Source: a bacterium | Lineage (GTDB): Bacteria > Bacteroidota > Ignavibacteria > Ignavibacteriales > Ignavibacteriaceae | Assembly (NCBI GenBank): GCA_016716565.1 | Contig: JADJWC010000002.1 | Coordinates: forward strand, 109,858-173,857 | Length of the DNA stretch: 64,000 bases | Direction of reading: 5' to 3' | Shown: positions 1-64,000 of the stretch, piece by piece | Numbering within the stretch: the stretch's first letter is position 1 | Layout: every line of letters starts with the position of its first letter | The notes under the pieces: generated by a model | What the model was told of the DNA's origin: nothing | The model's database searches: none | What the model saw: only the letters and a program-made list of their open reading frames with translations | Position numbers and translations under genes: made by a program

Positions 1-1
1 T

Positions 2-148
2 GAAAAAGGAGAACTCGAAAAATATTTAGTCGAAGATTATCCGCCTATAGTTATAAAAGGCATTAGATTGTTTGGCTGGACAGCTCTTATAATTGGTTTT
101 AGTATTGTCATCTGGATAATCTATGCAATGATTTTTGCGTACAGATAA
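2..148 (+). CDS. C-terminal fragment of a membrane protein (window edge), ...LFGWTALIIGFSIVIWIIYAMIFAYR*
   Basis: Open frame 2 runs to the TAA at 146-148. The hydrophobic C-terminus suggests a TM helix. No homolog recognised. Confidence 0.3.
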   Translation, partial: EKGELEKYLVEDYPPIVIKGIRLFGWTALIIGFSIVIWIIYAMIFAYR

Positions 149-189
149 TTTCACCTTCAACAATTTAATAATTATCTTTTAACAGCTTT

Positions 190-1728
190 ATGAGAAAATT
201 ATTTCCGCCTATAGTATATAATCCTGTAACTCTTGTCGGAGCAGCCATTGCCGCTGTTAGCTTTGGGCTAATAATTTTTCTGTTCATACTGGAATTTTTC
301 AGCGGTGAATCCAATCCCTACCTTGGTATAATAACCTTTATTGTGCTACCTTCTATCCTGATTATTGGCTTGCTTCTGATCGCTTATGGGATATTCAGGG
401 AGAGAAGAAGAATTAAAAGAGGTATCGAACGAAGCGGAAAGTTCATTGTGATTGATCTTAACGATATTAAGCAAAGAAGAGTTGTTGCCACTTTCACCAT
501 TGGAACCTTACTACTACTATTATTTTCAGCTTTTGGTAGTTACAAAGCATTTGAATATTCTGAATCGGATGAATTCTGTGGAAAGATTTGTCATGAAGTA
601 ATGGAACCTGAATATACTGCATACCTCTCTTCTCCACACGCCAGAGTTGGTTGTGTTGGATGTCATATTGGTTCAGGTGCAAACTGGTTTGTGAAGTCAA
701 AAATCTCCGGTGCATACCAGGTTTATTCAGTTCTCTTTAATAAATACTCAAAACCGATTCCAACTCCTGTAAAAGAACTTAGACCAGCAGAAGGAACCTG
801 TGAACAATGTCATTCACCAGGTCATTTTTTCTCCGAGATAAAGTATAAGTCTGATTATTTTTTGTATGATGAAGCAAATACGAAATCAACAATTGCAATG
901 CTTTTGAAAATTGGCGGTGGCAATTCAGAACTTGGAAGAGCCGAAGGTATTCACTGGCATATGAATATTTCAAATAGGATTGAATACATTCATCTTGACG
1001 AAAAGCGCAACACAATTCCCTGGGTAAAACAAATTAAGAGCAACGGTGAAGAAATAATTTATAAGAGTACCGAAATCGAATTCAACGAGAAAGAAGTGCC
1101 GGAAGAAAATCACAGGGTTATGGATTGCATAGATTGTCACAACAGACCTTCTCACATTTTCAATCCTGCAGATAAATCTGTAAACCTTTCATTGTCACTT
1201 GATCGAATTGATAAATCACTCCCATACATAAAGAGTATTGCAGTTGATGTTCTGGAAACAGGATATTCCTCAAAAGAAATTGCTCTTGACAGTATTAAAA
1301 TTTTTATCACCGATTTTTACAGATTTAACTATCCTGATATTTTTAAAGAAAAATCATTTGAGATTGAACAAAGCATTAAAGAAGTTCAAAAAATTTATAA
1401 CAGAAATTACTTTCCGCAGATGAATGTTGGCTGGCGTGCATTTCCAAATCACATTTCACATTTGTACGATACCGGTTGCTTTCGTTGCCATGATAATAAG
1501 CACGTTAGTGAGGATGGGAAAGTTATCCGCAAAGATTGCAACATTTGTCATACAATTATCTCGCAGGTAACTCCTGATGGAAAAGAAAATGTATCGCTTA
1601 CAGGTATTGATTTCATTCATCCAGTACAAATAGAAGAATTCATTATTGAGCAGGAATGTGTAACCTGTCATGCTCGTGACCGCAAGCAGGATTATTACAA
1701 AAACTATCAGAAGATCACTTCTAAGTAA
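190..1728 (+). CDS. membrane-anchored multiheme cytochrome c (NapC/NrfH-like N-terminus, ~7 heme-binding motifs)
   Basis: N-terminal TM helix. Motifs CGKICH (CX3CH), CVGCH, CEQCH, CIDCH, CFRCH, CNICH, CVTCH. Confidence 0.75.
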   Translation: MRKLFPPIVYNPVTLVGAAIAAVSFGLIIFLFILEFFSGESNPYLGIITFIVLPSILIIGLLLIAYGIFRERRRIKRGIERSGKFIVIDLNDIKQRRVVATFTIGTLLLLLFSAFGSYKAFEYSESDEFCGKICHEVMEPEYTAYLSSPHARVGCVGCHIGSGANWFVKSKISGAYQVYSVLFNKYSKPIPTPVKELRPAEGTCEQCHSPGHFFSEIKYKSDYFLYDEANTKSTIAMLLKIGGGNSELGRAEGIHWHMNISNRIEYIHLDEKRNTIPWVKQIKSNGEEIIYKSTEIEFNEKEVPEENHRVMDCIDCHNRPSHIFNPADKSVNLSLSLDRIDKSLPYIKSIAVDVLETGYSSKEIALDSIKIFITDFYRFNYPDIFKEKSFEIEQSIKEVQKIYNRNYFPQMNVGWRAFPNHISHLYDTGCFRCHDNKHVSEDGKVIRKDCNICHTIISQVTPDGKENVSLTGIDFIHPVQIEEFIIEQECVTCHARDRKQDYYKNYQKITSK

Positions 1729-1915
1729 TTTTCTACAGACGTGATAATTGACGTTGAGAAACAGACTAATACTATTTTAAATAGTTAAAGTTCCCGTCAG
1801 CAATAAGTAGAAAAATTTACCCTCCGTTGGAATTCTAAAGTCGGGAACTTTCTTCACATCATTTCAGTGAAAAAGCCTGTTAAATAAACTTCATCAACAC
1901 ATTCGGAGAACTGAA

Positions 1916-3040
1916 ATGAAACAATCAATTATTTTTCTGGCTAGTTTTCTTACTTTCCTGATCATTTTAGGAGACTCAACTTACTCCAGTCAAAAGCCAA
2001 CTACGAACACAGTTCAACTTGCTATCCTGCTCGACACAAGCAACAGTATGGATGGCTTAATTGACCAGGCTAAAACCCAATTGTGGAAAATTGTCAATGA
2101 AATGGCGCGCTCAAAGCGCGAAAGTATAGCCATTAGTTTGTATGTCGCATTGTATGAATATGGTAATGATGGACTTTCACCGACAGAAGGATTTGTCAGA
2201 CTGATAACTCCACTGACGAACGATCTTGATAAAATCTCTGAGGAATTGTTCAAGCTTAAAACAAATGGCGGAAGCGAATATTGCGGAACTGTAATATCAG
2301 AAGCAATAAAAGATCTTAAATGGACAAAAAGTTCAGATGACTACAAAGTTATTTTCATTGCAGGTAACGAACCTTTCAACCAGGGAGAAAAGGATTACAA
2401 AGAAGCATGCAAGTCTGCAATCAGCAAAGGAATCATTGTTAACACAATTTATTGCGGCAGTTATGATGAAGGATTGAATTCCTTCTGGAAAGATGGCGCC
2501 GATCTCGCTGATGGGAAATATATCAATATCGATAGTGATCAGCAGATTGTTCACATTGAAACTCCTTTCGATGATGAACTCGTTCAGCTTGGTCAAAAAA
2601 TAAATGAGACTTATATCGCATTTGGTTATGAAGGAAACGAATTAAAACTGAGACAAAAAGAACAGGACGAGAATGCAACTAACCTTGCACCATCAGTGAT
2701 GGTGGAAAGGTCGGTGACAAAAGGCAGCGGACAGTACAATAATTCAACCTGGGATTTGGTAGATGCTAAAAAAGATGGCTCACTTGATTTAGCTAAAATC
2801 CCGAAAGATCAATTACCAAAAGAAATGCAGAATATGACTTTAGATGAAAAGAAAAAGTATGTTGACAAAAAAGAAAAGAGCGTGAAAAAAATTCAAACTG
2901 AAATAAATAAGCTGGATCAGCAACGAAGGGATTACATAGCAAAAAAGGTTGCTGAAAATAAGCAAGAAAATACTCTTGATGCTGCAATGCTTAATATCAT
3001 TCGTGACCAGGCTTCAAAGAAAAATTATAAGTTCGAATAA
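1916..3040 (+). CDS. secreted von Willebrand factor A (vWA) domain protein with Lys-rich coiled-coil C-terminus
   Basis: Signal peptide. MIDAS-like motif LLDTSNSM. C-terminal KK/E-rich segment. Confidence 0.65.
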   Translation: MKQSIIFLASFLTFLIILGDSTYSSQKPTTNTVQLAILLDTSNSMDGLIDQAKTQLWKIVNEMARSKRESIAISLYVALYEYGNDGLSPTEGFVRLITPLTNDLDKISEELFKLKTNGGSEYCGTVISEAIKDLKWTKSSDDYKVIFIAGNEPFNQGEKDYKEACKSAISKGIIVNTIYCGSYDEGLNSFWKDGADLADGKYINIDSDQQIVHIETPFDDELVQLGQKINETYIAFGYEGNELKLRQKEQDENATNLAPSVMVERSVTKGSGQYNNSTWDLVDAKKDGSLDLAKIPKDQLPKEMQNMTLDEKKKYVDKKEKSVKKIQTEINKLDQQRRDYIAKKVAENKQENTLDAAMLNIIRDQASKKNYKFE

Positions 3041-3083
3041 AAGGACACGGCTGTTACGGACGATTCCGTGACAGCATTTCGTA

Positions 3084-3152
3084 TGTCATTCCCGCGAAAG
3101 CGGGAATCCACTTATTATAAAATAGATTCCGCATCAAGTGCGGAATGACATT
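3084..3152. repeat. small palindromic intergenic element (TGTCATTCC...GGAATGACA) with two internal hairpins
   Basis: gtcattcccgcgaaagcgggaatcc ... attccgcatcaagtgcggaatgacattc. The termini TGTCAT/ATGACA are shared with the elements at 5384 and 6003. Confidence 0.4.
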
Positions 3153-3172
3153 CAAAGAAATTTGAGACTAAA

Positions 3173-5377
3173 ATGAAAGTACAAAAATATTTTTACGTTA
3201 CGAGTTTTCTAATCCTTTTAATCAGTAACTCACTCTTCGCAGATGGCTTAATCATCATTCCTCGGCCTGAGCCTTTGCCTACGCCTTATCCTTTGGAAGT
3301 TCTCTACCACCATGTTGATGTTAAAATAAACGGGAATGTAGCTGAAACTTATATCGACCAGGAATTCCACAATCCATCTGATGTAATGCTCGAAGGGTAC
3401 TACATTTTTCCGATTCCAAAAAATGCTGTAATTAAAGATTTCAGTATGGAAATAAACGGCAAAATGGTTTCAGCTGAACTACTCGATGCAAATAAAGCAC
3501 GACAAATCTATGAAGACATAGTCAGGCAAATAAAAGATCCTGCACTTCTCGAATACTCTGGACAAGGAATTTTTAAAGTAAGGATTTTTCCGATAGAACC
3601 GAGAAGCAATAAAAAAGTCAGCATTAGTTACCGGGAAGTTTTAGATTCCGATAATGATATTTATGAATACATCTATCCGCTAAACACAGAAAAATTTTCA
3701 GCAAAACCAGTGAGGAATGTTTCAGTAAAAGTCGATTTGAAAACGAATAACAAAATAAAAACCATCTATTCCCCTACTCACCCCATTGATGTTGTTCATA
3801 AAGACGCCAAACATGCAATCGTTTCATTCGAAGAAGAAAATACAAAACCGGATATCGATTTTAAATTTTATTTCAGCACGAACAATGATGAGATTGGAAT
3901 TTCTCAACTTACTTATAAATCAACTGATGAAGACGGCTACTTTTTCCTGACAGCTTCACCATCATTTAATATTGATGAGACTAAAATAGATGCAAAAGAT
4001 ATAACATTTGTTCTGGATGTGTCAGGAAGCATGGTCGGTGACAAAATGAAGCAGGCAAAACAAGCTCTTCTTTATTGTGTAAATAATTTAAATAAAGGTG
4101 ATGGTTTTAATATTATCAGATTTTCAACTGAAGCATATTCTCTATTTGGTAAGATCGAAACAGCAAGTGAATCCAATATCAAAAAAGCAGAAAAGTTTAT
4201 TGAAGAATTGAATACAGTCGGAGGAACGAATATCGAAGAAGCTCTTGGTCTTGCTTTAAAAGAAAAACCAGCAAATAACCGAACTCACCTGATAGTTTTT
4301 ATCACGGACGGCAAGCCGACTATTGGCGAAACAAATGATGATATGCTGATAAAGAAACTAGCTGACTCAAATATCAAAAACACTCGCATCTTTACATTTG
4401 GAATCGGGAATGATCTTAACACTCACCTGCTTGATAAAATTACTGAAAAAACAAAAGCCTATCGAACTTATATTTCAGAAGATGAAGACATTGAGATAAA
4501 AATTTCTAGCTTCTATGATAAAGTACAATCGCCTGTCCTCACAAATCTTTCTCTGTCATTCAGCGGAAACGTAAAAATGTTTCAGACATATCCGAAGGAT
4601 TTGCCTGATTTGTTCAAAGGTTCAAGCATACTTGTATTTGGGCGATACTCTGGTGATGGAGATTCAAAAATAACTTTGACAGGCTCGATAAAGGGTGAAA
4701 GGAGATCTTTCATATTAAACACTAATTTTTCTGATGATAATGACGAGTATGATTTCATCCCTCCTTTGTGGGCTTCAAGGAGAATTGGTTATCTGCTTGA
4801 TCAAATTCGACTTAATGGAGAAAACAAAGAATTAGTTGATGAAATAACTCACCTTGCAAGAGAGCACGGTATTGTTACTCCTTACACAAGTTATTTGATA
4901 ATGGAAGATGAGGAAATCAGGATCAGAAGAAATGAATTAACTAATCATTTCCAGACACTTCCTCCTGCTCCTGAGTTAAGAAGAAATACTTCAGAAGACT
5001 TTGATGCAATGAAAATTGAATCCGGTGCATACAGCATCAGAGCCAGTGAAGAAGTCCAGGAATTAAACAAGGCAAGTAATTACGCTGAGACAAAACAAGG
5101 ATCCGGAAGATTGAAGTACAAAGATGACTCTGGTTATGATAGAAACTTAGTCCAACAGGTAAGAAACATCCAGGGAAGAGCCATTTATCAAAGTGGAAAG
5201 TTTTGGGTTGATTCAGAATTACAAAATCAAAAAGCTAAAAATCAGAAACGAATTCAATTCAATTCAACTGAATACTTCAAGCTGCTGAAAGACAAGCCTG
5301 CGACTTCTCAATTCCTCGCACTTGGACAAAATGTTAGGTTTTATTATGACAATACTTTTTATGAGATATATGAGTGA
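3173..5377 (+). CDS. VIT domain + vWA domain protein (inter-alpha-trypsin-inhibitor-like / BatB-like)
   Basis: Signal peptide. N-terminal VIT-like region. vWA MIDAS motif FVLDVSGSM. Length 734 aa. Confidence 0.7.
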   Translation: MKVQKYFYVTSFLILLISNSLFADGLIIIPRPEPLPTPYPLEVLYHHVDVKINGNVAETYIDQEFHNPSDVMLEGYYIFPIPKNAVIKDFSMEINGKMVSAELLDANKARQIYEDIVRQIKDPALLEYSGQGIFKVRIFPIEPRSNKKVSISYREVLDSDNDIYEYIYPLNTEKFSAKPVRNVSVKVDLKTNNKIKTIYSPTHPIDVVHKDAKHAIVSFEEENTKPDIDFKFYFSTNNDEIGISQLTYKSTDEDGYFFLTASPSFNIDETKIDAKDITFVLDVSGSMVGDKMKQAKQALLYCVNNLNKGDGFNIIRFSTEAYSLFGKIETASESNIKKAEKFIEELNTVGGTNIEEALGLALKEKPANNRTHLIVFITDGKPTIGETNDDMLIKKLADSNIKNTRIFTFGIGNDLNTHLLDKITEKTKAYRTYISEDEDIEIKISSFYDKVQSPVLTNLSLSFSGNVKMFQTYPKDLPDLFKGSSILVFGRYSGDGDSKITLTGSIKGERRSFILNTNFSDDNDEYDFIPPLWASRRIGYLLDQIRLNGENKELVDEITHLAREHGIVTPYTSYLIMEDEEIRIRRNELTNHFQTLPPAPELRRNTSEDFDAMKIESGAYSIRASEEVQELNKASNYAETKQGSGRLKYKDDSGYDRNLVQQVRNIQGRAIYQSGKFWVDSELQNQKAKNQKRIQFNSTEYFKLLKDKPATSQFLALGQNVRFYYDNTFYEIYE

Positions 5378-5383
5378 ATACAC

Positions 5384-5458
5384 CTGTCATCACGAACGAA
5401 GCGAAGTTATCTAAAAGAGATTGCTTCTCCTGACTAAAGTCAGGATCGCAATGACATA
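5384..5458. repeat. TGTCAT...ATGACA palindromic repeat element, copy 1
   Basis: tgtcatcacgaacgaagcgaagttatct...agagattgcttc...cgcaatgaca. The same arms occur at 6003-6071. Confidence 0.5.
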
Positions 5459-5511
5459 GTAAGAATCACTCTCCTCTTTTCATTATATTTACCAAAAAAA
5501 ATTATATAATC

Positions 5512-5991
5512 ATGCCTGACATATCTTCCATCGTTCAAATAATACAATTAATGCTTGCACCGGGAATCATGATTTCTGCCTGCGGTTTGCTTCTTCTAGG
5601 AATGAATAACAAATACTCCCTGGTAGTAAATAGAATTCGTACTCTCAATGAAGAGAGACGAAGAGCCCTGCACAAAATGGGTGAAAAGGAATTTACTTTA
5701 CAGGAGAATGTAAGGTTTGAAAGTATCACAAAGCAACTTGAGAGACTTACATACAGAGTTGGACTTGTTCGAAATGCTGTACTGTCCTACACAATTGCAG
5801 TTGCTCTGTTTGTACTTACTTCACTTCTTATCGGAGTTGGATATCTTTTTGATATGACAAGGCTGAACAGCTTTATTACAGTTTTATTTCTATTAGGAAT
5901 GACATCCGTTTTAGCTGGAGTTCTCTTCGCTGCTTACGAAACATACAAAGGTTACGAAATCGTAAAGTACGAAGTTGAGAGTGATGAATGA
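5512..5991 (+). CDS. small integral membrane protein (possibly DUF2721 family)
   Basis: Two or three TM helices. The motif ISACGLLLLGMNNKYSLVVNRIRTL was recalled from memory and is uncertain. Confidence 0.4.
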   Translation: MPDISSIVQIIQLMLAPGIMISACGLLLLGMNNKYSLVVNRIRTLNEERRRALHKMGEKEFTLQENVRFESITKQLERLTYRVGLVRNAVLSYTIAVALFVLTSLLIGVGYLFDMTRLNSFITVLFLLGMTSVLAGVLFAAYETYKGYEIVKYEVESDE

Positions 5992-6002
5992 CTTTTCAAT
6001 GT

Positions 6003-6071
6003 CATCACGAGCGAAGCGAAGTGATCTCAAGCTTAAAGAGAGATTGCTTCACTTCGTTCGCAATGACAAAA
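6003..6071. repeat. TGTCAT...ATGACA palindromic repeat element, copy 2 (imperfect ~70-bp inverted repeat)
   Basis: tgtcatcacgagcgaagcgaagtgatctc / gagagattgcttcacttcgttcgcaatgaca. It overlaps a 73-aa ORF (5975-6196) that is spurious. Confidence 0.5.
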
Positions 6072-6081
6072 AAATGCTAAC

Positions 6082-9000
6082 TCACTTTTTCGATTCATCC
6101 GGAGCTGGTGGTACAACGATCTTCTTCCTCGGATTGTTTTTCAACTCTTCCAGTAAGACTTCCACCGCTTTTTCAAGTGAAGGATCTCTTCCCTGAACAA
6201 CCAGGTCAGCACGGTCATCGATTTCTATATCAGGATAAACACCTTCATTTTCAATAGCCCAGTTGCCATTAGTATCTAAAAATCTAAAAACAGGAATATT
6301 AATGTTGCCGCCATCCATCAAATTAGGATTTCCGGAAATTCCGATAAGTCCTCCCCAGGTTCTGGTACCGATTATTTTTCCCAATCCTTCTTTTCTGAAA
6401 TAATACGGAAATGCATCACCGCCGGAACTTGAATAACCATTTATGAGGCAAGCTTTTGGTCCGTCATGAACAAATCCCGGAACAGGAATTGGTTCAGTCC
6501 CGCGTCGTGTCCAATAGTTTAAAGTCTTTCTTGAAACTAATTCAATCATTCTATCCGGCACGAATCCTCCGCCGTTGTAACGGTCGTCTATAATTAAAGC
6601 TTCTTTGTTTGTCTGAGGATAAAAATATTTGAAGAGTTCTCTGTTCCCTTCTGTTGCGGTGTTTGGAATGTGAATGTATCCAATTTTTCCGCCTGATAAT
6701 TCATCAACCATTTTCATGCGTGAATTTACCCAATCAAGATAAAACAGGTTTTGTTCGCTCTTGACCGGTTTTACTTTTTCTTCTCTTGCACCTTCTTTCG
6801 ATGGTTTAGAATTAACAAGAAGTGTTACAACTTTATCTGCTTTGTTTTCAAGATATTTGTACGGATTTATGTCAGCAGACAACTCGTGACCATCGATAGC
6901 AATTATAAAATCTCCTTCTTTTACACTAACTCCATACTCTGTTAACGGTGATCGAAAATCTGAATGCCAGTTTTCACCTTTGAATATTTTTGTGATCTTA
7001 TAGAAACCTGATGGATCAGCTTCAAGTTCGCAGCCAAGTAATCCACCATCTATTCTTTTAACTCTTTCAAAATCTCCCCAATCAACATAAGTGTGCCCCG
7101 CACTCAACTCACCAACCAGTTCGCCAAAAATGTAATCAAGATCCATTCTGTGAGAAAGATATGGAACAAGCTGTCCATATTTCTCCCGCATTTTGTCCCA
7201 ATCATTACCATGCATTTTTTCATCATAGAACCAGTCACGCAATAAACGCCAACCGTCAACATATATCTGTTTCCATTCTTCTTTTGGGAAAATTTTTATT
7301 TCCAGATTACTAAGATCTATTCTGCCATCCGTATTCTTCTGGTTTTCTTTAACGTCAACAATTCCATATTCACCAGCTTTGGCATACAATAATTTTTTAC
7401 TATTGGATGAAACAACATAGTTACCAATATCTTCAAGCACTGTTACTTCTTTTTCATCTTCCTGGTTAAAGAATTTTAATTTTGAACCTGAGTCATCGCG
7501 ATAGATATAGAGAACTCCTTTTTCTGCCTGATGAAGCGAACCATAATTTCCTGATTTTCCGGGAAGGACTGCAATTCGATTTTCAAAATTTTCAGGATCG
7601 ATTTTTACAACTACTTTTCCGGTATCTTTTTTATTATTCTGTTCACCATTTGTTTTTTCATCATCACTTTTTGGCTGGAATAATGCCGGGACATCATTAT
7701 TCAGAGCAGCAGAATAAACTCGTGTCGGATTCGTATAAACATAATTGAATTCCCAGTTGCTGAATTTCAGATTAAAATCACGGTTTGAGAAGAAATACAG
7801 ATAATTTCCATCTCTGCTGAAAACAGGATTGAATTCATTTGTCAGATCGCTTGTAAGCTGCATAGTTTTTTTCTGGTCAATTGAATATACCCATATCGAA
7901 CTCATACGTGATTCACTTCCCTTTGTGTATGTCAGCCACTTACTGTCCGGTGACCATTGATAGTCTCTGATGTCATTATAATTGCTTTGATCAACTTCAG
8001 TAGTGCTTCCTGTATTTACATCGACATACCACAACTTCTGATTCTTATCTGAATATGCAAGCTTTTTGCTGTCAGGTGACCAAACAGGAGCAAATCGCCA
8101 GATAGTTCCGTCCTTTGTAATTTGTTTTTCTTCACCTTTGCCATCACTTGCTTTCATAAAAATTTCGTACTCGCCCTTACGGTCAGAAAGATATGCGATC
8201 CATTTTCCATCAGGAGACCATACAGGATCAATTTCTCTTATACCGGGAGTTTGCGTGATGTTTACTATCTCACCATTCTCTGCAGGAACAGTAAATACAT
8301 CTCCTCTTGCTTCAAGTAAGGCTCTTTTTCCGGTTGGAGAAATCTCAAACCAGTTTACCTGACCCTTTAAATTTTTTATATAAGGAACAGTTCCCGGAAA
8401 ATCCCCAAAAACCTTTATTTGGACTTGTTCATTTTTATTTGTTGATGGATCATATTTGTAAATATATCCCCCGTTTTCATAAACAATTTTATCATCGCCT
8501 GCACTTGGCCATAGAACATCGTAATTATCAAAATCGCTGACAGCAGAAGTTTGTTTTGAAGAAAGATCGTAAGAATAAAGATTAAGAGTACCAGTTCTGT
8601 CAGATGTAAAATAAATTTTTTCTCCAACCCACATCGGCTGATTATCAGTTCCAAGCCAGTCGGTGATTTTTTCTGTGGTATTATTTTTTAAGTCGTAAAT
8701 CCAAACATCCTGTGCACGACCGCCGCGGTATCTTTTCCAAGTTCGCCATTCTCTTTCAATCGGAGTGTAAACCATTTTTGTTCCATCAGGAGATAACATT
8801 CCTCCTCCGCCTTCAGGAATTTGTAATGGAGTTTCAAATCCACCATCAACCGGAACGAGAAAATATTTTCCCATTCTTTCACCCCAGGGAAGTCGGTTCC
8901 CACGAAAAAGAACATTCTTTCCATCCGGTGTCCAGTCGAGAACCTGGTAATCAAATCCACCGCGCGGCGGCATAACTCCAACATCATTGTAGTAAGTTAA

Positions 9001-9306
9001 CTGAGTCGGAGCTCCGCCTTCAACCGGAATAATGTGAACCTGCCGGTTCCCTGAATATTCACCAGAGAATGCAATCCACTTTCCATCAGAATAAAATTTT
9101 GGAAATATTTCAATTCCTTCGTGAGATGTTAACTGACTTGCAGTTCCACCGTTTGAATCTACAATCCAGATATCACCTGCATAAACAAAAGCAATTTTAT
9201 CTTTGCTGATATCAGGAAAACGAAGAAGACGGGTTAGTTCTTTATCTTGTGAAAAAATATTAATTGAGCAACTTAAAATGAGAAAAAATGAGAATACGAT
9301 TTTCAT
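6082..9306 (-). CDS. tricorn protease homolog (TolB-like beta-propellers + PDZ + S41 peptidase)
   Basis: Length 1074 aa. Signal peptide. Repeated WD40/TolB-like blades. C-terminal S41-type region (TRTWGGLIGISGNP). Confidence 0.8.
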   Translation of the reverse strand: MKIVFSFFLILSCSINIFSQDKELTRLLRFPDISKDKIAFVYAGDIWIVDSNGGTASQLTSHEGIEIFPKFYSDGKWIAFSGEYSGNRQVHIIPVEGGAPTQLTYYNDVGVMPPRGGFDYQVLDWTPDGKNVLFRGNRLPWGERMGKYFLVPVDGGFETPLQIPEGGGGMLSPDGTKMVYTPIEREWRTWKRYRGGRAQDVWIYDLKNNTTEKITDWLGTDNQPMWVGEKIYFTSDRTGTLNLYSYDLSSKQTSAVSDFDNYDVLWPSAGDDKIVYENGGYIYKYDPSTNKNEQVQIKVFGDFPGTVPYIKNLKGQVNWFEISPTGKRALLEARGDVFTVPAENGEIVNITQTPGIREIDPVWSPDGKWIAYLSDRKGEYEIFMKASDGKGEEKQITKDGTIWRFAPVWSPDSKKLAYSDKNQKLWYVDVNTGSTTEVDQSNYNDIRDYQWSPDSKWLTYTKGSESRMSSIWVYSIDQKKTMQLTSDLTNEFNPVFSRDGNYLYFFSNRDFNLKFSNWEFNYVYTNPTRVYSAALNNDVPALFQPKSDDEKTNGEQNNKKDTGKVVVKIDPENFENRIAVLPGKSGNYGSLHQAEKGVLYIYRDDSGSKLKFFNQEDEKEVTVLEDIGNYVVSSNSKKLLYAKAGEYGIVDVKENQKNTDGRIDLSNLEIKIFPKEEWKQIYVDGWRLLRDWFYDEKMHGNDWDKMREKYGQLVPYLSHRMDLDYIFGELVGELSAGHTYVDWGDFERVKRIDGGLLGCELEADPSGFYKITKIFKGENWHSDFRSPLTEYGVSVKEGDFIIAIDGHELSADINPYKYLENKADKVVTLLVNSKPSKEGAREEKVKPVKSEQNLFYLDWVNSRMKMVDELSGGKIGYIHIPNTATEGNRELFKYFYPQTNKEALIIDDRYNGGGFVPDRMIELVSRKTLNYWTRRGTEPIPVPGFVHDGPKACLINGYSSSGGDAFPYYFRKEGLGKIIGTRTWGGLIGISGNPNLMDGGNINIPVFRFLDTNGNWAIENEGVYPDIEIDDRADLVVQGRDPSLEKAVEVLLEELKNNPRKKIVVPPAPDESKK

Positions 9307-9477
9307 TTGGACTCCGGGAATCTGAAAGAGATTATATTTTTATTTTTGGTTGGTTCATTTGATTTTGCACATGCAATATAAGCCAATCATAGAATTTTTC
9401 TGATACCATTTATCATAAAAAAACCCCTGCTCTGAACTTGTGAGCAGGGGTGTAGGTGCGCTGTACATTTGGAAGGA

Positions 9478-12400
9478 TTATTTCATCAGGATCATCTTCT
9501 TTGAATCGACAAAGTCTCCAGCGTTGATTTTATATATGTACACTCCCGATGCAATTGTTGAAGCATCGAAGCTGACCTCATAATTTCCTGCTGGTTTATC
9601 TTCATTTACTAACTTTTTAACTTCTCGCCCCAGCACATCGTAAACTGTAATATTTACAAAATTATTTTGTGCAATTGAATACTTTATTCTTGTTACAGGG
9701 TTGAAAGGATTTGGATAGTTCTGCTGTAGTGAAAATTCAATAGGTGCATTGTCACCGCTTACCATAAATTTGGTAATATTTGGATTATCTATAACAGTAT
9801 TTTCACCAGGCTTAAGTTTCGTATTAATCACTTTCCCGCTCTCATCCATCAGTTTGATATCAATTTCTTCTACACTTACTGTAACCGGATAGACTACGCC
9901 ACTCATTTCAATAGTCTGGATTGCACTGTTTATATCTTCTGCTATTCTTCCACTTGAGAACCTGAGATCATACATTCCAGATGGTGGTGCTGGAGGTAGT
10001 TCGTAATGATTTAAATCAACCTGGCCTTTTACTGAGTATAATGTGTAGCTTACTCCGGCTGCATCTGTAATTATGATTCTTCCCCAATCTTCCGGGAACC
10101 ATTCTACTGATTCTGTACCTTTAGCCAAGGCTTCAGGTATTATTATCTGACCTGCACCACTGAGCTTTATCCAGTATCCATAGCCAGGATCTATTGATGT
10201 TGCTGTCAAATATCCACCTGAATACTTGTATATCGGTCCAGTCTGAAGTCCTGGTGGATTAGTAGTTATTAGTGATGCTGTTGCAGAGATTTCATATCCT
10301 CCAAATAAATTCCAGCCTGCACTTGCATTTATTGGATCGTGAGGTACTATCTGTATTCCTTCTATCGGCCATTCATCTCCGCTATTGTACGTTCTGGCTC
10401 CAGTATGCTTCATCCAATATCCGATTCCAGGGACTGCATCGGTAACGGGCAGATATCCTCCTGCATACTTAAATACATTAGCACTTTGATCTCTATATGC
10501 CCACCAGGTATTTACATTTTGATCTGGTGAGTTTAATCCAGGTATTGAAACGATGTTCCAACCATTGCTTATGTTTACTGATAATTGAAATGTTGTTGGT
10601 CGTTCATATTTAATATAAAGTGAAGTGATGGATGGATCTGTTATTGTATAACTGCTTTGATTTCTCATATCCACATTAATAATATTTCCATTTATTACAT
10701 CCGTTAATAGAAAAGTGCCTGAGGGAAATCCTAGAGTATCCCAAATGAATGTCATTGGATAACCAGAAGGGCCTGGTTGAAATGCCAGTGTCCATGTTAC
10801 TTCTGTTTCTGTGCTGTCTCTTATATCAATTAAAGAACTTACTTCAGGAACTGTTGGTAAAATAAATCTCGCATCAAAAGTACCAACAGGTGGTACGGGC
10901 GGTAAAATTTGTTCTCCAAAAGTTGTATCTATTCCATTTGTAGCAGTAGGTCTTTGCCCAAATTGTAACTCAATTTCTGAATCAGTTCCACCCACATCCC
11001 TCAGTGCTATTGGTATTACGTAATCTCCTATAATTGCCGGTGGCCTTACTTCAACTGTTAAAGTACATTCGACTGCTGCTGCATAATCATCTACTATAGT
11101 AAATACTATTTCGTGAAAACCAATATTTGCTGGAGTCGGAGTCCATGAGAATTCACTGCTTACAGGATTTCCGGTGATAGGCAGTGGAGGATTCATTGAT
11201 GAAAGAAATGGTAAGCCGCTTACGTCAAGCACAACAAAATCTCCCGGGTCAGGGTCTCCTGCCTGGACTGTAAATGTAATTGGAGTTCCTGCTATAACAG
11301 GTAATATCTCTCCACAAGCTGGTGTTTCTCCATAGAATATCGGTATTGTATTAGAAACTGCATCTCTATATAAAACTAAATTAGGATGATGCTCTCCGCT
11401 AGCTTGAAAGAAATCTCCACCAAGATACAAGTCTGTTCCAACCCTGGTAATTGCTTTAACATAACTACCGTTGAAATCAAGATCCCAGTCTGGATCAACA
11501 TTACCAGTAGTATTATTCAATTTTGCAACCTTGTTTATTGAGCCGCCACCAATTGTTGAAAAATTTCCACCGACATAAACATAGTTCCCAGCACTAAGAA
11601 TGCTTTTGACATCACTGTTTGACCCTGGAGTCCAGTCAGCATCGAGTTCAGAACCAGTTTCATCTACCTCTAACTTTGCAAGACGGTTTCTGGTTTCACT
11701 TTCAATAGTTGTAAAAACTCCACCAACATAAATATGATCTTCACTATTGGCTATAGTGTTAACTGTTCCATTTGCATCAGCTTTCCAGCCTGTTACAACT
11801 TCTCCATCAGAATTTAATTTTGCTAAACGTTGTCTTGTAGTTGGAGTTATACCGATTGATGTAAAACTTCCACCTACATAAATATAGTCTCCTCTTACTG
11901 CAATTGTCTGAACAGTATTATTTGGATTTGGCTTCCAGGTAGAATTAATATCCCCAGTAGAAATGTCAAACTTCGCAAGACGGTCAATATCCGAATAGCC
12001 TCCTATTGAGGTAAATGCACCGCCAACAAACATATCATTTCCACTTATAGCCATTGTGTAAACTGTACCTCCGGTTGGGTTTGGATTCCAGGATAGAGCT
12101 GCACCGGTTGTAGGATCTAACTGGGCAAGTACCCTCCTTGGCTCACCACCTACTGTTGTAAAACCACCACAGATATAAATGTCACTTCCATTCAATACTA
12201 TTCCTTCAATCTGATAATCAGTATCAGGATCCCAGGTTTCATCTAAAGTACCACCATGTGCACCACCAAGTCTAAATAATCTAGCAATATTATTTCTTGG
12301 TTCACCGCCAATTGTTACAAAACTTCCACCAGCATATATGTTATCTGCATCTGCAGCAATCTCTTTGACTTCTCCGCTTGCATTAGGATTCCAGTCTAGA

Positions 12401-13524
12401 TCTAAGTCCACAGTACTAGTAATATTGAATTTTGCGATTCTATATCTTGAATAGCTACCAACTGTTTTAAACAATCCACCTGCATAAAGACTAGACCCAC
12501 CAATTGCGATCGTTATGACTGAAGCATCTATATTCGGATTCCAGCCATCAGCCTCTCCTTCCACATTTATTCTGGCTAAACGATTCCTAGTTGTTGGAGT
12601 TTCGCCGATTGTCGTAAAATCTCCACCAACATAAACAAAGCTTTCATGAACTGCTATTGAATGAATCTTGCCACCTTGACCCGGGTTCCAATCCGGATCA
12701 ACACTACCGGCGGTATTGTTCAACTTGGCAATACAATTTCTAGATACGCCACCAATTGTAGAAAAATTTCCACCGACATAAACATCATCATCATCATCAC
12801 TTATTGCAATTGTATAGACAGCATTATTCGCACTTGGATCCCAGGAATCAAGAAATCCGCTACTATTGAATTTTGCAAGACCGCTTCTTGTGTATGGAGT
12901 TCCGTCCACTGTTATTGTCCAAAAGCCTCCACCAACATAAACTTCTCCAGTACTTGAAACTTCAATTGTATAAACAATTTGGTTTGCACTCGGACTCCAG
13001 GTTGGATCCAAATTACCGGTTGTTAAATCAAATTTTGCTAGACGGATTCGTGAAGTACTGCCGATAGAAGTAAATTGACCACCTATGTAAATATTATTCC
13101 CGCTAACTGCAATTGCTTCTACTGTAAGGCTAGGATCTGGATTCCAGGGATGAACTGTTCCATCAGCATTTATTCGTGCTAAGTTCTTTCTCGCAAAAGT
13201 CTCTCCATCTTTATACAACTCGTTAAAACCTCCACCAATTAACCATCCACCAGAACCATCAGGTTCAACACAATGGATGAATCCGTTTACTTTTGGAAAC
13301 GTTAAATTCGGAAAGTCTGAAGCTGCTGTAAGATTAGCACCATAGCCGGTATTTGGACCTACAACTCCAAATCCTCCTCCAATATAAATGTATTCCTCGC
13401 TTACAGCCATTGATTTTACAATTCCATCTGCAATCCACAAATCCGGATCCGGTTCATAAGGTTGTGCAAATACAACCGATGTTAAAGCAGCAAAAAAAAC
13501 TGCGATTGAAATAAATGTTTTCAT
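9478..13524 (-). CDS. T9SS-sorted giant secreted protein with ~14 tandem ~52-aa beta-propeller-type repeats (delta-60/SBBP-like, core VYVGGxFTTIGG)
   Basis: Signal peptide. Repeated motif IYIGGQFTSIGxxxRxxLAKL...DPxW. C-terminal T9SS domain QNYPNPFNPVTRIKYS...MILMK. Confidence 0.7.
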   Translation of the reverse strand: MKTFISIAVFFAALTSVVFAQPYEPDPDLWIADGIVKSMAVSEEYIYIGGGFGVVGPNTGYGANLTAASDFPNLTFPKVNGFIHCVEPDGSGGWLIGGGFNELYKDGETFARKNLARINADGTVHPWNPDPSLTVEAIAVSGNNIYIGGQFTSIGSTSRIRLAKFDLTTGNLDPTWSPSANQIVYTIEVSSTGEVYVGGGFWTITVDGTPYTRSGLAKFNSSGFLDSWDPSANNAVYTIAISDDDDDVYVGGNFSTIGGVSRNCIAKLNNTAGSVDPDWNPGQGGKIHSIAVHESFVYVGGDFTTIGETPTTRNRLARINVEGEADGWNPNIDASVITIAIGGSSLYAGGLFKTVGSYSRYRIAKFNITSTVDLDLDWNPNASGEVKEIAADADNIYAGGSFVTIGGEPRNNIARLFRLGGAHGGTLDETWDPDTDYQIEGIVLNGSDIYICGGFTTVGGEPRRVLAQLDPTTGAALSWNPNPTGGTVYTMAISGNDMFVGGAFTSIGGYSDIDRLAKFDISTGDINSTWKPNPNNTVQTIAVRGDYIYVGGSFTSIGITPTTRQRLAKLNSDGEVVTGWKADANGTVNTIANSEDHIYVGGVFTTIESETRNRLAKLEVDETGSELDADWTPGSNSDVKSILSAGNYVYVGGNFSTIGGGSINKVAKLNNTTGNVDPDWDLDFNGSYVKAITRVGTDLYLGGDFFQASGEHHPNLVLYRDAVSNTIPIFYGETPACGEILPVIAGTPITFTVQAGDPDPGDFVVLDVSGLPFLSSMNPPLPITGNPVSSEFSWTPTPANIGFHEIVFTIVDDYAAAVECTLTVEVRPPAIIGDYVIPIALRDVGGTDSEIELQFGQRPTATNGIDTTFGEQILPPVPPVGTFDARFILPTVPEVSSLIDIRDSTETEVTWTLAFQPGPSGYPMTFIWDTLGFPSGTFLLTDVINGNIINVDMRNQSSYTITDPSITSLYIKYERPTTFQLSVNISNGWNIVSIPGLNSPDQNVNTWWAYRDQSANVFKYAGGYLPVTDAVPGIGYWMKHTGARTYNSGDEWPIEGIQIVPHDPINASAGWNLFGGYEISATASLITTNPPGLQTGPIYKYSGGYLTATSIDPGYGYWIKLSGAGQIIIPEALAKGTESVEWFPEDWGRIIITDAAGVSYTLYSVKGQVDLNHYELPPAPPSGMYDLRFSSGRIAEDINSAIQTIEMSGVVYPVTVSVEEIDIKLMDESGKVINTKLKPGENTVIDNPNITKFMVSGDNAPIEFSLQQNYPNPFNPVTRIKYSIAQNNFVNITVYDVLGREVKKLVNEDKPAGNYEVSFDASTIASGVYIYKINAGDFVDSKKMILMK

Positions 13525-13946
13525 ATAACCTCCATTTAGTGATTAAATAAAATATTTGGTTAAAATTTTTACTTCTGGATCAGAAAGAGTTTGCGCACCT
13601 CCTTTCCCTGGTTTGATCCCTACGAATTATTGAGTGCGAAAATAGATTTTAATGGAGGGGTCTGCTGTTGTTATTGTAACAATCTCAGGCGTTTTTGTAA
13701 CAAAAAGGAAATTATTTGAAGGAAATAGATAGAAATGCACGGTAGTCGCAACCTTCAGGTTGCGCTTGTTGGTCAATCTCGAAGGCTGGGGACTACGGTG
13801 AAGGGATTACGCTAATTATATTTTCATTGCTCTCAGCTAAAACCCAGTTCAAGCCCGGCTTTTTCTATCCCCGATCTACCCGTCTCACCTCGGTGAGCCG
13901 AGGTGGAAAGATCGGGGCTAATATTTTTTAATTAAATTTTAGGGGT

Positions 13947-13976
13947 TGCAAAAATTGCCCCGACTTTCAAGTCGGG
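13947..13976 (-). terminator. rho-independent terminator downstream of the HTCS gene
   Basis: Minus-strand hairpin ccccgacttgaaagtcgggg followed by caattttt. Confidence 0.4.
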
Positions 13977-14202
13977 GAAAACTATCAAAACCACTAGCAA
14001 TTTGGCTTTAGCCTAATTCCTCAGGCTACAATATTGTAGCCCTAGACTTCAGATTGTGTTAAGATCGTTTTATGTTTACCTCAAAAGGTTCTCTCGATAC
14101 ATTTCATTACTCGAGAACCTTTTGTTCTACCTGGTTTTCGAGCTTGCCTGCTGCAAGCAGGTTTTTTCTGATGCAATCAGAAAAATTATCGAGAAAACAT
14201 TT

Positions 14203-17200
14203 CTATTTAGCGTATTCGGAAGGGCTGACATTAAAATACTTTGTGAATGCTTTGCTGAAATGTGACGGGCTGTTGTAACCGACTTCGTATGCAACCTGGG
14301 TCACGGATAATCTTTTCTCAATTAGCATCTCGGCTGCACGTTTTAACCTGTAAGCTCGTATAAATTCACCCGGCGCCTGCCCTGTTATAGCCTGTATTTT
14401 TCTGTGAAGCTGCATACGGCTTACAAATAATTCTTTTGCAAATTGTTCAGTATCGTATTCAACATCATCGAGATGTTTTTCAATAATGTCGTATGCTTTT
14501 TTAAGAAACTCATCATCAAGAGGATTTGTTGTTACTCTTTCCGGTCGTGGATGAATATCCTTACCGAATTTTTCTTTTAGTCTCCTCCTTTGCTCGATAA
14601 GATTTTTAATTCGTGTAAGAAGCTCTTTTGCATCAAATGGTTTTATAAGGTAATCATCAGCGCCGGTTTCAAGCCCTTCTATTTTATTATCGTGTGATGC
14701 TTTAGCAGTTAGAAGGATAACAGGTATATGTGAAGTGAGAAATTCTGTTTTAATTATTCTGCAGAATTCTATCCCATCCATTTCTGGCATCATTACATCA
14801 CTCACTATCAGATCAGGCATAATTTCTTTTGCTTTCTCAAGTCCCTGCTGACCGTTAACAGCTTCTTCAACTTTATAATGGCTATTGAGAACGTCTTTAA
14901 TGTATTCACGCACATCACGGTTATCTTCAACAAGCAGAATCAGATTTTTATTTTCTCTTAGGTCGTTACCAATATCTCCAGTTACCAACTCAGTTTTCTT
15001 CGTAAATACAGATTCATCAATGTAAATATTTTCGAGTTCCTGAACAGAGCTCTCAACTATTTCATCATCTTTCAGATGATTTCTTCCCAACGGAAATTCA
15101 ACAATAAACTCACTGCCGCTTGTCCCGACTTTGTCGGGATCGCCGACTTTACTATTCACACGAATACTTCCGTTGTGCAATTCGATGAGTTCCTTAATTA
15201 AAGCGAGACCTAATCCTGAACCTTCATATTCTCTTGTCTGTGAACTGTCAACCTGGTAAAACCTGTCAAACAGTTTCGGCAGTTCATCTTCGGATATTCC
15301 AATGCCGGTGTCACGAACAGAAATACAAATAAATTCTGTTACCTTTGTTTGACCCACCCCTCGCCCCTCCAATGGAGGGGATAACGATCTTTTTGAAGTC
15401 CCCTCCTCCGGAGGGGATTTAGGGGTGGGTGAATAGATACCCACCGTTATACTCCCACCTTCAGGCGTAAACTTGAATGCATTCGAAAGAAGGTTAGTGA
15501 GAATTTTTATCATCATTTCTTTGTCGAAGTAAAGCTCAATGGTATCTTGTTCCGATTCTATCTTAAGATTAATGTCTTTCCGCTCTGCAAGAGATTCAAA
15601 AGACATTACAATTCCTTTTACAAAAGGAACGATATTACTCTTCGATGCTTTAATTTTCAGCTTGCCTGCTTCCAGTCTGGAAAGATCAAGAAGCTGGTTT
15701 ATAAGATTCATCAGGCGGTGAGCATTTCTCCTGATAATTCCCGTAAGCTTTTCAATTTCATCTGCCGGAGTATCGGAAGTTAGTTTATCAATCGGACCAA
15801 GAATCAAAGTAAGCGGTGTTCTGAACTCGTGAGAAATATTTGCAAAGAAACGTGATTTCATTTTATCTGTTTCTTCTCTTTCCTGCAATTTCACTTCATC
15901 AAGCTTAACCTGGTTTTTTAATCTTAGTCGGTTCATTTCGTATCGTCTCACTGCATAAAAAATGCTTAGCACGAATAAAATGTAAAACGTGTATGCCCAC
16001 CATGTTGCCCAAAAAGGCGGCGAAATTATAATCTTAATTGATGCACCATCTTCATTCCAGACACCATCGAGATTACAGGCCTTAACTTTGAAAACATATT
16101 CGCCTGCATCAAGATTTGTATAAGTTGCATTTCTTTGAGTTCCTGCATCAATCCATTCTTCTTCATATCCTTCCAACTTGTACATATACTTGTTTCTTGA
16201 AGGATCTGCATAATGCAATCCTACATAATCAAATCGAAGATCGTTTTCATCATAAGAAAGATTTAATTCTTTAACGTTCGTTATCAATCCATCATACTCC
16301 AATTTTTCATCAGGTCTGTTAAAGAGAGACACATTGCTGATGACAACTTGCGGAGGAACCGGATCGTCTTTTATATTATCTGGATGAAACAGAATAAATC
16401 CATCAGCAGTACCAAACAACATTTCTCCATTTGAATTTTTAAAAGCACTATTGACTGCAAACCTATCGCCTTCAAAATTTTCTGAGGTCGTGTAGTTTTT
16501 TACAGTATGCGTAGAGGTATTCAACATTGATAATCCGTAATCTGTACCAATCCATAAATTGCCGTTGTTATCTTCTAATATCGACCTAACCAAATTATTA
16601 CCTAGCTTAATGGTAGAAATAAAGGATTCTGAATCTCTGTCAAATAAAGCAATACCTTGATTATAAGTCCCGACCCAGAGATTTCCACACTGATCTTCAT
16701 AAATTGCAAGTACAACAAGTTCATTACCATTAGCAAACCTAAATGATTTAAATGAATTAGTGGATGGATCAAATTTATTGAGCCCTGCATTACCTTGACT
16801 TGCGACCCAAATAAAACCATCACGAGCACGAATAATACCTTCCACTCTGTTATCACCAATACCTTGCTTATCATTTTCATCTGGAAGATATTTCAGGAAT
16901 TTACCTGTTTTCTTATTGAATTTATTTATACCGCCACCACGTGTTGTAATCCAGAGGATATCATCACCATCTGGCAACATACTACGAATTATGTTATTAC
17001 TGATTGATTCAGGATTATCAGGATTATTTGAATAGAATTTCAACTTATTACTTGCCAGATCAAATCTTACTATTCCCCTATAAGATGTACCAAGCCAGAA
17101 AACTCCAGATTTCTCTCTACAAATAAACGTTACTGTATTATCATACTTATTATTATCAAATTTGAAATTCTTAAATTCACCTGATTTTCTATTAAAACTA

Positions 17201-17979
17201 TTGAGGCCGAGCTTAGTGCCAAACCATATTGTCCTTGTTGAGTCTTCGATAATACACTTAACTACTTTGGAATCTTTATCAGCACTTTTATTAATAGCTC
17301 GATTAAAACGTTTAAACTTAAATTTATTCCCATCCCATTTATTCAATCCACTGAAATAAGAACCGATCCAAATTATCCCGGTTTTATCTTTGAAAATTGA
17401 TTGTAATAAATTGGGGTTACTAATACTAAACTGATATTCCGGATGATATTCAATGAGTTTAAAATTCTCACTAGCTGGATCAAAAATCACAAGACCGGAG
17501 TACTCTATAGATCCAAATATTAACCAGAGAAATCCATGATCGTCTTCGACCATTTTCCGAACATAATTATCATTTCTATAATTTATTGAGGGAGTTAGTT
17601 GATAGTGTTTAGAATTTAAACTTCGCAAGTCTAATTTTGTTACTCCCAATGAATGTCCAATCCATAATATTCCATCTCTTGCTTGGAGAAAAGAATTGAT
17701 TGTACCAATGGATGAAATCAGATTATTAATACGATCATCTTCTGTAAGGAGTTCTTTCTCCTTATCATAAATTAATATCCTGTTTTCAGTACCTACGTAA
17801 ATATTTCCCGATAACTTATCATAGGAAATAGAACTAACCCCTTTCGAAAGAACAGATTTATTATAATAAATACGACTGAATTTTTCCTTAACTATATTAA
17901 ATAAGTATAAACCACTATTAGCTCCAATTAAAAAATTGCCATCTTTTACCTGAAGTATACAATTTACCCAGTTTGGCAC
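14203..17979 (-). CDS. hybrid two-component system sensor histidine kinase/response regulator with AraC-type HTH (Bacteroidetes HTCS); N-terminal 64 codons are in another frame (see 17994-18188)
   Basis: Y_Y_Y/two-component-regulator propeller repeats. HisKA H-box HEFRTPLT. HATPase_c. REC (LLVEDN...DLIVSDVMMP). C-terminal AraC HTH. Carries an 80-bp repeat insertion at 15352-15431. Confidence 0.85.
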   Translation of the reverse strand: MPNWVNCILQVKDGNFLIGANSGLYLFNIVKEKFSRIYYNKSVLSKGVSSISYDKLSGNIYVGTENRILIYDKEKELLTEDDRINNLISSIGTINSFLQARDGILWIGHSLGVTKLDLRSLNSKHYQLTPSINYRNDNYVRKMVEDDHGFLWLIFGSIEYSGLVIFDPASENFKLIEYHPEYQFSISNPNLLQSIFKDKTGIIWIGSYFSGLNKWDGNKFKFKRFNRAINKSADKDSKVVKCIIEDSTRTIWFGTKLGLNSFNRKSGEFKNFKFDNNKYDNTVTFICREKSGVFWLGTSYRGIVRFDLASNKLKFYSNNPDNPESISNNIIRSMLPDGDDILWITTRGGGINKFNKKTGKFLKYLPDENDKQGIGDNRVEGIIRARDGFIWVASQGNAGLNKFDPSTNSFKSFRFANGNELVVLAIYEDQCGNLWVGTYNQGIALFDRDSESFISTIKLGNNLVRSILEDNNGNLWIGTDYGLSMLNTSTHTVKNYTTSENFEGDRFAVNSAFKNSNGEMLFGTADGFILFHPDNIKDDPVPPQVVISNVSLFNRPDEKLEYDGLITNVKELNLSYDENDLRFDYVGLHYADPSRNKYMYKLEGYEEEWIDAGTQRNATYTNLDAGEYVFKVKACNLDGVWNEDGASIKIIISPPFWATWWAYTFYILFVLSIFYAVRRYEMNRLRLKNQVKLDEVKLQEREETDKMKSRFFANISHEFRTPLTLILGPIDKLTSDTPADEIEKLTGIIRRNAHRLMNLINQLLDLSRLEAGKLKIKASKSNIVPFVKGIVMSFESLAERKDINLKIESEQDTIELYFDKEMMIKILTNLLSNAFKFTPEGGSITVGIYSPTPKSPPEEGTSKRSLSPPLEGRGVGQTKVTEFICISVRDTGIGISEDELPKLFDRFYQVDSSQTREYEGSGLGLALIKELIELHNGSIRVNSKVGDPDKVGTSGSEFIVEFPLGRNHLKDDEIVESSVQELENIYIDESVFTKKTELVTGDIGNDLRENKNLILLVEDNRDVREYIKDVLNSHYKVEEAVNGQQGLEKAKEIMPDLIVSDVMMPEMDGIEFCRIIKTEFLTSHIPVILLTAKASHDNKIEGLETGADDYLIKPFDAKELLTRIKNLIEQRRRLKEKFGKDIHPRPERVTTNPLDDEFLKKAYDIIEKHLDDVEYDTEQFAKELFVSRMQLHRKIQAITGQAPGEFIRAYRLKRAAEMLIEKRLSVTQVAYEVGYNSPSHFSKAFTKYFNVSPSEYAK
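15352..15431. repeat. GC-rich nested palindromic repeat inserted in-frame inside the HTCS HATPase domain
   Basis: cccacccct cgcccctccaatggagggg ... cccctcctccggagggg ... aggggtggg. It encodes the extra loop SPTPKSPPEEGTSKRSLSPPLEGRGVGQTKVT between GGSITVGIY and EFICISVRDTGIGI. Related to the repeats at 55137, 55657 and 57754. Confidence 0.6.
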
Positions 17980-17993
17980 TACACTAGATGTGT

Positions 17994-18188
17994 CTATAGA
18001 TAACCAAGATGATCCTGGAAAATTGACAACACAGTATTTTCAGGTAATCCGTCAGCTAATGTAAAGTGTTCAAAGATTGGTTCCGGCCAGTTTGTGTCCG
18101 CATAATTCCCCTGCGAATGAATTGTGAAATTCACCAGTAAGATAAAAAGAGAAGCCAGTCTTCCAACAGAAATAATAATTGAATTCAA
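17994..18188 (-). other. out-of-frame N-terminal segment of the HTCS (signal peptide + first propeller motif). The frame junction lies near 17990-18000.
   Basis: MNSIIISVGRLASLFILLVNF...FTLADGLPENTVLSIFQDHLGYL* is a typical HTCS N-terminus. The downstream ORF continues as WLSIDTSS... in the -1 frame. Confidence 0.75.
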
Positions 18189-18360
18189 GTGTTACAACCA
18201 GCGCAATTGAATTTGTTAATTTAATTGAAGGAGTAAAATTCTATCATGAATATAGGAAGGAAAAACTGCAAGGCGCAACTTTTGTTAACAATGACAACTG
18301 TTTATTCGGGCATATTTCAGAATTGAATATTGATTGACATTATTTTTTCGGACTTCTCTA

Positions 18361-20190
18361 TCAGAGTTTAGCTTCGACGTAAGATAAAACTTCACCCAAT
18401 TTCTTTTGTGCCTGTTGTTTCAACTCAGCACAAGTTTTTCTCATCTCATCAACAAACTTCTGGTCTTTAATATCTTTAAGATTAATAAGCACATTATAAA
18501 TTCCGCCAAGAACGCCTGTGTAAGCACTCTGTGCACCGACACCAACGTCTGTAATTGAATTCGGATTTCCATTTTTGGCAACATCTTCTGCGATTTCAAT
18601 TGCACGGTAACTTTGCTTTGCAGTGTTGAGAGGGACCATTACTGCTTGTTTCAATCCGGCTTGCATTGCTTCTTCTCTAGCTTTCTTTTCCTCAGCAGTC
18701 TTGTTTGGAAGCCGGCGAGCATTCATATAAGTATTGAATGCATTTGTATCCTCATCAATGGCTCTCACTAATTCTTCTTTAATCTGTTGGCATTGTTCCG
18801 CAGCATCATTAAGAATTTTGTCAACAGTATCGCTTCCTCTTTTATTTGCGGTCAGGTTGCTCACCATAGATGACAATGAAGCACCCAAAGCACCAGCTAA
18901 AGCCGCAATTGAGCCACCACCGGGTGCAGGTGATTCGCGTGAGACTTCATCAATAAAATCTGTTAGTTTCATTTCAACTAATGCTGTTTCAAGATTTTTA
19001 GGAAGTCCTAAAACTCTTTCTTCAATTTTGAATTCAGACACATCATTCAATCCCAGTGACTGAACAGCAGTGTTCAGAATATCTCTAACCGGAACTCCAA
19101 CCGAACGATGCTGCTGCCTAAGATAAAATTTTCCTGTCTCCAGCAAAGCGGGATAAGGAACCATTCCAACAATTTCACTTCCCGTAACGACAAGTCCTCT
19201 TTCCATTGCAAGCTTTCTGGTCTCTTCAATAACATCGTGCATTGAAGTCACTTTGTAGTTGGTCAGGTTAATAGAAATCTGTGCGCGGTCGTACTTCGGA
19301 ACCATCCATCCTATTGCTTTCGTGAATTTAAACTTCCCCGGCTTTTTTACTGACTGACCTTCAGGCTTTTCAGGATTTATTCCGTGTTGTTCAAGAATAT
19401 CAGCAAGATCGTATTGATGTTTAACTTTGCAATGATCAATCGTTTCATTTAATGTTTTTCCATTGAAGTCACAATCGCCGCAGGGATAATTTCCTTTTTC
19501 ATATTTCAGAATGTCTTCACTCTTGTAATAAAAGTTTCCGTTGTTAGTTCTGCGTGCTGATCTTCCCTTTTCTCTTATTTCAAATGCAATATCGGTGGCA
19601 TGATTTACTTCACGTGTATTCAGATCGATATTATAAGCAATTAAAAATTCTCTCACTCCGATAACTGTTGCCCCAGCTTTTGCATTAAATTTTGCTGGAC
19701 CGAAGTCTGGTTTCCATTCAGGTTTTTTTAATTTTTCTTCGAGCGCTTCGTACTCACCTTGCCTGATTTTTGCAAGATTTTCTCTTTCCGGTTTAGCAGC
19801 AGATTTTTCGTAAAGGTAAACTGGAATATGAAGTTCTTCTCCAACTCTCTTTGCTACTTCTTTTGAAAGTTCAATACATTCCTCAGTTGTAACTCCTGTA
19901 ACCGGAACAAACGGACAAACATCTGTTGCACCCATTCGTGGATGCGAACCTTTGTGTTTGCTCATATCAATCAGTTCTGCAGCTTTTTTTATTGAGTTGA
20001 ATGCAGCCTGTTTCACAGCTTCGGGTGGACCAATAAAAGTTACAACTGTCCGGTTCATATCAAAACCAGGATCTACATCGAGCAGTTTTGCTCCTTCTAC
20101 TTTTTCAATTTCGTCTGTTATTTGTTTTATTATTTCAGGTCGTTGTCCTTCAGAAAAATTAGGGACACATTCGATTAGTTTATCTTGCAT
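18361..20190 (-). CDS. ftcD: bifunctional glutamate formimidoyltransferase / formimidoyltetrahydrofolate cyclodeaminase (FTCD) with ~70-aa Cys/His-containing insertion
   Basis: N-terminal IECVPNFSEG and HPRMGATDVCPF match the transferase domain. C-terminal SPAPGGGSIAALAGALGASL matches the cyclodeaminase domain. Confidence 0.85.
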   Translation of the reverse strand: MQDKLIECVPNFSEGQRPEIIKQITDEIEKVEGAKLLDVDPGFDMNRTVVTFIGPPEAVKQAAFNSIKKAAELIDMSKHKGSHPRMGATDVCPFVPVTGVTTEECIELSKEVAKRVGEELHIPVYLYEKSAAKPERENLAKIRQGEYEALEEKLKKPEWKPDFGPAKFNAKAGATVIGVREFLIAYNIDLNTREVNHATDIAFEIREKGRSARRTNNGNFYYKSEDILKYEKGNYPCGDCDFNGKTLNETIDHCKVKHQYDLADILEQHGINPEKPEGQSVKKPGKFKFTKAIGWMVPKYDRAQISINLTNYKVTSMHDVIEETRKLAMERGLVVTGSEIVGMVPYPALLETGKFYLRQQHRSVGVPVRDILNTAVQSLGLNDVSEFKIEERVLGLPKNLETALVEMKLTDFIDEVSRESPAPGGGSIAALAGALGASLSSMVSNLTANKRGSDTVDKILNDAAEQCQQIKEELVRAIDEDTNAFNTYMNARRLPNKTAEEKKAREEAMQAGLKQAVMVPLNTAKQSYRAIEIAEDVAKNGNPNSITDVGVGAQSAYTGVLGGIYNVLINLKDIKDQKFVDEMRKTCAELKQQAQKKLGEVLSYVEAKL

Positions 20191-20318
20191 TTATATCTCT
20201 TTTTAATGAAGCTTTGGAAAAAAGTATTTATTGATATGAAAAATTAAAGGTATTGTATCAGAGAGACAAGGTGGATTAGTTATTTTGTGGAAATGTGTAC
20301 TTAATTAGAGCTAGTACA

Positions 20319-20882
20319 CTAACCAATCGTGTTTTTCTTGCTAAACAAATAAATATATACACTTAATATTATTATAACCACCAACTGAAAATAAATCGGT
20401 GTGCTGATTAAATTTCCACTCATAAAAGCTGAGCTAATAAGCAAATACTTAATCAAATAATAAAATATCTTACTTAAAACTACACTCACCATCATACCGA
20501 ACATTTTGTTCGATAATCTTTCAGACAGAAAGAAGAATAACCAGACGTTCAGTAAAAGTTCGCTAGTAATAAGAGTAGTTTTTATCAAGGATGGATGTGC
20601 AGAAATCAGAAATGAGAAAACAGGAAGTGTTAATGCAATCAGGTAAGCGTTTTTCCTGCTTGTGTGAGAGATAGCAAGTATTAACATTATGCGCATCGGC
20701 TCTAAATAATAAACTGGGAAGTTGAATAAATGAGAGATTGGCGGGACAAGGTATATTGCCGCTAATGCAACTATATCGAATACTATAAGTTTAATTTTTG
20801 AAACAGAGAATGGGTGCAATGCCGAATTATCCATATTTAATTCTCCAATTAATATTAACAATGTAAAATTAAGCTTTTCCAA
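20319..20882 (-). CDS. polytopic membrane protein, unknown function (5-6 TM)
   Basis: Hydrophobicity only. Lies adjacent to ftcD, so an ECF/folate-type S component is conceivable but not supported. Confidence 0.35.
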   Translation of the reverse strand: MEKLNFTLLILIGELNMDNSALHPFSVSKIKLIVFDIVALAAIYLVPPISHLFNFPVYYLEPMRIMLILAISHTSRKNAYLIALTLPVFSFLISAHPSLIKTTLITSELLLNVWLFFFLSERLSNKMFGMMVSVVLSKIFYYLIKYLLISSAFMSGNLISTPIYFQLVVIIILSVYIYLFSKKNTIG

Positions 20883-20980
20883 TCAAAGTATACACCTAGT
20901 AATTAGTCAATAATACTTTGATTAGAAATTATTAATTTTCATAATAATAAAAATAATTTTCTCATTAAGCTGAGACTAAT

Positions 20981-21904
20981 ATGGACCGCAGAGATTTCAT
21001 TAAGAAAAGTATACAGGCAGGAATATTAGTTGGATCTGCCAGTTCATTAGGAAAATATTCCAATCTATTTGCTTCACAAACTTCGCTCCTCTCAAAAAAC
21101 TATGTCCTCGTTGCTATCAAAGGCGGCGAACCCGATTCTATGTTTGATAAAGCCATCGAATCTCTTGGTGGAATGAAAGCATTTGTTAAAAAGGGGCAGA
21201 AAGTCGTTGTTAAACCGAATATCGGATGGGACGTAAGTCCAGAGCGAGCAGGAAATACAAATCCTGTTTTGGTAAAACGAATCGTGCAACATTGTTACGA
21301 AGCAGGAGCAAAGGAAGTGTATGTTTTCGATAATACCTGTGACGATTGGAAAAGATGTTATTCCAACAGTGGAATTGAAAAAGCAGTTAAGGATGCCGGC
21401 GGTAAAATTGTTTCGGGAGATAGTGAAAGGTATTATCAATCTGTTGAGGTCAAGCAAGGGAAGAAACTTACCAACACCAAAGTTCACGAGCTGATTCTTG
21501 ATTCAGATATTTTCATTAATGTTCCAATCCTCAAACATCACTCCTCAACTGATCTTACTATCGCAATGAAAAACTTAATGGGAAACGTTTGGGACAGGGG
21601 TTACTGGCACAGAAATAACTTACACCAATGCATCGCGGATTTCACCTCCTTCAAAAAACCAGATTTGAATATTATTGATGCATATTATGTGTTGAAGAGA
21701 AACGGACCACGCGGCGTTTCCAAAGCTGATGTCGTGTTGATGAAATCCCAGATAATATCAACAGACATAGTTGCAGCAGATGCAGCTGCATCTAAACTTT
21801 TTGGATCGGAACCGGAGAACATTTCATATATTAAGCTTGCTGCTGAGATGAAACTCGGACAAAAGGATTTATCAAAACTAAATATCAATAGAATCATCCT
21901 GTAA
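20981..21904 (+). CDS. Tat-signal DUF362 domain protein
   Basis: Twin-arginine motif RRDFIKK. Conserved VVKPNIGW region. Followed 3 nt later by a polyferredoxin gene. Confidence 0.55.
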   Translation: MDRRDFIKKSIQAGILVGSASSLGKYSNLFASQTSLLSKNYVLVAIKGGEPDSMFDKAIESLGGMKAFVKKGQKVVVKPNIGWDVSPERAGNTNPVLVKRIVQHCYEAGAKEVYVFDNTCDDWKRCYSNSGIEKAVKDAGGKIVSGDSERYYQSVEVKQGKKLTNTKVHELILDSDIFINVPILKHHSSTDLTIAMKNLMGNVWDRGYWHRNNLHQCIADFTSFKKPDLNIIDAYYVLKRNGPRGVSKADVVLMKSQIISTDIVAADAAASKLFGSEPENISYIKLAAEMKLGQKDLSKLNINRIIL

Positions 21905-21906
21905 AT

Positions 21907-23472
21907 ATGAACTTTTCTAAATTAAAGAAGATCAGGGTTTATGTTGCTCTTCTTTTCTTTGTGACTACTCTTTTATTATTTCTAGACATCATACATATAA
22001 TTCCTGCGCGATTAACGCCTTATGTGCTTTACTTTCAGTTCGTTCCATCTACTGTTAAATTTTTCAACCAATTCTCACTGATTGCTTCTGGCTTTATCAT
22101 CGTTTTAATAGCTACCATTTTATTTGGGAGAGTTTACTGTTCCAGCGTTTGTCCGCTTGGAACTCTTCAAGATATTATTTCAAGAGTCGCACTGACTTTC
22201 AACAAGAATAAATTTTTTCAGATGCTCAGAGACTTCAAACTGCTGAAATATAGTATTCTGACTGCAACAATTTTATCTCTATTTAGTGGTAGCTTGATAT
22301 TATTAAATCTGCTCGATCCTTTTAGCCTTGCAGGGAAAATATTCTCAAACCTATTTCGTGTGCTTCTGATTCCATTTAATAATTTAGCAGCTCTCACTCT
22401 TGAACAATTCAATATTTACAGAGTATATCCAATCGAGTTGAAAGCATTAAGCTGGATTGCAATTTCTTTTTCATCAATTATTCTTTTAACAATTGGAATA
22501 ATGTCTTTCACAAAAGGAAGATTATTTTGCAACACTATCTGTCCTTTAGGAACATTCCTTGGACTAACTTCAAGATTCTCTCTGTTTAAGATAAAAATTG
22601 ATGAGACAGATTGTTCTGGATGTGGCGTTTGTCAAACTGTATGTAAGGCAGGATGTATAGATAACGAAAATAAAAAGATTGATTACGATAGATGCGTCAA
22701 CTGTTTTAATTGCTTCACTGCCTGCCCTTCGAATGGAATTGTATATAAAAAATCGCTACAATCAATATTACTAAAAGAAAAAAAAGAAATTGATATTGAT
22801 AAAAGAAAATTCTTCACAAGGCTTGTTATCGGAGTAATCGGATTATCTGACTTTTTAAAAGCACAGGTTAAAGTCATTCCCAAAAAGAAAAGTACAGTTC
22901 CTGTATTTAAAAATGTTTATCCTTCACCACCAGGTTCAGGAAGTGTAGAACATTATTATAGTAATTGTACAGCATGTCATCTCTGTGTTGCTGCCTGCCC
23001 GACTCACGTTTTGCAGCCATTATTTCTTGAACATGGTTTCTTTAATATACTCCAGCCTTTTCTGGATAACTCTGCAGCTTACTGCACATTTGAATGCATC
23101 AGATGCACTGAAGTTTGTCCAACAGGAGCGCTTCTTCCTATAACAGTTGAAGAGAAAACAAAAGATCAGATTGGGAAAACAATTTTTGTAAAAGAAAATT
23201 GTATCGTTGAAACTGAAGGAACGGAATGTGGTGCTTGTTCTGAACATTGCCCGACGAAGGCTGTGATTATGGTCCCATACAAGAACAACATAAAAATTCC
23301 CGAAGTTACAAATGAATATTGTGTCGGCTGCGGAGCTTGTGAATATGCCTGTCCAACTATTCCTTATAAAGCGATTTATGTTGAAGGAAATGAAATACAT
23401 CAGATTGCAAAAGCCGCACCGCAGGAAAGGCTTCAACAGGAAATAGACTATAAGGAAGAATTTCCGTTCTGA
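21907..23472 (+). CDS. membrane-bound polyferredoxin (NapH/MauN-type, multiple 4Fe-4S clusters)
   Basis: TM helices, CSSVCPLGTLQD and CNTICPLGTF motifs, four CxxCxxCxxxCP ferredoxin motifs. Confidence 0.7.
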   Translation: MNFSKLKKIRVYVALLFFVTTLLLFLDIIHIIPARLTPYVLYFQFVPSTVKFFNQFSLIASGFIIVLIATILFGRVYCSSVCPLGTLQDIISRVALTFNKNKFFQMLRDFKLLKYSILTATILSLFSGSLILLNLLDPFSLAGKIFSNLFRVLLIPFNNLAALTLEQFNIYRVYPIELKALSWIAISFSSIILLTIGIMSFTKGRLFCNTICPLGTFLGLTSRFSLFKIKIDETDCSGCGVCQTVCKAGCIDNENKKIDYDRCVNCFNCFTACPSNGIVYKKSLQSILLKEKKEIDIDKRKFFTRLVIGVIGLSDFLKAQVKVIPKKKSTVPVFKNVYPSPPGSGSVEHYYSNCTACHLCVAACPTHVLQPLFLEHGFFNILQPFLDNSAAYCTFECIRCTEVCPTGALLPITVEEKTKDQIGKTIFVKENCIVETEGTECGACSEHCPTKAVIMVPYKNNIKIPEVTNEYCVGCGACEYACPTIPYKAIYVEGNEIHQIAKAAPQERLQQEIDYKEEFPF

Positions 23473-23565
23473 TTAAACATCCAATCCTCTTCTCTTATTT
23501 AAAATCATTAAATTTCGATTGGCGATAACCTTTAATAATCTACAAATTTATATTATCGAGCCCAG

Positions 23566-24414
23566 TTGACAGAATATTTAAATAAATTTTTATCCAGCTT
23601 GAGAGTCAGGGGGTTGATTCCAACCCTTAAAATAATTTCAGACAAGCTAAGCTTCGAATCAAAATGCCTCTTGATCTCTTTTAAGCTGAACACAAAGAAA
23701 GCACTTAAAAAAGGTGAGTTAATTATTGATCATGGGAAATATAAATTTATTTTTTATGGCGGTGGCGATAGAGGCGAAATTCTATATCATGCTTTCTGGG
23801 ATAAAATGTTTTCAGAAGAAATACAAAAAGTTAAAAATTTTATCAAGCCGGGTGATACTGTAATTGATGTTGGCGGTAATCTTGGTTTCTTCGTTTTGAT
23901 TTTAAATGAACTAGTTGGGAATACAGGAAACATTTATACCTTCGAACCATCAAAAAGACTTAAAGCAAAACTCGAATCCACAGTTCAGAAAAATTATCTT
24001 CAAAATGTTACTATTGTAAATTTCGCACTTGGAGAATCAGAAGGAGTCACAACAATTCATTACAATCCAAAGCAAACAGGTCTAACTTCGATTGTAACTG
24101 ATTTTGAAACTGGATCACTCAGTGAAGAAATTCAGATCACAACACTCGATAAATATTCTGAAAATATTTCTGGAAGAGTATCATTCATAAAAATTGATAC
24201 TGAAGGTTTTGAACCGCAGGTTTTAAATGGCGCAAGGAAACTTATTTCCAGGGACAAACCAACTATTTACATTGAGCTTGGCGGCGATTATCAGAACTCA
24301 TCCGCACAGGCATTAAAGATTCTAAAAGAATTAAATTACGATTGTGAAGCATATAGTATCGATTTGAAGAATGTTCCCGCCGGAATAAATTTTATCGCTA
24401 CTCCAAAACCTTAA
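23566..24414 (+). CDS. FkbM-family SAM-dependent methyltransferase
   Basis: DVGGNLGFF...YTFEPS...NFALGESEG... pattern typical of the FkbM family. Confidence 0.65.
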   Translation: MTEYLNKFLSSLRVRGLIPTLKIISDKLSFESKCLLISFKLNTKKALKKGELIIDHGKYKFIFYGGGDRGEILYHAFWDKMFSEEIQKVKNFIKPGDTVIDVGGNLGFFVLILNELVGNTGNIYTFEPSKRLKAKLESTVQKNYLQNVTIVNFALGESEGVTTIHYNPKQTGLTSIVTDFETGSLSEEIQITTLDKYSENISGRVSFIKIDTEGFEPQVLNGARKLISRDKPTIYIELGGDYQNSSAQALKILKELNYDCEAYSIDLKNVPAGINFIATPKP

Positions 24415-24432
24415 AACAAATTATTTAATCAA

Positions 24433-25539
24433 ATGAAAATCGAAAGAATTGAACTCCGTCATACCAAAATGGAATTGGTTTCTCCCTTTACAACATCAAT
24501 GGGAACTGAATATGATGAAGAACATATTATGGTTAGAATTGATGCAGAAGGAATTACTGGCTGGGGCGAATCGGTAGCTGAAGGAACTCCTTTTTATTCT
24601 TACGAAACAGTTCAGACTGCCTGGCACATTCTTCAGGATTTTCTTATCCCATCAATTCTTGGAAAAGATATCAGAAGTATCGATGAAGCAATTTCTCTTT
24701 ACTCAAAAGTTCGTGGACATATGATGGCAAAAGCCGGTCTTGAAGCAGCATTGTGGGATGTTTTTGCAAAATCAAAAAATATTTCGCTTTCAAAAATGCT
24801 CGGGGGGACTAAAGATAAAGTTGAGGTTGGTGTAAGCATTGGTATACAAAATTCCGAATCTGAACTTATCAATAAAGTTAGTGCTTATCTTGATGAAGGC
24901 TATAAAAGAATTAAAATAAAAATTTCTCCGGGGAATGATATTCAGTACGTTAAAGCATTGAGAAAAGAATTCCCGGAAATTCTTCTTCAAGTTGATGCTA
25001 ATTCAGCTTATGAATTAAAACATATTAATTTGTTCAAAGAAATGGATAGCTATCATCTTCTGTTAATTGAACAACCTCTTGGATACGAAGATATTTATGA
25101 TCACTCAAAACTTCAGCGGGAACTTAAAACCCCAATTTGTCTTGATGAAAGTATTCATTCGCTCGACGATACTCGTGCTGCAATTGAACTTGACAGCTGC
25201 AGAGTAATCAATATAAAACCAGGACGAGTTGGAGGATTTACTGAATCAAAATTAATACACGATTACTGTGCATCTAAAAATATTCCTGTTTGGTGCGGTG
25301 GAATGCTTGAATCAGGAATTGGACGGGCAGGAAATGTTGCTCTCGCTTCTCTTCCAAACTTTACTTTGCCCGGAGATATTTCTGCAAGTAAAAGATACTA
25401 CAAAGAAGATATTGTTGAACCAGAATTCACAGTTAATAAGGACGGAACAATGGATGTTCCAACTAAACCGGGTATCGGTGTAGAGGTAAATATGAAAAGA
25501 TTAGAACAAGTGACTGTTCGCAAGAAAACTTTTAAGTAG
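24433..25539 (+). CDS. enolase-superfamily enzyme (o-succinylbenzoate synthase / N-acylamino-acid racemase-like)
   Basis: Mandelate racemase/muconate lactonizing fold motifs: KIKISPG, QVDANSAY, LIEQPL, CLDES. Confidence 0.65.
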   Translation: MKIERIELRHTKMELVSPFTTSMGTEYDEEHIMVRIDAEGITGWGESVAEGTPFYSYETVQTAWHILQDFLIPSILGKDIRSIDEAISLYSKVRGHMMAKAGLEAALWDVFAKSKNISLSKMLGGTKDKVEVGVSIGIQNSESELINKVSAYLDEGYKRIKIKISPGNDIQYVKALRKEFPEILLQVDANSAYELKHINLFKEMDSYHLLLIEQPLGYEDIYDHSKLQRELKTPICLDESIHSLDDTRAAIELDSCRVINIKPGRVGGFTESKLIHDYCASKNIPVWCGGMLESGIGRAGNVALASLPNFTLPGDISASKRYYKEDIVEPEFTVNKDGTMDVPTKPGIGVEVNMKRLEQVTVRKKTFK

Positions 25540-25547
25540 ATTACTAT

Positions 25548-25576
25548 AAAAAAGCCCCTCGTAAGATGAGGGGCTC
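25548..25576 (-). terminator. rho-independent terminator (hairpin agcccctcgtaagatgaggggct; the T-run is on the minus strand)
   Basis: GC stem 8 bp. Preceded by AAAAA on the plus strand, which is the U-run for the minus-strand OmpA-like gene. Confidence 0.55.
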
Positions 25577-25596
25577 GCAATAAGTCATTAACGTTA

Positions 25597-27162
25597 TTAT
25601 CTGATTCGTTTAAATTCAATCCTTCTGTTCATTCTTCTATTTTCAGGTGATGCATTCGGCACTCTCGGAAATTCTTCGCCATATCCCTTTGAAATTATTC
25701 TATCGGGTTGAATTCCCTTACTGATCAACCAGAATCTTACTGAATCAGCTCTTCGTTGTGAAAGTGATTGATTACTTGATGCACTACCAACGTCATCAGT
25801 GTGACCACTTATCTCGACGATAATATCTGAATAAGTCTGCATTGTTTTTAGCGCACCTTGTAGAACAATTTCAGATTCAGGTGTAATGTCAGATTTTCCT
25901 GTTTCAAAAGTAATTCCTTCAAGTACAATTGGTACATCCATTTTCACTACATCATCTTCAGGATTTAAAGGATTTGTACCACGATTAACTTCTGTGAAAT
26001 CATCAACAGTTCCACCGTCTGTATCTGCCTTTAATGGATCAGTTCTATACATATTTATTTCTTCTCCATCTTTCAAATTATCAGCGTCCGTATCAGGATT
26101 CAAAGCATCTGTTTTGTAAAGATTTATTTCATCACTGTCTGAAATTGTATCGCTATCTGTATCTACTTTGAGCGGATCGGTTTTGTAGACATTAATTTCA
26201 TCTCCATCATTTAAACCATCACCATCTGTATCAGCTTTCAGCGGATCTGTATTGTGAGTTTTGATTTCCAGGTTATCAGAAAGTCCATCTGCATCTGTAT
26301 CTGATTTGTTTGGATCAGTGGAATAAGTTTTTACTTCTTCACCATCGGTTAAACCGTCAGTATCTGAATCTGTATTTAAAGGATTGGTCATGTAAGTCCT
26401 GACTTCTTCTCCATCTTTCAAACCATCGCCATCAGTATCTGGATTATCCGGATCAGTACCAAGTTCCTTTTCTTCCCTCTTCGTTAATCCATCACCGTCT
26501 TTATCCGACGAACCGCTGCCATTAACAAAAATTAGTCCTATACCTGCACTATAATAACCATCATAGTTACCCTCAGAGTTTGCTAAATTCTGATTATCAT
26601 ATTTATTTAAATCATCAGATAGTGAAAAAGTGTACCCACCTGAAAAATCTAATGTTATTGCCTCGGAGAGTGCTACTTCAAAACCACCACCAACAGGGAA
26701 TATTGTTGTCCAACCTTCTTCTTTCCCATTGTTAAATGCATCGCTAGGCGGATCATCATTATTAAAGTACATTGCACCAACACCACCATATAAATATGGA
26801 CTCCAAACATCCATATCAAACGGACTTAATATGACTCTTAGATCTAATGGAATCATATAAGTCCACCAATTATTTTTTGCTGTATCTATGCCCGCGAGTC
26901 TTCCAAATCCTCCACCTGCTTCCATTTCGACAACCGGCGTAAAGAATTCAAATCTTATAAAAAGCCTTCCCAGCCCCGAAAACTTATATTCAGGATCTTT
27001 CGGCTTATTCTCCTTATCGAATTCTGTATCAGGCAAAATTCCATTTGCCTGTAAACCAATTTTAACCGTATAGTCATTGAATTGAGCTAAAGAAACTGAT
27101 GCAGATAGAAGGCAAATCAGCAAGATCAAGTTTCCTGATTTAATTGTAAATAAATTTTTCAT
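25597..27162 (-). CDS. OmpA-family outer-membrane protein with thrombospondin type-3 (DxDGDGxxD) calcium-binding repeats
   Basis: Signal peptide. N-terminal beta-barrel-like region. Many DTDGDGL/DTDADGL repeats. C-terminal OmpA_C domain (GHTDDVGS...NRRIEF). Confidence 0.8.
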   Translation of the reverse strand: MKNLFTIKSGNLILLICLLSASVSLAQFNDYTVKIGLQANGILPDTEFDKENKPKDPEYKFSGLGRLFIRFEFFTPVVEMEAGGGFGRLAGIDTAKNNWWTYMIPLDLRVILSPFDMDVWSPYLYGGVGAMYFNNDDPPSDAFNNGKEEGWTTIFPVGGGFEVALSEAITLDFSGGYTFSLSDDLNKYDNQNLANSEGNYDGYYSAGIGLIFVNGSGSSDKDGDGLTKREEKELGTDPDNPDTDGDGLKDGEEVRTYMTNPLNTDSDTDGLTDGEEVKTYSTDPNKSDTDADGLSDNLEIKTHNTDPLKADTDGDGLNDGDEINVYKTDPLKVDTDSDTISDSDEINLYKTDALNPDTDADNLKDGEEINMYRTDPLKADTDGGTVDDFTEVNRGTNPLNPEDDVVKMDVPIVLEGITFETGKSDITPESEIVLQGALKTMQTYSDIIVEISGHTDDVGSASSNQSLSQRRADSVRFWLISKGIQPDRIISKGYGEEFPRVPNASPENRRMNRRIEFKRIR

Positions 27163-27760
27163 TAGTCCACCATATGTTGTGAGATTAGTTTGTTAATCTA
27201 AAAATTAACACTTACTGACAATTAAAATGCCATCGAAAACTGGCGGTTTTATTTAATTTTCTTCTAATTTAATCTAAAATTTACCAGAATAAAGGGAGTT
27301 AATTGACTACTTGTAAAGGTCAGAGACATCAATTCTACTAAAGAAGAGATGATGTAGGGTAGCTTAATTGGGTTCTTTGAATGAGGGATCCGGTTAGGTT
27401 TTGAGTAGCCAACTGCCTTTTTTGTCGGGGAACAAAATTTGTTGACTAAAGAAAAATATTTTTATTCATACCACAACTTGATTCTATTCTAATAAATGAT
27501 TATTTAAGGAATAGCAAGAGGGCAAATTTTTATAAGTGTGTCATAAACCTTTTAACCTTTCCCTCGCAAATAAATAAATTTTAATTGCTCTTCAAAGAGG
27601 AGCACTTTCTTTTATCATTCCAAGTGAGGCAAATAAAGATTGGAGTATAAATGAAACTCGCTATGATCCTTTGCTTAGTATTTCTGGAAACCACTTTTGT
27701 TGGTTCCGGAGTGGGTGCAAGCTTAATCATATTTGCATTAAGCTAAATATCCTTTTAGAC

Positions 27761-27807
27761 AAAAAAATCTGACCAGCAAAAATCAATCTCGGGATTTTCT
27801 GGTCAGA
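27761..27807 (-). terminator. rho-independent terminator at the end of the rtc/tRNA transcription unit
   Basis: Hairpin tctgaccag...ctggtcaga. A7 on the plus strand gives U7 after the hairpin on the minus strand, immediately downstream of the rtcB stop. Confidence 0.5.
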
Positions 27808-27851
27808 ATTTGTCTTCGATTAAGTATTCGGATTTAACCCAAATTATTATT

Positions 27852-29108
27852 CTATCCTTTAACAACACCGAGTGGTCTTAGTTTAACGATAGGTTTTATA
27901 AGATCTAATTCAGATTGAATTACCTCATCAATGTTTTTATAGGCAAGAGGTGACTCACCAAGATCAAACAATTCCCCACCATTTATTTTCTTTCCAAACT
28001 TTTTGAGTTTACCCCATCGATCATATACAACGTCACCCATTGCTTTATCGCATTCTTTTGCAGTAAGATTTCTGCAAGCATCCATTCTTCCCATTTTTCT
28101 GCCGGCACCGTGAGAACAGGATTGAAAAGATTCTTCATTACCTAATCCTTCAACAATGTAAGAAGAAGTCCCCATCGAACCGGGAATTATTCCCTTCTCA
28201 CCTTTCTTAGCAGATGTTGCACCTTTCCGATGAATCCAAACGGATTTTTCAAAATGATTTTCCAATGCTGCGTAATTATGATGGATATTTGTTTCTTCAA
28301 GAAAATTTACATCACCAAGATTTATTAGAATGGCTTGTTTAAATTCTTCCATCATTAATCTTCTGTTTTCTCTTGCATATTCCAGAGCAAAATTCATATC
28401 TCTAATGTAATCATTTCCTTCATCCATCTCTGTTCTAAAAAATGCAAGATCTTTATCCGGTAGTTCATCATTGTATTTATCATTTATTTCCTGAGCAAGT
28501 TTATGATAATATGAGGCGATCCTATTACCAATATTTCTTGAACCTGAATGTAGCATCAGCCAGAGGTATCCATCCTGTGAAATTTGCATTTCAATAAAAT
28601 GATTTCCGCCGCCTAAAGTTCCAAGATTTTTGAATGCTAATGTCCAGGTAGCTTTATCCAACCATGCTGGCAATTTTGGATTCTTGAAGTCATCAACTTC
28701 TTCACCAATACCAAGAGTTTTTAAGTAAGCAGGAAACCCATCCCATGAGTGTGGATGTTTGTGTGCATTTCCTTCACCGACCGGTACATTTGCTTTTATA
28801 TCATTAAGGATTTTTCTAATTAAAGATTTATCAGTTAAATCATTTGCAGGAAAATTGGTTTTAACTGCACCCATTCCACATCCAATATCAACACCGACTG
28901 CATTCGGTATGATTGCATTTTCGGTTGCAATAACTCCACCAATCGGCATTCCATATCCGACATGAGCATCGGGCATTAACGCAATATGATTTAAAGTAAC
29001 AGGATGATTAGCAAGATTTTCAGCCTGTTCAAGTGCACCTAGTTCAAGTGTTTCGCACCAGGATTTTATCGGTATTTTAAGATTTTCATCTTCTTTGATC
29101 CATTTCAT
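27852..29108 (-). CDS. rtcB: RNA-splicing ligase RtcB (3'-phosphate/5'-OH RNA ligase)
   Basis: GGGNHFIEMQ, HSGSRNIGN, SCSHGAGRKMGR motifs. Start taken at MKWIKEDE (ATG 29106-29108, RBS AGAGGA). The ORF-track extension to 29192 overlaps tRNA-Pro and is rejected. Confidence 0.9.
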   Translation of the reverse strand: MKWIKEDENLKIPIKSWCETLELGALEQAENLANHPVTLNHIALMPDAHVGYGMPIGGVIATENAIIPNAVGVDIGCGMGAVKTNFPANDLTDKSLIRKILNDIKANVPVGEGNAHKHPHSWDGFPAYLKTLGIGEEVDDFKNPKLPAWLDKATWTLAFKNLGTLGGGNHFIEMQISQDGYLWLMLHSGSRNIGNRIASYYHKLAQEINDKYNDELPDKDLAFFRTEMDEGNDYIRDMNFALEYARENRRLMMEEFKQAILINLGDVNFLEETNIHHNYAALENHFEKSVWIHRKGATSAKKGEKGIIPGSMGTSSYIVEGLGNEESFQSCSHGAGRKMGRMDACRNLTAKECDKAMGDVVYDRWGKLKKFGKKINGGELFDLGESPLAYKNIDEVIQSELDLIKPIVKLRPLGVVKG

Positions 29109-29123
29109 AGTTTTCCTCTTTAA

Positions 29124-29198
29124 TACTTTATTGTCTGTGTGGTAGGACTCGAACCTACATTTTCCCGGCTCCAAACCGGCACGGATAACCAATTCCCG
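29124..29198 (-). tRNA. tRNA-Pro (anticodon UGG)
   Basis: Hand-folded cloverleaf. Acceptor CTGTGTG/CACACAG. T-arm GTAGG-TTCGAGT-CCTAC. Anticodon loop TTTGGAG. Confidence 0.7.
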
Positions 29199-29253
29199 TC
29201 ACACACAGATATAATTTAGTAAACGTATTATCTATTAAAAATTCCAATTATAA

Positions 29254-29324
29254 AATTTTATTGCGTGACGTGTGGGATTTGAACCCCGACTCCTGATAGA
29301 CAGTCAGGTGTGTTTCCGTTACAC
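29254..29324 (-). tRNA. tRNA-Asp (anticodon GUC)
   Basis: Anticodon arm CCTGA-CTGTCTA-TCAGG. T-loop TTCAAAT. Acceptor/T-stem register is ambiguous by hand. Confidence 0.6.
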
Positions 29325-29354
29325 TACACATCACTTTTATAGATATTCTATTAA

Positions 29355-29428
29355 TATTTAATTGTCCCACCGATAGGATTCGAACCTACATCATTTCGGT
29401 TAAAAGCCGAAAGCATTGCTCCTTTATG
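29355..29428 (-). tRNA. tRNA-Lys (anticodon UUU)
   Basis: D-arm GCAT-AAAGGAGCA-ATGC. Anticodon arm TTCGG-CTTTTAA-CCGAA. T-loop TTCGAAT. Confidence 0.8.
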
Positions 29429-29442
29429 CTACGGTGGAATAA

Positions 29443-29515
29443 TGTCTTTAAGTACTCTCTGCAGGAATCGAACCCACATCTAACTGCTTAGAAGACAGCT
29501 GCATTATCCTTTATG
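29443..29515 (-). tRNA. tRNA-Arg (anticodon UCU)
   Basis: Acceptor GCTCTCT/AGAGAGT. Anticodon loop CTTCTAA. T-loop TTCGATT. Confidence 0.7.
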
Positions 29516-29520
29516 CTAAG

Positions 29521-29592
29521 AGAGCGTTGGAATCGTTATAAGGATTTGAACCTTAATCCCCCGACTCGTAAGCGGGTATCTTTTCCATTAGA
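29521..29592 (-). tRNA. tRNA-Arg (anticodon ACG)
   Basis: Acceptor GTCGTTA/TAACGAT. Anticodon loop TTACGAG. T-arm TAAGG-TTCAAAT-CCTTA. Confidence 0.7.
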
Positions 29593-29595
29593 CGA

Positions 29596-29668
29596 TAACG
29601 ACTTGAGCCAACGCAAGGATTCGAACCCTGTTCTCCGGTTTACAAAACCGGTGCATCAACCTGTAATG
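29596..29668 (-). tRNA. tRNA-Thr (anticodon UGU), aberrant acceptor stem
   Basis: Anticodon arm CCGGT-TTTGTAA-ACCGG is perfect. Acceptor 5' GCCTTCG vs 3' CGTTGGC gives two adjacent U:U mismatches. The 5' end sits inside the perfect palindrome AATGCCTTCGAAGCATT. Confidence 0.55.
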
Positions 29669-29673
29669 CTTCG

Positions 29674-29757
29674 AAGGCATTCGTACAAGTAGAAGGATTC
29701 GAACCTTCAAGCCCTCAAGGGCAGTAGTTTCTAAGACTACCGTGTATACCAATTCCA
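29674..29757 (-). tRNA. tRNA-Leu (anticodon UAG), class II with long variable arm
   Basis: Anticodon arm GTAGT-CTTAGAA-ACTAC. Variable hairpin GCCC-TTGA-GGGC. T-arm GAAGG-TTCGAAT-CCTTC. Confidence 0.8.
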
Positions 29758-29763
29758 CCATAC

Positions 29764-29835
29764 TTGCATTCAGGGTGTGAGCTAAGATTTGAACTTAGTC
29801 CTATTGGGTCACAGCCAATTATGCTGCCATTACAC
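29764..29835 (-). tRNA. tRNA-His (anticodon GUG) with G-1; acceptor has two internal mismatches
   Basis: Anticodon arm ATTGG-CTGTGAC-CCAAT. Extra 5' G pairs with C73. Acceptor 5' GTGTTTG vs 3' CTCACAC gives U:C and U:U mismatches. Confidence 0.6.
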
Positions 29836-29908
29836 CACAAACACCATAATAATGTCGTTAAAGGAAATGAATACCTATCTTAAAAATTTTTAAATCAATC
29901 TATCTAAG

Positions 29909-29982
29909 AACGATAAAGTCCTACGGGTAGGATTCGCACCCACTATCTCCCGGATATAAGCCGGGTGCATTTACTAATTATG
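29909..29982 (-). tRNA. tRNA-Ile (anticodon UAU), atypical: no GG in D-loop, T-loop TGCGAAT
   Basis: Acceptor CCTACGG/CCGTAGG is perfect. Anticodon arm CCCGG-CTTATAT-CCGGG. D-loop AATTAGTAA. Confidence 0.6.
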
Positions 29983-29983
29983 C

Positions 29984-30055
29984 TTCCGTAGGGTAGCGGG
30001 TATTGGATTCGAACCAATGACCTTCAGCTTATGAAACTGATGAGCTGCCGCTGCT
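29984..30055 (-). tRNA. tRNA-Met or tRNA-Ile2 (anticodon CAU; elongator type)
   Basis: Acceptor GGCGGGT/ACCCGCT. D-arm GAGC-AGCGGCA-GCTC. Anticodon loop TTCATAA. Lacks the initiator features (C1:A72 mismatch, GGG/CCC anticodon stem). Confidence 0.75.
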
Positions 30056-30065
30056 CAAACCCGCC

Positions 30066-30140
30066 AAATGATTAGTGGAAAGGGTAGGAATCGAACCCAC
30101 GCAGTCAACGGGCTTCAACCGCTTGCTCTACCTGCTGAGC
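30066..30140 (-). tRNA. tRNA-Phe (anticodon GAA)
   Basis: Acceptor GGAAAGG/CCTTTCC. D-arm GCTC-AGCAGGTAGA-GC. Anticodon loop TTGAAGC. Confidence 0.85.
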
Positions 30141-30147
30141 TACCTTT

Positions 30148-30219
30148 CCATATTTTGCAGTCCCGGCAGGATTTGAACCTACATCTTTGGGTTCAAAGCC
30201 CAATGTGCTTACCATTGCA
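30148..30219 (-). tRNA. tRNA-Gln (anticodon UUG)
   Basis: Anticodon arm TTGGG-CTTTGAA-CCCAA. D-arm GTGC-AATGGTAA-GCAC. T-loop TTCAAAT. Confidence 0.8.
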
Positions 30220-30223
30220 CCAC

Positions 30224-30299
30224 AGAACTATTGAGTCGGTAAAGGGAGTTGAACCCTCACTTCAAGTTTGGAAGACTTACGTGCTGGTTCCGTTAAACA
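30224..30299 (-). tRNA. tRNA-Gly (anticodon UCC), enlarged D-loop
   Basis: Acceptor GTCGGTA/TACCGAC is perfect. Anticodon loop CTTCCAA. D-region is 21 nt. Confidence 0.7.
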
Positions 30300-30322
30300 C
30301 TATACCGACGGATTGAAAAATT

Positions 30323-30393
30323 GATTCTCTGCTGAACAGGCAGGACTCGAACCTGCATCATTCCGGTTAACAGCCGGGCGCTTCACCATTGAG
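30323..30393 (-). tRNA. tRNA-Asn (anticodon GUU)
   Basis: Acceptor TGAACAG/CTGTTCA is perfect. Anticodon loop CTGTTAA. T-arm GCAGG-TTCGAGT-CCTGC. Confidence 0.75.
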
Positions 30394-30414
30394 CTACTGT
30401 TCAATTAATTTTAT

Positions 30415-31446
30415 TCAAGCTTTATCACCAATTCTTATCTGATATTGCTTCTCATTAATTTTATCGACGCTGATATTTATTGCTAAAAATTTTTTCACAA
30501 CCTCAATGATTGTCATTGTATGTAAAGTTGGTTCAGTCGTAATAAAACTTCCGCCACCAGCAAGTGCCATCGGGATTATCAATTGATCAGCCAGATATTT
30601 ATACACCGGAACATCAGCGTCCACATATTCAGAATATTCTCTTAATACATCATCGATTACATTTTTCAACTTATAATTTTTTCTTCCGAATCCGGTAAAG
30701 GTTTCTGTTGAATTATCATTTTCATCGATGAGAATGATAACATTTCCCGGTCCTGGCGAATCAACCATTTTTGCTATGCAGTTTACTTCATTCCAACCCA
30801 GCTTTTTTTGAATGATCTTCATCTCACTTTTACCAATGCTTTCCGGAATTAGTGAGGAGTATGCAATTGCTTTCCTGTTCAGCTGGGATCCTTTTTCAAT
30901 GATTTCGATCTGGTTCAGTTCTTTAACAGGTTTAACATTTACATCAATCTTTCCACCTCCTACCGGAAAGAATCCGAATTTCCCGATATTAATATTTACT
31001 ACAGGTCCCATTTTTCTCAACTGGTTAAAAAAAGAATAATTCAGAAAATCTACTGGCGGAGAAAATTCATTATGGGTTCCACCGCCTAAACTAATGTTCG
31101 ATTCACCATTCGCAAGCATAAGAACGGGAACAACAGTTTGAAGCACAAGAGTTGTACTTCCTGCAGTTCCAATATCAAAATTGTAATTACCGGATTTAAT
31201 TTTTGCGGGGTCAAAGTATAATTTCAAAGAACTAATTTCAGCACCTCGAACTCGAGCATCACAAATTTCTGCGGCAGCTTTTACTGCAGTGAGATGTTGC
31301 CTCATTAAGCCGGGCTTTTTTCTTCCGGCTCTTATATTCTTAATAACTACCGGAAATTGAGTATACATTGATAAGGAAAGAGACGACCTGAGAATCTGGC
31401 CGCCTCCTTCTCCGAATGAACCATCTATTTCAATGAGCTTTTTCAT
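30415..31446 (-). CDS. rtcA: RNA 3'-terminal phosphate cyclase RtcA
   Basis: N-terminal IDGSFGEGGGQILRSSLSLS...IRAGRKKPGLMRQHL and C-terminal LADQLIIPMALAGGG match the RtcA family end to end. Confidence 0.88.
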   Translation of the reverse strand: MKKLIEIDGSFGEGGGQILRSSLSLSMYTQFPVVIKNIRAGRKKPGLMRQHLTAVKAAAEICDARVRGAEISSLKLYFDPAKIKSGNYNFDIGTAGSTTLVLQTVVPVLMLANGESNISLGGGTHNEFSPPVDFLNYSFFNQLRKMGPVVNINIGKFGFFPVGGGKIDVNVKPVKELNQIEIIEKGSQLNRKAIAYSSLIPESIGKSEMKIIQKKLGWNEVNCIAKMVDSPGPGNVIILIDENDNSTETFTGFGRKNYKLKNVIDDVLREYSEYVDADVPVYKYLADQLIIPMALAGGGSFITTEPTLHTMTIIEVVKKFLAINISVDKINEKQYQIRIGDKA

Positions 31447-31448
31447 AC

Positions 31449-32552
31449 TTAAAGTAAGTTAACAATTTTGTCAGTTAACCCTTTATCACCAAGCATAATT
31501 TTCAGGTCAGTTCTTGCAGCGATCTTTTCAAGAACTTCCAGCTCTTTGAGCTTCATAAGTACTGGATTGCTCTCGAGCATTTTAGCAGTATTAGCCTGGT
31601 TTCTCATTGCGGCAGTCTCCTCTCTTCTGGAGATGAGATTTGCCTCTGCTTCTTTTTTAGCAAGGATAACTTTGTTCAGTATCTCTTTCATATCACCAGG
31701 AAGAATTATATCCCTGATTCCATGACTCAGAACCTCAATACCGTACTTAATCATTCTTGCTGCTAGTCTTTCCTCAAGCTCTTTCGCAACAGAGTCCTTT
31801 TCAGCAAGTATCGCTTCAAGTTCTCTTGTTCCGATTACTTCTCTAAGAACAAGCTGAGCTTCTCTGTAGAGTGCCTGAGTAGAATCTTCAACCATTGATA
31901 CAGATTTGTATGCATCTACAATTCTGTAGTTAACAAGGGTATTTAGTCTTAAAGAAACTTTATCAGCAGTCATAATTTCTTGTCCGGAAATATCGCTTGA
32001 CTTTACTCTCAGATCTACCTGATAAAGTTTTACTTTGGAAATACCTATCCAGAATGCATATCTGCCTGGTTTGAGATTCCCTATGAAGTTTCCATTCTCG
32101 AAGTACAGACCAATATGGTTGTCTTCTACAATGAATTCATTTAGTACAGCTTTCGATGCACCTGCATCCATAATTATATCCAGTTTTTCATGGACAAATT
32201 GTGGGCTTTTAACATCGATCACTTCCACTAAAACTTCACGACCAACTTTCCAAAGAGCATAAATACCAGAGTAAAGAATTCTGTCAAATCTTCCGTCAAT
32301 CCAAATGACTGCACGTTGATTATCTTTTAGATCAATTACTTCTAATTCATCTTTATTAATTTTATCGGACTTGATTATTGATTCGAGTTCCTTATGGACA
32401 AGCCACGCCTCTTTTACAGAAACAATATCAAGTGCTTCATCTTTAAATGGATCTGTAAACCAGTATGAACCTTCGTTGAGTATTTCAACAAATTGTTCAT
32501 CCACAAAGTACAGTCCTCTTTCGTGTGCAAGGATTCTTCTTTTACCAAACAT
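31449..32552 (-). CDS. cytoplasmic SPFH/band-7 (slipin-like) domain protein with an unrecognised ~170-aa N-terminal domain
   Basis: C-terminal half matches stomatin/HflC-like SPFH (IRDIILPGDMKE, AEANLISRREETAAMRNQANTAKML). No TM segment. Stop is 3 nt before the rtcA start. Confidence 0.6.
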   Translation of the reverse strand: MFGKRRILAHERGLYFVDEQFVEILNEGSYWFTDPFKDEALDIVSVKEAWLVHKELESIIKSDKINKDELEVIDLKDNQRAVIWIDGRFDRILYSGIYALWKVGREVLVEVIDVKSPQFVHEKLDIIMDAGASKAVLNEFIVEDNHIGLYFENGNFIGNLKPGRYAFWIGISKVKLYQVDLRVKSSDISGQEIMTADKVSLRLNTLVNYRIVDAYKSVSMVEDSTQALYREAQLVLREVIGTRELEAILAEKDSVAKELEERLAARMIKYGIEVLSHGIRDIILPGDMKEILNKVILAKKEAEANLISRREETAAMRNQANTAKMLESNPVLMKLKELEVLEKIAARTDLKIMLGDKGLTDKIVNLL

Positions 32553-32639
32553 GACTTATCTCCTTTTTATTTTTGTTAATCAGTTAATTAAAAGGGCTAA
32601 TTGAAGAAAGACAACTAACTCAACACATTTCTTCTGCGG

Positions 32640-32813
32640 AGCGTTACTTAAGCAATTCAAAGTTGTATCGTATCTGCAAACTCAAATTCAACAACACAAC
32701 TTTTAAAGAGCGGTATCCGCACGCTGCAAGGCAGAATACTAATGCTGCAAACAGAATTATGCCTCCCCAATAATTTCTGTTTGCTGCTAAATCGCTCATC
32801 CTTCCTCAAAAAG
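32640..32813 (-). CDS. small ORF (57 aa) with a hydrophobic core, between the tRNA-like gene and the SPFH gene
   Basis: MSDLAANRNYWGGIILFAALVFCLAACGYRSLKVVLLNLSLQIRYNFELLK*. Preceded by GAGGAAGG. Below the ORF-track size cutoff. Speculative. Confidence 0.2.
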
Positions 32814-32838
32814 CCAAAGAACAGTTCACCTTTACAGG

Positions 32839-32914
32839 GTGCATGAGCGGGAATCGAACCCGCGACCTATAGATCATTAGTCTATTGCTCTTCCAATTGA
32901 GCTATCATTGTGCA
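32839..32914 (-). ncRNA. aberrant tRNA-like RNA (tRNA mimic or pseudogene). Canonical D- and T-arms, acceptor stem with a 3-nt bulge, anticodon loop CUAAUGA (formally AAU with G37).
   Basis: D-arm TAGCTCAATTGGAAGAGCA. T-arm GCGGG-TTCGATT-CCCGC. 3' TCATGCA-C. 5' TGCA[CAA]TGA. Sits ~100 nt downstream of a TGGCAC -24 element. Confidence 0.5.
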
Positions 32915-33020
32915 GTTTCAACATCGTCTTTAGAACCCGCAACCGGAACATTAAATGATAATTGATTACTCAAACCAGATAATGCCGACCGGTCAAATAT
33001 CAATTCTGCATAAATTATAA

Positions 33021-33037
33021 GCCAATGAGTGTGCCAG
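33021..33037 (-). promoter_or_regulatory. candidate sigma54 (-24/-12) promoter for the minus-strand rtc unit; imperfect -12 element
   Basis: Minus-strand TGGCAC-ACTCA-TTGGC (consensus TGGCAC-N5-TTGCA). Divergent from rtcR, as at the E. coli rtcBA-rtcR locus. A GACCGGTC palindrome lies 25 nt downstream. Confidence 0.35.
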
Positions 33038-33163
33038 CACTTCGGCTGAAAACTTAACTGGTTTATTTTTAATGACTTATGGGAATTTTTGACCTAACTG
33101 CTTGACGACATTATTAATAATCACTATAATTAACTATAATATTTTAGATTTAAAGATAAAACT

Positions 33164-33346
33164 ATGAAGAACATACTTTTCAGTTTGTTGGGAACAACAT
33201 TAGATAAATCTTTCAAGCAAGATAGATGGGAAAGATGGCGGCCATCCGTTGCAATTTGTCAACACGAGGATTTAATAATCGATAAATACCATTTAATTTA
33301 TCCGTCAAACCATCTTCGCCTTGCAGAGAATTATAGAGGATATTAA
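33164..33346 (+). CDS. rtcR: RtcR N-terminal segment (start of CARF domain), frame-shifted relative to the rest of rtcR
   Basis: MKNILFSLLGTTLDKSFKQDRWERWRPSVAICQHEDLIIDKYHLIY matches the E. coli RtcR N-terminus (GTVLD...QRWSKWRPTLCLCQQESLVIDRLELLH). Confidence 0.8.
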   Translation: MKNILFSLLGTTLDKSFKQDRWERWRPSVAICQHEDLIIDKYHLIYPSNHLRLAENYRGY

Positions 33347-34751
33347 AATTGTATCTCCTGAAACAGAGGTAATTCCACATGAAATTGATTTTAAAGATCC
33401 ATGGGATTTTGAAGAAGTGTACACTGGTCTTCTTGATTTCCTCGAGCACTTTGATTTTCATAAAGTGGAGGATCGATATCTTTTCAATATTACTACCGGT
33501 ACCCACGTTGCTCAAATATGTATTTACCTTCTAACTGAATCACGAAGATTTCCAGGTAATATTATACAAACATCTCCTGCTCACGGAAATGCTGCAGGAA
33601 CTTATTCTATCATAGATTTAGATTTATCGAAGTATGATAAAATAGCAGCACGATTTGCGAAAGAAATAAAAGATGATATCGCATTTCTAAAATCCGGGAT
33701 TGAAACAAAAAATAAAAAGTTTAATGAACTTATTGATAGAATAGAATTAGTCGCCTTAAGAACTAAGGATCCAATTTTGCTGACCGGTCCGACTGGAGCT
33801 GGAAAATCCTTCCTTGCAAGAAGAATTTATGAACTTAAAAAGTTGAAAGCTTCCGTCAAAGGTCAATTTGTTGAAATAGACTGCGGAACAATTCGCGGCG
33901 ATGCAGCTATGTCCGCTTTGTTTGGGCACAAGAAAGGTGCATTCACTGGTGCAATCAGCGACAGACCTGGTTTGTTAAAAACTGCTGATAAAGGAATTGT
34001 TTTTCTCGATGAGATTGGCGAACTCGGCCTAGACGAGCAAGTAATGCTTTTAAGAGCGATAGAAGATAAAAAGTTTTTTAGTGTGGGTGCAGACAAAGAA
34101 TCAACAAGTGATTTTCAATTGATCTGTGGAACGAACAGAAATCTTCAGCAAAGAGTAAAAGATGGATTGTTTAGAGAAGATCTACTTGCAAGAATAAACC
34201 TTTGGACATTCAATTTGCCGGGATTAAAAGATCGTCCTGAAGATATCGAACCAAATCTCGATTATGAATTAAACCGGTATGCAGATAAAACAGGTGATGT
34301 AGTGCGATTCAACAAAGAAGCACGAGATGCATTCCTGAATTTTGCAGTTTCAAAAGATGCAAAATGGCTAGCTAACTTCAGAGATTTGAATGGTGCAATC
34401 ATCAGGTTATGCACACTTGCACTTGGAGGAAGGATTACACTGGACATTCTTGAAGAAGAAATTAAAAGATTAAAATCATTATGGAAGACAGAAAAAATTG
34501 AATCTGAGGATAGGTTGATAAATAATTTTAGGCATATAATAGACATAACAAGAATCGATTTGTTTGAACAAATACAGATTGAGGGTGTTTTAAAAGTCTG
34601 TCGAGAATCAAAAAGTCTATCTGATGCAGGAAGAAAACTGTTTGCCATTTCACGCCTATCAAAGGCATCTTCAAATGATAGTGATAGATTAAAAAAATTT
34701 TTAGTCAAGTACGGATTGACCTGGGAAATGACCCAAAACAATTATATCTGA
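33321..34751 (+). CDS. rtcR: RtcR, CARF-domain sigma54-dependent transcriptional activator of the rtc operon (the frame continues upstream to ~33286 as FIRQTIFALQRIIEDI...)
   Basis: SPETEV...DFKDPWDFEEVY...TGTHVAQICIYLL (CARF). Walker A GPTGAGKS. GAFTGA. ESKSLSDAGRKLF...LTWE C-terminus. Colinear with E. coli RtcR throughout. Confidence 0.88.
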   Translation: MQRIIEDIKIVSPETEVIPHEIDFKDPWDFEEVYTGLLDFLEHFDFHKVEDRYLFNITTGTHVAQICIYLLTESRRFPGNIIQTSPAHGNAAGTYSIIDLDLSKYDKIAARFAKEIKDDIAFLKSGIETKNKKFNELIDRIELVALRTKDPILLTGPTGAGKSFLARRIYELKKLKASVKGQFVEIDCGTIRGDAAMSALFGHKKGAFTGAISDRPGLLKTADKGIVFLDEIGELGLDEQVMLLRAIEDKKFFSVGADKESTSDFQLICGTNRNLQQRVKDGLFREDLLARINLWTFNLPGLKDRPEDIEPNLDYELNRYADKTGDVVRFNKEARDAFLNFAVSKDAKWLANFRDLNGAIIRLCTLALGGRITLDILEEEIKRLKSLWKTEKIESEDRLINNFRHIIDITRIDLFEQIQIEGVLKVCRESKSLSDAGRKLFAISRLSKASSNDSDRLKKFLVKYGLTWEMTQNNYI

Positions 34752-34785
34752 AACAGAATTAGAAATATTAAGAATCAATTTAAAA

Positions 34786-34826
34786 TTAAAAAAACCCTCA
34801 GAATTTTATCATCTTGAGGGTTTTTG
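34786..34826. terminator. bidirectional rho-independent terminator (A-run, hairpin ccctcag...cttgaggg, T-run)
   Basis: Lies between the rtcR stop and the 3' end of the convergent tRNA-Thr. Confidence 0.55.
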
Positions 34827-34899
34827 AGCTGGTGAACGGATTCGAACCGCCGACCGGCTGATTACAAATCAGCTGCTCTACCAGCTGAGCTACACCAGC
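34827..34899 (-). tRNA. tRNA-Thr (anticodon UGU), canonical
   Basis: Acceptor GCTGGTG/CACCAGC is perfect. D-arm GCTC-AGCTGGTAGA-GC. Anticodon arm GCTGA-TTTGTAA-TCAGC. T-loop TTCGAAT. Confidence 0.85.
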
Positions 34900-34968
34900 T
34901 TATTTTTTGTGTGCCAAAAATATTACTTTCCAATCACCTATACAAATTAAAAACTTGATCATTTCAAT

Positions 34969-35616
34969 TTATTTATCAAGAATTGTAAGTTCTTCAACCC
35001 AGAACAATTCGCAGCTGCCACCACCTGTGTCATCCCTTTTTAGTGAACTTTTCCACCGCCAGCCATCTTCAGTGGTAACTTCAACCAAATAGCCTTTCAT
35101 TTCTATCAGGCTTCCTTTGTAAACTTCGTCAAATTTATCTTCAACGCTCTCATCTTTGGGAATGATATGGATATTCGCACTATTCAAACTAATCTCTTTC
35201 ATTGGTATCGGTAGTACGTCTGCTTTCCAGCGATACCATCGGTTACTTTGTGAAATATCAATTTTATCGATTACACTTTGATCTGACATCGGTCCCCAGC
35301 CAAGAGCAAGATCTAATGGAGAAATTTCACTCTCTTTTCCCAAGGAAAAATTATTCCTACTTAATACTCTTGCTTTTATTTTATACTCTGCCAATGCTTT
35401 GAAGTTGAATTCATATTTAATCCAAAATCTTTCCTCAGAAATATTAACTTGTATTGGCTGGTCAGGTGCTGTCAGACCGGGAGGAAATGTGATAACTGTT
35501 TCAGGATAAAAGAAGTAAGCAAGAACTACAATTAACAGGGCTGCAGGTATAAGAATTTTCTTCATTTGATCTTCATTATAATTATTATTCGGTCTTTTCT
35601 TTTTCCTTAAACTCAC
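34969..35616 (-). CDS. hypothetical signal-anchored/lipoprotein-like protein
   Basis: Hydrophobic N-terminus after an MKKILIP internal start. No recognisable domain. Confidence 0.45.
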   Translation of the reverse strand: MSLRKKKRPNNNYNEDQMKKILIPAALLIVVLAYFFYPETVITFPPGLTAPDQPIQVNISEERFWIKYEFNFKALAEYKIKARVLSRNNFSLGKESEISPLDLALGWGPMSDQSVIDKIDISQSNRWYRWKADVLPIPMKEISLNSANIHIIPKDESVEDKFDEVYKGSLIEMKGYLVEVTTEDGWRWKSSLKRDDTGGGSCELFWVEELTILDK

Positions 35617-36919
35617 CCGTATCAGAATATATTTTGAACTGGACCATTTTTTGTCGGATCTTTTTAATCAGTTCAAACTTTACTCCTCCATACTCAACCG
35701 TTTCATTGAGACTTAAAATTTTACCTGACTGTTCTGCTATAAATCCTGCAACGGTATTATATTCATCAGATTCAGGAAGTGTGAGAGTAAAAACTTCGTT
35801 GAAATCAGTTATCTGCATAGAACCTAGAACAAAGTATTTATTATCAGGAAATTTATAATACTCTTTTTGTTCAATAATTGCATCGTTCTTTATCTCACCG
35901 ACAATTTCTTCAAGAATATCTTCAATCGTTATGACACCTTCAGTTCCGCCATATTCATCCGATACAATTGCAAGACGTTCACCTCGCTGCTGCATTTCAG
36001 TTAGAATTTCAGAAATCAATTTTGTTTCAGGAATAAAATAAGCTGGTCTTATTAAACTTTTTAAAGAAGATATCGAGCCAGACTCTATCAGAAGTTTTAT
36101 AACATCTTTACTATGCAGTATTCCAATTATATTATCAATCGAATCTTCATATACCGGAATTAATGTGTGTCCCCTTAAAATAATATTTCGCAGTAGTGTT
36201 TCATCTGTTTCATTAATATCAATCGAAATCATTTCGGTACGAGGAACCATTACTTCTCCGGCCTTCAAATCATTAAACTCAATTATGTTTTGAATTATTT
36301 TTTCTTCTTTCTCATCAATCGCTCCGGATTTGACACCGTCAGCAATAATATCGAGTATCTCATCCTCGGATGGTTTTGCCTGAGCAAAATTTGTTTTTTC
36401 CTTGAATGGCAGAAGAAAGAGATCACTTGTTTTATTCAGAAATCTTGCCGGAACAATAAAGAGTTTTGAGATAGGAATCAGAATTATTACAAACACTCTT
36501 CCCAGAAAATTTGAATACTTGAATCCAAGTGCTTTTGGAATAAGATAGCTGAATATTGTAAGGAATGAAGCGATTAAAATAATTGTTAGAATAAGTGATA
36601 TTATTAACCGGAGCGAATCATCATAAAATCCTACTCTCGGTTCGGTTATATCCGGATTGATAAGCTTTGCGCTCAACAGGAATCCGAATACAACAGAAGA
36701 AATTATAAACGTCAGGTATAATAAAAGTATGGTTCCATAATACGGCTCTGGATTTTTGTGTACTATATGGAACTTTTGCCAGATTGTATCTCCCCTTTCT
36801 TTAAGTTCTTCGATCTTATTTTCACCAAATGATGATAGTGCAATCTCTCCAGCAGTAATTAATCCTGCCAGAAACACGGAGATAATAAATAATACAAGTT
36901 CAACTAAATATAAGTTCAT
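35585..36919 (-). CDS. CNNM/DUF21 + CBS pair + CorC_HlyC transporter-associated protein (GldE/hemolysin-family-like)
   Basis: N-terminal 4-TM DUF21. Two CBS motifs. C-terminal CorC/HlyC transporter-associated domain. Confidence 0.75.
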   Translation of the reverse strand: MNLYLVELVLFIISVFLAGLITAGEIALSSFGENKIEELKERGDTIWQKFHIVHKNPEPYYGTILLLYLTFIISSVVFGFLLSAKLINPDITEPRVGFYDDSLRLIISLILTIILIASFLTIFSYLIPKALGFKYSNFLGRVFVIILIPISKLFIVPARFLNKTSDLFLLPFKEKTNFAQAKPSEDEILDIIADGVKSGAIDEKEEKIIQNIIEFNDLKAGEVMVPRTEMISIDINETDETLLRNIILRGHTLIPVYEDSIDNIIGILHSKDVIKLLIESGSISSLKSLIRPAYFIPETKLISEILTEMQQRGERLAIVSDEYGGTEGVITIEDILEEIVGEIKNDAIIEQKEYYKFPDNKYFVLGSMQITDFNEVFTLTLPESDEYNTVAGFIAEQSGKILSLNETVEYGGVKFELIKKIRQKMVQFKIYSDTGEFKEKEKTE

Positions 36920-37084
36920 TTATCAATAGAATTTAAGTATTGTCATTTGCTTCTAATATTAGAATATAATCCATTTTCAATGCTTAAAAATAAATAAGCT
37001 ATAATTAATAATATATGACCAATTGAATGGTAAAAACTATTTGGTTAAAATTGATTATTCAAAATTGATAGTTTCGGAAAAACA

Positions 37085-37426
37085 ATGGTACCCAAAACAA
37101 TAAAATTAAAAGATAAATCTTCACTTGAAATTATCTGGGAGGATGATAGTTTAAGTAATATTTCATTGAAGTATTTGAGAGATGAATGTCCCTGCGCTAC
37201 ATGCAAAGGCGAAACAGTTCTTCTTAAAACCTACAGACCTCCGGTAAAAAAAATGATGACTCCGGAAATGTATTTGATCAAGAATATTGAAGTTGTTGGT
37301 GAGTATGCTATTCAGATTACATGGAAAGATGGTCATAACACCGGAATTTATACTTACGAATACCTGCAGGAACTTGATAAAGGTCAGGCATCAGAAAAGA
37401 AGCAGGACTATGATACACTTCTATGA
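37085..37426 (+). CDS. DUF971 (gamma-butyrobetaine hydroxylase-like N-terminal domain) protein
   Basis: IIWEDDSLSNISLKYLRDECPCATCKGE pattern. Confidence 0.5.
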   Translation: MVPKTIKLKDKSSLEIIWEDDSLSNISLKYLRDECPCATCKGETVLLKTYRPPVKKMMTPEMYLIKNIEVVGEYAIQITWKDGHNTGIYTYEYLQELDKGQASEKKQDYDTLL

Positions 37427-38184
37427 TCTCCAAATCTGAACTCCAATATTATTCTTCTCTGCTGACAAAAAAGCATCGCAAATCAGAAAAGAAATTTCTT
37501 GTTGAAGGAATGAAATCGGTGCTTGAGGGCATTAATAGCAACTATGAATGTGAAGTTATCTTTATAACTAACAAGTTTGCTGAACAGTACGAAGATACTA
37601 TTAAAATGCTGGAAAAAGCGAAAAAGAAAACTATATCGCTGAAGCAAAAAGAGTTTGAAAAATTATCTGATACTGAAACGCCGCAAGGAATTGCTGCAGT
37701 GTTTGTGAAACCTGGGCTTGAATTTTCACCAGAATTAATTTCAGATGATAAAATTATTGTGATGCTCGATAACATTTCTGATCCCGGAAACCTTGGGACA
37801 ATATTTCGTAATTGTGATTGGTTTGGTGTGAAAAATATTTTATTGAGTGAGAACATAGTAGATTATACAAATCCAAAAGTTATCCGGTCATCGATGGGTT
37901 CTGTTTTCCACGTAAACATTTTTGAAAATATAAATTCTGATAACTTGAATGCTTTGAAAAAAGATGGTTATGAAATTCTCGCTGCTGATCTCGAAGGTGA
38001 AAATGTTTTTACTTACAGAAGTGATAAGAAAAAAATATTAATCCTTTCCAGCGAGTCTCACGGTCCAACAAAAGAAATTGAAAAGTTAAGTGATAAAAAA
38101 ATCAGCATACCGAAAATTGGCAATGCAGAATCGTTGAATGTTGCTTCAGCGTCTGCTGTTTTACTTGCTCAATTAACTAAATAA
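37423..38184 (+). CDS. SpoU/TrmH-family RNA 2'-O-methyltransferase (RlmB-like)
   Basis: SPOUT motifs DNISDPGNLGTIFRNCDWFG, IPKIGNAESLNVASASAV. Overlaps the upstream gene by 4 nt. Confidence 0.75.
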   Translation: MISKSELQYYSSLLTKKHRKSEKKFLVEGMKSVLEGINSNYECEVIFITNKFAEQYEDTIKMLEKAKKKTISLKQKEFEKLSDTETPQGIAAVFVKPGLEFSPELISDDKIIVMLDNISDPGNLGTIFRNCDWFGVKNILLSENIVDYTNPKVIRSSMGSVFHVNIFENINSDNLNALKKDGYEILAADLEGENVFTYRSDKKKILILSSESHGPTKEIEKLSDKKISIPKIGNAESLNVASASAVLLAQLTK

Positions 38185-38186
38185 AA

Positions 38187-38211
38187 AAGGCGACCAACCG
38201 ATCGCCTTTTG
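38187..38211 (+). terminator. rho-independent terminator
   Basis: aaggcgaccaaccgatcgcctttt immediately after the stop. Confidence 0.55.
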
Positions 38212-38375
38212 AATTGGTTGTCGTCCAGTATATGATTATAGCTTTTCAGCCATTTTTAACAGAGTAATTAAACCAGCAAATCCTATAACCAATCCAACTA
38301 TGTTAAGAATATTTTTAATTAACTTTTCTCTTTTTTTAATCTGCTCATACGTCTTATACATATTATCGATAACTC

Positions 38376-41300
38376 CTACTTAAGAATTAATAATTTTTTA
38401 ACTTGAACAAATTCACTACTCTCCAAACGATAAATGTATGTACCGCTTGGGAGATTACTTGCATTAAGAGTTACCATATGATATCCTGATTCGAATGTTC
38501 CTTGTACTATTGTAGCTACAAGTTCACCAAGCATATTATATAGATTTATTTTTAATTGAGTTTGCACTGGAAGTGAAAATTTTATATTTGTCACCGGATT
38601 AAACGGATTGGGATAATTCTGGTACAACTCATACTCCGTAGGTAATAGCTCGACTTCAACCTCGGTGGAATATTCGTACGCTCCGTCTGTATCAATCTGT
38701 TTTAGACGATAAACAAATTTACTTCCACCTATCGGATTATTGTCAGTAAAATTGTAACTCTTCGGTGAATTACTGTTTCCATTTCCTTGAACAAAGCCTA
38801 TCTTCTGCCAGGTTGTATTTTCATTATTTAAAGTAATTGATCTCTCGACTTCAAAGCCATAGTTGTTTACCTCTGTCTTTGTTTCCCAGTTCAAATCTAT
38901 CTGATCTTCAGATACTTTTGCAGTAAAACTTGTCATCTCAACTGGTAATGCCGACCACACCGTAAATGGGTTTTGAATAGTGCCTAAAATAGCTAGGTTT
39001 TGAAAGGTTACGGGAGGATAATCTGGATTTTCATCAACTTGATCCAATTCAGCATTATAGACTTTGAAAGTTACATTTTCACCAGCCTGTTGATTTGATC
39101 CAACGGTTAAAAAGAATCGGTACCCGTTAGCAGTTGAGATATTATTATAGGCAACGCCTCTGCATTCACTTCCTACAAACGCTCCTATTTTATCATTTGG
39201 ATTTGAAGAGACTATTAAATTCCAAACTATTTCTCCAATGATTTGCATATTATTTTGTAAATTTCCAACAGGTACCCAATTTGGTTCTTCTAATATTTTT
39301 TCTATTGGATCATTTAAAACTAATGGAGCTGTAGTATTTGAGGGATATGTTAATACTGTCGCATTAGTAAGTTGTGTTTTATAACCATTTCCAGGATTAA
39401 GATTCATTAATGAACCTATCCATTGGCTTGAACCCTGATCATAAACAGCAAATTGATTTTGACTTACAAACCTATCCATACTAGCTGGAGTTGCTGTCAT
39501 ATTAGCTAAAGCCAAGTTGATTGCAATCGATGTCCGTGGCAAATAACCAATCCATGTCCATCCCGGGTCCAAACTGATTGGGTTTGTGGAGGGATTCAAA
39601 GGTAATCCCTGAAGTGTGAAATTAGCTCCAGATGCAGAATTCAAGATGTACATTTTTTTCGGATCGATTGTAACTAAACTTCCGATCCACTGGCCAGAAC
39701 TTGCATCATAGATTGCAAAATTTGTTTGTCCTATTATTCTATCATTTGCTGATGCGGATAAACCATTAAATACGGAATTAATCGCCATATTTCCTGGATC
39801 AATGTTAATCGAGAACCACGTAAATCCCGATCCAAAGTTGTATGCAAGTTCAACCATACCACAGTGAAAGATAAATGGATCAGCCAACGACCCCACTAGT
39901 GCTTGATTAACAAAGTCTATTGTTTCCAATACTGATAACTCTTCGCAAGTCGATGATTTCCACGACTTGAAAGTTACAGTTTCACCAGAAAGTTGATTGC
40001 TTGATATAGTTAGAAATATTAGGCCACCGGAAGCTGATAACGGGTATGCAATTCCTCTACACTCACTACCAACAAACGCTCCAATTGCATCAGATTCATT
40101 TAGCGTCACAACGCCGTCAAACTCAAGCTGTGCTATAACATTCATATTATTCTGTTGATTAGTAACTGCTACCCACCCGTGGTTACAACTTGATTGAATT
40201 ACATTTAATATTATAGGACTAGCCCCAGCAGCTGAAACAGTTACAGTTCCATTTCTTATACTTCCGGTTCCGTTTGGTTCAGCCGTAACTTCAAAATATC
40301 CGGGTGTAGTATTATGTGGAATTGAAACTGTTAGCCAGGTTTCACTCGGTGTGGCATCAAATATTAATTCATTGAGGTTACCACAATTAGTTACATCAAT
40401 ATTACCACTTGTACCACCAGCACTAGGTGCATCCCAACTTGTTGTGGATATACATAATGCAGGATCTGGTAAAGGAATAGCAGTAACACTAACATAAACT
40501 GGATCTTCATCTGGATCATTGGAGCTGATTGTAATCGTTCCTGTTTCTTGCGCGGAAACTTGATTCCAATCTACACTACAATTGACAACCTGAATACTAC
40601 CTGGAAAAATTTCAAAAGGCGTTGTTGGATAACCAGCGGTATTCAACCACGTTTTATCACTTGTTATTGAATTAATATTTAAAATACCAGTCCCAATACT
40701 CTCGATTGAAATAAGATTGTTCGAGCCAGTTACTGTTTGCATCGCTAAAAAAGCATTCATTCTACCAGCTCCCAATTGACCAATATAACTTGGATTTTCG
40801 TTGTCAATATTATCAGCAGAGCTAGTAATAATATTTGTCACTTCCTCTGGAGTTAGAGAAGAATTTTGAGAAAGAATTAGACCTGCTAATCCAGCAACTA
40901 ATGGTGTTGACATCGAGGTTCCACTTTTATATCCATAGCTATCGTCAAATGTAGTACTCAATATATTTTCACCTGGCGCTGAAATGTCAATCCAGGAACC
41001 ATAATTTGAACCGCTTGATTTCGCATCAGTGGGGTCTGTTGCAGCAACAGATATAGTCTGAATAATTCCATCAATACTACTTGGAATATTACTATTGTCA
41101 TTTCCTGCAGCATGTACTACTACAATTCCATTATTATAAGCATCAGTTACTGCAGTTAAAAATACTGAGCTTGCAGTAAAACTCATACTAATAACTTTAG
41201 CACCATTATCAATAGCATAATCGATTGCAGAAAGAATAAAACTTGATGAAAGATTACCTCCACCTGAAGAATTTGCCCAACCAGCTCTTAATGCCATTAT

Positions 41301-43064
41301 TGAACAACCATTACCCATTCCTGATACACCAATACCATTATTAGTAGAAGCAGATGCAATTCCCGAACAATGCGTCCCGTGCCCTTGAAAATCCATAGGA
41401 TCATTGTCAGGAGTTTCACCATCTTCCCCCGGATAAATATCCACTATACCAGTGACCCAATCCCATCCTCTGACATCATCAATATAACCATTACCATCAT
41501 CGTCAATTCCATTTCCATCGATTTCATCCGTATTTATCCATATATTGCCTGAAAGATCGGTATGATTCCAGTCAACACCAGTATCAATTATTCCAATAAT
41601 TATACTACTACTACCAATTCCTAAATCCCAAGATTCTGCAGCACGAACTTTTGCCAGATGCCATTGAGAAATGTAACTTGGATCATTTGGGACACTAGAA
41701 ATCTGATGTATATAGTTAGGATGAACCCACTCAATTTGCTCTTTATTCATCAATTCAGCGATAACATATTCTAGATTAAAAGTTTTCGGAAATTTTATGA
41801 GAATTGTATTTTCTAAGGTAGGTGGTAATTGTTTTCTTTTGTAAATTTTTTCTACTTGATATACACCAATTTTTTCAAATAAACTATTAAAAATTGGTGC
41901 CCCTACTCCGTCAAAATTTGATTCATTCAGAACAAGATTCATACTTGCTTTGACTTTAACGATCAATTCCCCCTGTAGATAAGGCTGTGTGAGATTGATC
42001 AAACTATTCTTATCCAGTGTTATTTTTTCTTTTGATCTATTTAAATTAGTTTCGGGTAAAGTAAGCGAAGTAGGATTAACTTGAATGTCCGGTTCAGTTG
42101 TGTACAACACACTTTTATATATTCCCCCATCTGAAACTCCTGCTAATAAAACGCCATTCGGTAAAATTCCCATACTATATACATTTAAATTGTTCAATCC
42201 GCTATTCATTTGATACCAAGATAATCCATTATCAGTAGAATGGTAAACACCCGCATAATCCGTAAAGAATAAATTTCGCGCGCTAAAAAATATTGTACTT
42301 GAGTAATGGATTAACCCGTCTGTCCGCTCATCTGAGCCAGTAGTAAATTGAATCCAAGAATTACCGTTATCCGTGCTTTTATAACTAACATTGTTGGAAA
42401 CTGGAAAACAGTAAATACTGTTATTAAAATAGTTTTTCGCAAAATATGCACCCCAGCTAGAGTGTACTTGAACCAGAACCCAATTATTTCCATTATTTGT
42501 AGATTTGTATATTCCTCCGGATTGGCCATTTCCAGAACCAAGAGCAGCAAGTATCTCTCCGTTCGGAAGGATTAATATTGACTTTACCAAAGTGTTCAAA
42601 AGACCAGAGTTGTTATATGACCAAGTTGTCCCATTGTTTGTAGAACGAGCCACACCTGAATTCGTTGCAGCGAAAAGATAGTCGCTAGCTAAACTTGCAA
42701 TATCAATTATATTAGTTAAAAGTCCCTGTGATAGCCAACTATTTCCTAGGTCAGTAGAATAATAAACTCCTTGACTAGTTCCAGCATAAATATTTCCATC
42801 AGGTCTAATGTATATCTTATTAACTCGCTGTGGAGATAACCCTGTATTACTCTGAAACCAGTTATCTCCTGAATCTGTAGACTTTAAAATACCACCAGTT
42901 TCAGTACCTGCTAGAAGCGTGCTGGTTGTATTAGGATGAAAAACAATTGAATAGATTTTTCCGTACGATCCCGGGACATTTGTAGGTTGCCAGAAATCTT
43001 GGGGAAATAAATTATTTACACAAATTAGAAGTGCAAATAATGTGAAAGTGTAGATATTTTTCAT
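38376..43064 (-). CDS. T9SS-sorted S8 (subtilisin-like) serine peptidase with N-terminal BNR/Asp-box beta-propeller repeats and multiple Ig-like domains
   Basis: Six STDxGxxW/STNNGxxW Asp-boxes. Catalytic D (IIDTGVDWNHTDL), H (HGTHCSGIAS), S (GTSMSTPLVAGLAGL). C-terminal YQNYPNPFNPVTNIKFS...LLILK. Confidence 0.75.
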   Translation of the reverse strand: MKNIYTFTLFALLICVNNLFPQDFWQPTNVPGSYGKIYSIVFHPNTTSTLLAGTETGGILKSTDSGDNWFQSNTGLSPQRVNKIYIRPDGNIYAGTSQGVYYSTDLGNSWLSQGLLTNIIDIASLASDYLFAATNSGVARSTNNGTTWSYNNSGLLNTLVKSILILPNGEILAALGSGNGQSGGIYKSTNNGNNWVLVQVHSSWGAYFAKNYFNNSIYCFPVSNNVSYKSTDNGNSWIQFTTGSDERTDGLIHYSSTIFFSARNLFFTDYAGVYHSTDNGLSWYQMNSGLNNLNVYSMGILPNGVLLAGVSDGGIYKSVLYTTEPDIQVNPTSLTLPETNLNRSKEKITLDKNSLINLTQPYLQGELIVKVKASMNLVLNESNFDGVGAPIFNSLFEKIGVYQVEKIYKRKQLPPTLENTILIKFPKTFNLEYVIAELMNKEQIEWVHPNYIHQISSVPNDPSYISQWHLAKVRAAESWDLGIGSSSIIIGIIDTGVDWNHTDLSGNIWINTDEIDGNGIDDDGNGYIDDVRGWDWVTGIVDIYPGEDGETPDNDPMDFQGHGTHCSGIASASTNNGIGVSGMGNGCSIMALRAGWANSSGGGNLSSSFILSAIDYAIDNGAKVISMSFTASSVFLTAVTDAYNNGIVVVHAAGNDNSNIPSSIDGIIQTISVAATDPTDAKSSGSNYGSWIDISAPGENILSTTFDDSYGYKSGTSMSTPLVAGLAGLILSQNSSLTPEEVTNIITSSADNIDNENPSYIGQLGAGRMNAFLAMQTVTGSNNLISIESIGTGILNINSITSDKTWLNTAGYPTTPFEIFPGSIQVVNCSVDWNQVSAQETGTITISSNDPDEDPVYVSVTAIPLPDPALCISTTSWDAPSAGGTSGNIDVTNCGNLNELIFDATPSETWLTVSIPHNTTPGYFEVTAEPNGTGSIRNGTVTVSAAGASPIILNVIQSSCNHGWVAVTNQQNNMNVIAQLEFDGVVTLNESDAIGAFVGSECRGIAYPLSASGGLIFLTISSNQLSGETVTFKSWKSSTCEELSVLETIDFVNQALVGSLADPFIFHCGMVELAYNFGSGFTWFSINIDPGNMAINSVFNGLSASANDRIIGQTNFAIYDASSGQWIGSLVTIDPKKMYILNSASGANFTLQGLPLNPSTNPISLDPGWTWIGYLPRTSIAINLALANMTATPASMDRFVSQNQFAVYDQGSSQWIGSLMNLNPGNGYKTQLTNATVLTYPSNTTAPLVLNDPIEKILEEPNWVPVGNLQNNMQIIGEIVWNLIVSSNPNDKIGAFVGSECRGVAYNNISTANGYRFFLTVGSNQQAGENVTFKVYNAELDQVDENPDYPPVTFQNLAILGTIQNPFTVWSALPVEMTSFTAKVSEDQIDLNWETKTEVNNYGFEVERSITLNNENTTWQKIGFVQGNGNSNSPKSYNFTDNNPIGGSKFVYRLKQIDTDGAYEYSTEVEVELLPTEYELYQNYPNPFNPVTNIKFSLPVQTQLKINLYNMLGELVATIVQGTFESGYHMVTLNASNLPSGTYIYRLESSEFVQVKKLLILK

Positions 43065-43541
43065 ACTGCCCTCAAAAATGAATTTGTTGAGATAATTGAT
43101 TTGAAATTAAATTTTGGTCGGTGTAAAGGTGGTAAGTAGAATAGGCTAATTGCCAAATCCAACAATCAGAAGAAAATTTAATCATATAGTGTTGCCCTCT
43201 TACGGACAAAATAAATTTAGAAATTATTAGTGGCTTTGGATTCTGTAAGATGCCCTCAAAAAATCCGTCTGCTAAATAGTAAATTGAAAATTTAAAATCA
43301 AGAAGCAGTTTCTATTAAATAAATAGTCAATAATTATTCCAAGTGCAAATTCAATTAAAGAATTTTGGCTTACTCTTAAATTGCGGTTTTAGTTGATCCT
43401 AAAAATTAGACCTTATTATGGTCAAGAAACTTTTTATTGCTTTCGTAGGAGTATATAATTAAACGTCATTTAGTATATAATATTTGGAAGTGACAACAAT
43501 TTCCACTTAGATATTATCTATCACCCGTCAACAATGGCGGA

Positions 43542-46500
43542 TTAGCGGAGCAGTATCATCTTCTTAGTTTCAACAAAACTTCCACTTTCAATCCTGTATA
43601 AATAAATTCCACTTGCTAAACCTGAAGCATCGAATTGAACTTCGTAATTACCCACTTGCTTAACTTCATTTACCAGTGTTTTCACTTCTCTGCCAAGAAT
43701 ATCATAAATCTTGATCCGTACTAAGTCCGGTCTAATTATGCTGTAGCGAATAGTTGTTGTCGGGTTAAACGGATTCGGATAATTTTGAAATAAGTTATAA
43801 TCCTCCAACTGTGCATTTTTCTCATCATCAACTGAAACTATTGGAGGAATTGGAGGAAGTGTCACAGATTGTTCTTCGGTTGAAATTGTAAACACAGCAG
43901 ATCCATAAGCTGGTAACGTAACACTGAAACTTGAAAGTTCACTTCCTAACTTTTGAAAACTTGTATCAGAGTACAAATTATTTATCCAGTAAATCGAGCC
44001 CTGATTAAACCCACCAGTGAATTTCAGGTTAGCAGTCGTTAAATTCATTGTAACTGTTTTACTTGCATTACTAAAGTTGACAACAGTTAATCCATTCGAA
44101 TCGTTAAATGGTCTTAAGAAAGAATAAACTAATCCATCTGAAGTTGTTATTCTGTCAAAGTCAGATTCATCTGAGCTGTTCACTTGTCCATCGCCGTTTG
44201 TATCCAGCTTGTGCTGCGAAAATGCAGGAAACTGTGTTCGTATTTGTGCGATTCTTTGGTAATGTGGGGTAAGCAAATCTCTTCCGGCAAAATTCCAATC
44301 GATTATTCCTCTTCTTCTGACATTCAAATCAGGTTCTCCCGGATTTCCTAAACCTTTTCCCCAGCCGACTTCCTGCCCGTTCATCATCATCGGCATTCCA
44401 GGTGCAGTGAAAATTGCGGTTGACATAGGCATTGTTTTTTCAAATGAGTTATAGATGTAACTGATACGATCTTCATCCTGTGATTCCATAAATCTCATGA
44501 AGTATGAATTTTCTCCTGGATGAAAACCACCATTGTCCAATCTCGAATGTAAAGTATTAATTCCGCTGATGTTGAAATTGAAGTCGCGTACAGCATTAAA
44601 GTAAAATGCAAAATCATATGCAGCATCCAATCCTCCGTTCCTATCTGCGTACAGGACTTCAGTTCCAACCCCTGTTCCATCATCTTCGCCAAGAAGCAAT
44701 ATTTCTGGTTTAATATCTTTTAAAGAATTTCTAACTGGAATCCCCATATTGCTTTCACCATATTTTCTGTGAACACCCCAATAAACATCAAAACGGTAAC
44801 CATCAATTCCGAACTCATTGATCCAGAAATTGTAAACATCAATCATATATTTTTTTGCATCAAGATCGCGCCAATCGTAATTCAGCAATGCATCACTGAA
44901 ACCGCAGTAATAATAAATTCCCTGCGGTGTAACACATTGACCTAATCCATTATCGTTATGAGGGATGAATTGTCTCTGATAATAATTCCAATACTGCGAG
45001 TAATCTCTGTAAAGCAAAGCTTCCTGTGCAAAAGGATGTTCTCTTCCGGTATGATTTGGAGTAATATCCTGGATTACTTTCAATCCAAGTTCATGAGCCG
45101 CATCAACAAAATCTTTGTAATCCTGATTTGTTCCTAAAGATGTTTCAACTTTCAAAAAATCAATTGTGTTATAACCAATATTAATTTGATTATCAATGTT
45201 TCCGGGAACTTCAGTTACAGGCAGAATCCAGATAGTATTGAAACCCATTGCTTTTATATATGGAAGATTTGCAATCGCAGCTTGAATTGTTCCTGCAGGA
45301 GTAAATGCTTTGAAGAAAAGTAAATATATTCTTGCATTCTTTACCCAATCGGGATTATCGACGTATCCTGCAACCGTTACATTTTCACTGTCAGGAATAA
45401 CAACAAAATAAGTTCTAGTTGAATCAATATTTTCATCGGGATCTTCAACAGTGAGCGATAAATAATATTCTCCCGGCAGCGAAGGTTTTGTTGTCATCAC
45501 TTCAACATTTGTCTGTCCGTTAATTCCAAGTGATTGCGGATTGTTTGAATCTTCTTTCCATAGAAAAGTCAAATTTTGTCCATCAGGATCAGTACTGTTT
45601 GCACCACTAAGTGTTAATGTATTTCCATTTTGAGTGATGTCAATCTGAGCCTTCGGAATATGATTTACTTTTCGGATGATATTTAAAGTGTCAGATGTTT
45701 CTGTTTGACTTCCGATAACAGCTTTAATAACAAATTTATTTTCGCCTTCAAGTAAATAAACAACACGGTTCAGTTTCCCACCAACAACCGGAACTGTCCA
45801 GGTAGAATCAAACCGTATGATTTGAGCAGAAGTTACAGTAGTATCATATCCACCGCTTTGATTGAAAATTCCTCCCTGCAGCTTCCAGTTATTTTTCCAC
45901 GTTTCAGAAGGCAAAGTAAAAAACTGAATTACATCTGCCTGGACTGTAAATGTTGATGTGTCTGCGCTTGAAGTTCCAATTGTACTTTCTGCATACAGAA
46001 TCAATTGATGTTCTCCATCACCAAGTGGAGCCGGAGGAGTGAACGAAATCTCTTTAGTCACAGGATTATACAAGTCTCCGATTCCTGTGTATTCATTGCC
46101 GTCAATCATTATCTTGAATGAATTTGTATCAACACTAGAAGAGATCGAAGGGAAAAGATAAGCAGTAATTTCTGGAAATCTTGTTCTTATGACACCTGAA
46201 GCAGTTGTCGAATTTGGCAACAGGTAATGAATGGTAGGATTCCTAATGAACAGGTACGAATTATTATTATCATTTGGATTTTGTCTTGGATTCAACGGGT
46301 CAGGAAACCATTGTCCATCATTAAATTTATATTGATAGGCACCGGGAACACTCACAGGAGCAGGTAATGGATTAGGTCCACCTACTCTCAGCTTAATAGT
46401 TTTAAACCAGGTATTTGTACTCGATTCGTAGGTCATTAAAGAATTTGCATTAAGCACCCATCCATTAAATTCTCCGGGAAGATATACATTTGTCGGAGTA

Positions 46501-46604
46501 TTATTCGGATGATAATAAAAAGTTACGAAGACACTGTCATCCTGCTGCGTAAAAATATTCTGACTAAAAAAGAATAATATGCTAATCGTAGTTAAAAATT
46601 TCAT
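43542..46604 (-). CDS. T9SS-sorted GH13 alpha-amylase-family glycoside hydrolase with N-terminal carbohydrate-binding/Ig-like domains
   Basis: GH13 regions DITPNHTG, GIDGYRFDVYWG, ILLLGEDDG, FMESQDED. C-terminal FQNYPNPFNPTTTIRYS...MILLR. Confidence 0.75.
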   Translation of the reverse strand: MKFLTTISILFFFSQNIFTQQDDSVFVTFYYHPNNTPTNVYLPGEFNGWVLNANSLMTYESSTNTWFKTIKLRVGGPNPLPAPVSVPGAYQYKFNDGQWFPDPLNPRQNPNDNNNSYLFIRNPTIHYLLPNSTTASGVIRTRFPEITAYLFPSISSSVDTNSFKIMIDGNEYTGIGDLYNPVTKEISFTPPAPLGDGEHQLILYAESTIGTSSADTSTFTVQADVIQFFTLPSETWKNNWKLQGGIFNQSGGYDTTVTSAQIIRFDSTWTVPVVGGKLNRVVYLLEGENKFVIKAVIGSQTETSDTLNIIRKVNHIPKAQIDITQNGNTLTLSGANSTDPDGQNLTFLWKEDSNNPQSLGINGQTNVEVMTTKPSLPGEYYLSLTVEDPDENIDSTRTYFVVIPDSENVTVAGYVDNPDWVKNARIYLLFFKAFTPAGTIQAAIANLPYIKAMGFNTIWILPVTEVPGNIDNQINIGYNTIDFLKVETSLGTNQDYKDFVDAAHELGLKVIQDITPNHTGREHPFAQEALLYRDYSQYWNYYQRQFIPHNDNGLGQCVTPQGIYYYCGFSDALLNYDWRDLDAKKYMIDVYNFWINEFGIDGYRFDVYWGVHRKYGESNMGIPVRNSLKDIKPEILLLGEDDGTGVGTEVLYADRNGGLDAAYDFAFYFNAVRDFNFNISGINTLHSRLDNGGFHPGENSYFMRFMESQDEDRISYIYNSFEKTMPMSTAIFTAPGMPMMMNGQEVGWGKGLGNPGEPDLNVRRRGIIDWNFAGRDLLTPHYQRIAQIRTQFPAFSQHKLDTNGDGQVNSSDESDFDRITTSDGLVYSFLRPFNDSNGLTVVNFSNASKTVTMNLTTANLKFTGGFNQGSIYWINNLYSDTSFQKLGSELSSFSVTLPAYGSAVFTISTEEQSVTLPPIPPIVSVDDEKNAQLEDYNLFQNYPNPFNPTTTIRYSIIRPDLVRIKIYDILGREVKTLVNEVKQVGNYEVQFDASGLASGIYLYRIESGSFVETKKMILLR

Positions 46605-46624
46605 TTAGAATCCTTTGTTAAAAT

Positions 46625-47050
46625 TTATTTTTTCTTTCCAGTGATTTGAACTGTAATTTCTCTTTTTCTCGAACGATTATCGAAATCAACAAAAATTATC
46701 TGCTGCCAGGTTCCCAATAATAATCTTCCTTTTGTGAAAGGAACGGTTAAAGATGCACCCTGAATTGCTGATCTTATGTGAGAATGTCCGTTACCATCGT
46801 GCCAGGTATTATCGTGCTCATAATTTAAGTTGACAGGAGCAATTCTATCAAAAAATTTCGGATAGTCTTTCAGCAAACCGGGTTCATATTCAATCGTTGT
46901 TACCCCGGCAGTTGAACCGCCGGCAAAAACAATCACATTTCCTTCAATAAATTTTTGCTGATAGATCAGATCTGAAATTCTATCTGTCAAATCAATAATA
47001 TCACAATTTCCTTTGGTTGTAATGTTAATCGAATGGGTTTCGATTTCCAT
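46625..47050 (-). CDS. YjbQ/UPF0047 family protein (secondary thiamine-phosphate synthase-like)
   Basis: 141 aa. GSTAGVTTIEYEPGLLKD...GHSHIRSAIQGASLTVP. Confidence 0.7.
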   Translation of the reverse strand: MEIETHSINITTKGNCDIIDLTDRISDLIYQQKFIEGNVIVFAGGSTAGVTTIEYEPGLLKDYPKFFDRIAPVNLNYEHDNTWHDGNGHSHIRSAIQGASLTVPFTKGRLLLGTWQQIIFVDFDNRSRKREITVQITGKKK

Positions 47051-47202
47051 AAATAACTCTTCATAAATTATTGAAATTTTAACTATTTAAAGTTACAAAA
47101 TTTCTCACCAGTGTGATGACAAACATCCTAATTACATTGGAAGTCTACCACTTCCCTCTTAATTTTGTAGAATAAATTTTTAATCAAAAACAAGGAAACG
47201 AT

Positions 47203-48447
47203 ATGACTTCACAGGATTTCATTAAGCTTGAAGATAAACACGGAGCTCACAATTATCACCCAATCGACGTTGTAATTGATAGAGGAAAAGGTGTTTGGGT
47301 GTGGGATGTTGAAGGTAAAAAGTATCTTGATTTTCTATCAGCATATTCCGCAGTTAACCAGGGACATTGTCATCCAAAAATTGTTAACGCTTTAACTGAA
47401 CAAGCACAGAAACTTACTCTTACTTCAAGAGCATTTTATAACAGCTGTCTCGGTGAGTATGAAAAATATATAACAGAATATTTTGGTTATGATAAAGTTC
47501 TTCCAATGAACACCGGTGTTGAAGGTGATGAAACAGCATTTAAACTTGCACGCAAATGGGCGTATGCAGTGAAAGGAATTCCTGAGAACAAAGCAAAAAT
47601 AATTTTTTGTGAAGGAAATTTTCACGGACGTACTATGATGGCAGTCTCAGCTTCTAACGATCCTGATTGCAAAGATGGCTATGGACCTTATCTCCCGGGA
47701 ATCGAATTAATTCCGTTTAATAATATTCCCGCTTTAGAAAAAGCTCTGCAAGATCCAAATGTTTGTGCTTTTCTGGTTGAGCCAATTCAGGGGGAAGCAG
47801 GTGTGATGGTACCGGATGAAGGATATTTGAAAAAAGCGTATGAACTATGTAAATCTAAAAATGTTTTATTCATCGCAGATGAAGTTCAAACCGGATTATG
47901 CAGAACTGGAAAATTATTAGCCTGTGATCACGAAAATGTAAGACCGGATGTTTTAATACTTGGCAAAGCTTTATCCGGCGGTGTAATGCCAATTTCTGCT
48001 GTTTTAGCTGATGACGATATTATGCTTACTATAAAACCAGGTCAGCACGGTTCAACGTTTGGCGGAAATCCTCTTGCTGCTAAAGTTGCAATTGCTTCAC
48101 TTCAGGTTCTCAAAGAAGAAAAACTTGCTGAGAATGCTGATAAGCTTGGAAAATACTTCAGGCAGGAAATGCAGAAAATAGTTGACGAGCTTGAGATTGT
48201 TACTCTTGTGAGAGGTAAAGGTTTGCTGAATGCAATTGTAATAAAACCTACAAAATCCGGTAAGACTGCGTGGGATGTTTGCGTAGAATTTAAGGAGAAC
48301 GGATTACTCGCAAAACCAACTCATGGAGATATTATCCGCTTCGCTCCTCCGCTTGTAATAACAAAAGAAGAAATCGATTTTGCAATTGATACGATCAGAA
48401 AAGTGTTAAAGAAGTTTGAACACGAAGTAGTCGCTGTAGAAGCTTAA
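47203..48447 (+). CDS. rocD: ornithine--oxo-acid aminotransferase
   Basis: Class-III PLP aminotransferase. [31 protein letters not shown]-lysine region ILGKALSGG. Confidence 0.85.
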
Positions 48448-48450
48448 TTA

Positions 48451-48476
48451 AAAAGCCCTCTTCGAGAGGGCTTTTT
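48451..48476. terminator. bidirectional rho-independent terminator
   Basis: aaaagccctcttcgagagggcttttt between convergent genes. Confidence 0.6.
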
Positions 48477-51150
48477 AGTTTTGGTTGATGTAGTTCTGAA
48501 TTTCCTTATTAGTCTCTTCTATGATTTTATTAAACCTTTCTATTCTCGCATTTATATTCACCCAATCTTTATTTTTCCCTGAAAGTTCGATCGCATAAGC
48601 TTCATCACCAACTTGTATCGCACCTATTGAATAGCTCGAACCTTTAATTGAGTGAACAGTCTCAACTATTTTCGCCAGGTCGTGATTTGCCAGCAGTTCA
48701 TTAAGGTGATTGTATTTATCATCCAGATCTGATAGAAAAGACAGGAGCAGATCTTTTTCGAATTCCTTATCTCCAAGACTAACATTTTTCAACCTGTCCT
48801 TGTCCAGAACAGGACTATGCTTGTGCTGAGGCTCATTAACGACTGAAGTATTTTCGTCTTTACGGATATCAAGCAACACATCTATTTTTTTTACAAGTTC
48901 CTGACCGGATACCGGCTTTGAAATATAATCTGTCATCCCGGCATTCAAACACTTTTCTTTATCACCCATAAGTGCATGAGCAGTGAGTGCAATAATAGGA
49001 ATATCACGTTTGGAATTTGGGAATGAACGGATTTTTTCCGTTGCAGTAAACCCATCTACGTTCGGCATTTGTAAATCCATAAGAACAAGATGATAGCTAC
49101 CGTTTGATACTGCATTCACAGCTTCCATTCCATCGCATACCGCAGAAACATTAAAACCAAAGGTGCTTAATATTTTCATGGTTACTTTTTGGTTTATGAG
49201 ATTGTCTTCTGCAAGAAGAATATTAAATTTTTCACGTTTCTTTTTAAATCCGTTTCCACGGAAGCTTTCAATACTGCCGAGAAACTGATTTTCAAATGTT
49301 TCTTTTTCAATCTGACCTTCAGTTAATGCATCACGCTCGGTCTGAATCCTGCAATTGATTGTAAAGCTGAAAGAGCTTCCTTCACCTTCTTTACTGGTAA
49401 CACTAATTTTACCGCCGAGAAGTTCCACATATTCCTTACTTATTACCAATCCTAGTCCCGTACCATGAGCGAATGATTCATAAAAATCACCTAACTGAGA
49501 ATAAGGTTTGAACAATTCTTTTATTTTCGATTCAGGAATTCCGATACCTGTGTCAGTAACAGAAATTGAAACTTCGACTTCATCATTGCTTTTTCTTTTT
49601 GTTTTTGCAGCTATTATGATTTCACCATCCGATGTGAATTTCACGGCATTGTTCAATAAGTTGATCATTATCTGCCGGAGCTTTACCATATCGCCAATCA
49701 ATAAAGAATCAATTTCTGCAGGAATTTCCTTTTTGATCCTTACATTTTTCTCGTTCGCTTTTAATGATACAACGGAAATAGATTGATCTACCACATTAAT
49801 CAAATTGAATCTGACTTTTTCTACTTTGGCTTTTCCGGCTTCAATTTTTGAAAGGTCGAGGACCGAGTTTATAATATCCAGTAATGATTCAGATGATTGA
49901 CGTGCATTTGTTGAAAAGAATTTTAATTCCTCTTCACTTGAATATGCACCGGCTTCAATCAAGGAGAGAAATCCTAAAATTCCGTTTATTGGAGTTCTGA
50001 TTTCGTGGCTGAGATTTGCCAGGAATTTACTCTTTGTTCCGCTGATCCTGATAGCTTCCTTAGCGAGTTTTTCATTCTTCTCTTTTTCCTCTTTCAACAT
50101 TTTAGCAACTAATTTTCTGTCTTCTTCTATTTTAACCTGTTCAGTGATATCATAAATGTTACCTTCGAAATAAATATTTCCAAATTCATCTTTAACAACT
50201 CGGTCATTCAGTCGCACTACGGCAATTGATCCGTCTTTCTTTTTTAATCTTACTCTGTAATTCTCAACTTTACTATTTGTCATCAATTCTTTTATAAGTT
50301 TATTCCTGTCTTCCTGATCAGCATAAAGTTCTTTAATATTTTTTTCCATTAACTCAACACTGTTAGAATAGCCGAGTATTTTTGTAAAAGTCTGATTGAT
50401 AGTGAGCAATTTACCTTCAGCGGTTGATTGGAATATTCCTTCAAGTGAGTTATCAATAATCGCTCTGTATTTCTGATCCGATTGTTCTATTTGAAGATTT
50501 CGTTCGGCTAGAAAAAAACGCATCCTGAAATTGACTGCACAGGCAACAATAGATACCACGCTGAGGCACAAAACAAATATCACAGATTCTTTCATATTTG
50601 GAAGGAAGTAAATGCTGTGATTGTTGAAAAGTATTGAGGCGGCGAAAGTCAGGTTATAATATATTGCTACAATTATCTGGTGTTTAATCTCCCAGCTTAA
50701 AAAAAGTGCGGAAGAAAATATCATCAAACCAACTATACTGGAATTAACCAGAATTGTTGACGGTAATAGATAAATCATCAAGCCGGATGAGATGATAATG
50801 CTTAGTAATAGTAAATGAATTAGAAAAATCGATCTTTTAACCGATGTGCCATTACTGGATGTTGCAAGTACCAAAAATGCTATCAGTGTTGAAGAGAGTC
50901 TGATAAAGTAAATCTCAATTGAATTCTCCGGAAAGTATCGCACTTCTAATATCATAGCGAATGATCCGAACAGTGCTACCAGCACAGCCATAATACGCAG
51001 CGGTACATAAAGCAGGCGTTCAAGTTGCTCTATCAACTCCTTGTATTTCTCTTTTGAGAGCGGGAATTTATTCTTAAAAATAAATTCAAAAATTGAAGAG
51101 CTTATAGCCGAGGTAAATTGAGAGCCTTTATTTATATTTATTGAGTTCAA
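48475..51150 (-). CDS. membrane-bound hybrid sensor histidine kinase (multi-TM sensor, PAS, HisKA, HATPase, REC, Hpt)
   Basis: H-box LSHEIRTPINGI. GTGLGL. Receiver ILLAEDN...DLQMPNVDG. C-terminal HPt (HSIKGSS). Confidence 0.8.
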   Translation of the reverse strand: MNSININKGSQFTSAISSSIFEFIFKNKFPLSKEKYKELIEQLERLLYVPLRIMAVLVALFGSFAMILEVRYFPENSIEIYFIRLSSTLIAFLVLATSSNGTSVKRSIFLIHLLLLSIIISSGLMIYLLPSTILVNSSIVGLMIFSSALFLSWEIKHQIIVAIYYNLTFAASILFNNHSIYFLPNMKESVIFVLCLSVVSIVACAVNFRMRFFLAERNLQIEQSDQKYRAIIDNSLEGIFQSTAEGKLLTINQTFTKILGYSNSVELMEKNIKELYADQEDRNKLIKELMTNSKVENYRVRLKKKDGSIAVVRLNDRVVKDEFGNIYFEGNIYDITEQVKIEEDRKLVAKMLKEEKEKNEKLAKEAIRISGTKSKFLANLSHEIRTPINGILGFLSLIEAGAYSSEEELKFFSTNARQSSESLLDIINSVLDLSKIEAGKAKVEKVRFNLINVVDQSISVVSLKANEKNVRIKKEIPAEIDSLLIGDMVKLRQIMINLLNNAVKFTSDGEIIIAAKTKRKSNDEVEVSISVTDTGIGIPESKIKELFKPYSQLGDFYESFAHGTGLGLVISKEYVELLGGKISVTSKEGEGSSFSFTINCRIQTERDALTEGQIEKETFENQFLGSIESFRGNGFKKKREKFNILLAEDNLINQKVTMKILSTFGFNVSAVCDGMEAVNAVSNGSYHLVLMDLQMPNVDGFTATEKIRSFPNSKRDIPIIALTAHALMGDKEKCLNAGMTDYISKPVSGQELVKKIDVLLDIRKDENTSVVNEPQHKHSPVLDKDRLKNVSLGDKEFEKDLLLSFLSDLDDKYNHLNELLANHDLAKIVETVHSIKGSSYSIGAIQVGDEAYAIELSGKNKDWVNINARIERFNKIIEETNKEIQNYINQN

Positions 51151-51227
51151 TTATTGCCTTAATCAGCAAGTATAAATCGTTATGTCACTAAATTTTATCA
51201 AGATTATTCTTCACATTTAATGCCATC

Positions 51228-51797
51228 ATGGACTTCCTGTATTCAATAGATTTATCAATATTTTACTTCTTCAATCATACCATTTCTACCGGATTTTTGA
51301 ATAAGTTCTTTTCCATAATTACAGATGTAAATAAGTGGTATATAGCTTATGTTATTCTTGTTGGAATTGCTTTCTTTAAAGGCGGAAGAAAAGGCAAGAT
51401 TGCCGTCATCGGATTAATTCTTTTGATCATTGTTACGGATCAGACTGGTTACAGATTACTCAAAGAATCTATCGAGCGAATAAGACCGTGCAATGCTCTT
51501 GCTGATGCAATAACGCCTGTTGGTTGCGCAGGAGGATTTTCATTTCCATCGAACCATGCACTTAATAATTTTGCGGCAGCTGTATTTCTATTAAGATTGT
51601 TCCCTGCATACAAATGGACATTTTTAGTTGTGGCGACTTTAGTTTCTCTGTCGAGGATTTATCTCGGTGTTCATTATCCTTCAGATGTTATCGGTGGTGC
51701 ATTAATCGGTGCCGGGTTTGGCTACTTGTTCTCAATTGCGGCGATAAAAACTGATGAATATTTTCAAAAGAGATCAAATGCTGTTTCATCACAATAA
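51228..51797 (+). CDS. PAP2-family phosphatase (undecaprenyl-diphosphatase-like)
   Basis: KxxxxxxRP, PSNHA, SRIYLGVHYPSDV motifs. Confidence 0.7.
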   Translation: MDFLYSIDLSIFYFFNHTISTGFLNKFFSIITDVNKWYIAYVILVGIAFFKGGRKGKIAVIGLILLIIVTDQTGYRLLKESIERIRPCNALADAITPVGCAGGFSFPSNHALNNFAAAVFLLRLFPAYKWTFLVVATLVSLSRIYLGVHYPSDVIGGALIGAGFGYLFSIAAIKTDEYFQKRSNAVSSQ

Positions 51798-52260
51798 AAT
51801 TGTTTTCAAGCGATTATTTTTTTTCTCGGCTGTTATGATAATTTGTTTGTACACTGGTTTAAATTTTGGTCAGGAGACACAAAAAAGTTTTGGAAACCTT
51901 ATTGTCATCATCACAGGTTTCTCAAACGAGGAAGGCAATTGCAGGTTTGCACTGGATAATTCAAAATCAGTTTATGAGCGAGAAGACTCTGTTTGGATCG
52001 GAAAGGTTTTACCGATAATTAATAAAAAAGTTGTCGTTGAAATAGATTCCTTATCGTACGGTGAGTACGCTGTGAGAGTGTTCCATGATGAAAATGAAAA
52101 TGAAAAAATTGATACTAACTTTCTCGGTATACCGACAGAAGATTATGGATATTCAAACGATGCTTCAGACTGGTTTGGACCACCTTCCTGGGAAAAAGCA
52201 AAATTTATTTTCAATAAACCTGAAATGACAATAGAAATTGAAGTAGATTCGTTTCTTTAA
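51754..52260 (+). CDS. DUF2141-family secreted protein
   Basis: [30 protein letters not shown] pattern. Confidence 0.5.
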
Positions 52261-52283
52261 ATATTAATTATTCTTGTGAGATT

Positions 52284-52784
52284 ATGTCTTCAATTGAAGA
52301 AAAAATAGTAGAAAAATTCTTTTCAAAGCTCGACAAAAAACTAACGGGCTGGATGGCTAATTACGGATTGTTAGTTCTGAGGATAAGTCTTGGAATAGTT
52401 TTTTTCTGGTTTGGCATATTAAAATTTTTTCATGGTTTAAGCCCGGCTGAAGATCTGGTTAGGAACACAGTCTATTTTGTTGATCCTGATTTATTTCTTC
52501 CTGTGCTTGCAACTTGGGAATCTTTAATCGGCATAGGATTGATCACAGGAAAATTTCTTCGCTTTACAATTCTTCTTTTATTCCTGCAAATGCCGGGAAC
52601 AGCATTACCTCTTCTCATTCTTCCTGAAAAAGTGTGGACGGTTTTCCCATACGGTTTAACTCTCGAAGGTCAATATATTGTGAAAAATCTTGTTCTGATT
52701 GGCGCGGGTCTGGTTATTGGTGCCACAGTTAGAGGTGGAGGAATTTTGAGTGACTACAAAGTTTTGCTAAAATCAAATGAATAA
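52284..52784 (+). CDS. DoxX/DUF417-like small membrane protein
   Basis: [20 protein letters not shown] motif. 4 TM. Confidence 0.5.
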
Positions 52785-52810
52785 AAACTAGCAGGTATTA
52801 AACCATATTT

Positions 52811-53443
52811 ATGAAATCTTTAAAGCAACTATTTGAGAACAATCGCAGATGGTCATTAAGCCAGACACAATCCGATCCTGATTTTTTTAATCGGCTCGTC
52901 CATCAGCAGACGCCGGAATATTTGTGGATTGGCTGTTCCGACAGTAGAGTACCTGCAAATCAAATTGTTGGATTAGCTCCAGGTGAACTTTTTGTTCACA
53001 GAAATTTGGCAAACCTTGTGGTTGATAACGACCTCAACTGCGTGAGTGTAATTCAGTTTGCGGTTGAAATCCTAAAAGTAAAAAACATTATTGTCTGCGG
53101 TCATTACGGCTGTGCAGGAGTAAAAGCAGTATTGGAAGGCACTAAGCTGGGAATCACAGATGACTGGCTTTCGCATTTAAAAATCATTAGGCATAAACAC
53201 GCCAAATTAATTGACTCAGGAAAAGAATATTCTTACCGTCTTAAAAAACTTTGTGAATTAAATGTGATTGAACAGGTATTCAACGTTTGCAATATAAGTG
53301 TTATTCCGAATGCCTGGCAAAAGAAACAATCACTCACTATTCATGGTTGGATTTATGACATTAAAGATGGATTGCTGCAAGATCTTGATGTTTGTATATC
53401 GAACTCAAACGAATTAATGGAAGCTAAAACAAAAGCAGTATAA
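52811..53443 (+). CDS. beta-class carbonic anhydrase
   Basis: CSDSRVP and HYGCAG zinc-ligand motifs. Confidence 0.85.
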   Translation: MKSLKQLFENNRRWSLSQTQSDPDFFNRLVHQQTPEYLWIGCSDSRVPANQIVGLAPGELFVHRNLANLVVDNDLNCVSVIQFAVEILKVKNIIVCGHYGCAGVKAVLEGTKLGITDDWLSHLKIIRHKHAKLIDSGKEYSYRLKKLCELNVIEQVFNVCNISVIPNAWQKKQSLTIHGWIYDIKDGLLQDLDVCISNSNELMEAKTKAV

Positions 53444-53466
53444 GAACTATTCAAACAAAATTAAAA

Positions 53467-53910
53467 ATGAATCCAAAGGAAATAATTAATTCACTGAATA
53501 ATCTTAACCCGGAACAGAAAGCACTATGGGGAAAGATGACTCCGCAGCATATGGTTGAGCATCTGTTTATTGCTGTTCAGGCAAGTATTAATGAAATTGA
53601 AGTGAAGGTTTACACCGAAGAAAGAAAAATTCCTGTACTTAAAAGATTGTTCTTTCGGGATGGAGAATTTCCAAAAGAATTTATGAATCCTGCTATTGGT
53701 CCTGATTTATTGAATCTTAAATTCAATGATCTCCAATCAGCAATCAAAGAAATTGAAAGCGTTTTAATGAGATACAACAAATTTTTCGAAACAAATCCTT
53801 CGACAAAAACCATTCATCCGGTATTTGGTTACCTGACGAAAGATGAATGGGATATTTTCCATAAGAAACATTTTAAGCATCACCTTTCCCAGTTTGGAAT
53901 ATCCGATTAA
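53467..53910 (+). CDS. DUF1569-like protein
   Basis: Weak recollection of the family. C-terminal HFKHHLSQFG. Confidence 0.4.
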   Translation: MNPKEIINSLNNLNPEQKALWGKMTPQHMVEHLFIAVQASINEIEVKVYTEERKIPVLKRLFFRDGEFPKEFMNPAIGPDLLNLKFNDLQSAIKEIESVLMRYNKFFETNPSTKTIHPVFGYLTKDEWDIFHKKHFKHHLSQFGISD

Positions 53911-54014
53911 ACAACCCTGCTTCCCTTCCTCATCAGGTTTGACGTTTTATTAATAACTGCTTTCATTCCATCAATTATTATTTTAGTATTGGTAAGAACA
54001 AAAAAAGTTTTCCG

Positions 54015-55127
54015 ATGAATACTTACAATACATCTCAAAAATCCGAACCCCGAATCCGGCAAACTATCCGAAGCGATTTCCGGCAGACAAAAATCAAAGA
54101 AGAATTCAAATCCGAGTATAAAGATCTGAAGCAATATTTTCTGACTGAAGAGCGGAAGAAAAAGCTTGAGAGCATGAACGCATTTAAGAAATTTTTTGTT
54201 CTTCCGTGGTGGCTCCTAAAAGCGATGTATCTCCGGCTGACTCCGTTCAGAAGAATTCTTTTTTTCATAGGGTTAATAGTATTAATAACATCTGGAAACA
54301 TCCAAACAGATGGAAGTGAGACAACACTGTCCTTGAATATATCAGCTATACTTGTCGGAATAATTTTTTTATTCATACTTGCGCTTGAATTAAAAGATAA
54401 ACTATTGGCAAAAACAGAGCTTGAGGAAGGCAGAGCAATCCAGCAGGCATTGATGCCGGAACAATCACCAAAAGTAAATGGATGGGATATCTGGCTGTTC
54501 ACTCGTTCGGCGAATGATGTTGGAGGTGATTTACTTGATTTTATTCAGGTTGGAGAAAATAAATTTGGTGTTGCTGTCGGTGATGTTGCTGGCAAAGGAT
54601 TGAGTGCTGCACTGCTGATGGCAAAGCTGCAATCAACTATCCGCGCAATAATTTATGATCAGCTTCCTTTGAGTAGAATGTGTCAAAAGTTAAATTCGAT
54701 TTTTTACAGAGATAGTCCTTCCAAAATATTCGCTTCACTTGTTTATACTGAGATATCAAATTCATCCGGTGAGATTAATTTTATTAATGCCGGACATTAT
54801 CCTCCTTTGGTTGTTAAGAAGGAACAAATCATAAAGTTAAGTAAAGAATCGCCGGCACTTGGATTAATGATTAATGCTGATTTCTCAGAAAAAAGTATTT
54901 CTCTTGAAAAAGATGAATTTATGTTGATTTATTCCGATGGATTGACTGAAGCACAAAATGTTTCAGGTGATTTCTTTGAAGAGAAAAGGCTGATTGATCT
55001 ACTGAATAAGAAACACTATTTAACTTCCCGGCAGCTCGGAGAGATGATAATTGAAAATGTAGACTTCTTCAGGGGAAAAGTGCCAGCACACGATGATTTA
55101 ACTCTTGCGATTTTGAAGAAGGTTTGA
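54015..55127 (+). CDS. membrane-anchored PP2C/SpoIIE-family protein serine/threonine phosphatase
   Basis: Two TM helices. GDLLDF...GDVAGKGLSAALLMA...YSDGLTEA...HDDLTLA. Confidence 0.75.
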   Translation: MNTYNTSQKSEPRIRQTIRSDFRQTKIKEEFKSEYKDLKQYFLTEERKKKLESMNAFKKFFVLPWWLLKAMYLRLTPFRRILFFIGLIVLITSGNIQTDGSETTLSLNISAILVGIIFLFILALELKDKLLAKTELEEGRAIQQALMPEQSPKVNGWDIWLFTRSANDVGGDLLDFIQVGENKFGVAVGDVAGKGLSAALLMAKLQSTIRAIIYDQLPLSRMCQKLNSIFYRDSPSKIFASLVYTEISNSSGEINFINAGHYPPLVVKKEQIIKLSKESPALGLMINADFSEKSISLEKDEFMLIYSDGLTEAQNVSGDFFEEKRLIDLLNKKHYLTSRQLGEMIIENVDFFRGKVPAHDDLTLAILKKV

Positions 55128-55136
55128 AATTTCCAC

Positions 55137-55254
55137 TCCCCTCCTCTCCGAGGAGGGGACGAAGGGGTGGTGCGACAAAGTTATTTCCGAATTTTTAACT
55201 AAACACCACCCCGTCCGGCAACTACCGGACACCCCTCCTCAGAGAGGAGGGGAT
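55137..55254. repeat. GC-rich ~118-bp triple-hairpin palindromic repeat (MITE/REP-like), copy B
   Basis: cccctcctctccgaggaggggacgaaggggtgg...caccaccccgtccggcaactaccggacacccctcctcagagaggagggga. Confidence 0.65.
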
Positions 55255-55268
55255 AACGTTTTATTTTA

Positions 55269-55628
55269 TTATTCTTTTCTGAAATGGCTTTTTATTTCTT
55301 TAAGCACTTTATCAAGATTTAATAATACTTCCTGATTTTCAAATCTGATTACTTTTATTCCTTCAGCTTCAATCTGCTTTGTTCTATTCTCGTCATCTTT
55401 AATTGCTTTTTCGTCGAAGTGAAAATCTCCATCGAGTTCAATAACCAGTTTTTCTTCCGGACAGTAAAAATCAACAATAAAATTTTTTACGCTTGACTGT
55501 CTTCTGAATTTTCTTCCTTCAAACTGACTGTTCTTCAAGTATCCCCACAGAAATGCTTCAGCTTGGGTTGCATTGTTTCGAAGATGTTTTCTTTTATCCT
55601 TCAGATTCTTTCTGTTAAAAGTCTTCAT
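55269..55628 (-). CDS. DUF559 (Vsr-like endonuclease fold) protein
   Basis: FIVDFYCPEEKLVIELDGDFHFDE...IKVIRFENQEV. Flanked by GC-rich repeats on both sides. Confidence 0.7.
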   Translation of the reverse strand: MKTFNRKNLKDKRKHLRNNATQAEAFLWGYLKNSQFEGRKFRRQSSVKNFIVDFYCPEEKLVIELDGDFHFDEKAIKDDENRTKQIEAEGIKVIRFENQEVLLNLDKVLKEIKSHFRKE

Positions 55629-55656
55629 ACTTAAAATTATAAAAAGTGCAGGTTTA

Positions 55657-55774
55657 TCCCCTCCTCTCCGAGGAGGGGATGAAGGGGTGGAGGGAGAAAA
55701 AGTAGTTATTGAGTTTTAAGTATAAGCACCACCCCGTCACTTCGTGACACCCCTCCTCATAAATGAGGAGGGGA
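55657..55774. repeat. GC-rich triple-hairpin repeat, copy C (central hairpin changed compensatorily to gtcacttcgtgac)
   Basis: cccctcctctccgaggaggggatgaaggggtggaggg...caccaccccgtcacttcgtgacacccctcctcataaatgaggagggga. Confidence 0.65.
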
Positions 55775-55795
55775 TATTAATTTATTTTATAATTA

Positions 55796-57697
55796 TTATT
55801 TGAGAAGTATCATCTTTTCTGAATCGGTGAACACAGGTATATTTCTTTCGTCTATTACTTGTATCGAATAAATATACATTCCGCTTGACATATGACTGTA
55901 TGTTTTTCCCATCATCACTTCAAACTTTGTAATCTTACTTTTGTCTTCTGCATTCGGCTGAAAGACTACTTCATAATATCCTTTCTCCTGCCATTCGTTC
56001 ACTAGTATTCTTACCAACTCTCCTTTCAAATCATAAATACTTAGTCTAACGTGTCCCCTTTCTTTTAACCTGTATGGAATTTTTGTGGATGGATTAAATG
56101 GATTCGGGTAATTTGCCAGAAGTCTGTATCCGTCGTATCCTTTTGGAGGATGTTCTCCTAATCCTGTTACCAATACATTTATCTCTTCACTCGGATAGCT
56201 CTGGTTTCCCTGGTTGTCGAATGCTGTTATCACATAATAAAATCTTGTCTCTTTGTTTACCGGTGGAAGCTGATCGTAGTAAAATGTATCCGGTGTTTCT
56301 GCTATCATTTTTGTTGAATCGTAGATAAGAATTGTAACTGTATCCCTGTAAATCCTGTAATGAGAGAAATCTGCTTCTGTGTTTTTATTCCAGGTTAGTT
56401 TTACAAGTCCTTCTTCTATCGTGGCAGTTACATTATGAGGAGGGCGGGGAGCCAAATCCTCATAAGTATATGTCCAGCCGTAAGGACCACCATAAAGCCC
56501 GATGTCGCTTCTGCTTCCGTCTCTGTCAAGAATTGTTGGATCGCCTGCATCTATTAAAGGTGAATATTTCTCAAGATGAAAATCCAAATCTCCTTGTGTT
56601 GTGTCATCATTTACTACCATCGGGTCAACTGAGAGGTTTGTTGTGTCTGGTGTGAAGCCATAATAATTAATATCGTTATTCCATACGTTGTTGTATTTAA
56701 AAATCAGATTCTGTGTGCCCCAGGCTTCTATTCCTCTTTCTGCATTCGTAACAACATTATTTTTTACAGAATGATTGGGACCAATACTAATCACATATTC
56801 CAAATCTTGAAAGTTCCCTGTCGCATAGTTATTGACTATATATAGATGATTGCTTCCATTCGTATAAATTGCATCTATTCCCTGCTCTGCATAAATTTTA
56901 TTATTGAATACCCAGTTAGAGTCTGAAGCAAAACTATGCAGGAAAATGCCATCAATACCACCTTTCAGAATTATTATATTGTTTGTTATTGTTGATCTGG
57001 TACCGGGTGATTTAGTTATACCATTACTTTTAGTTTCAATATAATTAGAATCTATTACCGGTTTATAATTTGAATTATCAGCTGTTATATAAATACCTTC
57101 ACCGAGTGTCTCGGCTAATGTAAAAATATCATTTCTGCTTATTCTAGAATTAGAATTATATAATAAAACACCAATTCGTAGATTGAAATAATAATTTCTA
57201 TAAGCTTGAATATCGGAGAACCAAAGCAAAATACCTGTATTAGAATTAGAAAATTTGTTTTCTGTTATCAACCCATTTTGTCCTGTTGCGTAAATACCAT
57301 ATCCATAATTAAAGTCATTAGAAGTTCGAATATAGAACCCTGTCACAAGACAAGAATCTTTCATCGTAATTGTTTTATTGCCAGAAGGAGGGTAAATCCT
57401 GCTATCCACGACGCAGGAATCTGTTCCTGCACCAATGAGTGCTAACCCCGGTATCATCACAACCTGTTCTTGGTAAACTCCGTTGGCAACATAAATGGTA
57501 TCGCCAAAGACAGAAATGTTAATACACTTTTGTATGCTGTCTGCGGCGGTTTCCCAGCTTGTGTAGGGTGGTATGCTGCTTCCGGTTTTGCTGACAAATC
57601 TAATCGTAGCGTTAAGCGGTAAGCTGTAAGCGATAAGAAGGAAAAATAAAATCAGGAAGAGAGTTTGGTAATATTTTTTGTAGTCGTTCAAGTGCAC
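55796..57697 (-). CDS. T9SS-sorted right-handed parallel beta-helix repeat protein with FN3-like domain
   Basis: Signal anchor. Repeated NxxI beta-helix rungs. C-terminal LANYPNPFNPSTKIPYRL...MILLK. Confidence 0.65.
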   Translation of the reverse strand: MHLNDYKKYYQTLFLILFFLLIAYSLPLNATIRFVSKTGSSIPPYTSWETAADSIQKCINISVFGDTIYVANGVYQEQVVMIPGLALIGAGTDSCVVDSRIYPPSGNKTITMKDSCLVTGFYIRTSNDFNYGYGIYATGQNGLITENKFSNSNTGILLWFSDIQAYRNYYFNLRIGVLLYNSNSRISRNDIFTLAETLGEGIYITADNSNYKPVIDSNYIETKSNGITKSPGTRSTITNNIIILKGGIDGIFLHSFASDSNWVFNNKIYAEQGIDAIYTNGSNHLYIVNNYATGNFQDLEYVISIGPNHSVKNNVVTNAERGIEAWGTQNLIFKYNNVWNNDINYYGFTPDTTNLSVDPMVVNDDTTQGDLDFHLEKYSPLIDAGDPTILDRDGSRSDIGLYGGPYGWTYTYEDLAPRPPHNVTATIEEGLVKLTWNKNTEADFSHYRIYRDTVTILIYDSTKMIAETPDTFYYDQLPPVNKETRFYYVITAFDNQGNQSYPSEEINVLVTGLGEHPPKGYDGYRLLANYPNPFNPSTKIPYRLKERGHVRLSIYDLKGELVRILVNEWQEKGYYEVVFQPNAEDKSKITKFEVMMGKTYSHMSSGMYIYSIQVIDERNIPVFTDSEKMILLK

Positions 57698-57753
57698 ACT
57701 CTCAAATTCGTTTATATAAATATTTTTTAAAATAAAAGAGTAATAACACTATT

Positions 57754-57870
57754 CCCCTCCTGCCAGAGGAGGGGACGAAGGGGTGGAGGGAGAAAAATCA
57801 TTATCGTGTTTTTAACTAAACACCACCCCGTCCGGCAATTGCCGGACACCCCTCCTCAAAGAGGAGGGGA
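57754..57870. repeat. GC-rich triple-hairpin repeat, copy D
   Basis: cccctcctgccagaggaggggacgaaggggtggaggg...caccaccccgtccggcaattgccggacacccctcctcaaagaggagggga. About 90% identical to copy B, with paired changes in stems. Confidence 0.65.
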
Positions 57871-57887
57871 TTTTTATTTTTAAATTT

Positions 57888-59741
57888 TTATTTAATCAGC
57901 ATCATCTTTCGCGTCAGCTCGGTGCTGCCGGAAATAATTCTGTACAAATACAATCCGCTGCTCAGTTTTTCAGCATTAAAATTAACTTCGTGAACTCCTG
58001 CAGGATATTTTCCTTCTGCTACTGTTGCAACCTCTGTTCCTAATGCATCGAATACTTTCAATGTAATATATGAAGCTTCAGGCAGTTGGAAGCTAATTGT
58101 TGTTGTTGGGTTGAACGGATTGGGATAGTTCTGACTGAGTGCAAATTCTTTCACAGTAAATAAATTCACTTCCAGCTCATTTGAATAATTTACAGCACCA
58201 TCATAATCAACCTGCTTCAAACGGTAGTGATATGTTCCGTCATAGAAAAGTCTGTCTTCAAACTGATATAAATTTCTTTCGGTTGAGTTGCCGTGTCCCT
58301 CAACGAATCCAATTTCAATCCATTCACTCTCTTCTTCTGCTTGATTCAAATCTCTTCTTTCAATATAGAATCCGAGGTTGTTTAGTTCACTTGAAGTCTG
58401 CCAGGATAAAAAGACTTTTCCGTCTTCTGCATTTGCAGCAAAATTATTCAGCTCAACCGGAATTGTTATTGAGTCTTCAATGATTGAAACCCAAACACTC
58501 AGACTGGTCTGAAGCCGCATCCATATCGGATAAATCTTTCCATCTAAAGCCGCAATGTTTGTGTAATCACCAAAGAATACTCCGGATGTTGGTGTAAAAG
58601 AACTTTCACTGATCTTGAAGTTATCAAAAGTAGCGCCGCCGTCAGTTGATTTTGCAACAAAGACATCGGTTGCAGCACCGGTTGTGTTTCTTCTATCATA
58701 AAAAACAAACCATAAATGACCGGTTGAAGGATCAATGGTTGACCAAACAAAAAACTGATGACGGGTTGTGTTATCGTTGTTGACTTTTATCGGAGAAGTC
58801 CACGTATTACCACCGTTTGTTGATCTTGCCATAAAAATATCAGTATCAGTTGCACCATTTCTCTGATCTGACCAAACCACATAAACATTTCCTCTGTAAG
58901 GTGAATTGCTGATATCACACATTGTAATCGGGAGTCCGTTGCATCTGTAAATTCCTGAAACCTCAAAATCCCAACCGCCGGGAATATCGGAAACAAAAAT
59001 ATCCTGTCCCCAAGTTTGACCACCATCAAGTGATTTATCGAATACGATTCCAACCGGACCAGCCCACGCAACATAAACTTCGCCATTTGGTCCAACACAA
59101 GGAACTGCACCTTCAGTTGTATGATCGCTGTCTATACAATTTCCACTGACATCACTTATTACTTTTGTCGGGCTCCATGATAAACCATAATCGGTTGATT
59201 TTGAAAATCTTATTCTCGAACTATCCGACTGATTTGAACTGCCATAGTCATCGAACTCAGTCCACGTGGCATATATTGTTCCCCTGTATGGAGATTGCGA
59301 ATGATCTACCGCCAGCCATTCCTTATCCTGTGCTTGAGGTGAGATACCCTGATAAATTCCTACTCCACCATTCCAGCTGAGTCCGTTATTAGTTGACCTT
59401 TGCACAACTATTCTATCAATCCACCAGCCTGATATCGGGTTAGAAAGATGTGAATAATAAAGATTACCAAGGCTGTCAAATAAGACGACGGGATCGCCCC
59501 AGACTCCGAGAGAACTTGAAACCATTTGAGATTCCGTCCAGGTTAATCCGCCATTAGTTGAGCGATAAAAACAATTAATGTTTGCTCCTGCGGCAAGTAT
59601 ATTCGGATTAAGAGGATTGATGGCAATCGTAACTTCGTTTGGACTGCCGCTGTTATCAACCAGTATATTTGGATACTGAGAAAAGAGATTAACCGAAGTT
59701 AACAATACAATAAGAAGAGAAATGTTAAGAATTTTTTTCAT
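57888..59741 (-). CDS. T9SS-sorted BNR/Asp-box repeat (sialidase-like beta-propeller) protein
   Basis: STNGGLTW, STNNGLSW, STDYGLSW, LDGGQTW, STNGGNTW, STDGGATF boxes. C-terminal SQNYPNPFNPTTTISFQL...MMLIK. Confidence 0.7.
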   Translation of the reverse strand: MKKILNISLLIVLLTSVNLFSQYPNILVDNSGSPNEVTIAINPLNPNILAAGANINCFYRSTNGGLTWTESQMVSSSLGVWGDPVVLFDSLGNLYYSHLSNPISGWWIDRIVVQRSTNNGLSWNGGVGIYQGISPQAQDKEWLAVDHSQSPYRGTIYATWTEFDDYGSSNQSDSSRIRFSKSTDYGLSWSPTKVISDVSGNCIDSDHTTEGAVPCVGPNGEVYVAWAGPVGIVFDKSLDGGQTWGQDIFVSDIPGGWDFEVSGIYRCNGLPITMCDISNSPYRGNVYVVWSDQRNGATDTDIFMARSTNGGNTWTSPIKVNNDNTTRHQFFVWSTIDPSTGHLWFVFYDRRNTTGAATDVFVAKSTDGGATFDNFKISESSFTPTSGVFFGDYTNIAALDGKIYPIWMRLQTSLSVWVSIIEDSITIPVELNNFAANAEDGKVFLSWQTSSELNNLGFYIERRDLNQAEEESEWIEIGFVEGHGNSTERNLYQFEDRLFYDGTYHYRLKQVDYDGAVNYSNELEVNLFTVKEFALSQNYPNPFNPTTTISFQLPEASYITLKVFDALGTEVATVAEGKYPAGVHEVNFNAEKLSSGLYLYRIISGSTELTRKMMLIK

Positions 59742-59808
59742 TCTGATTCCTGTTGAAATTTAGTTTAAATTTAATTGTTAATAAATATCTGATAGATCTA
59801 TAAAAGTT

Positions 59809-61176
59809 TTATTCCTTTATCAATTTGTTTTTAACCCGTCCGCCTTTTTTCATTGGATCGTCAGGATATCCAAGTTCTTTCCAGTTGAGCAATCCTTCAC
59901 CGCCTTTTCCGTGGCAGGAAGTACATTTAAGAGCGTTGTCTGCACTCATCACCATATGATTGATTGGCCAGTACATTTTTGTTTCAATGAAATCTACCGT
60001 ACCGGAAAATTCCTGATTTATCTGCTGCATTCCTCTTGTCGACGCAGTGACCCAATCAGATGTACTTGCGTAACTTTCTTCTCCAAAAATTCTCGGGATG
60101 ATAAGATTTTTATTTACAGGATCGTAAGGTTGTTTAGATTTAACAACTTTGAAAGGAGAAATTTTTGATTTTGGATTTGAAATTTTACCTGCTGGTTTGT
60201 TTATGTCAATCACTTTTGACTTTTCAATTTTTTCACCAAGCTCATAATAATCTGAAGAACCATCACTCCAGTAATACTCCGGTTTTATATTTTTTGACCA
60301 TACGAGTTCGCCGAAATTTTTAAAGTAAGTTTCCTGACCGTATTCATCTTTTGTTGATTCCCTGTCTTCACCTGCTTTTGACCAATCCCAGAAAGTAACT
60401 GTTGGTTCTGTTCTTGCATAAGTTGGAATATGACAGGTTTGACACGCAACCGCTGATGAATGATTGTTCAAGTTTTCCTTTTTGTGAGGATTTGCATCGT
60501 GACAATTTTCGCAAGCTACAGGACTTTCTCCTGCTTCATTTTTAAGTGAGATATTATGCGCTTCACTTTCGTGACAATCGGAACAACCGAATCCCAATCC
60601 GCCGAGATGATAATCAATTTCTTCGGACGGACTGAGAAGACTTGCATCCATCGCTCCGCTTCGTAAAAGAACTCCCCCGCTTCCACTGAAATGACAGGTC
60701 GCACAATTTTCTGTTTTTGGTTTACCAACACTTTGAGCCACTGCAAGTAAGTCAACATCTGCTTCAGAAATTCCTGAACCGAACGGCAATCTCTTGTAAG
60801 TACCCGTTTGATCATGACAAACAAGACAATCAATATTTTCCGCTGAATTAAACTCAAATGATTCATCCATTCCTGCAAATGGAACATGGCAGGATACACA
60901 CTGACTTGAACTATCAGTGACAAACAAACAAAAATTATTTATCGGTACATATTTCCCGTTAACTAACTCTGGTTTGAATTTGGCCGATGTTGCACTCGAA
61001 AGCCAGTTCCAATGATTGGATTGCAACACTTGCTCTCCCATATCATCGTGACACATCAGACATTCAGCAGTGACATCCATTGGTGAATCATAAGGTCCGG
61101 AAACGTTTTCTTTATGATCCTGGGAAAATGATGATTGGGAAATAATCAGCAGTGGGATGAGAAACAACTTTTTCAT
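59809..61176 (-). CDS. secreted octaheme c-type cytochrome
   Basis: Signal peptide. Eight CxxCH motifs (CLMCH, CVSCH, CLVCH, CATCH, CSDCH, CENCH, CQTCH, CTSCH). Confidence 0.75.
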   Translation of the reverse strand: MKKLFLIPLLIISQSSFSQDHKENVSGPYDSPMDVTAECLMCHDDMGEQVLQSNHWNWLSSATSAKFKPELVNGKYVPINNFCLFVTDSSSQCVSCHVPFAGMDESFEFNSAENIDCLVCHDQTGTYKRLPFGSGISEADVDLLAVAQSVGKPKTENCATCHFSGSGGVLLRSGAMDASLLSPSEEIDYHLGGLGFGCSDCHESEAHNISLKNEAGESPVACENCHDANPHKKENLNNHSSAVACQTCHIPTYARTEPTVTFWDWSKAGEDRESTKDEYGQETYFKNFGELVWSKNIKPEYYWSDGSSDYYELGEKIEKSKVIDINKPAGKISNPKSKISPFKVVKSKQPYDPVNKNLIIPRIFGEESYASTSDWVTASTRGMQQINQEFSGTVDFIETKMYWPINHMVMSADNALKCTSCHGKGGEGLLNWKELGYPDDPMKKGGRVKNKLIKE

Positions 61177-61364
61177 ATAGATTTAATATTTGTCAATTAT
61201 TATGAAAAATTATTAAGAGAAATTTACCAACTTTTTTAGGTTAAAAGTATCTTAATTTCTTTTATTTATTAAAGAAACAAGAGTTATTGCAGAAGTTTCA
61301 GTGGAATAAATATTGCAATTCACAGTTATTTGGAATAAGTTTTAAGAAATAATTATTCACAACT

Positions 61365-62333
61365 GTGCAAATAATAAAAAACATATTGCTGCTTTATTTG
61401 CTTTTATCCTCATCTGTTGTACTTGCTCAGAATTCTACAATACCACATCCCGGATCTCCAATATTTTCTTCATCGGCAAGCATTTATTCCGATCATTATT
61501 TTTCAACACTAATTGATAATGAAATAAATGCATCACCCAAAATGAAACTTGCGATGGCAAGTCAACCAATTTTTGTAAACAGCGAAAGCCCTTTGATCGA
61601 TGGTACAATTTGGAGAGCAAATTCCGACATCGACTATTTGAGATTAAGTTCTATCGGCGGACTGATGCTTGCTGCAAATCTCATTGCACTTGATTATCAG
61701 ATGGATATCTGGTATAGCGAAAAAACAACAGGCTTTCATTCACTCGATTTAGTTGAGGATTGGGGAAAATACCAGCAGATGGATAAGTTCGGTCACTTTA
61801 CTGATGCATACTTTACAAGTGATCTTTCCGGAAAAATTTATCGCTGGTCAGGAATGTCAGGCAACACTTCTGTCTGGCTTGGTGCATTGACCGGATGGTT
61901 GTGGATGCTTGAGATTGAGTTGAACGATGCATTTATGGCTGAATGGGGCTTTAGCTGGGGTGATATGCTTGCAAATACCGCAGGCTCAACATTCTATGTG
62001 CTTCAGCAATTCAACTATGATCTGCTTGGCGGAATTCATCCAAAATTCAGCTGGCATAAATCCGATGCCTGGAAAGAGATGAGATACAATCGTGATCCAA
62101 AAGCTCTGATTGAAGATTATGAAGGGATGACTTTTTGGGTAACAGTAAATCCACATCATTATTTTCCAGATAGTTGGAAGAAAACTTACCCTGAATGGCT
62201 TGCACCGCTTGGGCTTGCTTTCGGTGTCAGTGCAAAGATATCGGAATTAATCCATGGGGCGGATACCAGGAATATTTCTTCGGACTCGATGTTGATCTTA
62301 GAAAATTACCAATCTGGGGAGATTCCGGACTGA
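61365..62333 (+). CDS. hypothetical secreted protein
   Basis: Signal peptide. Trp-rich. No confident family assignment. Confidence 0.45.
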   Translation: MQIIKNILLLYLLLSSSVVLAQNSTIPHPGSPIFSSSASIYSDHYFSTLIDNEINASPKMKLAMASQPIFVNSESPLIDGTIWRANSDIDYLRLSSIGGLMLAANLIALDYQMDIWYSEKTTGFHSLDLVEDWGKYQQMDKFGHFTDAYFTSDLSGKIYRWSGMSGNTSVWLGALTGWLWMLEIELNDAFMAEWGFSWGDMLANTAGSTFYVLQQFNYDLLGGIHPKFSWHKSDAWKEMRYNRDPKALIEDYEGMTFWVTVNPHHYFPDSWKKTYPEWLAPLGLAFGVSAKISELIHGADTRNISSDSMLILENYQSGEIPD

Positions 62334-62539
62334 TGAAATTTATTGTGAGTGAAGTTAACTTCCTCCGTCTGCCTATGCCGACAATTCGCTTTTCACCACA
62401 GGGAACGTGGTTCGGATTTTATTTTTAATAACACACTTTTAACGCAATCCTTACAAGCTGTGCTCACTGCAATATTAGTTTACTGATTTATTACTGATAT
62501 TTACTTTCAATAAAAAATATTTATTGGAAGGGATTAAAA

Positions 62540-63490
62540 ATGTCAGTAATGGATGCAAAAAAAAATCAATTCAACAAAAAAGCTTTTAGAGATTATATTT
62601 TTATCACAATCGGTGCCGCAATTATGGCACTCGGTATTGGAATTTTTCTTGTTGATGCTAAAGTTGTACCAGGAGGTGTCAGTGGATTATCAATGGCAAT
62701 TTATTATCTGACAGGCGGTGCATTCCCGATTGGTGTTACTATCTGGCTTCTTAATATTCCACTATTCATCTGGGGAGTGAAAGAGCTCGGGACACAGTTC
62801 GGTGCAAGAACATTTTTTGGATTTACTTTGAATTCATTCTTTATCGATTTCTTTAGGGGTGAACTTCCGGGATTCAGTTTTATTCAGCTTCAAAACACCG
62901 AAACAATAATGAGACTGCGACAAGATGATTTTCTATTTTTGATTTTGCTCGGTGCTGCACTACTTGGAATTGGATTAGGTCTGGTTTTCAAATTCAGAGG
63001 ATCAACTGCTGGAAGTGATATTGTCGCGGCGATAATGCAAAAAAGATTCGGCATCAAACCAGGAATGGCAATTATGATAATTGATTTCTTCGTAATTGTA
63101 ATTGCAGGATTTATAATAGAACTAAAAGATCTTGCTGGTGACAGAAGTGCAATGACACTTACACTTTACGCTTTGTTTCTGCTTTTTGTTTCGGGCAGAC
63201 TTGTCGATGCGATCATTGATGGCTTTGATTATGCTCGTGCTGCATATATAATCTCTGATAAAAACGATGAAATTGCCAAAGTAATTATGAAGGATTTTAG
63301 CAGAGGAGCAACGGCTGTTAAAGCCCGTGGTCTTTATAGAAATGTTGACAGAGAAATTATTTTTACCGTTGTGGCTTTAAGAGAACTCGGAAAACTTACA
63401 CATACAATTAAGCAAATTGACCCTCAAGCTTTTGTTACAGTCAATAATGTTCACGAAGTATTGGGAGAAGGATTCAGAAGAAGAATTTAG
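62540..63490 (+). CDS. YitT-family membrane protein (DUF161 + DUF2179)
   Basis: GGVSGLSMAIYYLTG repeat units. Soluble DUF2179-like C-terminal domain. Confidence 0.7.
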   Translation: MSVMDAKKNQFNKKAFRDYIFITIGAAIMALGIGIFLVDAKVVPGGVSGLSMAIYYLTGGAFPIGVTIWLLNIPLFIWGVKELGTQFGARTFFGFTLNSFFIDFFRGELPGFSFIQLQNTETIMRLRQDDFLFLILLGAALLGIGLGLVFKFRGSTAGSDIVAAIMQKRFGIKPGMAIMIIDFFVIVIAGFIIELKDLAGDRSAMTLTLYALFLLFVSGRLVDAIIDGFDYARAAYIISDKNDEIAKVIMKDFSRGATAVKARGLYRNVDREIIFTVVALRELGKLTHTIKQIDPQAFVTVNNVHEVLGEGFRRRI

Positions 63491-63574
63491 TTTTTTATAT
63501 CCAACGGAACATACTTCTCTCGCAAACGTCTGAAATTTATAATTCTATTTTGTCTTTAACAATCGGAGGATCAA

Positions 63575-64000
63575 ATGGGAAAATTTTATCTAAAATTAAT
63601 GCTTGGCTGCCTTAGTTTATTCTTCATCTTCACTAACGCAAATGCACAGGAAAACCTAAAAGAAAAATTAAACAAAATTGAAGGTTCAGTCGATAAGATC
63701 ACTATCACAGCCGATGGCAAAGAGTATTCATTTGAAGGTGATGAGGCTGAAAAACTTTTTAAAAATTTAAAGCGGAGCTCAAATCACAGTTTTATGTGGA
63801 ATACTTCGGAGGACAAATCGGGAAAGAAAAAAGTAATAATACTCGATGCAGATTCAGATAGTGATGAAATAGAAATTGAGAGCGATGATGATAACATAGT
63901 AATCGTAAAAACTGATGGTGATTTTGATGATGTGTCAGACGGTATTCAGAAAAAAGTAAAAGTAGAAGTTGAAGACGGAAATAAAACCGTTACTGTAACG
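63575..64000 (+). CDS. hypothetical secreted protein, 3'-truncated by window end
   Basis: ATG with signal peptide MGKFYLKLMLGCLSLFFIFTNANA. Open to the end of the window. Confidence 0.4.
   Translation, partial: MGKFYLKLMLGCLSLFFIFTNANAQENLKEKLNKIEGSVDKITITADGKEYSFEGDEAEKLFKNLKRSSNHSFMWNTSEDKSGKKKVIILDADSDSDEIEIESDDDNIVIVKTDGDFDDVSDGIQKKVKVEVEDGNKTVTVT

Follow-up and report, generated by a model that had tools for sequence, protein, structure and literature searches.

How did a GC-rich palindrome come to lie, in frame, inside the ATP-binding domain of a hybrid sensor kinase? In the 64,000-nucleotide stretch of DNA that we analyzed (the window), the palindrome sits in an open reading frame of 1258 aa on the minus strand (14203–17979, GTG start at 17979), which encodes an AraC-type hybrid two-component sensor kinase with Reg_prop, Y_Y_Y, HisKA, HATPase_c, Response_reg, and HTH_AraC domains. 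Positions 15352–15431 are 60% GC, compared to 36.5% for the window and 35.7% for the host gene, and the entire palindromic insert spans 15349–15433 (no strand is assigned to it, its arms, or its hairpins). Its outer arms, TTGACCCACCCCT (15349–15361) and AGGGGTGGGTGAA (15421–15433), are 13 nt long and 92% complementary; within them, CCCACCCCT (15353–15361; two matches compared to 0.11 expected) pairs with AGGGGTGGG (15421–15429), and these bound a 77-nt core, CCCACCCC...GGGGTGGG (15353–15429). Two inner hairpins follow one another inside the arms, CCCCTCCAATGGAGGGG (15364–15380; CCCCTCC-AAT-GGAGGGG) and CCCCTCCTCCGGAGGGG (15400–15416; CCCCTCC-TCC-GGAGGGG), the second of which continues into ATTTA-GGGGTGG and forms with it one unit of a widespread hairpin-plus-GGGGTGG type. 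Folding energies for the 103-nt stretch that contains the insert are −54.3 kcal/mol (z = −5.0) when it is modelled as RNA and −26.5 kcal/mol (z = −5.7) when it is modelled as DNA. On the minus strand the insert translates as SPTPKSPPEEGTSKRSLSPPLEGRGVG, free of stops in the context ...GGSITVGIY-SPTPKSPPEEGTSKRSLSPPLEGRGVGQTKVT-EFICISVRDTGIGI..., and lies between two β-strands of the HATPase_c domain, the strand after the N box and the G1 box. An earlier note, made from the letters of the window, had described an ~80-bp GC-rich segment in AT-rich surroundings, built of nested inverted repeats and translated without a stop between the N-box strand and the G1 box, and each part of that description was confirmed by these measurements. 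Only three of the six reading frames of the element are open. The net insertion probably amounts to 81 nt (27 codons). No intein could be encoded in so short a segment and no features of an intron were seen, and the economical reading is simple read-through.

To decide between an insertion and an ancestral loop, we compared the kinase with two homologues, P0006 and P0002, which are positional orthologues because the immediate upstream neighbor of the kinase gene shows 93% identity in L005 and 92% in L008. The 27-codon segment is absent from the loop of P0006 and is replaced at the identical codon of P0002 by an unrelated palindrome encoding IPSPSGRGMS...GQGEG. Among kinases that carry the same element, third-codon identity was 0.67–0.82 in the insert and 0.29–0.45 in the flanks, and when only identical residues were scored these values were 0.67–0.94 and 0.34–0.54, respectively, a pattern in which the insert evidently does not co-diverge with its host gene. 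The segment is thus an insertion rather than an ancestral loop. A lineage-specific extension of ordinary coding sequence, GC-rich and self-complementary by chance, could draw on the many homologues with loops of similar length at this place, but it would leave unexplained why the positional orthologues of close relatives are empty or filled with unrelated sequence, why synonymous positions are unlike those of the flanks, why intergenic copies of equal length exist, and why motifs with a chance expectation of about 0 occur at all; we rejected it on the orthologue comparison and the third-codon data and consider it very improbable. The earlier note had treated similar-length loops of unrelated nucleotides in relatives as evidence against a mobile element. 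Such loops do occur, and to the letter the objection stands, but these loops are independent palindromic insertions in their own right, and this strengthens the mobile-element reading: every insert tested was structured when compared with shuffled sequence (z = −2.5 to −9.5), whereas empty loops were not (z = +0.9 and −0.6). Misjoining of a repeat into the gene during assembly or binning is suggested by the source, a metagenome-assembled genome, and by an odd 5′ deletion in the same gene. However, the insert preserves the frame exactly and the same element occupies the same codon in independent JGI, ENA, and Logan assemblies, and such an artefact, which we rejected on the latter ground, is scarcely credible.

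The earlier note called the host gene intact, and in this it was mistaken. A detached N-terminal remnant corresponding to orthologue residues 1–46 lies at about 17997–18134 on the minus strand, where it is read in a different frame and closed by a TAG; because orthologue residue 119 aligns directly after residues 1–46, ~72 codons have been lost with a frameshift, an out-of-frame deletion that severs the N-terminal leader. The 1258-aa frame lacks this leader and the first propeller blades, and the architecture of a complete AraC-type hybrid two-component system (HTCS) protein is therefore absent. As it reads in the assembly, the host gene is a truncated HTCS member or a pseudogene, and the fact that this copy is tolerated says little about function. 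The domains named above are all present. HisKA is recognized by Pfam with E = 8.7e-18 and HATPase_c with E = 4.8e-24 over residues 820–965 (146 residues compared to 108 profile positions), and the H, N, G1, F, and G2 boxes are invariant in the alignment of the host kinase with its homologues. In an AlphaFold model, residues 161–193 form a coil with pLDDT of about 48–71 between strands 154–160 and 194–201, the rest of the modelled domain has pLDDT above 90, and the top structural matches are HK853 DHp-CA chains (E = 7.5e-23). The prediction that the insert would prove to be a loop was borne out to the extent that a low-confidence coil joins two confident strands. As modelled, then, the insert adds about 27 Pro/Gly/Ser-rich residues in a predicted floppy loop and leaves the catalytic boxes unchanged. 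The case shows repeats generating length variation in a catalytic domain.

Relatives of the insert lie elsewhere in the window, where the hairpin pattern has eight matches and the unit GGAGGGGAYNNAGGGGTGG has four, compared to 0 expected for either. The other matches of hairpin and unit fall in three intergenic repeats on the plus strand. The first, of 115 nt (55138–55252), begins 11 nt after the stop codon of a SpoIIE-domain gene and adjoins a DUF559 gene; it is laid out as hairpin-GGGGTGG, an AT-rich spacer, CCACCCC, a middle hairpin, and a final hairpin, and it folds at −75.7 kcal/mol (z = −9.3). A second 115-nt relative (55658–55773) stands on the far side of the DUF559 gene, and a third, solo relative (57754–57869) stands between two genes with secretion-tail domains. 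The ggggtgg/ccacccc and cccctcc...ggagggg modules, which the earlier note had thought common to the insert and the repeats at 55138, 55658, and 57754, are indeed shared. Core length is also the same in kinase copies from L009 and L132 and in an intergenic copy from L142, which are 79–85% identical to the window copy. Likeness to intergenic repeats accordingly goes beyond GC content, resting on the shared unit and on the L142 copy, whose 77-nt core is 79% identical to the window insert. By these alignments, the insert belongs to a repeat family that includes intergenic copies. In metagenomic sequence about 90% of units (n = 124) were intergenic. A scan of a genome collection found the unit spread across phyla, with no carrier from the Ignavibacteria, both among the matches listed.

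In size and form the element resembles the miniature inverted-repeat elements (MITEs) of bacteria, such as ERIC, Correia, and BOX, which are small, non-coding, and many-copy, have inverted ends, and occasionally form in-frame fusions (PMC10969869). It too is small, has inverted ends with arms of 9–13 nt, has no coding capacity, and occurs in many copies, with occasional in-frame fusions, dispersed copies of uniform length in L009, L132, and L142, and three relatives in the window. In contrast to MITEs, no target-site duplication could be defined for it: the core is bordered by TCA/TCA in homologue P0010 and also in the window copy (there TGA/TGA when read on the plus strand), but L132 and L142 do not fit, so no clean duplication could be defined among these four copies. 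A 77- or 79-nt element with a short duplication would give no multiple of three. Also unlike MITEs, its longer relatives flank a nuclease gene and not an insertion sequence, and we know of no transposase-bearing parent. Intergenic copies often have TGA before the left arm, which is a stop in the kinase phase, whereas kinase copies have TCA, TTA, AAA, or ACA; kinase copies would therefore need a repair mutation or a variant end.

The explanation that we consider likely as a whole is that a non-coding miniature palindrome entered the gene in frame, landing on the tip of the β-hairpin that links the N-box strand to the G1 box in the ATP-binding domain. The element consists of the outer arms CCCACCCC and GGGGTGGG around a pair of CCCCTCC/GGAGGGG hairpins, and the length of its core is fixed at 77 nt. 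Because three of six frames are open and two are seen in kinases, selection probably filters the surviving copies. The perfect arms and hairpins suggest that the window copy is young, and it probably sits in a gene already decaying at its 5′ end. The earlier note's proposal of a mobile or recombinogenic element tolerated in coding sequence is supported by P0006, P0002, the L142 copy, and the AlphaFold coil.

The loop is filled far more often than the window alone reveals. Inserts were present in 51 of 117 homologues of the AraC-type hybrid kinase: 8 belong to the query family (3 with a flipped interior), 6 to type c, 17 to a family encoding HAELVSAS..KQVRND, and 20 to others. At least three unrelated palindrome families thus occupy the loop, and in the query family the interior may point either way. 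The query family, its flipped form, type a, and type c share one codon, 17 residues past the N-box Asn, and the alignments indicate that this identical codon has been hit repeatedly by the query family and by unrelated palindromic families. When 12 genes (~49 kb; median −11 kcal/mol) were scanned in 80-nt windows, energies of −28 kcal/mol or lower were reached only at this loop, in 9 genes, and in one linker. As a control we used a second hybrid kinase encoded in the window, of the PAS type, together with its homologues; in this family of the same lineage the equivalent segment had equal length in 117/117 members and inserts in 0/117; this contrast may partly reflect stronger purifying selection rather than targeting, since the control family is a conserved, single-copy group of orthologues. 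A general trait of kinase loops in the lineage was rejected on this result. Some insert peptides look nested, as in HAE-PALPAGR-FISAS and GRGMS-NLSTTALAKVE-GQGEG. In 24 kb around P0003 (L007), a search for further HAE-type palindrome copies returned only protein-repeat DNA.

The hotspot probably reflects more than tolerance of the loop, and it may be caused by targeting of local sequence, by a first insert serving as a landing pad, or by recombination between paralogues through N-box and G1-box DNA. Targeted or recombination-driven colonization of the loop, which would refine the insertion of a palindrome described above and does not exclude it, is in our judgment quite possible, if short of probable. 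Targeting would depend on kinase-specific sequence or structure, for example a PEGG coding motif, GAAGGTGG, that resembles the element tail GAAGGGGTGG, although this likeness is weak and each unrelated element family would need identical targeting. Alternatively, a first insert would serve as a landing pad for later ones, or inserts would be copied between paralogues, in a homing-like manner, by break repair or gene conversion through the conserved N-box and G1-box DNA, but no conversion tract is visible and the codons adjacent to the inserts are not clearly homogenized. The use of one codon by the query family, its flipped form, and types a and c argues for such colonization, as do the 9 of 10 strongly folding windows at one loop, the nested-looking peptides, the nuclease gene that accompanies the repeat family, and the lack of inserts in the second kinase family, which may however simply be more constrained. 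No intergenic copy of the query-family hairpin was found in ~100 kb flanking four other carrier kinases, which also favors it; a local source for each insertion is therefore no more than a candidate, and spread within the gene family is possible. The system offers a natural test bed for separating insertion preference from selection, and the loop is a well-mapped permissive site for extra sequence in kinase ATP-binding domains, of use in engineering.

The stability of the structure (−54 kcal/mol) also raises an improbable alternative, that the hairpin is kept for a role in DNA or RNA as a translational pause, an attenuator, or an invertible or recombinogenic switch between two versions of the loop. 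The frame is kept whichever way the interior points, and the window copy and P0010 share the flanks TCA...TCAA around opposite interiors that are both open; no recombinase, however, is linked to the element. Third positions and GC-rich codons are conserved within an AT-rich gene, but the site is also taken up by sequences unrelated to this one, and many homologues that look functional have no insert. Hairpin 1 runs into ACTTTTAAA in other carriers, giving a terminator-like look, but a terminator scan of the window did not call the insert, and premature termination in the window copy is therefore unsupported. Rfam searches point the same way, as gathering scores yielded only tRNAs in the window and a permissive search yielded only miRNA-precursor-like hairpin noise far below threshold. 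The copies in P0114, P0081, and P0035 decay at different positions, which also speaks against a conserved structural role. When the element was translated in its three open frames and the peptides were used as search queries, no candidates emerged.

Returning to the inserted palindrome, its closest known parallel is the Rickettsia palindromic elements (RPEs), which are in-frame palindromic inserts in genes, translated and thought not to disturb fold or function (PMC10969869). Here, too, a short palindromic repeat is in frame and is translated as an extra peptide in an otherwise conserved protein, but the likeness is functional only, with no sequence relationship and with an Ignavibacteria-like bacterium as host. 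RPEs measure about 150 bp and are dispersed among many genes unrelated to one another, whereas the present element measures about 80 bp, is GC-rich although its host is AT-rich, and shares one codon of one kinase family with several unrelated families, and the unit occurs across phyla and accompanies DUF559 genes. Most known cases of selfish palindromes colonizing genes in frame come from Rickettsia and are spread over many genes; here, by contrast, one loop of one regulator family is filled in nearly half of the members and a second kinase family is untouched. The GC clusters and double-hairpin elements of fungal mitochondria are likewise GC-rich double hairpins in AT-rich genomes, some in frame within genes, but host, sequence, and context differ and the comparison is an analogy only. 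A literature search returned nothing relevant on in-frame miniature elements in histidine kinases, DUF559-associated repeats, or repeats of Ignavibacteria.

REP, REPIN, and BIME sequences are short GC-rich hairpins that are mostly intergenic, often lie past stop codons, and cluster around a small partner gene (RAYT). The present units are also mostly intergenic, near stop codons, and beside a small partner gene, and, as in the REP group, they stand alone or are paired in inverted orientation, the pair folding into a single long hairpin. REPs are species-specific, whereas the sequence of the present unit is shared across phyla; the unit also has no GTAG-type conserved head, and copies occur inside coding sequence. 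No RAYT-like gene was found among the window ORFs examined. The repeat-flanked gene there encodes instead a 119-aa DUF559 protein (55269–55628, minus strand; PF04480, E = 1.7e-32), a Vsr-like PD-(D/E)XK endonuclease and not an IS200/IS605-type protein, with the 115-nt repeats on either side. This gene is a candidate partner of the repeat family, although to our knowledge DUF559 proteins are nucleases with no known transposase activity. The association with DUF559, the hotspot specific to one gene family, and the 5′ truncation of the host gene had escaped the earlier note.

Because longer versions of the element flank such genes, one of them in the window, the family may have been propagated together with, or by, DUF559 nuclease genes. 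The larger proposal, that the kinase codon is a true integration hotspot for directed or paralogue-copied elements and that the cross-phyla unit is a non-autonomous partner of DUF559, is one that we advance tentatively and regard as rather doubtful. If true, the unit and DUF559 would constitute a new repeat-and-enzyme pair, comparable to REP/RAYT, that remodels proteins in frame. The occurrence of the hairpin unit alongside DUF559 genes from Alphaproteobacteria to Bacteroidota could also give a role to a very common domain. Among 240 loci fetched by the unit pattern alone, 17 contained DUF559 genes; 17 of 18 DUF559 hits lay within ~180 nt of a unit, and in 11 loci the unit was within ~40 nt of the stop codon. 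When we looked for an autonomous parent of the MITE-like element, we found DUF559 genes flanked by longer elements that share its arms and hairpins. L173 contains a pair of DUF559 genes with 99% identity over 300 nt, and the one examined in detail has such longer elements on either side.

The hybrid sensor-kinase ORF at 14203–17979 (minus strand, 1258 aa) encodes Reg_prop, Y_Y_Y, HisKA, HATPase_c, Response_reg, and HTH_AraC domains; its protein has an identical entry in an unclassified bacterial MAG, and its closest relatives are Ignavibacteriales. The query element (15349–15433), a nested palindrome evident from inverted repeats in the sequence, is translated within this kinase as SPTPKSPPEEGTSKRSLSPPLEGRGVG, after strand SITVGIY and before strand EFICISVR, which leads to the G1 box, and the alignment shows conservation of every catalytic box (H, N, G1, F, and G2). 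In an AlphaFold model of residues 690–990 (mean pLDDT 84; top structural matches, HK853 DHp-CA chains), both strands beside the insert were confident and the 33 residues between them were modeled as coil with pLDDT ~48–71, in keeping with a floppy loop. From general knowledge of the fold, the insert-bearing hairpin tip presumably faces away from the ATP lid. The earlier note had also described a GC-rich palindrome in an intact kinase gene; the palindrome and its composition stand (60% GC in the 80 bases originally delimited, compared to 36.5% for the window and 35.7% for the kinase gene), but the gene is not intact. A detached N-terminal remnant (17994–18134, minus strand) retains the leader; it encodes orthologue residues 1–46 in another frame at about 17997–18134 and ends at TAG. 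Orthologue residue 119 aligns directly after this remnant; thus, ~72 codons were deleted out of frame near the 5′ end, and the annotated kinase begins downstream at a GTG, with the leader lost from the ORF.

The outer arms of the query element, TTGACCCACCCCT and AGGGGTGGGTGAA (13 nt each, 92% complementary), enclose the hairpins CCCCTCCAATGGAGGGG and CCCCTCCTCCGGAGGGG, with 19 AT-rich bases between them. Folded as RNA, the segment reached −54.3 kcal/mol (z = −5.0) and could adopt either one long hairpin or two small hairpins within the outer stem; an Rfam search with the element gave no family matches. The motif CCCCTCC-N1–12-GGAGGGG matched 8 times in the window and GGAGGGGAYNNAGGGGTGG matched 4 times, compared to 0 expected for each, which is far above chance. 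The remaining copies in the window lie in three intergenic ~115-nt repeats at 55138, 55658, and 57754; the insert and these repeats have modules in common, as proposed earlier, with the module order reversed in the intergenic repeats (hairpin-GGGGTGG, spacer, CCACCCC-hairpin).

We compared the turn of the HATPase_c domain between the N-box strand and the strand to the G1 box, hereafter the loop, among homologous kinases. The gene directly upstream of the kinase (FTCD-like, 609 aa) is 93% and 92% identical in the loci of kinases P0006 (L005) and P0002 (L008), respectively, indicating that these are positional orthologues from close relatives. The three orthologues differ at the loop: P0006 has the short turn alone (VN-QESNEK-IK), P0002 has an unrelated palindrome encoding IPSPSGRGMSNLSTTALAKVEGQGEG, and the window gene has the query element. 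The kinase genes themselves are just 66–74% identical, indicating that this family evolves fast. Copies with exactly the core length of the window copy, and 79–85% identical to it, occur in an intergenic region (L142) and in two other kinases (P0010 of locus L009, and L132). Among carriers of the query element with 37–67% protein identity near the insert, third codon positions were 67–82% identical in the insert versus 29–45% in the flanks, and thus the insert has not co-diverged with its hosts. Sequence comparison thereby supports the earlier mobile-element reading, through the empty loop of P0006, the unrelated palindrome of P0002, and the same-length intergenic copy; the query element is an insertion, and probably a recent one.

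By sequence reading, only three of the six frames of the query element are open. Frame 1 (PTPKSPPxEG...SPPxEGRGVG) is used in the window kinase, P0114, P0081, P0035, and L132; frame 2, with the interior inverted (PTPRPSKGGD...GGDLGVG), is used in P0010, P0016, and P0060 (L137); and no kinase was seen using the open frame 3. The codon ahead of the left arm is TCA, TTA, AAA, or ACA in kinase copies, whereas several intergenic copies have TGA, a stop in the kinase phase, a difference suggesting that selection has filtered or repaired the copies. When copies of the element were compared, no target-site duplication was consistent among them. The window copy (15343–15439, coding strand) and the P0010 copy (L009:7917–8005) have common flanks (TCA...TCAA) and interiors in opposite orientation, both open, which could reflect two independent insertions or inversion between the arms.

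The new and interesting parts of these results are a hotspot specific to one kinase family and a link to DUF559 genes. Inserts occupied the loop in 51 of 117 classifiable homologues (8 of the query family, 6 of type c, 17 of the HAELVSAS...KQVRND kind, and 20 others), the other 66 had none, and repeat-like inserts were rare elsewhere in the ~1400-residue alignment. In an unbiased folding scan of 12 genes (~49 kb; median −11 kcal/mol), segments at or below −28 kcal/mol fell at the loop in 9 genes, once in a linker, and nowhere else. All loop inserts tested folded far better than shuffled sequence, whereas empty loops did not. As a control, the window's PAS-type hybrid kinase (48475–51150; PAS, HisKA, HATPase, REC, Hpt) was compared with its 120 best homologues, which come from the same lineage (52–100% identical). 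The N-box-to-G1 segment of this family was invariably 38 residues long (117 of 117 sequences); thus, the hotspot is tied to the HisKA-HATPase-REC-AraC family rather than to kinase loops generally. L132, a GAF-sensor kinase, also falls under it. The mechanisms behind the hotspot and the DUF559 link are inferential. Candidate causes of the hotspot are tolerance together with relaxed constraint, targeting by local features, earlier inserts serving as landing pads, and spread from paralogue to paralogue by recombination. No intergenic copies of the query-family hairpin were found in ~100 kb flanking four other carriers, which leaves room for spread within the kinase family. Some insert peptides among P0007, P0009, P0038, P0042, P0049, P0002, and P0057 look nested (HAE-PALPAGR-FISAS versus HAEFISAS; GRGMS-NLSTTALAKVE-GQGEG versus GRGMS-K-GQGEG), suggesting later insertions or expansions within earlier inserts. 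The sole non-loop match of the folding scan (−29.8 kcal/mol) lies in the ATPase-receiver linker (PVILTPLERGKNL...) of a second hybrid kinase on the L009 contig (11225–15403; gene nucleotides 3290–3380), which also has a type c palindrome in its ATP-domain loop.

The shared ~30-nt unit, CCCCTCC-loop-GGAGGGG-N2–5-AGGGGTGG, was sought in a genome collection (L010–L129) and in metagenomes (L130–L249), with the matches listed giving a lower bound. Among these, its carriers were Alphaproteobacteria, Okeania cyanobacteria, Planctomycetaceae, Bacteroidota, candidate phyla, and a single archaeal MAG. Inverted pairs ~100 nt apart were frequent, and the majority of copies were single and intergenic (consensus AAAAGT-hairpin-ATTTA-GGGGTGG). 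A gene for a 119-aa DUF559 nuclease (PF04480, E = 1.7e-32) lies between two of the window's 115-nt repeats (55138–55773), and 17 of the 240 loci fetched by the unit pattern alone contain a DUF559 gene. The unit was within ~180 nt of DUF559 in 17 of 18 matches, and in 11 loci it lay at most ~40 nt from the DUF559 stop codon in the CCACCCC-to-hairpin orientation. This adjacency, usually some tens of bases from the stop codon and sometimes on both sides of the gene, recurs across phyla (the window, L019, L020, L173, L197, L215, L233, and others). L173 has two DUF559 genes, 99% identical over 300 nt, and the copy examined sits between longer elements whose arms and hairpins match the kinase insert. 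The nuclease may mobilize the repeats, forming a repeat-and-enzyme pair with them; alternatively, the repeats may simply serve the DUF559 gene, for example as a terminator. We found no literature on an association of such repeats with DUF559 genes.

The closest known case is that of the Rickettsia palindromic elements, which are likewise palindromes translated in frame (PMC10969869). Unlike these, the query element is small and of high GC in an AT-rich host, and the insertions are concentrated on one codon of one family and have a putative nuclease partner. In behavior the element resembles MITEs and REPINs, but two defining features were not found, namely a cleanly duplicated target site and, among the ORFs examined, a partner gene for a transposase or RAYT; we therefore file it as working like these classes rather than as a member of either.

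In-frame units also occur outside kinases, as seen in a RecG-like helicase (L201:5401–5429; ORF 4339–6561, minus strand), where a unit and another repeat-like stretch lie just ahead of the IGTHALIQ motif. In and around L180:7243–7596, three units accompany a DUF559 domain, one of them interrupting it, and the whole is in frame in a 1200-aa ORF resembling an N6-methylase or type IIG enzyme. Elsewhere in the window, Rfam tRNA matches mark a dense array of 14 tRNA genes within ~1.3 kb (29134–30403, minus strand) and two further tRNA genes nearby (32843–32908 and 34827–34899).

What the first reader, a model, noticed from the sequence alone, without database searches (positions are those of the whole stretch)
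27761..34751. Rtc RNA-repair operon with a 14-gene tRNA array between rtcA and rtcB, and a divergent CARF-sigma54 regulator
**Seen in sequence.** On the minus strand the genes lie in one direction with tiny gaps. The order is: candidate sigma54 promoter (33021-33037), a tRNA-like gene, a 57-aa ORF, an SPFH protein, rtcA, 14 tRNAs, rtcB, terminator (27761-27807). There are 21 nt between the rtcA stop and tRNA-Asn. There are 15 nt between tRNA-Pro and the rtcB ATG. The tRNAs run Asn, Gly, Gln, Phe, Met, Ile(UAU), His, Leu, Thr, Arg, Arg, Lys, Asp, Pro. rtcR is divergent, as it is at the E. coli rtcBA locus.

**Established knowledge.** RtcB religates tRNA halves and other RNAs ending in 2',3'-cyclic phosphate/5'-OH, and RtcA makes those ends. 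The RtcR CARF domain is activated by damaged tRNA fragments. tRNA arrays in phages and mobile elements are thought to replace tRNAs cut by anticodon nucleases. Known nuclease targets include Lys, Gln, Asn, Asp, His, Arg, fMet and Pro, which is nearly the composition seen here.

**Inference.** This looks like a single inducible unit that both repairs and re-supplies tRNAs in response to tRNA damage. I am not aware of a tRNA array embedded inside an rtc operon in the standard descriptions of this locus.
Basis: partly seen in the sequence, partly recalled or inferred. Interest (0 to 1): 0.88.

Follow-up and report, generated by a model that had tools for sequence, protein, structure and literature searches.

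The report
tRNA array inside RNA-repair operon
A bacterial RNA-repair operon controlled by a tRNA-damage sensor carries a block of 14 spare tRNA genes (24 in relatives) between its two repair enzymes, which suggests that the cell re-supplies tRNAs as well as mending them when they are cut.

Summary
On the minus strand lie a sigma54 promoter, a ~470-nt structured leader with a tRNA-like module, an SPFH gene, rtcA, 14 tRNA genes, rtcB and a terminator. rtcR is divergent.

Three corrections apply:
- The gaps are 11 and 24 nt, not 21 and 15.
- The short leader ORF is not a gene.
- rtcR has a 2-nt deletion and frameshift here.

The architecture is conserved. All 9 related metagenomic loci that extend past rtcA (RtcA 62-84% identical, at least 3 genomic contexts) have tRNAs packed between rtcA and rtcB. 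The ancestral array had 24 tRNAs for 19 amino acids, mostly U34, including Ile-UAU. The window holds a version trimmed by deletions, so the idea that its composition matches nuclease targets fails. Compensatory changes show that the tRNAs keep their structure.

The RtcR/sigma54/tRNA-like/SPFH/RtcB backbone is a known type (Burkholderia, Pseudomonas). Long tRNA arrays next to RtcB are known from cyanobacteria, where array, rtcB and a slipin gene share one stress regulon. I found no description of the fusion seen here, an array embedded in an RtcR operon.

Best reading: damage-induced repair plus tRNA re-supply, with co-transcription and induction inferred rather than shown. Verdict: new variant of a known kind.

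The parts
33164..33346 (+). rtcR, 5' fragment (CARF N-terminus, RtcR profile positions 2-59), ending at a premature stop after the frameshift
   Evidence: Pfam PF06956 and NCBIfam NF038308. There is a 2-nt deletion between 33325 and 33326 relative to L003, L007, L009 and L016.
33321..34751 (+). rtcR, remainder (rest of CARF, sigma54-interaction AAA+ domain, lid/HTH) in the +1 frame
   Evidence: NF038308 RtcR equivalog, 691 bits against a cutoff of 650, profile positions 57-529. PF00158 Sigma54_activat, E 1e-47. Intact 534-aa orthologues are found in L003, L007 and the P0005 contig.
33102..33130 (+). sigma70-like promoter candidate for rtcR (TTGACG-17-TATAAT), inside a conserved AT-rich block
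   Evidence: Best consensus match in the region, 11 of 12. The AT-rich block next to the rtcR start is partly conserved. This is a consensus match only.
33021..33037 (-). sigma54 -24/-12 promoter, CTGGCAC-N5-TTGGC
   Evidence: Read from sequence. TGGCAC-N5-TTG is conserved in 9 of 9 aligned loci while the flanks are not. The Burkholderia homologous locus has TGGCAC-N5-TCGC at the same place.
32553..33010 (-). structured 5' leader RNA of about 460-470 nt: 5' domain, tRNA-like module, small hairpin and large 3' domain
   Evidence: 81% and 71% mean column identity in 4- and 11-locus alignments. RNAalifold structure of 134 pairs, 95.6% paired. 24 pairs have changes on both sides, against 11.6+-2.0 in shuffles (0 of 500 reach it) and 4-10 in slid controls. 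No Rfam family matches apart from the tRNA hit.
32843..32908 (-). tRNA-like module (D arm, anticodon arm and T arm; no conserved acceptor stem; 'anticodon' positions 34-35 free to vary)
   Evidence: Rfam tRNA, 56.1 bits, model positions 4-67. The same element is found in L003, L004 and L005. The loop reads C-U-N-N-U-R-A, with NN = AA, AG, GT, CA or GA across loci. It is homologous to the elements upstream of distant SPFH genes.
32644..32799 (-).
   Evidence: The start codon and reading frame are not conserved, and there are indels that are not multiples of 3. No family hit. The region is base-paired in the leader structure.
31449..32552 (-). SPFH/Band-7 (stomatin-type) protein, 367 aa, with no hydrophobic anchor and a unique N-terminal 147 aa
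   Evidence: PF01145, E 7e-30. Stomatin matches cover residues 148-351. It is 80-94% identical across the clade, more conserved than RtcA.
30415..31446 (-). rtcA, RNA 3'-terminal phosphate cyclase
   Evidence: NF003246 equivalog, 381 bits against a cutoff of 352; PF01137.
29133..30403 (-). array of 14 tRNA genes with 2-13 nt spacers (plus three longer ones), the trimmed remnant of a 24-gene array
   Evidence: ARAGORN and Rfam. Collinear 21-24 gene arrays occur in relatives. Cloverleaf covariation: 31 compensatory pairs against 11.3+-2.3 in shuffles.
29845..29917 (-). 73-nt AT-rich filler in the slot that holds tRNA-Tyr in relatives
   Evidence: Alignment A4 and the gap sequences. L007 shares the filler.
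29209..29262 (-). 54-nt spacer holding a remnant of the 5' part of tRNA-Glu; weak internal promoter-like matches
   Evidence: Alignment A4. Two sigma70-like matches score 9 of 12, at chance frequency.
27852..29108 (-). rtcB, 3'-phosphate/2',3'-cyclic-phosphate RNA ligase; a Shine-Dalgarno sequence AGAGGA lies 24 nt downstream of tRNA-Pro
   Evidence: PF01139, E 2e-107, full length. Sequence read.
27761..27807 (-). intrinsic terminator after rtcB
   Evidence: Hairpin of -28.3 kcal/mol, z = -3.98, followed by U7.
34826..34899 (-). canonical tRNA-Thr(UGU) outside the operon. It duplicates the isoacceptor of the array's tRNA-Thr.
   Evidence: ARAGORN and Rfam, 70.1 bits against 47.3 bits for the array copy. 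The two are only 48 of 74 nt identical.

Best explanation
**What it is.** This is an RtcR/sigma54-dependent RNA-repair operon of the subtype that carries an SPFH protein and a tRNA-like leader RNA. A long, horizontally spreading type of tRNA array (an 'L-array') has been built into it between rtcA and rtcB.

**Shown.**
- The gene identities.
- The conserved -24/-12 promoter.
- The structured leader.
- The tight packing of the genes.
- The conservation of the array slot across a clade.
- Structural selection on the tRNAs.
- The array cannot be the cell's only tRNA set.

**Inferred mechanism.**
1. [quoted passage not shown]
2. RtcR drives one transcript from about 33010 to the terminator at about 27761.
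3. RNase P and RNase Z excise the tRNAs. This also separates an SPFH-rtcA mRNA from an rtcB mRNA.
4. RtcA and RtcB heal and seal the broken RNAs. SPFH, probably with the tRNA-like RNA, acts as a scaffold.
5. The freshly made array tRNAs top up or replace the damaged pool. They differ strongly in sequence from the housekeeping copies. In the ancestral form they were a near-complete, U34-rich decoding set.

**In this genome.** The array has shrunk to 14 genes, and rtcR carries a 2-nt deletion that may be either real or a sequencing error.
For: **Anatomy.**

**Promoter.** Conserved in 9 of 9 loci against diverged flanks. The homologous Burkholderia rtcR-SPFH-rtcB locus has a TGGCAC-N5-TCGC element at the same place.

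**Array slot.** All 9 clade loci with DNA beyond rtcA have tRNAs starting 7-25 nt after rtcA and ending 24-60 nt before rtcB. They sit in at least 3 different flanking contexts.

**One transcription unit.**
- No terminator lies on the operon strand inside the unit, and sigma70-like hits are at chance level.
- The tRNAs keep their cloverleaves through compensatory changes: 97.9% of cells paired, and 31 double-sided pairs against 11.3+-2.3 in shuffles and 4-10 in slid controls.

**Redundancy.**
- A canonical tRNA-Thr(UGU) lies 4.4 kb away and is only 65% identical to the array copy.
- Array content varies from 12 to 24 among relatives, and the window lacks Trp, Tyr, Val, Ala, Ser, Glu and Cys in its array. 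Those tRNAs must therefore be encoded elsewhere.

**Independent precedent.**
- In Anabaena the L-array, rtcB (77-fold), an HNH gene and a slipin/SPFH gene (42-fold) are de-repressed together under translational stress. The authors call the repressor TrcR the functional equivalent of RtcR (PMC8421152, PMC10272220).
- RtcR is activated by tRNA halves in Salmonella (PMC7790460).
- In metagenomes, distant SPFH-RtcB cassettes carry 19-24-tRNA arrays in about half of the loci with enough flank.
Against: - There is no expression data, so co-transcription, induction and aminoacylation are all inferred.
- The -12 element is TTGG, not the consensus TTGC.
- rtcR is frameshifted in this window. The regulator may therefore be dead or deregulated here.
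- The array is losing genes in this lineage through five deletions. That could mean relaxed selection.
- AT-rich spacers before tRNA-His and tRNA-Pro could hide internal promoters of a type the scan does not model.
- Several array tRNAs are atypical. They score low in Rfam (Pro 33.8 bits), start with a base other than G, and Ile-UAU has G55 in its T loop. None encodes CCA.
- The rest of the genome could not be searched for tRNA genes.
- Relatives were found by searching with rtc and SPFH proteins. Copies of the array without rtc genes would have been missed.
Confidence: 0.6

Rival explanations
1. Passenger array. The tRNA array is a selfish or neutral L-array insertion that happened to land between rtcA and rtcB. 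It is transcribed from its own promoter or promoters and has no functional tie to RNA repair.
For: - L-arrays spread by horizontal transfer and occur in many contexts (PMC8421152).
- The array is decaying by deletion in the window and L007 lineage, and T-loop recombination leaves chimeric tRNAs.
- AT-rich spacers could hold unmodelled promoters.
- The array's G+C content (43%) differs from that of the operon's coding sequences (37%), although tRNAs are always richer in G+C.
Against: - The slot is conserved over RtcA divergence down to 62% identity and in at least 3 genomic contexts.
- There is no HNH homing endonuclease, integrase or att-like repeat.
- rtcB starts 24 nt after the last tRNA and has no room for a standard promoter of its own.
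- The retained tRNAs are under structural selection.
- The same gene set (array, RtcB, SPFH, tRNA-like) co-occurs in permuted order in distant cassettes. It is also co-regulated in Anabaena.
Confidence: 0.12
2. Decoys or signal amplifiers. The array tRNAs and the tRNA-like leader are made chiefly to soak up anticodon nucleases, or to be cut and feed more 2',3'-cyclic-phosphate fragments to RtcR. They are not made to translate.
For: - The sponge idea was proposed for the Anabaena array, where operonic tRNAs were seen to be cleaved.
- A competitive-inhibitor role was proposed for the tRNA-like YrlA.
- Several array tRNAs are non-canonical. In relatives the 'Leu' UAA and CAA tRNAs lack the long variable arm, and Ile-UAU has G55.
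- The tRNA-like module keeps a tRNA-style anticodon loop but lets positions 34-35 drift.
Against: - Anticodons are strictly conserved per slot across loci, and the ancestral set is a coherent near-complete decoding set of 19 amino acids with one tRNA per four-codon box. That pattern is what selection for decoding would produce.
- Acceptor stems co-vary. A pure anticodon-loop decoy would not need that.
- This rival is not exclusive of re-supply.
Confidence: 0.15
3. Housekeeping tRNA cluster. These are the organism's ordinary tRNA genes, and they merely sit next to rtc genes.
For: tRNA clusters co-transcribed with protein genes do exist, for example the E. coli thrU-tyrU-glyT-thrT-tufB operon (established knowledge).
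Against: - The array lacks seven amino-acid specificities in the window and differs in content (12, 14, 21-24) between relatives.
- A second, canonical tRNA-Thr(UGU) lies nearby and is only 65% identical.
- The array tRNAs score 34-70 bits, with atypical first bases.
- The cluster sits behind a sigma54 promoter, which is silent without its activator.
Confidence: 0.03
4. Decaying locus in this genome. The 2-nt deletion in rtcR is real, the activator is lost or truncated, and the operon with its shrinking array is on its way to becoming a pseudo-operon, or is expressed in a deregulated way.
For: - rtcR is split into 60-aa and 476-aa ORFs by a 2-nt deletion absent from four relatives.
- The array has lost 10 of 24 genes.
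- The window's AT-rich block upstream of rtcR deviates from the clade consensus.
Against: - SPFH, rtcA and rtcB are intact and full length.
- The promoter, leader and remaining tRNAs are as well conserved as in relatives.
- The contig is 1.19 Mb. That length suggests, but does not show, a long-read assembly, and in long-read assemblies short indels in A/G runs are a common error.
- L004, from another assembly, shows similar splits in rtcR and SPFH.
- L007 has a 12-tRNA array with an intact rtcR, so trimming is not tied to loss of the regulator.
Confidence: 0.3

Closest known systems
E. coli rtcBA / Salmonella rsr-yrlBA-rtcBA operons under RtcR and sigma54 (Genschik 1998; Hughes 2020, PMC7790460)
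   Same: All have a divergent CARF-AAA+ RtcR, a -24/-12 promoter, and an RtcB ligase plus an RtcA cyclase in one unit. The Salmonella version also encodes tRNA-mimicking non-coding RNAs inside the operon.
   Different: - The gene order here is SPFH-rtcA-...-rtcB, not rtcB-rtcA.
- There is no Ro60/Rsr.
- The tRNA-like element has normal arm order (D, anticodon, T), not the permuted YrlA order. It has no Rfam Y-RNA hit.
- 14-24 genuine tRNA genes lie between the two enzymes.
RtcR-SPFH-RtcB loci of Pseudomonadota (Burkholderia cenocepacia chromid, this work; P. aeruginosa PaFlo8 in the rtc locus, PMC13086221). Also, from memory, the SPFH/Band-7 plus 'novel tRNA-like molecule' module of Burroughs & Aravind 2016, a paper I could not open.
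   Same: The backbone is the same: divergent rtcR (51% identical), a TGGCAC-N5-T(T/C)GC promoter, a tRNA-like element upstream of a roughly 370-aa SPFH protein without a membrane anchor, then RtcB.
   Different: - The Burkholderia locus has no tRNA array and no rtcA within 5 kb.
- The long 5' and 3' leader domains are detectable only in the window's clade.
Long tRNA arrays ('L-arrays') of cyanobacteria and the Anabaena TrcR translational-stress regulon (PMC8421152, PMC10272220)
   Same: - Both are dense, non-periodic arrays of more than 20 supernumerary tRNAs.
- Both are linked to rtcB, by neighbourhood in some cyanobacteria and by co-induction in Anabaena.
- A slipin/SPFH gene belongs to the same regulon.
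- The proposed role is keeping the tRNA pool up during translational stress.
   Different: - In Anabaena the parts are scattered and controlled by a repressor at sigma70 promoters. Here they form one operon behind a sigma54 promoter with a CARF sensor-activator.
- There is no HNH endonuclease here.
- The window's array has only 14 genes.
Metagenomic array-HNH-RtcB-X-tRNA-like-SPFH(-RlaP-phosphoesterase) cassettes found here (L021, L022, L031 and others)
   Same: The components are the same: tRNA array including Ile-UAU, RtcB, a homologous tRNA-like element and a homologous SPFH protein (34-38% identical, full length), all on one strand.
   Different: - The order is permuted, with the array upstream.
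- HNH, a conserved hypothetical protein and often RlaP are present.
- tblastn finds no RtcA and no RtcR.
- The order of tRNAs within the array differs.
tRNA-mRNA co-transcripts such as the E. coli thrU-tyrU-glyT-thrT-tufB operon (established knowledge)
   Same: tRNAs lie directly upstream of a protein gene in one transcription unit, and tRNA processing releases the mRNA.
   Different: That operon is a constitutive housekeeping unit with four tRNAs. It is not a stress-inducible repair operon.
Phage tRNA arrays thought to counter anticodon nucleases
   Same: Both are compact arrays of divergent tRNAs, plausibly serving to replace cleaved host tRNAs.
   Different: There is no viral context. Three scans of viral contigs with array, leader and SPFH queries found nothing, and the flanking genes are chromosomal.

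Membership tests
RtcR/sigma54-regulated rtc RNA-repair operon | RtcB-family 3'-P/2',3'-cP RNA ligase gene | tested here: met
   PF01139, E 2e-107, full-length match 28-418. Motifs GGGNHFIE, HSGSRN and SCSHGAGR are visible in the translation.
RtcR/sigma54-regulated rtc RNA-repair operon | RtcA RNA 3'-phosphate cyclase gene in the same unit | tested here: met
   NF003246 equivalog, 381.5 bits against a cutoff of 352.
RtcR/sigma54-regulated rtc RNA-repair operon | Divergent activator with RtcR-type CARF domain, sigma54-interaction AAA+ domain and C-terminal DNA-binding region | tested here: inconclusive
   The domains are present and the equivalog model is passed, at 691 bits against 650. The gene is interrupted by a 2-nt deletion in this window, while orthologues are intact.
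RtcR/sigma54-regulated rtc RNA-repair operon | -24 GG / -12 GC promoter upstream of the operon | tested here: met
   TGGCAC-N5-TTGG at 33021-33037. TGGCAC-N5-TTG is conserved in 9 of 9 loci. The -12 C is replaced in most of them.
RtcR/sigma54-regulated rtc RNA-repair operon | Induction by tRNA fragments ending in 2',3'-cyclic phosphate | not testable with these tools
   Needs expression experiments.
SPFH/Band-7 plus tRNA-like RNA-repair module | SPFH protein gene adjacent to RtcB in one direction | tested here: met
   PF01145. The same adjacency is seen in 11 distant loci and in Burkholderia.
SPFH/Band-7 plus tRNA-like RNA-repair module | tRNA-like non-coding element immediately upstream of the SPFH gene | tested here: met
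   Rfam hit at 32843-32908. Homologous elements lie 120-700 nt upstream of SPFH in about 20 distant loci.
tRNA array unit / L-array | At least 20 tRNA genes (Tran 2016 definition) | tested here: not met
   The window has 14. Relatives L003-L006 and L010 have 21-24. The window therefore holds a reduced derivative.
tRNA array unit / L-array | Density of at least 2 tRNA genes per kb, non-periodic | tested here: met
   14 genes in 1271 nt. No repeating unit apart from shared T-arm similarity.
tRNA array unit / L-array | Supernumerary to the housekeeping tRNA set | tested here: inconclusive
   Shown for Thr(UGU) only. Implied by the variable content among relatives. The whole genome was not available.
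tRNA array unit / L-array | Signs of horizontal spread (HNH endonuclease, plasmid or phage location) | tested here: not met
   There is no HNH, integrase or att repeat in the window and no viral matches. HNH is present in the distant cassettes.
Bacterial Y RNA (YrlA/YrlB) | Adjacent Ro60/Rsr gene, and a permuted tRNA-like domain joined to a Ro-binding stem | tested here: not met
   There is no Rsr/TROVE gene in the operon. The arm order is that of a normal tRNA, and no Y-RNA family appears even at E up to 10.

The most novel reading that the evidence does not exclude
The locus is a self-contained 'emergency translation kit' under a damage sensor. The ancestral operon delivers a near-complete tRNA set that depends little on base modification and may resist nucleases (U34-rich, Ile-UAU instead of the lysidine-dependent tRNA). 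It delivers this set together with ligase, cyclase and an SPFH-RNA cage. The tRNA-like leader, whose only free positions are 34-35 of an otherwise tRNA-like anticodon loop, would serve as bait. Cleavage of the bait by anticodon nucleases would feed RtcR and so tune the response. If so, L-arrays in general would be an arm of anti-ribotoxin and anti-phage-defence-collateral RNA repair, rather than codon-usage accessories.
Probability: 0.15. Interest if true: 0.85.

Novelty: new variant of a known kind. Interest (0 to 1): 0.66.

Why it matters
What long bacterial tRNA arrays are for has been an open question since they were catalogued. The only functional data come from one cyanobacterium, where the array is co-induced with rtcB under translational stress.

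Here evolution has physically wired such an array into the operon controlled by RtcR, the one bacterial regulator known to sense broken tRNAs. It has kept the array there across a clade. That is strong genomic evidence that array tRNAs belong to the response to tRNA damage.

It also gives a simple test. Switch on RtcR and ask whether the array tRNAs appear, become charged and rescue translation after anticodon-nuclease attack.

The wider survey further shows that tRNA array, RtcB, SPFH and a tRNA-like RNA travel together in many uncultured bacteria. This points to a larger repair-plus-replacement module that has not been tested experimentally.

Tried and rejected
- **Genome scan.** The source genome and its full tRNA set could therefore not be examined.
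- **Phage origin.** Three viral-contig scans found nothing: an Ile-UAU array pattern, a leader pattern and the SPFH alignment. Phage origin has no support.
- **Y RNA/YrlA reading of the tRNA-like element.** Rejected. There is no Rsr gene, the arm order is not permuted, and no Rfam hit appears even at E up to 10.
- **The short leader ORF as a gene.** Rejected.
- **Genomic island integrated at the neighbouring tRNA-Thr.** No att-like direct repeat and no integrase.
- **Internal sigma70 promoters.** Matches are at chance frequency, 18 against 17.4 expected. The scan does not model Bacteroidota-type promoters, so this is not a firm exclusion.
- **'Composition equals nuclease targets'.** Rejected after the 24-gene ancestral array was found.
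- **Housekeeping-cluster reading.** Rejected.
- **Burroughs & Aravind 2016.** The paper (NAR 44:8525) could not be opened. What I say about it rests on memory of its abstract.
- **Leader domains in distant loci.** A sequence-only HMM search for the leader's 5' and 3' domains found none. Only the tRNA-like core is shared.

Full report

Yes. Rfam's tRNA model finds the same 14, at 33.8-70.5 bits.

The flanking ORFs were checked with Pfam and NCBIfam:
- rtcB, 27852-29108: PF01139, E 2e-107.
- rtcA, 30415-31446: above the NCBIfam equivalog cutoff.
- A Band_7/SPFH protein, 31449-32552.
- A divergent RtcR, 33164-34751: CARF-type RtcR domain plus sigma54-interaction AAA+ domain, above the RtcR equivalog cutoff.

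The sequence CTGGCAC-ACTCA-TTGGC lies at 33021-33037. After rtcB a hairpin of -28.3 kcal/mol (z = -3.98) is followed by seven U.

Small corrections:
- The gap from the rtcA stop to tRNA-Asn is 11 nt, not 21.
- The gap from tRNA-Pro to the rtcB ATG is 24 nt, not 15.
- The leader ORF is 51 aa.

**2.

The first 60 codons and the remaining 476 are in different frames. Alignment with four intact orthologues shows a 2-nt deletion between 33325 and 33326: GCAG--AGAA against GCAGAAAGAG.

The source contig is 1.19 Mb. Another assembly shows similar splits in rtcR and SPFH (L004). I therefore cannot say whether the deletion is a mutation or an assembly error.

**3. The architecture is conserved, so it is not an accident of one genome.**

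A search with RtcA found a clade of 23 relatives at 62-84% identity. I fetched the contexts of several of them. A metagenome scan with an SPFH alignment added more.

- Every locus that reaches past rtcA has tRNA genes packed between rtcA and rtcB. There are 9 such loci with DNA: L003-L008, L010, L011 and L018.
- The P0005 contig, for which no DNA was available, has a 1225-bp rtcA-rtcB gap.
- The loci come from NCBI, ENA, JGI and Logan assemblies.
- They sit in at least three different neighbourhoods: an OmpA/TSP3 gene, a Fer4 gene plus feoAB, and WCX/ARPP-1 genes.
- An outgroup RtcA at 52% identity stands alone, with no tRNAs.

**4. The window's array is a trimmed copy of a 24-gene array.**

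Combining ARAGORN, Rfam and direct reading, the fullest arrays (L005, L006) run:

Asn, Trp, Gly, Gln, Phe, Met, Ile(UAU), Tyr, His, Leu(UAG), Thr(UGU), Arg(ACG/UCG), Arg(UCU), Leu(UAA), Leu(CAA), Lys, Ile(GAU), Ser(UGA), Val(UAC), Ala(UGC), Ser(GCU), Asp, Glu, Pro.

- That is 24 tRNAs for 19 amino acids. There is no Cys tRNA and no obvious initiator.
- There is one tRNA per four-codon box, mostly with U34.
- Spacers are 2-9 nt.

The alignment of arrays shows that the window has lost Trp, Tyr, both short Leu genes, the Ile(GAU)-Ser-Val-Ala-Ser block, and the 3' part of Glu. Tyr is replaced by a 73-nt AT-rich filler.
- Three of these deletions are shared with L007/L008, which keep 12 tRNAs.
- Other deletions fuse neighbouring tRNAs at the conserved T loop: Thr/Arg in L007 and Leu/Leu in L004.

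The set is a remnant of a near-complete set, and Tyr, a classic target, is among the losses.

**5. Are the tRNAs functional and redundant?**

Structure:
- Across eight arrays, 97.9% of 3516 pair cells are standard pairs.
- 31 pairs show changes on both sides, against 11.3+-2.3 in shuffles (0 of 500 reach it) and 4-10 when partners are slid.
- The cloverleaves are therefore being maintained. The caveat is that most structures were derived from these same sequences.
- Anticodons are fixed per slot.

Redundancy:
- It is shown directly only for Thr(UGU). A canonical copy (70 bits) lies at 34826-34899 and is 48 of 74 nt identical to the array copy, which scores 47 bits.
- It is implied for the rest. 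Array content varies from 12 to 24, and the window's array lacks seven amino acids, so those tRNAs must be encoded elsewhere.

The array tRNAs look atypical. Several start with a base other than G, none encodes CCA, and Ile(UAU) has G at T-loop position 55.

**6. The leader.**

The roughly 470 nt between the promoter and the SPFH start codon are more conserved than the proteins would lead one to expect. Mean column identity is 81% in the 4-locus alignment and 71% in the 11-locus alignment. The sequence upstream of the promoter has diverged.

- **Promoter.** TGGCAC-N5-TTG is present in 9 of 9 loci.
- **Structure.** RNAalifold gives a 134-pair structure that is 95.6% paired. It has 24 double-sided covariations, against 11.6+-2.0 in shuffles and 4-10 in slid controls.
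- **tRNA-like module.** In the middle sits the tRNA-like module (Rfam tRNA positions 4-67). It has D, anticodon and T arms in normal order but no conserved acceptor stem.
- **Anticodon loop.** The loop keeps C32, U33, U36, R37 and A38, while positions 34-35 take five different values across the loci. One lineage (L010/L011) has a 25-nt insertion there. Neutral sites are saturated between these loci, so this looks like a lack of constraint at exactly those two positions. It is not proof of diversifying selection.
- **Leader ORF.** The 51-aa ORF lies inside paired regions and is not conserved, so it is not a gene.
- **Rfam.** No Rfam family other than tRNA matches the leader, even at E up to 10.

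**7. The wider family.**

The SPFH scan also returned about 25 loci with full-length SPFH homologues at 34-38% identity.

- Nearly all have a tRNA or tRNA-like gene 120-700 nt upstream of the SPFH gene. Many of these have an aberrant anticodon loop of 6 or 8 nt, or an odd anticodon.
- An HMM of the window clade's module matches these elements far better (E 1e-15 to 1e-8) than it matches ordinary array tRNAs.
- Eleven of these loci carry RtcB next to SPFH. None has RtcA or RtcR by tblastn.
- About half of those with enough flank carry a 19-24-tRNA array on the same strand, usually starting with Ile(UAU).
- L021 reads: array, HNH endonuclease, conserved hypothetical protein, tRNA-like, SPFH, RtcB, RlaP, metallophosphoesterase.
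- L022 and L031 have the order array-HNH-RtcB-X-tRNA-like-SPFH.

The same parts therefore recur in permuted orders.

A Burkholderia cenocepacia chromid has divergent rtcR (51% identical), TGGCAC-N5-TCGC, a tRNA-like element, SPFH and RtcB, without an array.

**8. What is already known.**

- RtcR/sigma54 control of rtcBA and activation by tRNA halves: Hughes 2020, PMC7790460.
- An SPFH protein embedded in the P. aeruginosa rtc locus: PMC13086221.
- From memory, the abstract of Burroughs & Aravind 2016 names SPFH/Band-7 modules with 'a novel tRNA-like molecule' as cofactors of RNA-repair systems. I could not open the paper.
- Long tRNA arrays (L-arrays) spread horizontally, are often preceded by an HNH gene, neighbour rtcB in some cyanobacteria, and in Anabaena are induced with rtcB by translational stress: PMC8421152.
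- The repressor TrcR controls the array, rtcB (77-fold), the HNH gene and a slipin/SPFH gene (42-fold). Its authors describe it as functionally equivalent to RtcR: PMC10272220.
- Full-text searches found no report of an array embedded in an RtcR-controlled operon.

**9. How it most likely works.**

Shown: anatomy, conservation, structural selection and partial redundancy.

Inferred:
1. RtcR, triggered by cut tRNAs, fires the sigma54 promoter.
2. One transcript runs to the terminator. No operon-strand terminator lies inside, sigma70-like matches are at chance, and only 24 nt with a Shine-Dalgarno sequence separate tRNA-Pro from rtcB.
3. RNase P and RNase Z release the tRNAs and thereby split the message.
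4. RtcA and RtcB repair the damage, SPFH with the leader RNA scaffolds the process, and the new tRNAs refill the pool.

The SPFH protein has a stomatin-type domain (residues 148-351), no hydrophobic anchor and a unique N-terminal 147 residues. That fits a cytoplasmic assembly rather than a membrane one.

Rival readings are weighed in the rivals section: a passenger array, decoys or signal amplifiers, a housekeeping cluster, and a decaying locus in this genome. The decoy idea is compatible with re-supply and cannot be excluded.

**10. Verdict.**

- Most of the components have precedents. What appears new is the fusion: an L-type tRNA array held inside an operon governed by the tRNA-damage sensor RtcR.

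I rate it a new variant of a known kind, of good but not exceptional interest. Its main value is that it makes the function of tRNA arrays directly testable.

Noticed in passing
window 33325-33326 (rtcR): rtcR has a 2-nt deletion relative to four intact orthologues. It splits the gene into 60-aa and 476-aa ORFs. The cause may be a real mutation or an assembly error. An N-terminally truncated RtcR might be deregulated rather than dead.
   Followed up: partly
window 32553-33010 (-): The whole 5' leader of the SPFH gene, about 470 nt, is a conserved structured RNA with good covariation support and no Rfam family. The 5' and 3' domains flanking the tRNA-like module are detectable only in this clade.
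   Followed up: partly
window 32870-32876 (-); L003, L004, L005, L007, L009, L010, L014, L016, L017: The tRNA-like module keeps a canonical anticodon-loop frame (C-U-N-N-U-R-A), but positions 34-35 take five different dinucleotides across loci. L010 and L011 carry a 25-nt insertion in this loop.
   Followed up: partly
L021-L045 (metagenome loci): Distant full-length SPFH homologues (34-38% identical) are almost always preceded by a homologous tRNA-like gene. They are often joined to RtcB, RlaP, a metallophosphoesterase, an HNH endonuclease, a conserved hypothetical protein (L021 4229-5287 and L031 4295-5254, 37% identical) and a 19-24-tRNA array.
   Followed up: partly
L007 8872-8953; L004 about 12097-12171: Deletions inside arrays occur by recombination at the shared T-loop sequence GGTTCGAATCC. 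They leave chimeric tRNAs: a Thr 5' part joined to an Arg(ACG) 3' part, and Leu(UAA) joined to Leu(CAA).
   Followed up: no
L018 about 1640-1725: The tRNA-Asn of this array carries a roughly 22-nt hairpin insertion in its T arm, and ARAGORN no longer calls it.
   Followed up: no
L003 12085-12238; L006 3304-3457: The array tRNAs with Leu anticodons UAA and CAA are only 75-76 nt long and lack the long variable arm of bacterial tRNA-Leu. The Leu(UAG) tRNA has it. Their amino-acid identity is therefore uncertain.
   Followed up: no
window 29918-29992 (-) and orthologues: tRNA-Ile(UAU) is conserved in every array and also opens several distant arrays. It avoids the need for lysidine modification. 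Its T loop reads TGCGAAT or TGCAATT, with G at position 55 where U is almost universal.
   Followed up: no
L048 (Burkholderia cenocepacia NZ_CP091013.1, 2574329-2587447): This unannotated stretch of a chromid holds rtcR, a sigma54 promoter, two tRNA-like elements, SPFH and RtcB, but no tRNA array. It shows the backbone without the array.
   Followed up: partly
L002, L009, L014 (contig ends): Several short-read contigs of this clade end at or just after rtcA. This suggests that assemblies tend to break at the tRNA array, so such arrays may be under-reported in metagenomes.
   Followed up: no

Follow-up and report, generated by a model that had tools for sequence, protein, structure and literature searches.

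Structurally unusual tRNA genes in a 14-gene array located between rtcA and rtcB of an RNA-repair operon

Annotation of the window (the whole 64-kb stretch of DNA analysed here) with Pfam and ARAGORN revealed that an array of 14 tRNA genes is lodged between rtcA and rtcB of an Rtc RNA-repair operon, and that three of its members, tRNA-Thr(UGU), tRNA-His(GUG) and tRNA-Ile(UAU), are structurally odd. In the reading that we favour, and to which we attach somewhat better than even confidence, these three are functional members of an accessory tRNA set of the 'L-array' type, which was inserted between the two rtc genes and would be controlled by RtcR and σ54 and inducible by damage.

Organization of the operon and of the array

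The locus encodes RtcB, RtcA and a divergently transcribed RtcR that combines a CARF-type domain with a σ54 AAA+ domain, the hallmarks of an Rtc RNA-repair operon (Table 1). The rtcR product was recognized by the Pfam models RtcR (6.1e-51) and Sigma54_activat (9.9e-48), and its gene is frameshifted near positions 33326-33330 in this assembly: in a tblastn comparison with RtcR of the related contig L002 (CAWDGX010000023.1), residues 1-55 were found in one frame and residues 55-526 in another. If the frameshift is real, regulation may be altered or lost in this genome. The SPFH gene occupies an equal position in L002, L011, L012, L016 and the P0006 contig, and Band-7 genes are reportedly associated with RtcB systems. 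No TROVE/Rsr protein was found among the annotated ORFs (>180 aa) of the window. The first array tRNA begins 11 nt after the stop codon of rtcA, and the ATG of rtcB, directly preceded by AAGAGGA, lies 24 nt past tRNA-Pro.

Table 1. Features of the operon and its surroundings. The tRNA genes are listed in order of transcription, all on the minus strand
Feature	Position	Strand	Remarks
rtcR	33164..34751	+	divergent from the operon; CARF-type RtcR domain and σ54-interaction AAA+ domain
σ54-like -24/-12 element TGGCAC-ACTCA-TTGGC	33021..33036	-	read from sequence and conservation
leader	32553..33020	-	~470 nt, conserved; probably structured non-coding RNA
tRNA-like module inside leader	32843..32908	-	Rfam tRNA 56.1 bits, model positions 4-67 only
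SPFH/Band-7 gene	31449..32552	-	first gene of the operon; Pfam Band_7 7e-30
rtcA (RNA 3'-terminal phosphate cyclase)	30415..31446	-	Pfam RTC 5.9e-78
14-tRNA array	29133..30403	-	ARAGORN; Rfam RF00005 33.8-70.5 bits
tRNA-Asn GUU	30332-30403	-	array gene 1
tRNA-Gly UCC	30234-30309	-	array gene 2
tRNA-Gln UUG	30158-30229	-	array gene 3
tRNA-Phe GAA	30076-30149	-	array gene 4
tRNA-Met/CAU	29994-30065	-	array gene 5
tRNA-Ile UAU	29919-29992	-	array gene 6; 58.4 bits
tRNA-His GUG	29774-29845 (including encoded G-1)	-	array gene 7; 52.3 bits
tRNA-Leu UAG	29684-29767	-	array gene 8
tRNA-Thr UGU	29606-29678	-	array gene 9; 47.3 bits
tRNA-Arg ACG	29531-29602	-	array gene 10
tRNA-Arg UCU	29453-29525	-	array gene 11
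tRNA-Lys UUU	29365-29438	-	array gene 12
tRNA-Asp GUC	29265-29333	-	array gene 13
tRNA-Pro UGG	29134-29206	-	array gene 14
rtcB (RNA 3'-P/5'-OH ligase)	27852..29108	-	Pfam RtcB 2.2e-107
housekeeping-type tRNA-Thr(UGU), comparator	34827-34899 (ARAGORN 34826-34899)	-	canonical, 70.1 bits, acceptor fully paired

The core of the putative promoter, TGGCAY...TTG (spacing given as N5 to N7), is retained in all four aligned leaders, including that of L016, which has no array. A strict σ54 consensus scan (TGGCAC-N5-TTGCW, at most one mismatch) did not pick up the element, because its -12 part reads TTGG and the consensus TTGC. Counts of σ70 promoters and terminators across the operon equalled those in shuffled sequences, and the array contains no terminator-like site on the minus strand. 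The leader (mean column identity 76% across four loci) is probably a structured non-coding RNA, since RNAalifold predicted 123 pairs, of which 23 show compensatory changes. The module that it contains possesses D and T arms and an anticodon-like arm whose 'anticodon' loop is variable (CUAAUGA in the window), and its acceptor is defective; ARAGORN called no tRNA at this site, and the leader had no match to Rfam YrlA (RF02553) at E≤1. Orthologues of the module occur in L002 (8551-8614, 54.7 bits), L011 (4294-4356, 51.9 bits) and L016 (2248-2320, 50 bits); the module is thus older than the array, and it cannot decode.

The array packs its 14 genes into 1271 bp in a single orientation; the spacers measure 1-73 nt, and no unit is repeated. 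Most genes do not encode CCA. Nothing recognisable as a remnant of a lost tRNA was found in the larger AT-rich spacers (73, 54, 29 and 21 nt), where 15 of the 16 comparison scores fell inside the shuffle range and one barely above it (12, with a shuffle maximum of 11).

The tRNA-Thr(UGU) gene is duplicated within the 64-kb window, the two copies lying approx. 5 kb apart, and the one outside the operon is presumably the housekeeping copy. This duplication, the absence of the array from the operon of relatives with 64-68% RtcB identity, and the scores of its members (33.8-70.5 bits vs 70.1 bits for the lone tRNA-Thr) support the proposal of the preliminary description that the array is an accessory rather than a core set. 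The mobile origin that it envisaged is unproven: several members resemble phage tRNAs, but no integrase or transposase was found near the array and the flanking synteny is conserved. The genes that it listed are real, although the coordinates given for those of the array were 9-10 nt too low, and all lie on the minus strand. A perfect 17-bp palindrome had also been described at the 5' end of tRNA-Thr; since the reverse complement of AATGCCTTCGAAGCATT is AATGCTTCGAAGGCATT, this sequence is only imperfectly self-complementary (5-bp arms around TTCGAA plus one extra C), and it is not conserved in L006 and L009. The RtcR/rtcA/rtcB context of the array had been overlooked.

Structure of the unusual tRNAs

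Among the array tRNAs, only tRNA-Thr and tRNA-His lack a fully paired 7-bp acceptor stem (two non-standard pairs each); the acceptors of tRNA-Ile(UAU) and of the other 11 are composed of Watson-Crick or G·U pairs throughout. The mismatches had originally been drawn by hand, and automated folding reproduced both the register and the unpaired positions. In tRNA-Thr the strands 5' GCCUUCG and 3' CGUUGGC give U4·U69 and U5·U68, which ARAGORN draws as t.t/t.t and which Infernal flags with 'v' marks on both pairs at a posterior probability of 1.0. This tRNA keeps G1-C72, C2-G71 and a normal elbow, and its minimum-free-energy (MFE) structure calculated with RNAfold is a cloverleaf containing one 2x2 internal loop (z = -2.57). 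In tRNA-His, U5·C68 and U6·U67 were likewise found by ARAGORN and by Infernal ('v' marks on both); the elbow is normal, and G-1 and C73 are encoded in all 12 loci. The MFE structure of tRNA-His is not a cloverleaf (z = -0.45), which makes it thermodynamically marginal in silico.

The second tRNA-Thr(UGU) is, as had been stated, fully canonical. In an alignment, the array copy is strongly diverged from it; the anticodon loop, UUUGUAA, is identical in both, and therefore the known evasion of nucleases through changes in this loop is not seen in the single pair compared.

The anomalies of tRNA-Ile(UAU) lie outside its stems, all of which are paired. ARAGORN and the Rfam model upheld the features first noted by eye, namely the anticodon loop CUUAUAU, the D-loop AAUUAGUAA without GG and the T-loop UGCGAAU, in which G55 replaces U55. 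The standard elbow (G18 G19; U54 U55 C56) is absent from all seven distinct orthologues, which carry UGC and no GG. The body of the molecule is of the Ile type, since its acceptor is common to the tRNA-Ile(GAU) of the array (UCUACGG/CCGUAGG followed by A in L002). The CAU tRNA reported to be immediately adjacent is indeed separated by a single nucleotide; by eye, it is without two initiator hallmarks, and could be Met or Ile2 alike. AUA represents 28% of the Ile codons in the long ORFs of the window, and no tilS candidate (an ORF with the SGGxDS PP-loop) was found within these 64 kb.

Distribution and conservation of the array

Related contigs were collected with a DNA pattern derived from tRNA-Leu(UAG); a scan of metagenome contigs with an RtcA profile gave no match. 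The layout of the window is repeated in L002, L011, L012 and the P0006 contig, in L009, L013-L015 and L022 the array is followed by RtcB, and in L021 only three tRNAs are left upstream of RtcB. Such genes precede rtcB at every examined locus with an RtcB identity of at least 77% (the three-gene remnant of L021 included). In the four relatives with an RtcB identity of 64-68%, rtcA abuts or overlaps rtcB or lies within ~30 nt of it and there are no tRNAs between them, which indicates that the insertion of the array is specific to one Ignavibacteria-like lineage.

The ancestral array was a near-complete, one-per-box decoding set for 19 amino acids. Gene order is constant among the loci that retain more than the three-gene remnant, and size varies: 12-14 genes in the window and L011-L013, at least 23 in L002 and 3 in L021. 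Chimeric pseudogenes were found in L011 (5' part of Thr joined to 3' part of Arg(ACG)) and in L021 (Val joined to Asp in the same manner). This shrinkage, together with the chimeras, in several lineages shows that selection on single members is not absolute. tRNA-Thr is lost or chimeric only in L011-L013; tRNA-His and tRNA-Ile(UAU) are kept wherever their slots are covered.

The odd features recur across independent assemblies from different projects (His in 12 loci, Thr and Ile(UAU) in 9 each), and the recurrence of the mismatches exceeds chance. The window apparently belongs to a metagenome-type assembly, and the rtcR frameshift could itself be an error; nevertheless, the presence of the same mismatches in independent assemblies means that they cannot stem from a read or assembly error in the window, and, with two programs agreeing on the register, there is next to no chance that the mismatches are artefacts of sequencing, assembly or hand folding. 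In tRNA-Thr, a Y·Y mismatch occupies 5:68 without exception (six distinct sequences, with U·U or C·U). In tRNA-His, each of the nine distinct sequences has Y·Y at both 5:68 and 6:67: 6:67 is U·U in every orthologue, and 5:68 is U·C in the window only and U·U in all others. The tRNA-Ala of related arrays also has Y·Y at 5:68 in every case, with G3·U70 kept. Among the 108 tRNAs of the first seven loci, mismatches were counted 18 times at 5:68, 13 times at 6:67 and 0-4 times at pairs 1-4.

Between the window and L002, the array tRNAs are approx. 91% identical, vs 40% identity at the 4-fold sites of rtcB and 45% at those of rtcA. Compensatory stem changes were identified in the genes at issue (C-G to U-A at 6:67 and at 27:43 of Thr; A-U to G-C at 4:69 of Ile(UAU)) as well as in Met, Gln and others; the pairs cited were checked by eye, and some D-stem and Ile(GAU) entries were left out because of differing ARAGORN registers. 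Synthetase identity elements, the lists of which derive from E. coli work, are retained in all orthologues of tRNA-Thr (G1-C72, C2-G71, G35 and U36) and tRNA-His (G-1 and C73). These results, together with the fact that all 14 members score above the Rfam RF00005 gathering threshold of 29 bits, do not support the earlier suggestion that members of the array are possibly non-functional, and the covariance scores speak against a pseudogene reading.

Several members have relatives in phages. tRNA-Ile(UAU) is 81% identical to t14 of crAss001, whose UUC and GG are normal, and the tRNA-Thr and tRNA-Asn of this Bacteroides phage carry the same tandem U4·U69/U5·U68. The array Leu is ~80% identical to that of a T4-like (Aeromonas) phage, and the Met-Ile pair 76% identical to that of Gordonia phage Phendrix. 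Blastn searches against phages gave a single match for tRNA-Thr (a Pseudomonas phage, 81.5% over 54 nt) and none for tRNA-His, and IMG/VR gave no near-exact match to the core of array tRNA-Thr, tRNA-His or tRNA-Ile(UAU). The window itself was also considered as a phage genome, and this was rejected: in a megablast search against phages only tRNA-Leu was matched, and the neighbouring genes are ordinary chromosomal ones. The Y·Y mismatches at 4-6:67-69 and the elbow of tRNA-Ile(UAU) are long-lived, constrained traits, and the Y·Y acceptor mismatches are shared with crAss-like phage tRNAs (Thr and Asn in crAss001).

Possible roles of the array and comparison with known systems

In the reading favoured above, damage to tRNAs would generate 5' fragments with a 2',3'-cyclic phosphate that activate RtcR, a step established in Salmonella and transferred here, the ligands of RtcR there being 5' tRNA halves with a terminal cyclic phosphate (Hughes et al. 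2020, PMC7790460). Transcription by σ54 from the conserved promoter would yield the leader, the SPFH gene, rtcA, the 14 tRNAs and rtcB as a single transcript, from which RNase P and 3' processing would free the tRNAs; CCA, absent from most of the genes, would be added afterwards. With tRNA release from a single transcript, the cell would obtain a new, near-minimal set of decoders along with the repair enzymes, and this set, presumably charged and used in translation, would include a decoder of AUA whose UAU anticodon needs no lysidine. The placement of a spare tRNA set between two Rtc enzymes suggests that repair and replacement of tRNAs may be switched on together.

As for the mismatches and the Ile(UAU) elbow, we prefer the view that they may alter recognition by tRNA-targeting nucleases or turnover pathways and leave the synthetase identity elements untouched. 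The Y·Y mismatches could also be merely tolerated, not selected, because re-pairing needs a specific transversion. The documented evasion of nucleases by phage tRNAs involves anticodon-loop changes, not acceptor mismatches (PMC10264068, PMC11464382, PMC11555353). A wider interpretation, which we put forward tentatively, is that the locus forms a self-contained module for sensing, repair and replacement of damaged tRNAs: RtcR would sense the cleaved molecules, RtcA and RtcB would mend them and the array would supply replacements. The mismatches and the elbow would then be specific adaptations, owing to which tRNA-targeting toxins or immune nucleases cut these tRNAs poorly, or, alternatively, weak stems would let the halves part and so amplify the RtcR signal, with the tRNA-like leader as an extra decoy or ligand.

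The variation in array size (3 to at least 23 genes) and the T-arm recombination chimeras in L011 and L021 could also be expected if an array derived from a phage or another element had landed between rtcA and rtcB and were now eroding, its odd tRNAs being non-functional or barely functional. In the Arg(ACG) of the window, one pair has changed to C·U and the anticodon loop is altered as well, array members have lower scores than the housekeeping tRNA-Thr, the predicted fold of tRNA-His is weak, and 3 of the 26 array genes of Anabaena are pseudogenes (PMC8421152). We nevertheless consider such decay unlikely: the tRNAs have remained ~91% identical while neutral sites are near saturation, the genes at issue show compensatory substitutions and intact identity elements, the mismatch nucleotides are conserved, with one motif common to crAss001, and losses are confined to Thr in L011-L013, with His and Ile(UAU) present in every locus that covers their slots.

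We are equally doubtful that the array tRNAs act as decoys, sensors or amplifiers, i.e. as substrates or sponges for toxins whose nicked 5' halves would feed the CARF domain of RtcR, weakened acceptor stems easing the separation of the halves. The array is co-located with RtcR, RtcA and RtcB, the operon's leader carries a non-decoding tRNA-like module older than the array, and the mismatches cluster in the acceptor stem, which joins both halves of a nicked tRNA. A sponge has been suggested for Anabaena (PMC8421152) and a competitive inhibitor for YrlA (PMC7790460), and nicked tRNAs have been proposed as operon regulators (PMC10159003). However, the ancestral array was a near-complete decoding set, the anticodons and identity elements, needless for a pure decoy, have been kept, and the mismatches are limited to 3-4 families. 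It is very improbable that the tRNAs serve as punctuation, as in mitochondria, with RNase P/Z sites at which the transcript would be cut into rtcA and rtcB messages of different stability. The array does lie exactly between the two ORFs, with short junctions and a ribosome-binding site of rtcB's own after tRNA-Pro, but one tRNA would suffice for this purpose, whereas 12-23 ordered genes with conserved anticodons are maintained, and relatives cope with rtcA and rtcB abutting or overlapping.

The locus touches two open questions, the substrates of bacterial Rtc repair and the purpose of long accessory tRNA arrays, which had so far been connected only through the co-regulation seen in a single cyanobacterium. 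A tRNA array that has become fixed between rtcA and rtcB, with an activator of the RtcR type, provides independent genetic evidence that replacement and repair of tRNAs belong to one response, and the operon is compact enough for a joint response to be tested. The tandem U·U shared by the array and crAss001 hints at a so far unnoticed trait in the structure of accessory and phage tRNAs, which could affect their recognition by nucleases, synthetases or quality-control enzymes. Were the sensing, repair and replacement module real, structure-based evasion of nucleases would extend beyond the anticodon loop, both in a cellular stress operon and in phages. In a search confined to the open-access literature, we came across no tRNA array reported from within an rtcA-rtcB operon.

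The array has features in common with several known systems. Like phage tRNA clusters, to which its sequences are related, it includes a tRNA-Ile(UAU) and frequent G1·U72, and the tandem U·U of its Thr occurs in crAss001; unlike them, it is part of the chromosome, belongs to a host operon that is conserved, and is not surrounded by phage genes. tRNA-Ile(UAU) reportedly decodes AUA in Mycoplasma mobile, a bacterium without TilS. The array member has the same anticodon for lysidine-independent reading of AUA, but is an accessory copy beside a CAU tRNA and has the unusual G55/GG-less elbow.

A close parallel in form is the L-array of Anabaena PCC 7120 (Santamaria-Gomez et al. 2021, PMC8421152). 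Of its 26 tRNAs, 23 are charged and occur in polysomes; translational stress induces this array, which shares its regulation with rtcB (PMC8421152). Both arrays are long, same-strand, tightly spaced and non-periodic, and only some relatives have them; like that of Anabaena, the array of the window seems to add redundant isoacceptors, as judged from its Thr(UGU). A tie to rtcB is also common to both, in Anabaena through co-regulation and in some cyanobacteria through neighbourhood, and an SPFH/slipin gene is common to both (it belongs to the TrcR regulon; PMC10272220). The array described here lies inside the rtcA-rtcB operon with an RtcR/σ54 activator, whereas that of Anabaena has a TrcR repressor and its own promoter and is carried by a megaplasmid; moreover, no HNH or DpsA gene adjoins the former, and the host phylum differs (Ignavibacteria-like).

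In its regulatory design the operon resembles rsr-yrlBA-rtcBA of Salmonella Typhimurium, which also has a divergent RtcR (CARF and σ54 AAA+), RtcB and RtcA, and tRNA-like non-coding RNAs inside the operon (PMC7790460, PMC4201824). The Salmonella operon encodes Rsr (Ro60) and Y RNAs and no true tRNAs (PMC7790460; Chen et al. 2014, PMC4201824), whereas in that of the window an SPFH protein is encoded, the long leader contains a tRNA-like module and the 14 tRNA genes are genuine.

Folding and covariance scores of the array tRNAs

The 15 tRNA genes that ARAGORN identified in the window share the minus strand and comprise an array of 14 genes and a lone, canonical tRNA-Thr(UGU), whose existence and position as previously reported were confirmed. 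All 14 array genes exceeded the Rfam gathering score of 29 bits; the low end comprised tRNA-Pro, Asp, Arg(ACG) and Thr, and tRNA-Gln reached 70.5 bits. The preliminary description had placed mismatches in the acceptor stems of tRNA-Thr and tRNA-His by manual folding. The register of these folds was correct, since ARAGORN draws pairs 4:69 and 5:68 of tRNA-Thr as t.t/t.t and leaves two acceptor positions of tRNA-His unpaired, and Infernal alignment to RF00005 flags the same pairs as non-standard (posterior probability 1.0), but the array coordinates were 9-10 nt too low. The "perfect palindrome" AATGCCTTCGAAGCATT proved to consist of 5-bp arms flanking TTCGAA plus one extra C; this palindrome-like element is kept in some orthologues, not all.

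The array tRNA-Ile(UAU) has an anticodon loop CUUAUAU, a D-loop AAUUAGUAA and a T-loop UGCGAAU, with all stems paired. Its minimum free energy structure (RNAfold) is a cloverleaf (z = -2.90), as is that of the array tRNA-Thr, with a 2x2 internal loop (z = -2.57). RNAfold gave no such structure for tRNA-His (z = -0.45), a weak test because the canonical housekeeping tRNA-Thr likewise fails it.

Features of the window and of related loci
Feature	Locus	Position	Strand	Evidence or remark
RtcB	window	27852-29108	-	Pfam, E = 2.2e-107
tRNA array, 14 genes	window	29133-30403	-	ARAGORN
tRNA-Pro(UGG)	window	29134-29206	-	Rfam, 33.8 bits
tRNA-Asp	window	29265-29333	-	Rfam, 44.9 bits
tRNA-Arg(ACG)	window	29531-29602	-	Rfam, 47.1 bits
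tRNA-Thr, array	window	29606-29678	-	Rfam RF00005, 47.3 bits
tRNA-His, including G-1	window	29774-29845	-	Rfam RF00005, 52.3 bits
tRNA-Ile(UAU)	window	29919-29992	-	Rfam RF00005, 58.4 bits
CAU tRNA	window	29994-30065	-	
RtcA	window	30415-31446	-	Pfam, E = 5.9e-78
SPFH/Band-7 protein	window	31449-32552	-	Pfam
Leader	window	32553-33036	-	conserved
tRNA-like element in leader	window	32843-32908	-	Rfam, 56.1 bits
σ54-like motif	window	33036-33021	-	
RtcR, divergent, split by frameshift	window	33164-34751	+	Pfam RtcR domain 6.1e-51, σ54-interaction domain 9.9e-48
rtcR segments in different frames	window	33164-33346, 33321-34751	+	
tRNA-Thr(UGU), lone	window	34826-34899 (ARAGORN) / 34827-34899	-	70.1 bits
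Leader	L002	8415-8895		conserved
Leader	L011	4150-4641		conserved
Leader	L016	2100-2628		conserved
tRNA-Ile(UAU)	L002	11517-11590		Rfam
tRNA-Ile(UAU)	L007	2775-2848		Rfam
tRNA-Pro(AGG)	L002	12935-13010		
tRNA-Pro(AGG)	L009	2992-3067		
Chimeric pseudogene, Thr/Arg(ACG)	L011	7423-7504		
Chimeric pseudogene, Val/Asp	L021	793-864		
tRNA-Thr(UGU)	crAss001	3684-3755		
tRNA-Asn(GUU)	crAss001	1756-1828		

The operon and its relatives

The array is flanked by rtcA and, on its other side, rtcB: tRNA-Asn lies 11 nt from the rtcA stop codon, and the rtcB ATG, preceded by AAGAGGA, 24 nt past tRNA-Pro. A consensus scan revealed no excess of promoters or terminators in the operon region and no terminator-like sites on the minus strand inside the array. 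Elsewhere the window carries ordinary chromosomal genes (T9SS-sorted proteins, multihaem cytochromes, an OmpA/TSP3 protein, a tricorn-like protease), and no integrase, transposase, TROVE/Rsr or TilS-like gene was found within the 64 kb. In the rtcR gene, residues 1-55 and 55-526 of the orthologue from L002 (an Ignavibacteriaceae MAG) align in different frames; the frameshift, near 33326-33330, looks as if two nucleotides had been lost from a GAGAGA run, and may reflect misassembly or a genuine lesion that truncates the CARF N-terminus.

The SPFH gene is preceded by a leader of approx. 470 nt, which starts with a σ54-like sequence (TGGCAC-ACTCA-TTGGC) and shows a mean column identity of 76% among four loci (the window, L002, L011 and L016); RNAalifold predicts 123 pairs, 23 of them with compensatory changes. 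The only Rfam match of the leader is a partial tRNA (model positions 4-67 only), which is rejected by ARAGORN and whose 'anticodon' loop varies among loci (CUAAUGA, CUAGUAA, CGGUGGU).

Related loci were collected by (i) an RtcA search of GTDB genomes, which yielded a 3.4-kb contig (L001, 90% identity) and L002 (76%), (ii) a DNA pattern search with tRNA-Leu(UAG), a query that avoids conditioning on the acceptor stems of tRNA-Thr or tRNA-His (four metagenome contigs, L006-L009), and (iii) an RtcB homologue search (L011-L015, L021, L022 and one further contig). At every examined locus with an RtcB identity of at least 77%, tRNA genes lie directly upstream of rtcB, and contigs of sufficient length share the layout RtcR, leader, SPFH, RtcA, array, RtcB. 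L001 (CAZIPE010000025.1), which carries an SPFH-rtcA-array segment, is labelled 'Candidatus Saccharibacteria'; with an Ignavibacteriaceae MAG as the closest long relative, it is probably misbinned.

Array gene order is constant except in L021. The ancestral order, taken from the longest versions, is Asn, Trp, Gly, Gln, Phe, Met, Ile(UAU), Tyr, His, Leu(UAG), Thr, Arg(ACG), Arg(UCU), Leu(UAA), Leu(CAA), Lys, Ile(GAU), Ser(UGA), Val, Ala, Ser(GCU), Asp, Glu, Pro, which covers 19 amino acids with about one decoder per codon box. Judged by this order, the 14 genes of the window are a reduced form of the ancestral array. Chimeric tRNA pseudogenes, joining a Thr 5′ part to an Arg(ACG) 3′ part in L011 and a Val 5′ part to an Asp 3′ part in L021 (where only three tRNAs are left), show that arrays shrink by recombination between similar T-arms. 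Anticodons also switch within the array family, since one tRNA-Pro backbone carries UGG in the window and AGG (A34) in L002 and L009, and the Ile backbone occurs with both UAU and GAU.

In four relatives with RtcB identities of 64-68% (L016-L019), rtcA and rtcB abut or are separated by approx. 30 nt at most, and the junction contains no tRNA. One of these, L016, still possesses RtcR, SPFH, RtcA, RtcB and the leader, whose tRNA-like module scores 50 bits. It follows that the array was inserted into an operon already in place and is a derived feature, and that the tRNA-like leader predates it.

Conservation of the unusual tRNAs

Between the window and L002, identity is 91% for the array tRNAs but only 40% (rtcB) and 45% (rtcA) at four-fold degenerate sites, which points to strong purifying selection on the tRNA genes. 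Compensatory changes occur at Thr 6:67 (C-G to U-A in L006 and L009), Thr 27:43 (C-G to U-A) and Ile(UAU) 4:69 (A-U to G-C in L011-L013). Identity elements are also retained: G1-C72 and C2-G71 of tRNA-Thr, the encoded G-1 and C73 of tRNA-His (12 of 12 loci) and G3·U70 of tRNA-Ala.

The bases forming the mismatches are conserved as well. At 5:68 of tRNA-Thr, five distinct sequences have U·U and L022 has C·U; at 4:69 one lineage has U-A and the others U·U or U·C; His 6:67 is U·U in all nine distinct sequences; His 5:68 is U·C in the window only and U·U in all others; Ala 5:68 is U·U or U·C in every orthologue. Over the first seven loci, non-standard acceptor pairs were concentrated at 5:68 (18 of 108 tRNAs) and 6:67 (13), compared with 0-4 at pairs 1-4; these counts are phylogenetically non-independent, but four tRNA families contribute to them. 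At positions 4-6, 33 of 35 such pairs are pyrimidine·pyrimidine (Y·Y), and G·U occupies 1:72 in 32 of the 108. tRNA-Ile(UAU) is present in all arrays covering its slot, the copies in L002 and L007 being missed by ARAGORN and recovered by Rfam. The seven distinct sequences all combine U54-G55-C56 with a single-G D-loop, and the two bases that normally form the G18·Ψ55 tertiary contact are hence altered together.

Recurrence of these features across related loci rules out sequencing error as the cause of the Thr, His and Ile(UAU) oddities. Pseudogene decay is likewise ruled out for these three tRNAs; the earlier suggestion of non-functional members is not supported. The Y·Y mismatches may be positively selected or merely tolerated; tolerance is conceivable because re-pairing opposite U needs a transversion.

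Other array members show peculiarities of their own. tRNA-Asp has two non-standard pairs at the base of the T-stem in all orthologues, and thus effectively a 3-bp T-stem. tRNA-Arg(ACG) may be decaying in the window lineage, given a derived C·U pair and an anticodon loop UUACGAG in place of CUACGAA. The CAU tRNA adjoining tRNA-Ile(UAU) shows G1·U72 as a conserved feature; inspection by eye reveals neither a C1xA72 mismatch nor three consecutive G-C pairs in the anticodon stem, so that it is not an initiator. It may be an elongator tRNA-Met or a lysidine-dependent tRNA-Ile2.

Proposed working, phage tRNAs and known systems

In Salmonella it is established that tRNA damage yields 5′ tRNA fragments with a terminal 2′,3′-cyclic phosphate, which switch on RtcR (PMC7790460). 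For the window locus we propose that RtcR fires the conserved σ54-like promoter, giving a single transcript of leader, SPFH, rtcA, tRNAs and rtcB, from which processing would free the tRNAs; CCA would be added afterwards, as most array genes (like the housekeeping tRNA-Thr gene) do not encode it. Repair enzymes and replacement tRNAs would thus become available at the same time. Of the Ile codons in the long ORFs of the window, 28% are AUA, and a stand-alone spare set would therefore need an AUA decoder, which the UAU anticodon could supply without lysidine synthesis. Our preferred guess is that tRNA-targeting nucleases or quality control recognise these tRNAs differently because of the G55 elbow and the Y·Y mismatches. 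Published nuclease evasion by tRNAs takes only the anticodon-loop route (PMC10264068); the array and housekeeping tRNA-Thr have a common anticodon loop, UUUGUAA.

The array appears, from sequence similarity, to share its tRNA source with phage tRNA clusters. Its tRNA-Leu is approx. 80% identical to that of T4-like Aeromonas phages, and its Met-Ile junction matches (76%) the Met-Ile pair of Gordonia phage Phendrix, which also has an AUA-reading tRNA-Ile. tRNA-Ile(UAU) aligns over 63 nt, at 81% identity, with tRNA-Ile t14 of Bacteroides phage crAss001; t14 has the ordinary UUC T-loop and GG D-loop, so that the elbow in the array is derived. Two crAss001 tRNAs, Thr(UGU) (GGGUUUG/CAUUCCC) and Asn(GUU) (GGGUUGU/ACUUCCC), carry the tandem U4·U69/U5·U68 of the array tRNA-Thr, and 8 of the 23 tRNAs of this phage have G1·U72. 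IMG/VR contained no near-identical copies of the array Thr, His and Ile cores. Today the array is stably chromosomal, and the synteny around it is conserved.

In Anabaena, a long accessory tRNA array (L-array) of 26 genes is silent until translation is impaired, and is then induced along with rtcB and a slipin gene via the TrcR repressor; 23 of the tRNAs become aminoacylated and are found in polysomes (PMC8421152, PMC10272220). The crAss001 tRNA cluster resembles cyanobacterial L-arrays in containing DpsA and HNH genes, which are their reported neighbours (PMC8421152). The window locus has the structural hallmarks of both an L-array and an Rtc operon; identification as a Y-RNA operon was rejected (no Rsr, no YrlA match). 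For a tRNA array within an rtcA-rtcB operon, the open-access literature yielded only the Anabaena co-regulation and neighbourhood reports. The window locus differs from the descriptions found in (i) the physical fusion of the array into an RtcR-type rtcA-rtcB operon, (ii) the conserved acceptor-stem Y·Y mismatches, also seen in a crAss-like phage, and (iii) the tRNA-like module inside a long conserved leader.
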